Positions 1 through 39,788 of a DNA stretch of 39,788 nt are shown here, in pieces. A program made the position numbers and the translations under genes. Each line of letters begins with the position of its first letter. Within the stretch, counting starts at the first letter, position 1. Under the pieces are notes generated by a model. The model saw only the letters and a list, made by a program, of their open reading frames with translations, did no database searches and had not been told where the DNA came from. The DNA is from Rozella allomycis CSF55 (lineage: Eukaryota), in assembly GCA_000442015.1 (NCBI GenBank), contig KE561063.1:1-39788 (forward strand), in the 5' to 3' direction.

Positions 1-691
1 CCAGTAGTTGGGGCTGCCGTAGATCCAAATGTTGTTCCAGATGCTGGCGCAGCAGTGCTTCCAAATGTTGTTCCAGTAGTAGGTGCAGTAGATCCAAACG
101 TAGATGGTGCAGTTGAAGAGCCAAACATATTTCCAGTAGTTGGTGCTGCGGTACCTCCAAATGTTAAAGGTGCAGAAGATCCGAATGCAGTTCCAGTATT
201 TGTGTTCCCAAATGTTCCAGTTGACGGAGCACTAGTAGATCCAAAAGTAGATGGCGCTGTTGTATTCCCAAATGCCCCAGTTGCAGGAGCTGCACCAAAN
301 CCAAATGCCCCAGTTGCAGGAGCTGCACCAAAAGCACTCCCGCTGCTGTTAGTATTATTAGTTCCAAAAGTTGCGCCTGTTGTAGTCGGAGCCCCAAATA
401 AACCTGATGATGTATTTCCCGTTTGTTGCGTGTTGAAACCACTTGCCCCTGAGTTTGCAGTTGTCGAAGTTCCAAAGAGTGAATTTCCAGCTTGATTTGA
501 ATTACCACCAAATGAAAAACCGGTGGACGCTGCAGGAGTACTATTTGAACCAAAAGAAAATCCTGGCGTAGTGCTTGTTCCTGAATTGTTATTTCCAAAC
601 GAAAATCCAGTTCCAGTGCTTCCGGTTTGTCCAAAGCTAAATGTTCTTTTATACAAAGAATTGTAGATTACTTTTTTGAAGGGTCTGTCAT
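1..691 (-). CDS. FG-repeat nucleoporin, N-terminal part (Nsp1/Nup62-like); runs off the window
   Basis: ATG at 691 and a 26-nt GT..AG intron (646-671) give MTDPSKKTFSFGQTGSTGTGFSFGNNNSG...; many FSFG/LFG/TFG repeats in S/T/G/A/N-rich spacers. The ORF track missed this frame. Confidence 0.85.
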
Positions 692-822
692 TTCTAGAGT
701 TTCTGAAATTTCTAACCGAAGCCTTTGGTGGTCATATAAAAAGGAAAATAATGTCATTCAATTTTTTAATATTCTGCATGCTTTGCAAAAGAACCTCCAG
801 TTTTTGGAGAAATTTACTAAAA

Positions 823-1632
823 ATGAACAACACATTTGTACAAAAGTTGACACGTAATGCTAAATTCCAGAAGGCAGTTAAAGAACCCAAAACAATCGTT
901 CATTTTTGTATGCCGCACGAAACAGCAATTCGACATACTCCAGCTTTGGCGACATTTCTTAAAGTGCTTCCTTCTATGAGCAATTTGAAGGTCCTGGATT
1001 TAGATGGTTGTCTTATCGGTGACAATGGCGTGAAACTTCTTGTTGATTGCTTGAATGAATCCAAACTACGACTAGAAATATTGAATCTTTCTCAGAATGA
1101 CCTGGATTGTGATGGATTTAATTATCTGAGCGAAATGTTTCATAGTAGGGCAAAATTAAAAGTTCTACACCTTTATCATAATCCACTTAATATGGAAGGA
1201 AATAAGAATATAGGCGCATTCCTGAGGGCAGTCTCATTATCTGAAACAATTGAAAAAATCGACTTTCAGCATTCCTATATTCTCGAAAATGATGCAAATT
1301 TAGATGTAGTCGAAGATATTATTTTGTTTTGCCCTTCATTGTCGTTATGTGAAATTGAATTTGGACCGTCACCTGATATTGCTGTTCACCGTTGTCGAAA
1401 AGCCCATAAATCACGAATGGCAAATGTCCACATTCTGCAATCATTTGAATTTTTCAGGAGAACGTTTTATGATGTATTCCCTCCTGAAGTATGGCTAAAC
1501 ATAGCCAGATACACGTTTGCATCTCAGCGACTTGGAAAGAAATATCTAGACTATTGTTTTGCCAATAAGCATAAAGAAATAACAGAATTTAGTAGAGAAG
1601 TTAAGGAAATTAAACTCTCATTTCTTCAATAA
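823..1632 (+). CDS. RNI-like leucine-rich repeat protein, intronless
   Basis: LKVLDLDGCLIGDNG, LEILNLSQNDL, LKVLHLYHNPL repeats. Start at 823 (MNNTF) is my choice; an in-frame ATG at 751 is an alternative. Confidence 0.75.
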   Translation: MNNTFVQKLTRNAKFQKAVKEPKTIVHFCMPHETAIRHTPALATFLKVLPSMSNLKVLDLDGCLIGDNGVKLLVDCLNESKLRLEILNLSQNDLDCDGFNYLSEMFHSRAKLKVLHLYHNPLNMEGNKNIGAFLRAVSLSETIEKIDFQHSYILENDANLDVVEDIILFCPSLSLCEIEFGPSPDIAVHRCRKAHKSRMANVHILQSFEFFRRTFYDVFPPEVWLNIARYTFASQRLGKKYLDYCFANKHKEITEFSREVKEIKLSFLQ

Positions 1633-1679
1633 ATTAAATTTTGTGACTACAATTTAAGCAATTTTCTGATATCTAAATT

Positions 1680-2428
1680 ATGACCACCCAAGAACAGCAT
1701 CAGAGTAACATTGACAAGATGGTGTTTTCGAGAGCTCACTTTAAATGTATGGCCAATGTAGAAGCTGCAATTAAGAACGGTATTGGGCATTTTAGTTTTG
1801 CAATCTATAGATCCTGGAATTACATATTTGGTACAAGCAATTAATGCTGCTGGTTGTAAATTCAGCTTAAAGCAAATCGTATGTACCGACGAAATAGGGA
1901 ACAAATTTGGTGGGGCGATGAAAAGAGTCTTTCCAGAAGAGAACGAGCCGAAACCTATGATACCTGATATGTCCAAAGATAAAGTAAACTTCAAATTATA
2001 GTGAAGAACTAGATATTAATTAACCAAGACTATGCTGGCATTGTTGATGAAGGAATTACAATTAGGCATGAATTGATTCACGCATTTGATCATTGTCGCA
2101 TTAAGGATCTAAATGAGAACGATTGTTACAAAATTGCATGCACAGAAGTAATGATAATTATTTATTTTCAAAGGTTAGGGCGGCAAATCTTAGCGGAGAG
2201 TGTAAATTTACCAAAGAGTTTATGGGTGCGACAAAGTATTCATTAAGTTTTTTGGGGCGGAAAGTATCATGTGTTAGAAGAAATGCTATCAAATCTTTGA
2301 TGGGGTTACCTCAGTGCGCATTAAAGGCGCATGAATTTGTAGACGCAGTGCTGACATCGTGCTACTTGGACACAGCACCTCTTCCGTCAGTCTTCGACTA
2401 TCCGACGCCTGAAACATCAAGTGAATAA
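1680..2428 (+). CDS. ATP23: Mitochondrial inner membrane metalloprotease Atp23 (M76)
   Basis: Spliced from short exons; HELIHAFDHCR (HEXXH) near 2067-2099, ACTE/VRAANLSGEC, CVRRNAIKSL, CYLDTAP. Confidence 0.9.
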
Positions 2429-2453
2429 AATTAAATATAGTAGTTATTTATAT

Positions 2454-2894
2454 TTATGATTGGGGCTTTTCAATGCTTTTGATTTGTTCTTGATATGATT
2501 TCAAATCAATTCCTCTTTCTAGAAGAATTCTCTGTTTAGCCCTCACAACTTTGGCTTGTAAATAAAATGATCCATTGACGGACTTATCATTGACCTTATA
2601 TAAATGTTGGTATCTTTTTTCAATTTCTTCTATATTTGCATCATCTTTAACATTCAAAATTTTCAAGGCCTCGTCTAGTTGCATTCCTGTGACACTGTAT
2701 CCTGAATTTGATTTTGATGATGCGCCCTGATTAGGCTTTGCGGCGTCTTTTTACACAGAAATTTTAACCTTACTAACTATTGCTTGTTTATATGCTGATG
2801 AAAGTGCTCTACCTAAAATAGTTGCACTTGATATCAAAAGTCTGGCGAATAATTTTCCACTCTAAACTTTTCTTTTTAATATTAAACTTACCAT
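2454..2894 (-). CDS. PAM16: Mitochondrial import motor subunit Pam16/Tim16
   Basis: ATG-only first exon, then SGKLFARLLISSATILGRALSSAYKQA..., MQLDEALKILNV, NDKSVNGSFYLQAKVVRAKQRI (J-like domain). Confidence 0.92.
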
Positions 2895-3052
2895 TTTAGG
2901 TACAATAGATATAAATTAAGGAAACGGAAATGTCGTTTCTGAAAATTCAGTTTCTATAACGGGAGGACTTCAAAATTTGATGCAGACATGTATTATGAGA
3001 CAACTGTTATCCCTTAAAATAATATATCAACATTTTCATTAAAGATTGTTTA

Positions 3053-4549
3053 TTAAAGGAATTTAGCGTAATAGTCTTGTGTTTTTCGATTCTTTATTTC
3101 GGAAATCACATATCTTATGTTATTTGTATTCAATTCACTAGATAATTTTTGGGTCGTGTCACTAAATGGGAATATCTTGCGAAACTGACCAACTTCGAAT
3201 GGGTGTCTTTGGTTAGGTTTGAAATTATCACGTTTTGCCTTTTTTGTTGGAATAGCCTGATTAGTTTTTGTATTTAGAGATGTTATTGAAGTTTTGCTTC
3301 TGCTAATAGCCGGAAGACTTTGCTTTTCTTCCACCTCATTTTCATTTTCTAATAGATCCAGGATATCATTCAGTAGAGGCTGTTTTTTTTAAAAATCATG
3401 TTGTTACTGCCTTAATTTGCAGATCAACGTCACAATCGATGGTTAGAGCCGGACTAAAATTAACCTCCAGAATCCAAGGTTTCAAGTTTTGGTCAATTAT
3501 AATGTCTATAATTAAGAGACATCACTTTTACCGAACCCATACAATTCAAAGCAATTGGTAACTTTTGGTATTTCTTGTGCTATCGGTATTATAGTTAATA
3601 GAATGATGTTTATAATTTTGCACCAAATAGGTTTGAAATCAATGCCACACGCTTCAAGATGTCGACGCAATTTCTTTAACGTCCATTTGCAACCATTCCC
3701 AATTCCATCCTTATTCTTATTTAAATTTGGCGAAAACTTATTGATGGAGGTGTTGGTCAGATGAGAAAACACGTTATCGAGTCTATTTTCACAAAATCTA
3801 TGACTAATAATGAAATCTAATACTTTTCTGTCGCAAATCGGGCCATACCCTCTTCGTATATGTAAATGACCAACGGATGATAGCTGGTCACTATAACATA
3901 ACATCGAAGATCAAACTTGTATCCTGAAACTAAAAGAGCATTCTTGATATATCTTTGTAACACAGTACTATAAGATTAATTATATCATGATACTTTCCTG
4001 CATATGTCAGCTCGTGTAAGTTTTTAAAGAGGAAAATACCTTTGCCTTGTGATTGATCTGGAGGTTTACAAAGCCATATCGCCTATAAGTTATCGTTTGT
4101 TTAAATTTACATTTTCGTTAATGTCCTTATCTTTTGCATAAACAGATAGAAATTTTTTGTATTCATTTGGGATGATAAATGTTTCAGGGAAAAAATCGTA
4201 AATACTTCCATGGACCATTTTTAAGCGCCTTAATATTCGAAAAAGAGAATCCTTTAACAAAATCAACAAACATTTACCTTCCTAGTCATCATTATTGACC
4301 TCGGAAAGTGATTCAGCTTTTGGTGATCTTGAAGATTTTCGTATTCTAATTTCGTGTATCTACTGCCTTTCCAAGTTAAATTCCAATATGGACTTTGATT
4401 TTCAATGTATTCTTTCCACCCTATTCAATCGGGAACTCTAATGTACCCCTTGACTCCAATATCTGTTTTAATAGCTCTGGTCCGTTTTCAGATATTCTAT
4501 AATATTTATCTTCTTTATCTGGTTTGGAATGGAGGTAATTTTTTAACAT
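3053..4549 (-). CDS. Tubulin-tyrosine-ligase family polyglutamylase, TTLL2-like
   Basis: Multi-exon; [71 protein letters not shown] motifs. Confidence 0.85.
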
Positions 4550-4607
4550 TCAATAGTTGTCATGGAGATGTAGAGTGAAATGTAAGTGCTTTAGAAAATT
4601 CGTTTAT

Positions 4608-7530
4608 TTAAAAGGTTTCGTCTGTGTGAACATCCGTATCTTTTCCATTGATAATAAAATTTTCATTTTCATTAATGGCGACATTGCTGTAACTGCGAGA
4701 ATCAACCAATGTGGTCGGCTCAAAACCAGTCAATCCTTTAAGCCAGTAAGTAGTTGCCAAAAATATGTTAATTTAAACTCTTACCTTCACTTTGGGATCA
4801 GTCCTTTTTTCAGTAATAAATGGGCCCAAAGAATGTAATAATTGATTTGTTTTCTCTGATATTTGAATGCTCATGGGTTCCGAAGTGCTTTCCATCTTAG
4901 ATGCAAACGTAACTGTTTCTCCAAACAGACAGTAACGCGGCATTTTTATACCAACTACACCAGTTACAACAGGACCTACTTTTACAAACGAAATGTTGCA
5001 TACCAGAGTGTAAACCGATTCTAATCCTCAATTGATAATCTGGCATATGAGGGACTTTAAATCTCTTTATTCCTTCAAGCAAATGTAATGACATTTTAGC
5101 GATTTCATAAGCATGTTTATCTCCATTTCTTTTCGGTAACCCGGATGCAACCATATAGCTATCACCTATTGTCTCTACTTTATAAACGTCATATTGTTCT
5201 ATTATCTCGTCAAACATGGTGTAAAGATCGTTTAATAAATGGACAATTTGCACTGGTGAACTTTGACTAGAAAGAGTAGTATATCCAACAATGTCTGAAT
5301 AGAAAATAGTGCACATGTCAAAGTTTTCGGCCGGAATTGTTTCCCCTGCTTGAAGACTATCAACTATTTGTGCAGGAAGAATTTGCTTCAAAAGATTTTT
5401 GGCTTTTTTCTTTGCGGTACCGAGATCTGCAATTATTGATTTTACTTGATCATCTTTGGCTTTATACAATCTTTCCTTTTCTTCCTTTTCAAGCTTTATT
5501 CTTGTGAGATCTCTTACAATACCAGTAAATACACGAAAATCAGCTTCCTTTACCTCACTTAAAGAAAGACTTATCGGAAATAGTGTCCCATCTTTTTTCT
5601 TAGCAGTTACCTCTCTTGTTTTACCGACGACCTTTTTGATTCCAGTAGAAAGATAATTGGATATATATTGATCATGTTGAATAGCATGTTCCTGGGGCAT
5701 TAAGATACTCACATTTTGGTTTACCACTTCTTCCGATTTATAACCAAACATTAATTCCGCAGCGGGATTAAATCTTTGTATGATTCCTTCTGTTGTGATT
5801 CCTATAACTCCGTCAAGCACCGTGTTCAGTACAGATTGAAGCAGTTGTTTCTCCATCACCATCTTCCGTTCTGCCTGTCGCATGTTTGCATCCATTTGCG
5901 TTTCCCTCATCTGAACATTTATTATTTCATCAATTTCATTCTTTTGGGAAGTTCTTAGTGCTTTTATATCATGTTCATGATATTGGTCCAATAAGATTAG
6001 CGCTTCAGTATGTTGGACCTTTAGCTGTGATAGTTCTTGGCCTTGTTTCGCTTTTAAATCATTGAGTTGACGCCTACTTTTATTGATCAGTTCTTCGTGA
6101 TTATGGTGCAAATCTTGTAACTGGGATTCCAAGTTCTTTATTTGGGTGTCGTTTTCTCCTCTATCGAATGCCATGTCCATATCACTTGCAGCGCCATCGA
6201 AAACTGATAATTCGTCCATTTTCGAACTTGACATTGATCTTGCACTCAGCCTGGAAGAGTTGTCGACTCTATTCTTCATATCTTTCATTGCAAGAGGCTC
6301 TGGAACTTCATCATCTTCACCTTCCTCGATTATATTATCTTCAGAAGAGCTCAACATGTTTAATTGCCACCTTTTAGCTCTAACTGAAGATTGGGTCTTG
6401 TGATCGTTCAACAGGACTTTCATTTGAGCTTTGTGGGTTAACTTCATCTTTTTAATCTCCGCAGCATGTTCAGCCTTTAATTTAAGAAGTTTTATACTTT
6501 CTTGAAGTGATAACATCTTATCCTTGCTGGCATGAATTTGAATTTGATCTGACCGAAGAGCATCCTGATAAGCGACAGAGTGGGAAAGCTGTAACATGTG
6601 GGCTTCTTCAAAAAATGAGTCTTCTTTTTCAATTCTCTCATGTCTTTGTCTTAGCTCTAGCGCTTGCAACTCCCTTAACTGCTCACCTTTCTTTTTGTTA
6701 ATAGACTTCAATTGTGCCACTGTAAACTCAAACTCTTTTCTTTTGTCCTCCTTTTCTTCTTCTTTTAAGTGTCTTATTTCAAATTCAAATAGCATTCTTT
6801 GATTGGCTATATGTCGTTCTTGTTCTGCTTCCCTTTGCTTTTGTTGCCGTGAATGATGAGCTTCGACATGGAGAATAAGTGCATCGTTTCCTGCTCTTCT
6901 TTCTTTGATTGTTTGCTTTAACGATACATATGCATTTTTGGCAGCCACCTCTCGATGTATTCTTTCTGTTTGACTCTTAATTTCTCTATATTGTTCTTTT
7001 TGCATTTTCTTTTGATTTCTTCGCTCAATCCGTTCTTTTATCAATTTTTCATGAAGCTCCCTCTTTTCTTGCAATTCAAACTGTTGCCTCTCCAATAGTT
7101 TCGAGACTTCCATTTCATTGCGACTTTTGCAAAAGGCCTCCTCTTCTTTTTTGGCAAATTCCATTTCAGCTAACTGTATTTGTTGAGCTATAGCATCAGC
7201 TTCTATTCTTAAGTTCTTTGCTAATTCAATGGCCATGTTTGTTTGTTCCTTTCTTTGTGAGGCGGCAAGGGCTAACTCATGCGATACAAGATGAGAAGAA
7301 GAGTTTTCCTGGATTGAGGGTGAAACGGATATGTCATTTAAGGGTTCAGTCTTTTTCTCAGGTATTTCTTTCAGATAATCAATGGATTGCAACATTTTGT
7401 CTAGTGAAAGGGATTGTGATCGGTCATTAAGCCCTTGGCTCTGCGTGTTGTCAACTGAAATAGTACCGAGGAATGATTGCCTTTTCTTATTCCCAGAAAT
7501 TCTTCTTGGTAATGGTTCCGTTTGACTCAT
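4608..7530 (-). CDS. Soluble guanylyl cyclase-like protein: long coiled coil + FixL-type heme PAS + class III cyclase
   Basis: [40 protein letters not shown]; cyclase [57 protein letters not shown] (intron 4976-5003), final TYWLKG. The 3' end depends on a non-canonical intron at 4758-4784. Confidence 0.88.
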
Positions 7531-7586
7531 TAAAAATATAGGCGGTATCCAAGATAAACGATGTAACAACACCTTATAAATTTTAT

Positions 7587-8359
7587 TTAACTTTGCAAAT
7601 GAACTGTGTTATTCTTAGTCCGTACTTCCAATTCTTTTAAAATCTGTAGGAATTTTGTATTTGTGATTTTAGGCATTGCAGATTCCCAAAAACTACCGAA
7701 ATCAATTTGGTACTCTACAATATCGAAACTCCATACTTACTTTCTTTGTATGAAAAGGCTTGCAGGAGCATTTCCAACTTGTCTATTTGTTTGACAAATT
7801 GGGACTCTGATGTGCGTCCTTCCTCGTATTCAAAATACAATTCTTTAATTAATTGAAATCTAGTACCGACCAGATTATTCATTAACAATATTGCATCCTG
7901 TTGGAAAAACAAACAATATAGTACCTTTTCAAGATCATGCTTAACTGAAAACTTTGGATCATGCGGAGTAATGTCACCGACTATAGCTTCGGCGAGATCG
8001 TGAACCGCGGCAATCATGACACACTTTGATACATCTAAATCTCTTCTATCTTGTTCGAAGAGCATAGCAATAATAGCCATTCGATGCATATGATCTGCAA
8101 TAGATTCAGGATTTGGAACGCCCTTGCGTACCCACCCAGTTCTCTTTTCACTCTAATTTAAGAGATCAAACTGTAAAGTTACCTTCAAAGTTTCAATCAA
8201 TAGCAGAAAATCAACCATTCCTTTAACATTAAATTCAGACACATCCTCATGGCTCTCTAACTTGGTTTTAGCCAACTTTTGATGTAAAGATGGAGAATGT
8301 TTGGTAAGATTTAAAAGCTCGTTTAGTTCTGAAGCGTCAAGCGAAACGTTAAATTTCAT
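7587..8359 (-). CDS. HDDC2: HD-domain 5'-(deoxy)nucleotidase, HDDC2/YGK1/YBR242W family
   Basis: LK|SEKRTGWVRKGVPNPESIADHMHRM, VHDLAEAIVGDITP, FVKQIDKLEMLLQA; three short introns. Confidence 0.9.
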
Positions 8360-8398
8360 GAAAAAGGTAAAACTCTCCACATGAAAAAGGAAGTAAAT

Positions 8399-10846
8399 TT
8401 ATTTCATTATCTCTGGAAATTTATATGGAATGCCGACGTCTTCTTCTTCCTTTTTAGATTTCCAATAGTCCTTGTTCATCTTTAAGTTTTCCATCACTTC
8501 AGGCATCGGTAAGTAGTTATTGAACGCATCAAAAATTGGCCAGCAAATAAAATCGATAAATCCAACCTGTGCAGCGGCAACTTTAGCAGTATCACGATCC
8601 ATAAAAGGAGAAATTGGAAGACCCAATTTCTTTTCTTGATCTCCTTGATTGAAAAACTCATCTATGCACATCTTGCTCCATCTTAAATGAGTTTTCAAAG
8701 GTCTTGTTGGATGATTTACGTCACCACATTTAACAAGAACCTTGCATAAAACCAATTTGTCATCCATCTTATTTTGTGGCTGGAAATCTTCTTTTTGGGC
8801 GATCTATGTGAATCAAAATCTTAATATATACCTTTGCTTTAAAGGTAGAAACGAATTGAAAATGTAAACTAAGATCTGTTGCGAGGACGCATTCAATGAC
8901 CCATTGTCTAAACTGCTTAAAGTCCGCCTTGGAAAGACCTGCGAGAAAGTTATTTCCAGCTTTTTCCATAATCAAGAAGGAGGCAGAAACGTGATGATTT
9001 TCTAAGACTGACTTATCATTGTACAACAAAGCTTTGGGATCAGAACTATTGATGAGGAAATTGTTATTGACACCAGGGTGGTCATAATCATGAATCGCTG
9101 CTGCGATGTAAATAATTAATTGATCTAAAGGATTAAGTAGATCAATAAAAAACTCATCAGCCATGTAGTATTGAACTGCCTGGAGAACGTCCGCAGCATG
9201 CATGTGATTGTGGTCTATAATATTACAATTAATAAATTACATGGATTCGATTTGTGGTAGTTAGCTTGAATGTTTGACAAGAAATTTATGAATTTAAGCG
9301 GATCTATGTGAAAATTCTGTATCAATCCATTTTGAGTGAAAAAATGAAATCCAAGAACAAGAAGAGGGCTTTCTTTCGATATAAAATTAAAATCTAAGGC
9401 GGTGAAATCCCATTTGAGAACGTTCTCTAAAGCATTTCGGCACTGAACGATTTCTTCTTCCTGTAATTTCAAAACTTCTTTTAAAACAGTATTTAATGCA
9501 GAGTCTCCTCCAAGATATTTGCTTCCAATTTGGCTTCCTCTCACTAATGTAGTTAAGCCCTGTGAACTTCCTTTCGGACTTACGTCATTGTTTTTCTTTT
9601 TGCTGGCTAGTTCAGTAAACAGCCATTGCTAATTGTAAAATTAAAACAATTTTACTTGCGTGTTAAGATCTAATTTCACTTGATTGTCTTTGACCTGTGC
9701 TGCTAAATCAGGGGCCAATAGGTCTGGAGATTTTAATAGGCCTTGAACGTCACAAATACATTGAAATACAAACCTATCCAACGATGGCTGATTTAATAGC
9801 TGGCTAAGTATGCTTTGAGCTTTCTGCAGCGGATTAGAGAAGTCAGCGCCGTCGACGTTCATATATGAATTCTTTATAACATGTAATTGGTCTTTCAGGT
9901 TCTTATTTTTTTCATCCAAGTGATCTGCCTGAAGGAAAATTGATCTTGCGAATTTCTCCGATTCCCATACTAAAAAGTTAGTGATGATCCAAGCACAAAC
10001 AGCGAATGCTGATGTCAATGTCATATTACTGACTTCTCTGAATGATAATTGAATAATGAAAGCGACCAATAGGATGGTCGAAGAGGCAAGAGTATAGATA
10101 AAGCGAATTCTATATAGTAAATGCAATGCAAACAGTATTAATGTGAAATTTAAAGCTTCAAAACTATTAGATAATCTTGAATAGTCAACTATTCTTGGCC
10201 TAATAACCGTTTGAGAAATTGTAACACACAATATAATAAAGACACCGATATGTTGCATATAATTTTCCATGATTTTTGGCCGTCTTGATGCTAATATCCC
10301 TATAATTATCGGGAGTTCTATTCCTAACGAAACGAGCAGCGCATCAGGGGTGGAAGAGTATACACTACAAGTCTTATCATCTTTACACGGTGAGCAAAAC
10401 CACCCTGTCGGACAAAAGTTTGGATTAGATCGAATGTAGGACTCTGTTAAAGCAATTGTATTGACCCACGCCTTGCTCTGAATTTGACTTCCAAGAATTG
10501 CAATTATGTAAAAGAGAGCAAAGATAACTGCCAATATATAGGAAAAGTTTCGCCAAGAAGAAAGAAATCTGCCTACAAAAAATTTTCTAAATTTTTCTTC
10601 ACGTGTCGGATCTAAAAATGCTAATGTGTATTTGTTTCTCTCGAAATCATTGAAATTTAAGCTTTTGGTAGATAATCCGTTTTTTAATGGGATGGCATGC
10701 TCCGTATTATTGATCGGAATTTTTGAAACCAAAGGTATAGGCAAAGGTGGCTCTCTTATTGTAGGCAAGAGAATTGAATTTGCAGGCGCAGATTTTCTTC
10801 TTAATTGTTGTAAGCCTTGAGCCCCCGTTTGAGCTTGGAGTGACAT
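8399..10846 (-). CDS. Class I cyclic-nucleotide phosphodiesterase with an N-terminal ~6-TM domain
   Basis: Spliced YHNHMHAADV, AAIHDYDHPGVNNNFL, VLENHH, LATDL, KCGDVNHP, EFFNQGD, QVGFIDFI; six hydrophobic segments in 9950-10560. Confidence 0.9.
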
Positions 10847-10982
10847 GACCGATACAAAAACTCGCTCACGACGATGGTAACCAAGCAATTTTGATATAAA
10901 GAGTTATAACTTTTATGCATCAAATATTTTATATGAATTAAGGGTATTCTCCATTTATGAAAATTCTGAGAGAAATGTAAAG

Positions 10983-11025
10983 TTCAAAATTGGCGGGAAG
11001 ACAATTCAAGAATTTCGCGCGCAAA
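10983..11025. promoter_or_regulatory. E2F-type sites plus CHR-like element upstream of DBF4
   Basis: Minus strand reads TTCCCGC-CAAT-TTTGAA (10999-10983); TTTCGCGC at 11013-11020. These are GC-rich words in an AT-rich promoter, 10-50 nt before the ATG. Confidence 0.55.
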
Positions 11026-11033
11026 CAGCAATC

Positions 11034-12639
11034 ATGCAACGTCGAATTTCTCTTCGCAGTGTTCTTCCTTCCACTGGAAGTAAGCATTTATCTATTTTAA
11101 TAATAGTGTCTTCTCCACATATCACTCCACAAATCTTCCAAGATAAAATATTCTATTTCGACGTTTATAATTTCCCACAGAAGCAAAAGATACTTTGGAT
11201 TGAGTTTCTGAGAATATTAGGAGCGACTGTTGCTGAGTTCTTTTCAAAAGATGTTACTACTGTTATAACAAACAGAATTGAAGCAGATCCGATGGCACGG
11301 ACTAGAAACGTAAGAAAGTTTAGGAAATACAAACAGGCTAAAAGAATTCTTGGGGAAAGCACTTCGCATAACATCAAAAAGGATGAACAAATGAAGGCCT
11401 ACAAGCAATACAATTGTGAATTGATGACACTTTCACGTACTAAAATTTTAAAGTTATCAATTTAGATTTAAGATTATTAATTAAATCTAAGGCGAAAAAT
11501 ATAGACGAACGATATCAAGCGCTTGTTGGGGAAAAGAAGGGTTTATCTCAATTGGTGGCAGAGCAATCAAAAGAACAATTTGGATTGAGGCCCATTAATC
11601 AATTATCTCCATCACAAATTGATAATTTTATAGTCAAAACATCTAATGCAAAGTCATTAAGAATACCCAAGCTGATTGGTAATGAAATGGTTGACTTGTT
11701 ATAAAGTGCAAGCAAGCAAATATTATCGTCCCTTTAAAAAGTTTTATACTGTTGTTTACGACATGAATGATGCATTGAAACCATGTGTAAAACAGTATCT
11801 AAATAATGAGTTTCCATTTTACAATCCCGTTCCACAATATTTATATTCACCATTTTTACCTCCACCAGAAGAGATTGTTAAAATGACACCAATTTCAGAA
11901 TTAAATAAAATTAAAAGACACCAATTCAAATATCCTCGATTAAGCCATTACTACGAAAAAGAAGGAATTTGTGAAGTGTGCAATGAAAAATACACGAAAG
12001 CTTTGGAGGTAAAAATCAAAAATATAAATTATAAAGCATGTCACAGGAATAAATCACATGATCAATGCTGATAATCAATTCCCCATTATAGATGAATTAA
12101 TAAAGAAATTTCTAGTGAGGCGACCGAAACCCCCGCAAGAGCAAAATTCAAACCAAGTTAATTTGGAAAAGGAAATTTCTGAATGCAATGATTCTCCTAT
12201 TGACGTAAAATCAGAAAAACTAAAAGAAGATCCACCAAATGATTTTCCAGAATCTGTGGAGCCTGCATTAGATGTCGTCGTTCCAGAGACTCCCAGAGTG
12301 ATTAAAAGGCAAATCAATTCGAATCTGTTCAAGCCGTCGCCACAAGCAGATGAAGAAATTGATGTGTTAATCAAAGAATCATTGAATGCGAATATGGACA
12401 ATATTAGAGCAAGCAAGAGAAGGAGGACAGAAGCATCAAGAAACTTTAATGCTGACGATGTATATTTGGATCGTGCATCAAAGTATAGCTTAAGGAAGAG
12501 ACCAGAAACACCAACGAATCGATTAGCAAATATATTCCAGGCAGATTATGGAAGACATAGCGGCAGATCGTCAAATAAAACTTTGACACCCAGGGCATCA
12601 AGAGATTTAAATAGTGTTAGAAAGAAATTAGATTTATAA
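11034..12639 (+). CDS. DBF4: Cdc7 kinase regulatory subunit Dbf4/Dfp1
   Basis: Motif N BRCT-like (FYFD..LGATVAEFFSKDVTTVIT), motif M region (VYDMNDALKP), spliced motif C zinc finger EGICEVCNEKY..LE|HVTGINH. Confidence 0.8.
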
Positions 12640-12669
12640 TAAAATGTATATAACGGTTTAAATTCTTAA

Positions 12670-12921
12670 TCATTTTGCTTCTTTTGGTTTTTTGTTCAGT
12701 GTTTCATTGTGTAGTTCTTCTTTTTTGGGAAACCAGTCCTCTCTTTGCCAGTTGTACCAAATAACTCTCATAGCCCACAATAGCTTCATAGGCTTCTTCA
12801 ACGGCCGTTTTTCTACTATAAGCTTTTGGTAAAGAGCTGGATATGCTGATTTAGCAAACTCAAATCCTGTATCGTCCGTGTCTAGAATAGGCTCTTCATT
12901 ATCAGAATCATAATCGGACAT
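12670..12921 (-). CDS. Small hypothetical protein (83 aa)
   Basis: Clean ATG-to-stop ORF filling the gap between genes, acidic N-terminus; no recognised motif. Confidence 0.5.
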   Translation of the reverse strand: MSDYDSDNEEPILDTDDTGFEFAKSAYPALYQKLIVEKRPLKKPMKLLWAMRVIWYNWQREDWFPKKEELHNETLNKKPKEAK

Positions 12922-13040
12922 GGGTCCAAAGAATCATCGAAACCTCAAATGCAGACCATAATTTATTTACATTTGTATATATTTGCAAAGAAAGGGGAGT
13001 GTCAAGTATTATAAACCCTGGTCTTAATCTTTTTTCTTTT

Positions 13041-15091
13041 ATGACTCTACCCGTACGAAATTTTTGATCAAGACAATATAGATGAATAAAAACACTGCAG
13101 CAAATTCTGAGTCAAAGAGTTCCAAGAATTCCAAAAGTAAAAAAGATCATGAATAGAGACTGTAGAAAAAGCAGAATGGAAAAAAATGCCGATAGAACTT
13201 TCATATGGCAGTGTTATTGAAAAAGACCAGCAGAAGAGAAAAGGAACTTTGAACAAGAAGAAGCAAGCGGTTGATAAGAATCTAGTTATTCCTTATTTAA
13301 TTGGACAAATGTAATGTGTAGATTTTTGACATTATAGTGAATATTACTTTAGTATAGAGAATCTGTGCAGAGATATTTATTTTAGAATGCAGATGAATGA
13401 AGAAGGTTATGTGCCTGTTAAAACTATTGCGTCCTTTAATAGAGTTAAAACAATTTCTGAAGACATTAAAATGATAATGAAGGCTGTCAAGTTTAGTGAA
13501 ATATTAGAAATGAAAGATGAGGGGGTTAGAAGAAAAGAAAAATGGGAGCCTTGGATTTTAACCAGCGAGCAAAAGGAAGCGTTTCAAAAAGATTATGAAG
13601 AAAGACAAAAATTGAAAAATAAAGAAAAATCTGAAAAGGCTGAAACTGAAAACTTTAAAGGAAATGAAATTGAACAATGCAATGACGAACAAAAGAAAAC
13701 GAATAGTTGGGCTTCATTGACTGAAAAGAAAGGTATTGAAGAGANGGCTTCCTTGACTGAAAAGAAAGGTATTGAAGAGAATGGCAAAGATTTGAATGCC
13801 AAAGAGGGAGATCTTAAAGAAATAGAAATAAAGCTAGAGGAAACAAAGGAAGAAGAAAAACAAGTTGAACAGCCAAAGGAAAGTCCAGCTGTTAAAAGAA
13901 TTGAATTAAATGTTAACCCTTTAAGAATCCAAAAGAAAGAAGAGCCAAAAGAGGACGAATGGATTTCAGTTTCTAAAAAGAAAGCCCCTGTAAAAGCATC
14001 CCCGCCAAAAAGAAAAAAGAAGGAAAAAAAGATTCTTGAAATAAAGCAAGAAGATCAAACCCCAAAAATTTATCAAAGTCTCCTCCAATCTACTTTTGAA
14101 GAAGACTTTGAAAATTCATTGAAAAATTTGGAAGACGCGCAAGACAACGAGAGTGAAATTACGGATGACCACATTGAAGAATTGTTGATTTTGACGCCAA
14201 AAGTTGTTCATACTCACTCTAGTAAAGGTTACAATAGACAAGAACAACATTGTAAGGAATTTATTCATTTGTTACTTTAGCTGAAGTTAAAGCTGAAATA
14301 GAAGAAGGTTTGTATCAACACCAAAATAATTTGCTTCCATCGAATCAAAAAATACTAAAAGTGGGTGTTGTTGATGCTGAAACGTTTTATCACATAAAAT
14401 CTGGCACCGTTTCTATAAAGTAAAACTTTTGTAAATTTCACAAAGTCTCGACAAGAAACACGGCAAATTTTATCCAACTGAAAACTCTAGCGAATCTATT
14501 GGTTGGCTTGTATTGAAGAAACCAAAAAGTCCATTTGAATCACAAGATGAACATCCTTCATATGAACTTTTGAAAGAAAATGGTTATGAAGAAACAAAGT
14601 ATTCAAAATTTCATTCAAAAGCATTGAAAGAACGCAAATTGAGAGGGGTAGGAAAATCTCATGAAATGAACACTTTGTTTAGATTCTGGTCCCATTTTCT
14701 ACGTGATCATTTCCACATGAGAATGTACAGAGAATTTAAGCGACTAGCATTAGAAGATGCTGATAATGGATTTAGGTAGAAAACAAATATTTATTCAACT
14801 AGATATGGTTTAGAATGTCTGTTTCGTTTTTACAGTTACGGCTTGGAAAAGAAATATCGTCACTCCATATTTAATGACTTTCAAGACTTAGTCTTGATCG
14901 ATTATCAAAAAGGCCATTTTTACGGTCTTGAGAAATTCTGAGCTTTTGATTTCTACAGAAAAGACAAATCATTTAAATTGAATATTAAGAATCAATTGAA
15001 GAAGGTTTTATCAAACTTCAAGTCTATTGACGACTTTAAACAATCCCAACGCCCAGCATTAAACGAAACTAACTTTCCTGCATTAAAATGA
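13041..15091 (+). CDS. LARP1: La-related protein 1 (La motif + DM15), with an in-frame TGA in DM15
   Basis: [29 protein letters not shown] (La motif); [50 protein letters not shown] (DM15). Start exon is uncertain. Confidence 0.88.
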
Positions 15092-15158
15092 TTAATAAAT
15101 ATCTTTCATTCGTTTCTGATGTTTTCTCGAATCAAATGTTTATCTGTTTGTGTTTTGA

Positions 15159-15974
15159 ATGTCAAGTCAAAATCAAAAACCGCCTGAAATTGTTGTCGAT
15201 GATCCAAATGAACCTTTGCCTTCCATACCACGTTTGAGATCCAAGAGTATTAGCAGAAGAAGAAGCAGCACAGAGCAAGAGGAACAGATAAACAAGTACG
15301 GAATAAGCAATGCCGCACTACTTGAACTAAAAGAAATATTCTCTCTTGTAGACAGGGACGGCGGTGGTACAATTAGTCCAGAAGAATTAAAGGCCTTAAT
15401 GCTTACGCTTGGTCTAAAAACTACACAAGTACCTGCCAAACAATTCACAATATTCTAGGCTGAATTAAAAGTGATGGTCCAAGAAATTGATTCAAATCAA
15501 GACGGAGAAGTTGATTTCGACGGTATCCCAAAAATTCTCATTAAAAAGAGTTTGTTGGCGCCATGACACGCAAAGTAAGCACATCAATCACAAAAGAGAA
15601 ACTCTTGTGGGCATTCAAAGTTGTCGAAACGCATGCCNAGAGTTTGTCGGCGCCATGACACGCAAAGTAAGCACATCGATAACAAAAGAGAAACTCTTGT
15701 GGGCATTCAAAGTTGTCGAAACGCATGCCAGGAGAGAAATGGCTAGACCGGATGAGTCGGTAATTCTTCTGAAAGGCTCATTTCCCGCAAAGTATTTGCC
15801 AATGGTGCTGTCAAAATTTGGAGACAAGAAAATGTCAATTGAGGAAGCAGAAGATGCCTTGTCTCAAATCGCTCCGTCACTTGGAGGTAATAATAATTGT
15901 ACTTGTAGAAAGAAAATGATGAATTTGATTATGTCAAATATATTAATGTGATGTTCACTTCAGCATCTGTATAA
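15159..15974 (+). CDS. Calmodulin/centrin-like EF-hand protein
   Basis: EF loops DRDGGGTISPEE and spliced DSNQDGEVDFDE; C-lobe degenerate; contains an assembly duplication around N15638. Confidence 0.8.
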
Positions 15975-16004
15975 ATAAATTCTCTTTTTGCATGTTTTTA
16001 TTAA

Positions 16005-16478
16005 TTATGGCTTTGGTGAGGGATGAGTAGAATCTACATTGGTAGATTTCAACAGTGCTAGAGTGGTATTTTTTGGTTTAGAAATGGTTTCATTAATCGG
16101 CTGTATAGCTTTGTCCACTTTATTATTCATGCTTTTCTCTACCGTTTCAACATTTTCATCTACCAATTTTTTGCTTCCCATCTCCTTTTCATTTGAATCA
16201 GTACTTTGCGTCCCTACTTTTACGTCGACTAGTGACTCTTCTTCGTTTTTCTTTTCATGCGAATCAAATGCATGCTCGACTATGTTTAAATGTTGCAATG
16301 CTATTCTTTCTTGTATCTTTTGTTGCTCAATAGGATCAACCTTCGTTTCAGACATGCTGGGAACTTCCATCGATCGATTAAAATTGGATTTAGTAAAAAA
16401 CAACAAGAGAGAAAGTCCTATTGCTGGGATTATTATAAAAAGCTTCAATTTCAAAGATACCGGAATCCTCTTGATCAT
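16005..16478 (-). CDS. Hypothetical protein with an N-terminal TM/signal anchor
   Basis: Intronless 157-aa ORF with hydrophobic LFIIIPAIGLSLLLFF followed by a polar low-complexity tail. Confidence 0.6.
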   Translation of the reverse strand: MIKRIPVSLKLKLFIIIPAIGLSLLLFFTKSNFNRSMEVPSMSETKVDPIEQQKIQERIALQHLNIVEHAFDSHEKKNEEESLVDVKVGTQSTDSNEKEMGSKKLVDENVETVEKSMNNKVDKAIQPINETISKPKNTTLALLKSTNVDSTHPSPKP

Positions 16479-16630
16479 ATGTGGCTGTTCACATTCAATA
16501 GGTTTGTATGTAAAAATTTCAATGCGCTAATAGAACAAACAGTCACCAGATCATTTTAAATCTTTAATCTATTTTTTGTAATTGTTTAGATCGGTGCAAT
16601 GTTCTTAATTTCAAACGTAGTGGCTTGGCA

Positions 16631-17616
16631 ATGAAAACAAGTTTTGTTTGTGAATATTGTCAAAAATCATTCAACAGGAATCAAAAATTGCAAGATCATT
16701 TAAATATTCATACTGGAGAGGTATATGGTAACTTTAATATATTTTAGAGACCGTACAAATGTGAGAAATGTGACAAAACATATACAAGACAAGCACATTT
16801 ACATAGACATATGATAGGATCCCATAGTGATGAAAAAATGTATGTTTGCGAATGTGGTCTTAGATACAAACATGCATACCATCTCAAAAGGCATCAAGTT
16901 ACACACATCGATCCATTTCCTTACAAGGTAATATTAGTTTTCAATAATGAGTAGTGTGNCAGATACAAGCATGCATACCATCTCAAAAGGCATCAAATTA
17001 CACACACCGATCCATTTCCTTACAAGGTAATATTAGTTTTCAATAATGAGTAGTGTGAACATGAAGGATGTAAATTAGAATTTAAAAGAAAGAACCAATT
17101 AAAAGTGCACTTGAAAATCCATGAAAAAGTCAAGACACCAAGTTTCAGATGTGGATTAGGAGATTGCAGTTTATTATTTTCATCGTATGCGCTGCTATTA
17201 GATCACAGGAAAAAGTTCCATTCTAATTTGGAGTGTGACAAATGCCAGAAAAAGTTTTCGTCGCGTAAAACTTTGAGGCAACATCTCAAAGAGCAACATG
17301 GACAGATTGTGCAATATAAATGCCCCGAAGAAAGTTGCCAGCAAGTTTTTAAAAGAGTAATACAATGTGAAAATATTTATAGAAACATGGAATGCTTGTG
17401 CATTTGAAAAGTGTTCATTTGGGTATTCGGGACCAGGTTTGCAATATTTGTTTTAAAGCTTTCAGTCATAAACATCTTTTGGCGAGACATCGAAGAAGCC
17501 ATTTCAAGAGTAAAAAAGAAAAGACGCAAGAGAAAGAAGCCAAGAAGAAAGAACAAGAAAAAGATTTGGATAATTCTGTGTTATCAAAAACAATAATTAA
17601 CTTTAATCCGTTATGA
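16631..17616 (+). CDS. Multi-C2H2 zinc-finger protein, TFIIIA-like (8 fingers)
   Basis: Spliced MKTSFVCEYC..HLNIHTGE|RPYKCEKC..; eight tandem C2H2 fingers; basic C-terminal tail; artefactual duplication at N16959. Confidence 0.75.
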
Positions 17617-17685
17617 AGACAAACGAACTTGTAACAAAATTTTGGGAAATAAGAACTTTATTAAAGAAAATTGTAAACGAGTTAG

Positions 17686-19304
17686 TTAATCAAATTGATA
17701 TGGATTTCTCTTTTTAAAAGACTGAGCTCGGCGCCCTCTAGACGATCCTCTTCCTCTTCCACGTCCCCGTCCACGACCTCCTCCATCATTAGATGTTTCT
17801 TTTGTCTGATTTTCTTCTTTATTCTCTTTTTGAGTTTTCCTTTCCGCTGAAAATTGTTTTATTTTGGCCTCTTGTAAAATATCGTCTTTTCTAGGCTAAC
17901 TTTAAAGTTTAAAGATGAATTTACATTTCTATTCAACATTGTCGCCCATCCTTCAATTTGCTCATCAGTCCAACCGAGTTGAGATTTTAAATTTTCTCTC
18001 TCTTTTGTCTTTCTAAAGTTTCTATGAAAGATATTTCCATTAGCATTGTAAGCTGCCAGAGCTTTCATCTCAACTTCATCAAACGAATGAGTATTCACAT
18101 CATTGTCAGTCTGTTCGTTTTGCTCTTCTTCAAAGGCAAACTTTAGAACAGAGTGCTTAACGCTGTCGTCAATCTCTCCAAATAATCCTTCCTTCTTTTG
18201 ATGATTCATTTTTAATGTTCTCTGCAGATTTCTATCTAATTGATCTAAATGTTGATCAAGGGTATTTGTTAATAATTTGTCAATGACAACCGAAGAATTC
18301 CAATTGTAAGCCTCTAAACATTTTTCTACAAATCCATCCCCTAAATCAGGAAATATTTCAGTAATTTCAGAAATCTTTTCCATCAGGATTAAATCGTCAC
18401 CAGCAGGGTTCAAAACTGGAGTCTTTGCCTCTTCGTTGATGTTCATTTCAAGGAATCCATTTTCTACTTCATCAATACCACATGTGACATTCTTCCACGA
18501 ACCAAGATCAACCTGAGTAGCAGCATTCAGAAAATAGTCAATCATATCTTTATTGGCATCTTCACTGCAATAAAATTTCCTTAATTTCTCAGGTAGATCA
18601 GAGTACAATGCAAAAAGATCAACAATTAGAGGCGCATTTTTAAATGCAACGTAATTGGTTTTCTCAATCTCTGAACATAATTCATTCATCCACTGAACAA
18701 ATGATTCTGAACATGACTTGTTCTCTTTCAAAAAGATCAAGTTAAAATATACATTCAAAGCACAAACGCAGTAAAGTTTTTCATTCATAGTACCTTCATG
18801 ATGAATCCTTATAATATTTGATAGTTTAAATGGCTCCAAGGCATTAATATCTTCACATTGGTACAAAAACAGGATCGCAACCATCAAACGGAGACAATAT
18901 TCTCTCTGATCCTTACTGCTCATTCCTTCGACTGTCTTGCTTATAATAAAATCCTTTTGAGCCAAAGCTTTTTCTTGTAATGCCATTAAATAATCCATGT
19001 CATATGCCTCATCCAAATCCAACATCAAAGGTGAAACATACCAAACCAGAAAGTCACACAAGAGCTCGGTTTTTAAGAGAGATATTCGATCTGTAATCAC
19101 TCTTTCGTAAACAGCTTTATCCAAGATTATGCAAAGCGAGTTTGAACTATTCTTCTGGTTCATTCTTTTTGAATAAAAATCAATGTACTCTGTCAAAAAC
19201 TCATCGATATTATCAGATGTTTTAACATAGTTTATAGCAAGTTCCAAGTAAGTTTGAGACCAATCTTCGTTTAGAAATTCTTCGACAGGAATAAAATCGA
19301 TCAT
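17686..19304 (-). CDS. ASCC2: CUE-domain ribosome quality control factor ASCC2/Cue3
   Basis: EIFPDLGDGFVEKCLEAYNWN (CUE domain), RKTKERENLKSQLGWTDEQIEGWATML, spliced RG-rich tail. Confidence 0.85.
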
Positions 19305-19357
19305 GAAATTTCGAAGTATGCTGAAAGCCGAGAAACAAATAATGCAAGTTCAAATGA

Positions 19358-20239
19358 TTACAAAGCATGTATCAANGAAAACTTCTCTACTATTCTTCCT
19401 ATTTCCTGTTCTTCAAGATTCAGATTGACCAAGAACTCATAAAGCCGATCAATATACATGTTTACGTTATAGCTATTATTAACTAAGAAAACATGTCGCA
19501 GCCATTCAAAGAAGTCCTTAATCAAGGGCAAGTCATTATCATGGACATATGAACCGGTCATTACAATCCTGTTAAATATATTTTCCAGCGTTTCAAATTT
19601 GATAAATTTGGGGGAGTAATCTCTTAAAGAAAATGAAATTCTAGAATCATGCATTTCCCTTGCAGAAATTTGAGTAGGTCCAAGGATAAGTTCTGGCATC
19701 GTAATTTGCTGTTCTACTACGAGAACTGAATTGAGAAGTCGATCAAGGAATTCATCCAATGTTTCCATGAAATTCGCATCAGTTATTGAATTGTATGAAA
19801 TAATATTATGTGCAAGATATTCAGCAAGTCTACAATGTAATTCACGAACTGTCCAAGTTGATCTTCCTTCATCTCCTTGTTTTATATTGAGCTCTATAAA
19901 GTTTAAAATATCTATATTATTCATTTCACGCAACAAAACATCTAAATGCGAACGGTCAACGATTGTGGAATCAATTGTCAACATAGGGTTACCATTTTTA
20001 CAACTGGCCAAATGACTGTAAAGGTTTGGAAAAGTTCTTCTTCTTCGAATTTCCTCCAAGGTGATGTGATTATTGTATTCACCACGATATTCACTAATAA
20101 AGTTGTCATCCGAATCCGATGTCAATCCCGAACAAGTGCTTGAACTGTCTGAACCTTCGAAACTCGTGTAATCGTTTCCTGTCGCGGAAAATGTGGCGGA
20201 AACTATAGTCACAATAATCAACTGCAAAAAAATGAGCAT
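19358..20239 (-). CDS. Secreted protein, unrecognised family, paralog A
   Basis: Signal peptide MLIFLQLIIVTIVSA, Ser-rich linker, motifs FPNLY.H..CK.G, W.VRELHCRLAE, MYIDRLYEFLV; N near the 3' end. Confidence 0.8.
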   Translation of the reverse strand: MLIFLQLIIVTIVSATFSATGNDYTSFEGSDSSSTCSGLTSDSDDNFISEYRGEYNNHITLEEIRRRRTFPNLYSHLASCKNGNPMLTIDSTIVDRSHLDVLLREMNNIDILNFIELNIKQGDEGRSTWTVRELHCRLAEYLAHNIISYNSITDANFMETLDEFLDRLLNSVLVVEQQITMPELILGPTQISAREMHDSRISFSLRDYSPKFIKFETLENIFNRIVMTGSYVHDNDLPLIKDFFEWLRHVFLVNNSYNVNMYIDRLYEFLVNLNLEEQEIGRIVEKFXLIHAL

Positions 20240-20326
20240 GTGCGTGGCTTAGTACATGGCCAGTTGAAGTGCCACGTTAGCAATTGAGAATTCTCAAGAA
20301 AGGGATAGAGAGTCTAATTTGTTTAT

Positions 20327-21187
20327 TTAACAATAATGTGCAATTGAATCAATCCCTCGAGACAACTTGCCAACGATTCTTCTTATATCCCATTCCTCAA
20401 GATTCATAATAACCAAGAATTGATAAAGGCGATCAATATACATGTTCATGCTATAGCTATTTTTAACCGAAACAAAATGTCTTAGCCATTGAAAGAATTT
20501 CCTTATCAAAGTCAAGTCCCTGGCATCAGGCGTAGAACTGGTCACTGCAATCATGTTAAATACATTTTCCAACATCTCAAATTTGATAAACTTTGAAGTG
20601 TAATCTTTTAAACAAAAGGATTTCTTGGGATCAAGCAATTCACTCTCGGATATTTGAGTAGGTCCAAGATTTAGGTCAGGAATAGAAGCATTTTGAAGAC
20701 GATAAATGAATTCCTTCAAGGTTTCCATGAAATATGCATCAGTGATAGAATTAAATGAAATATTTTGTGCGAAATAGTCAGCAAGTTTACAATGCAATTC
20801 ACGAACGGTCCATGCTGATCTTTTATCTTGCCCATATTTAATATTGATCTCTACAAAGTTTAAAATATCTATATTATTCATTTCTCTCATGACAACATCT
20901 AAATGCGACTTGTTAACGATGGTAGAGTCCATCTTAGTCAAAGAGTTACCATATTTGCAACTTACCAAATGATTGTAAAGATTTGGAAATATTCCTAGTT
21001 GATGAATTTCCTCCAAGGTGATCGGCTTATGTTCAGCAATGTCATCAACAGATTCGCTTGTTGTAGTTGATAATCCTGAATAGGTACTTGAAATATCCGA
21101 TTCTTGGCTGCTAGAGTAAGCATCTTCGCTTTCAAAGAATGTTGCAGAAACTAAAGTTGCTATAATCAACTGTAAAAAAATGAGCAT
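20327..21187 (-). CDS. Secreted protein, paralog B
   Basis: MLIFLQLIIATLVSA; clear end-to-end similarity to paralog A. Confidence 0.82.
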   Translation of the reverse strand: MLIFLQLIIATLVSATFFESEDAYSSSQESDISSTYSGLSTTTSESVDDIAEHKPITLEEIHQLGIFPNLYNHLVSCKYGNSLTKMDSTIVNKSHLDVVMREMNNIDILNFVEINIKYGQDKRSAWTVRELHCKLADYFAQNISFNSITDAYFMETLKEFIYRLQNASIPDLNLGPTQISESELLDPKKSFCLKDYTSKFIKFEMLENVFNMIAVTSSTPDARDLTLIRKFFQWLRHFVSVKNSYSMNMYIDRLYQFLVIMNLEEWDIRRIVGKLSRGIDSIAHYC

Positions 21188-21467
21188 GTGGTGTGGCTTG
21201 GTAGATGGTGACCCTGTAATGACATTTTCAACATTGACTATTAAGCTGATTTTTGTAAAAGCTGGGATTGGATTTCCCCATTGACAAGCCTAAATTCTCA
21301 TATGGCCACAATCATATTTATTGATGCTGAATTGATTTAGAGTCTAGACTATAGCAATTAGCGTTAACATTACTCTCGAATTCACCCAACTATTCAGAAA
21401 AAGTTTATATTCCTTCAATATATGAAACAAATTACAATATTGAAGAGTGTTTAAATCGTCTAATAGT

Positions 21468-22370
21468 CTATTTATTTAAGAATTTTGAAACATTTTGATC
21501 AAGGTTGATTATTGAATCAATTTCTCGTTCAAAGTTGATAACTAATTTCTTGATTTGTTTTTCGTCATAATCTAAGCCGACTAAGAACTCATATAGCCAT
21601 TCCACGTACATATCCTTGCTAAATAAAGTTCTTCCGTCGTTTAATTCAATAAATCCGCTTTTAATTAGCCAATCAAAGTAATTTGTAAATGCAGCGAAAT
21701 GATCATCAGTGATAATCATAGTCTGGAACCAATCCATCAGTCGGCGATAATCAACTAGATCGTCCGGAATCTTTTTCAAATAAGTACTTTCTTTGTTCGC
21801 TTCTAATGATTCTACAAGTGGGACTTGCGGCGCACCCAAAATTAAGGGCTCCACACCAGACTTTGATTGTTTCATAATTGTTACCATGTTAAGAATATTT
21901 TGAATAAAATAATTGATAGTGCTTTTGAATAGTTCGTCAGTAATTGCGTCATCCGAATGAACCTTGTTTGCAATAAATTCAGCAAGTCTGCAGTGCAATT
22001 CACGGATAGCCCAATTTTCTTTTTGTTCAGGCAAGATGTAATTTATAAAACTGGCTATTAAATTACTCCTTGAATCACTGATTAATGCATCAAGGGAAAA
22101 CCAGTTTCTCAAACTTGTGTATTCCACTTGGTAAGAATCTACAAGTAGAACATCTTCTCCTAGCTTGCACTTTTGCATATGAAAGTACAAATTTGGAAAG
22201 CGGCCGTGAATATTAATTTCGTCCAAATTTGGGGCAGGAAAACCTGCTACAAGTGTGGGTTGCATTGAATAGCTGGAGCTTGAAAGTGTGCTTGTTGGAA
22301 GATCGTTATCGAAAGAACCAAAGAAAGTTGCAGACACTGAAAATACCAGTGATAGATACAGAAGTAGCAT
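21468..22370 (-). CDS. Secreted protein, paralog C
   Basis: True start probably MLLLYLSLVFSVSA at 22370; FPNLYFH..CK.G, WAIRELHCRLAE, LGAPQV, MYVEWLYEFLV. Confidence 0.8.
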   Translation of the reverse strand: MLLLYLSLVFSVSATFFGSFDNDLPTSTLSSSSYSMQPTLVAGFPAPNLDEINIHGRFPNLYFHMQKCKLGEDVLLVDSYQVEYTSLRNWFSLDALISDSRSNLIASFINYILPEQKENWAIRELHCRLAEFIANKVHSDDAITDELFKSTINYFIQNILNMVTIMKQSKSGVEPLILGAPQVPLVESLEANKESTYLKKIPDDLVDYRRLMDWFQTMIITDDHFAAFTNYFDWLIKSGFIELNDGRTLFSKDMYVEWLYEFLVGLDYDEKQIKKLVINFEREIDSIINLDQNVSKFLNK

Positions 22371-22625
22371 GTGCTCGAGTGGCTGGGACAACGCCCTGCA
22401 TTTTTCATTAAAAAAATTGTAATTTTCCTGATTTATAGCCAAAATCGCTTAAGCCATCAAAATTTAATTTTAATGAACGAATTGAAATTTGAATATAGAT
22501 TTAAGAGGGGTCCACTGGTCCACCATTAAAAAGATGGTTACCGACTTACCGTTAATGATTAATAATGATGAATGAATTAATAAAGTTTAACGATCTCTAA
22601 AAAGTTAGCTGAATCTATAATTTTT

Positions 22626-39788: not shown

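Follow-up and report, generated by a model that had tools for sequence, protein, structure and literature searches.

The gene ROZALSC1DRAFT_27730 of Rozella allomycis CSF55, annotated in the database as hypothetical, encodes a predicted soluble protein of ~955 aa, in which a coiled-coil-like N-terminal region is followed by a PAS domain, a helical linker and a class III cyclase domain. By sequence, predicted fold and key residues, the PAS domain is of the FixL/DosP heme-PAS type, and the cyclase domain retains the residues specifying guanine but has Thr and Lys at the two transition-state positions canonically occupied by Asn and Arg. Considering these features jointly, we tentatively read the protein as the heme-based gas sensor subunit of a guanylyl cyclase, namely, the alpha-like half of a heterodimer completed by the Rozella paralogue ROZALSC1DRAFT_30547 (P0010), an interpretation that we place somewhat below an even chance. 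The original prediction, derived from the DNA alone, was that of an O2-sensing cGMP producer in a fungus-like eukaryote; the source organism is a parasite and a true zoosporic fungus. The analysed stretch of DNA, hereafter the window, comprises 39,788 nucleotides of contig KE561063.1, and the features of the gene are listed in Table 1.

Table 1. Positions in the window of the modelled gene, its domains, intervening pieces and diagnostic residues
Feature	Position	Strand	Basis or remark
Whole gene as modelled, 955 aa	4608..7530	-	ORF list, sequence, translation
Three coding pieces of the 955-aa model	7530..5004, 4975..4785, 4757..4608	-	stop codon 4610..4608
N-terminal region, residues 1-555; E/K/Q/L-rich, coiled-coil-like	5866..7530	-	family-specific
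FixL-type PAS, residues 564-676, candidate heme pocket	5503..5841	-	Pfam, phmmer, AF2, Foldseek
His619 (CAT), aligned to proximal heme ligand SmFixL His194 / BjFixL His200	5674..5676	-	phmmer alignment
Asn625, at BjFixL Arg206 / SmFixL Arg200 position	5656..5658	-	phmmer alignment
Arg639 (AGA), aligned to distal Arg BjFixL Arg220 / SmFixL Arg214	5614..5616	-	phmmer alignment
Linker, residues 677-732, predicted helical	5335..5502	-	after conserved D-L-T closing PAS
Class III cyclase, first part, residues 733-843	5004..5334	-	PF00211
Metal Asp746	5295..5293	-	alignment, codon
Guanine-specifying Glu786 (E of KVET)	5175..5173	-	alignment, codon
Metal Asp790	5163..5161	-	alignment, codon
Intron 1, 28 nt, GTATG...GTAG; splits Gly843 codon	4976..5003	-	sequence and homology
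Cyclase, second part	4785..4975	-	PF00211, 5.2e-17
Guanine-specifying Cys858 (C of RYCLFG)	4931..4929	-	alignment, codon
Thr865, at transition-state Asn position	4910..4908	-	alignment
Lys869, at transition-state Arg position	4898..4896	-	alignment
27-nt in-frame piece with TAA; 5' GTAAG, 3' TTG instead of AG	4758..4784	-	sequence
C-terminal piece, last conserved cyclase strand ..TTYWLKG..GFEP, end ...ETF and stop	4608..4757	-	ORF 4608..4772

The bulk of the protein is encoded in a minus-strand open frame of 903 codons (7608..4897 in the ORF list). The database model of the gene (P0003; 874 aa) is 100% identical over the query region; it begins at Met46 and follows another splicing pattern in the cyclase. 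Given that blastp homology to relatives starts at residue 7 (P0014) or 38 (P0010), the ATG at 7530 is favoured as the start, and residues are numbered here from this codon. The 28 nt separating the first two coding pieces are, judging from their sequence and from homology, a spliceosomal intron within the cyclase domain: their removal brings the cyclase reading into register with all relatives in the family alignment, whereas the database model, which is spliced differently at this place, loses a cyclase strand. This intron and the T...K state downstream of the Cys motif had both been missed by the original prediction.

The 3' end of the gene is less regular. The last conserved cyclase strand (..TYWL..) is encoded in frame behind a 27-nt piece that contains TAA, 9 codons upstream of the strand, and has no AG acceptor. 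Three readings of this piece are conceivable: an intron of non-canonical type, a mistake in the assembly, or a genuine stop, in which last case the protein may be truncated at the TAA. The C-terminal piece lies in the same frame as the upstream coding sequence and aligns with the TYWL/TYFL..GK.GF.. ends of the relatives; a Pfam search with this piece alone yielded no match. At the position of the 27-nt piece, the paralogue P0010 has a 9-residue insert in the alignment, as would be expected if a 27-nt intron had been retained there.

Bacterial contamination was considered as a source of the gene and rejected, based on the intron inside the cyclase domain, the GC content (0.37 for the gene versus 0.35 for the window) and the neighbouring genes, which are ordinary eukaryotic ones and include a gene for a cytochrome b5-like heme protein. 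Genes for a phosphodiesterase, an HD protein and the cyclase share one strand, but adjacency is weak evidence of a functional cluster in a eukaryote, and no such cluster is claimed here.

The PAS domain, originally placed at 5500-5830, is recognized by Pfam on the minus strand at 5841..5503 (PAS_9, 3.8e-13; PAS, 1.6e-12), and its predicted affinity to FixL is borne out by comparison with solved structures. In a phmmer search of the PDB with the 126-aa PAS sequence as a query, seven distinct FixL sequences were retrieved first (7.3e-27 to 5.5e-22), followed by six EcDOS/DosP sequences (1.2e-13 to 5.8e-12), so that all 13 best distinct sequences were FixL or EcDOS/DosP; the match following them, 10jx (6.4e-5), likewise bears the title of a heme-binding PAS, and the first LOV or non-heme PAS appeared at 1.5e-4. 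The AF2 model of the domain (pLDDT 88.7) leads to the same relatives: Foldseek ranks 1-20 were FixL, and DosP/EcDOS followed through rank 28, with the best FixL matches (8js5) reaching TMq 0.92-0.93 at an rmsd of 1.1-1.2 Å; for the solved FixL heme domains overall, the rmsd is 1.0-1.2 Å and the identity 39-47%. The Pfam matches, the model and the Foldseek results agree on the PAS fold, defined by a five-stranded sheet with an F-alpha helix, on which the proximal His of FixL sits. A LOV or flavin-binding PAS was rejected, considering that LOV proteins emerged only from the E value of 1.5e-4 in phmmer and from Foldseek rank 31 on. The nearest database relatives of the domain are bacterial kinases labelled FixL by JGI (45-53% identity), and in the PAS tree, the fungal domains are nested among bacterial FixL-like PAS domains, in line with the predicted bacterial type of the sensor.

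Conservation of the putative heme pocket was assessed in a 41-row family alignment and in a second set of 133 PAS domains (40 fungal and 93 other, with a FixL clade of n=26). According to the Introduction of PMC10765370, the heme ligand in FixL is the proximal His (SmFixL His194 / BjFixL His200), whereas the distal Arg (BjFixL Arg220 / SmFixL Arg214) hydrogen-bonds bound O2. As anticipated, both residues have counterparts in the Rozella protein. The position of His619 is occupied by His in 40/41 family rows and in 100% of the fungal, 95% of the other and 100% of the FixL-clade domains; that of Arg639 is Arg in 35/41 family rows and in 88%, 91% and 100% of these groups, respectively. The His is lost in a single family member, P0049, and the distal Arg in 6 of the 41. 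Val634, Val635, Leu655 and Leu657 align with SmFixL Ile209, Ile210, Leu230 and Val232, described as distal hydrophobic residues (PMC10765370), three of the four being conservative, non-identical replacements.

In the candidate heme pocket, His619 and Arg639 are thus present as predicted. A departure from FixL concerns a third residue, BjFixL Arg206 / SmFixL Arg200, which forms a salt bridge with a heme propionate and is part of FixL switching (PMC10765370). Its place is taken by Asn625; across the family, this position is Asn in 27/41 rows and Arg in 1/41, whereas Arg occupies it in 96% of the FixL clade (n=26). Because the switching Arg is replaced, coupling between sensor and output may differ from that in FixL. 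The SmFixL variants R200A/Q/E/H keep heme as well as the oxy and CO spectra, and are altered in autoxidation and signalling (PMC10765370). NO and CO are further ligands of FixL (PMC10765370), so O2 is not the sole candidate ligand of the Rozella PAS domain.

Upstream of the PAS domain, residues 1-555 match no Pfam family, but blastp comparisons recover the region from 36 of 40 members of the family; in P0010, for example, 531 aa align at 35% identity (E 1.5e-58). A Protein Atlas structure search with P0003 produced generic coiled-coil look-alikes only (TM < 0.5) and no match to a feature. Downstream, the short helix predicted originally to separate the PAS and the cyclase corresponds to the helical linker, which runs into an LLKQILP...L..G element preceding the cyclase; in the AF2 model, a helix (129-149) begins where the PAS ends and continues as far as the model reaches. 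Linker length is identical in 38/41 family rows, with gaps in P0010, P0023 and P0044. Partial PF07701 (HNOBA) labels are attached to the relatives P0014, P0025, P0037, P0040 and P0049. No H-NOX match was found among the Pfam matches of the 861-aa translation at E values up to 0.1.

The cyclase domain is covered by PF00211 (Guanylate_cyc) in the first exon (residues 733-850, E 5.8e-34, 117.7 bits) and again in the second (62.5 bits), and its closest solved relative is the ANP receptor (164 bits, E 2e-47). The two metal-binding Asp residues, each conserved in 40/41 family rows, and the Glu and Cys named in the original prediction as specifying GTP (E786 and C858) are all present; each of the four is conserved in 37-40 rows of the 41-row alignment, and the legend to Fig. 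2 of PMC9730499 names the same E and C positions as guanine-binding in BeGC1. The prediction of cGMP synthesis is accordingly supported by the metal and guanine positions but not by the transition-state positions, at which Asn and Arg are replaced by Thr865 and Lys869. In the alignment of the segment following the Cys motif, the ANP receptor reads ...GDTVNTASRMES (N and R), whereas the alpha subunit of sGC (4ni2_A) reads ...GNNVTLANKFES (T and K) and shares its state with the Rozella protein (...VTFASKMES versus ...VTLANKFES in sGC alpha). By established enzymology, class III cyclases depend on an Asn/Arg pair for full turnover, and with Thr865/Lys869 in its place, a homodimer of this copy may be weak or dead.

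This family, with a coiled-coil N-terminus, a FixL-type PAS, a helical linker and a class III cyclase, is, as judged from its sequences, distributed across zoosporic fungi: all 30 other named PAS plus cyclase matches among those listed come from such fungi. In public databases, the gene appears only as hypothetical or 'PAS domain-containing'. The transition-state positions vary considerably within the family. Among the 36 rows scored, 21 carry Asn and Arg, whereas 12 combine a non-Asn residue with Lys, and every Lys row in the family alignment lacks Asn. In Blastocladiomycota, six of the seven rows are of the Lys type and the seventh is Ala/Arg, none being Asn/Arg, and in the Rhizophydiales Boothiomyces and Terramyces, only Met/Lys copies are found, in both cases among the matches listed. 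In the tree, the non-Asn/Lys state has several independent origins. The two Rozella copies are sisters, both of which keep the heme His and Arg; P0010 has retained Asn/Arg, and the longer branch belongs to the copy in the window.

The mechanism that we consider starts from the PAS domain, which would hold a b-type heme on His619 and bind a diatomic gas at the distal heme face. This gas is probably O2, the most likely ligand because Arg639 can hydrogen-bond it. Whether the heme is liganded would then be signalled to the cyclase dimer by way of the D-L-T motif and the coiled-coil linker, much as FixL signals to its kinase, whatever sign the regulation may take. Given that Thr865/Lys869 is the state of sGC alpha, the copy in the window would most likely be the alpha-like partner in a heterodimer, in which P0010 would supply the Asn/Arg for one complete active site.

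Each part of such a device has parallels in known systems. FixL resembles the Rozella protein not only in the sequence, structure and pocket of its PAS but also in the succession of a C-terminal D-L-T, a coiled-coil linker and a dimeric output domain. It differs in that its output is HisKA/HATPase rather than a eukaryotic class III guanylyl cyclase, whereas the Rozella gene is fungal, has Asn at the Arg206(Bj)/Arg200(Sm) position and a 555-aa coiled-coil N-terminus, and lacks a FixJ partner. EcDOS/DosP, the second-best solved relatives of the PAS (E ~1e-13, TMq 0.64-0.77), likewise place a heme-PAS in control of a cyclic-nucleotide enzyme, a c-di-GMP phosphodiesterase, but are bacterial, more remote than FixL and different in output. 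Animal sGC combines a gas-sensing heme domain, a coiled coil and a guanylyl cyclase dimer, matched here by a candidate heme domain, and the T/K state of its alpha subunit suggests a similar pairing of one complete and one degenerate site. Unlike the Rozella protein, sGC senses gas with H-NOX, its cyclase is a more distant relative (E 3e-28) than those of receptor guanylyl cyclases, and its alpha subunit is not known to bind heme, whereas both Rozella paralogues keep the heme His/Arg. Atypical sGCs of animals bind O2.

Two further comparisons involve other cyclases with fused sensors. BeGC1/RhoGC of Blastocladiella is also a fusion of a sensor and a guanylyl cyclase in a zoosporic fungus, with a coiled-coil linker and the E/C guanine motifs (PMC9730499). 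The two proteins have homologous cyclase domains (6ao9/5oyh, E 1e-16), but BeGC1/RhoGC is driven by light through a membrane rhodopsin in place of a soluble PAS with a candidate heme. In the multi-PAS cyclases (P0002, P0204, P0224, P0254 and P0260), FixL-like PAS domains with the His precede a class III cyclase, as in the Rozella protein, but 3-9 of them are arranged in tandem. The PAS domains of P0002/P0122 form the closest sister group of the fungal ones in the tree; P0002 itself differs from the Rozella protein in that its specificity residues, Lys/Asp, are of the adenylyl type, its Asn/Arg pair is canonical and its C-terminus holds a hydrophobic helix.

The main alternative concerns the partner rather than the sensor: the protein could be a self-sufficient, homodimeric O2-sensing guanylyl cyclase, in which Lys869 takes over the function of the Arg in the transition state and the family can do without the Asn. 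The evidence for a heme-PAS applies equally to this reading and to the heterodimer, and the metal Asp, Glu and Cys residues are intact. Moreover, all 12 of the Asn-less Lys rows carry Lys and never a random residue, suggesting that function has been retained, and the repeated origin of the non-Asn/Lys state could equally reflect a tolerated active-site variant. The Blastocladiomycota and Boothiomyces/Terramyces, which show this type only among the matches listed, imply that the Lys type works without an Asn/Arg PAS partner, or else that the partner lies beyond the 120 matches listed. We nevertheless regard a homodimer as rather unlikely, because T...K is the exact state of the sGC alpha subunit, the pair required for full turnover is missing, a canonical Asn/Arg paralogue resides in the same genome and the copy in the window is on the longer branch. 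The same substitutions, the longer branch and the in-frame TAA without an AG acceptor would also fit a decaying duplicate of little or no function, with a stop before the last strand. The chance of this is slight, however, given the 2.5-kb first exon with 903 codons open, the retention of His619, Arg639, both Asp, Glu and Cys, and the conserved ..TYWL..GF.P end, which continues in frame beyond the TAA, and the 27-nt insert of the paralogue at the same place, which points to an intron.

It is also conceivable that the PAS domain holds no heme and either binds another small ligand or serves as a dimerization or transmission module, with the cyclase regulated otherwise, for instance, via the N-terminal coiled coil. 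Heme binding cannot be demonstrated by sequence, the Pfam matches are to generic PAS models, Asn625 occupies the position of the heme-propionate partner, and the distal Arg and, in P0049, the His are dispensed with in some family members. Against this stand the near-invariance of the His and the coincidence of the conserved columns with those of bacterial FixL, as well as the wide gap between FixL (7e-27) and LOV or other cofactor-binding PAS domains, which score no better than 1.5e-4; furthermore, SmFixL variants at the Arg200 position retain their heme as well as the binding of O2 and CO. We consider a heme-free PAS to be quite improbable and, on balance, retain the heterodimeric heme sensor as the preferred, if tentative, interpretation.

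A broader scenario can be drawn for the family, although in its entirety we deem it unlikely. Rozella and, by extension, the common ancestor of fungi would employ an obligate, sGC-like heterodimer of two FixL-type heme-PAS cyclase paralogues, one alpha-like (the gene in the window) and one canonical, as a direct O2 sensor, whose cGMP would steer zoospore aerotaxis through the cGMP machinery that also underlies phototaxis of Blastocladiella. This heme-PAS would have been of bacterial origin, would predate the split of the zoosporic lineages and would have been reused in protist multi-PAS cyclases and in giant proteins with at least 13 heme-PAS repeats.

Known gas-sensing cyclases employ H-NOX, in animal sGCs, or a globin, in the adenylyl cyclase of Leishmania; to our knowledge, a FixL-type heme-PAS driving cGMP synthesis would represent a class of eukaryotic gas sensor that has so far been uncharacterised. 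In the literature outside subscription papers (e.g. Vieira et al. 2009, on BeGC2/3), no study of a guanylyl cyclase with a heme-PAS or FixL-like sensor from chytrids or other fungi came to light, and the word PAS is absent from the text of a survey of chytrid cyclases (PMC9730499), the architecture figure and supplements of which may show PAS-GC proteins.

If the PAS domain binds heme, the Rozella protein and its relatives would define this class of eukaryotic gas sensor, in which a FixL-type heme-PAS signals to cGMP. The coexistence of Asn/Arg and Thr/Lys copies in one genome offers an independent case of the division between complete and degenerate sites seen in sGC. A guanylyl cyclase that is compact, soluble and switched by gas could also become a tool, as has the rhodopsin cyclase from these fungi. 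For early-diverging fungi, the protein would provide a direct O2 sensor, raising the testable question of whether zoospores of chytrids, blastoclads and Rozella find or avoid O2 via cGMP.

The gene under study is a nuclear fungal gene. A database search returned a 100% identical protein, ROZALSC1DRAFT_27730 of Rozella allomycis CSF55 (hereafter, 27730), annotated as hypothetical. In its public model (P0003), the protein begins only at Met46 and, relative to the present model, the cyclase is mis-spliced, with the strand preceding MPRYCLFG missing and an unrelated C-terminal tail. Excision of the 28-nt intron listed below regains the conserved cyclase reading, in the same register as in all relatives, and the second exon by itself matches PF00211 at 5.2e-17. 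Bacterial contamination was considered and rejected, given that the GC content of the gene (0.37) is like that of the window (0.35) and that the other window genes are ordinary eukaryotic ones (La, CUE, DEAH-type helicase C-terminus, Forkhead, cytochrome b5-like, cactin, tubulin-tyrosine ligase and HD domain). All peptides quoted in the original prediction are present, so its placement of the PAS domain at 5500-5830 was correct.

Features of the PAS-cyclase gene and its surroundings
Feature	Position	Strand	Description
Open frame	7608..4897	minus	903 codons; ATG at 7530
N-terminal region	residues 1-555	minus	Long; Glu-, Lys-, Gln- and Leu-rich
PAS domain	5841..5503, residues 564-676	minus	Pfam PAS_9 3.8e-13, PAS 1.6e-12
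Class III cyclase domain	residues 733-850	minus	Pfam PF00211 5.8e-34
28-nt intron	5003..4976	minus	GTATG...GTAG; splits the cyclase domain at Gly843
27-nt piece GTAAGAGTTTAAATTAACATATTTTTG	4784..4758	minus	After ...DPKVK; in-frame TAA; starts GTAAG, ends TTG, without AG acceptor
Stop codon	4610..4608	minus	Follows the last cyclase strand
Tubulin-tyrosine-ligase-family gene	~3300..4424	minus	Directly downstream; many short exons
HD_3 domain gene	7715..8152	minus	Directly upstream
Cyclic-nucleotide phosphodiesterase gene	8399..10903	minus	Directly upstream; PDEase_I in two exons, E 5.9e-47 and 1.1e-29
Cytochrome b5-like gene	30635..31384	minus	Heme-binding domain, E 6e-20

Near the 3' end, the TAA within the 27-nt piece may be a real stop, in which case the product would be truncated. 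Past this piece, the same frame resumes with the conserved last cyclase strand (..TTYWLKG..GFEP..). Furthermore, the public model of P0010, the second Rozella PAS-cyclase gene (ROZALSC1DRAFT_30547), carries a nine-residue insert at exactly this position, resembling an unspliced 27-nt intron. Because of this coincidence, we regard the window piece as a probable non-canonical intron or assembly error. The P0010 model itself is probably merged or mis-spliced: it opens inside a RabGAP-TBC domain and lacks 28 linker residues, and its insert precedes the GKG..TYWL strand.

The PAS domain closely resembles those of the heme-based O2 sensors FixL. When the 126-aa PAS was compared with all PDB chains using phmmer, seven distinct FixL sequences came first (7.3e-27 to 5.5e-22), followed by six EcDOS/DosP sequences (1.2e-13 to 5.8e-12), 10jx, titled as a heme-binding PAS (6.4e-5), and the first LOV protein (1.5e-4). 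An AlphaFold2 model of the domain, built from a 25-row alignment (mean pLDDT 88.7, pTM 0.74), was compared with the PDB by Foldseek: the first 20 ranks are all FixL (for the best, TMq 0.92-0.93, rmsd 1.1-1.2 A, 144 columns, 39-47% identity), DosP/EcDOS come next through rank 28, and LOV proteins only below. The comparison with the FixL and Dos families proposed in the original prediction has thus placed FixL first.

Residue roles were taken from the Introduction of PMC10765370 and transferred through alignment of the window protein with S. meliloti FixL (SmFixL; equivalents in BjFixL in parentheses). His619 aligns with the proximal heme ligand His194 (His200) and Arg639 with Arg214 (Arg220), which hydrogen-bonds bound O2, bearing out the claimed conservation of both residues. 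Val634, Val635, Leu655 and Leu657 align with the distal hydrophobic residues Ile209, Ile210, Leu230 and Val232. The sole mapped place departing from FixL is Asn625, which aligns with Arg200 (Arg206), a heme-propionate partner used in switching. Of six sequence and structure features that mark a heme-PAS, the domain shows five, the exception being Arg206. Given that the SmFixL variants R200A/Q/E/H keep their oxy, deoxy and CO heme spectra while autoxidizing more readily and signalling differently (PMC10765370), Asn625 argues for altered coupling and not against heme.

The catalytic domain is of guanylyl type but alpha-like. It most closely matches receptor guanylyl cyclases of animals (ANP receptor, E 2e-47), and the predicted GTP-specifying Glu and Cys are present as Glu786 and Cys858, at positions equivalent to the guanine-specifying residues named for BeGC1 (PMC9730499, Fig. 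2 legend). What the original prediction overlooked is that the transition-state Asn/Arg pair expected of a competent guanylyl cyclase is missing. Four residues past the Cys motif, the ANP receptor reads ...GDTVNTASRMES, whereas the alpha subunit of animal soluble guanylyl cyclase (sGC; 4ni2_A) reads ...GNNVTLANKFES; aligned with both, Thr865/Lys869 of the window protein fall in the Asn/Arg places and represent the alpha-subunit state.

The combination of PAS and cyclase is not confined to Rozella: all 30 other named proteins with this architecture among the 120 matches listed bear zoosporic-fungal names. Besides the second Rozella gene, they come from Polychytrium, Entophlyctis, Nowakowskiella, Synchytrium, Batrachochytrium, Boothiomyces, Rhizophlyctis, Terramyces, Globomyces, Clydaea, Polyrhizophydium, an unnamed Chytridiales sp., Allomyces, Blastocladiella, Catenaria, Coelomomyces and Sorochytrium, genera which we take to belong to zoosporic lineages. 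In an alignment of the spliced window model with 40 PAS-cyclase proteins (41 rows), the proximal His, each of the two metal Asp residues and the guanine-specifying Glu are kept in 40 rows each, the distal Arg in 35, and the guanine-specifying Cys in 37 of the 38 rows holding the position. The 555-residue N-terminal region matched no Pfam family but recurs in 36 of 40 relatives; with that of P0010 it shares 35% identity across 531 residues. The linker from the D-L-T motif of the PAS to the cyclase has the same length in 38 of 41 rows and is predicted by AlphaFold2 to be helical over the modelled part.

The Asn/Arg pair varies within the family. Among the 36 family rows holding this stretch, 21 have Asn and Arg and 12 a non-Asn residue with Lys, every Lys row having lost Asn; Ala+Arg, Asn+Gln and Thr+Gln occur once each. 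P0010 has Asn and Arg in the cyclase and keeps both the His and the Arg of the PAS. A tree of 38 rows, made after removal of three short ones, pairs the two Rozella genes as sisters; the longer branch leads to the window copy, and the non-Asn/Lys state appears at several separate places, namely, the window copy, a Blastocladiomycota clade, Boothiomyces/Terramyces, Polychytrium and one unnamed row. The distal PAS Arg is replaced by Thr, Lys or Ile in five of the 12 non-Asn/Lys copies (P0015, P0017, P0018, P0020 and P0028; Blastocladiomycota) and is lost in only one of the 21 Asn/Arg copies (P0049, which has lost the His too). Sensor and catalyst may have decayed, or been retuned, in concert.

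To assess the provenance of the PAS, we searched with this domain alone and obtained 51 proteins from 273 candidates. Outside the family, the closest are histidine kinases of bacteria (45-53% identity), to many of which JGI gives the label FixL; the other fungal family members, at 51-53%, are equally close. In a midpoint-rooted FastTree phylogeny of 133 domains out of 159 HMM hits (those with <95 profile positions dropped; topology alone considered), the 40 fungal PAS form one exclusive clade nested among bacterial FixL-like domains. Its sister group comprises repeats of P0002 and P0122. This topology agrees with a bacterial-type heme-PAS having been acquired once; we claim no direction of transfer, because the tree has no outgroup root. 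P0002, P0122, P0204, P0224, P0254 and P0260 carry 3-9 tandem FixL-like PAS domains and all end in a class III cyclase except P0122, which has PAS matches only; P0002 combines adenylyl-type Lys/Asp with the canonical Asn/Arg pair and has a hydrophobic helix at its C terminus.

An exhaustive HMMER search with PAS, linker and cyclase (295 aa) matched 139,766 proteins at E<=0.001 and 3,365 at E<=1e-30, mostly general cyclases or PAS proteins. The top matches are giant proteins of ~1,650-5,500 residues outside the fungal family (P0169-P0203 and others), most top rows having 13 matched FixL-like PAS stretches. A domain scan of 10 of the 150 proteins listed covered three giants, two with a TmcB-type TPR region, and four multi-PAS proteins ending in a cyclase (P0204, P0224, P0254 and P0260). 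By a rough regular-expression count, not an alignment, the His motif is at the FixL place in 680 of 754 PAS domains from 137 new proteins, 316 of them also with an Arg nearby; nearly all PAS repeats of the giants retain the motif.

The PDEase_I exons of the adjacent phosphodiesterase gene lie behind a 420-codon open frame with no Pfam match and, by eye, long hydrophobic stretches. The juxtaposition of cyclase and phosphodiesterase is suggestive but may be due to chance. The tubulin-tyrosine-ligase family, represented downstream, modifies tubulin. With the cytochrome b5-like gene, the window contains at least one further Rozella gene for a heme protein.

Closest among known systems are FixL, DosP, sGC and the fungal rhodopsin-cyclases: FixL has the same sensor but a different output, sGC the same logic and alpha-like half-site but a different sensor, and the rhodopsin-cyclases share output family and host group but differ in the sensor. 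In the freely accessible literature searched, we found no description of a fungal guanylyl cyclase of the heme-PAS or FixL-like kind. A survey listing 17 Blastocladiella cyclases gives their Pfam architectures as a figure, and the word PAS is absent from its text, figure and supplements apart (PMC9730499).

The domain order, FixL-like fold and pocket, conserved helical linker, guanylyl-type alpha-like catalytic domain and canonical paralogue in the same genome outline how the protein could work. In class III cyclase dimers, each active site combines the metal Asp pair of one chain with the Asn/Arg and base-specifying pairs of the other. By this logic, a heterodimer of 27730 and 30547 would have one complete and one degenerate site, as in sGC, although the idea is weakened by lineages that, in an incomplete sample, have Lys-type copies only. 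Heme on His619 would bind a diatomic gas, O2 being favoured because Arg639 corresponds to the residue that hydrogen-bonds it in FixL; NO or CO are possible since FixL binds both (PMC10765370). By way of the D-L-T motif and coiled coil, the liganded state would then act on the cyclase dimer, changing cGMP synthesis in either direction. A role in the steering of zoospores is plausible, though solely by comparison with the rhodopsin-cyclase circuit of Blastocladiella (PMC9730499).
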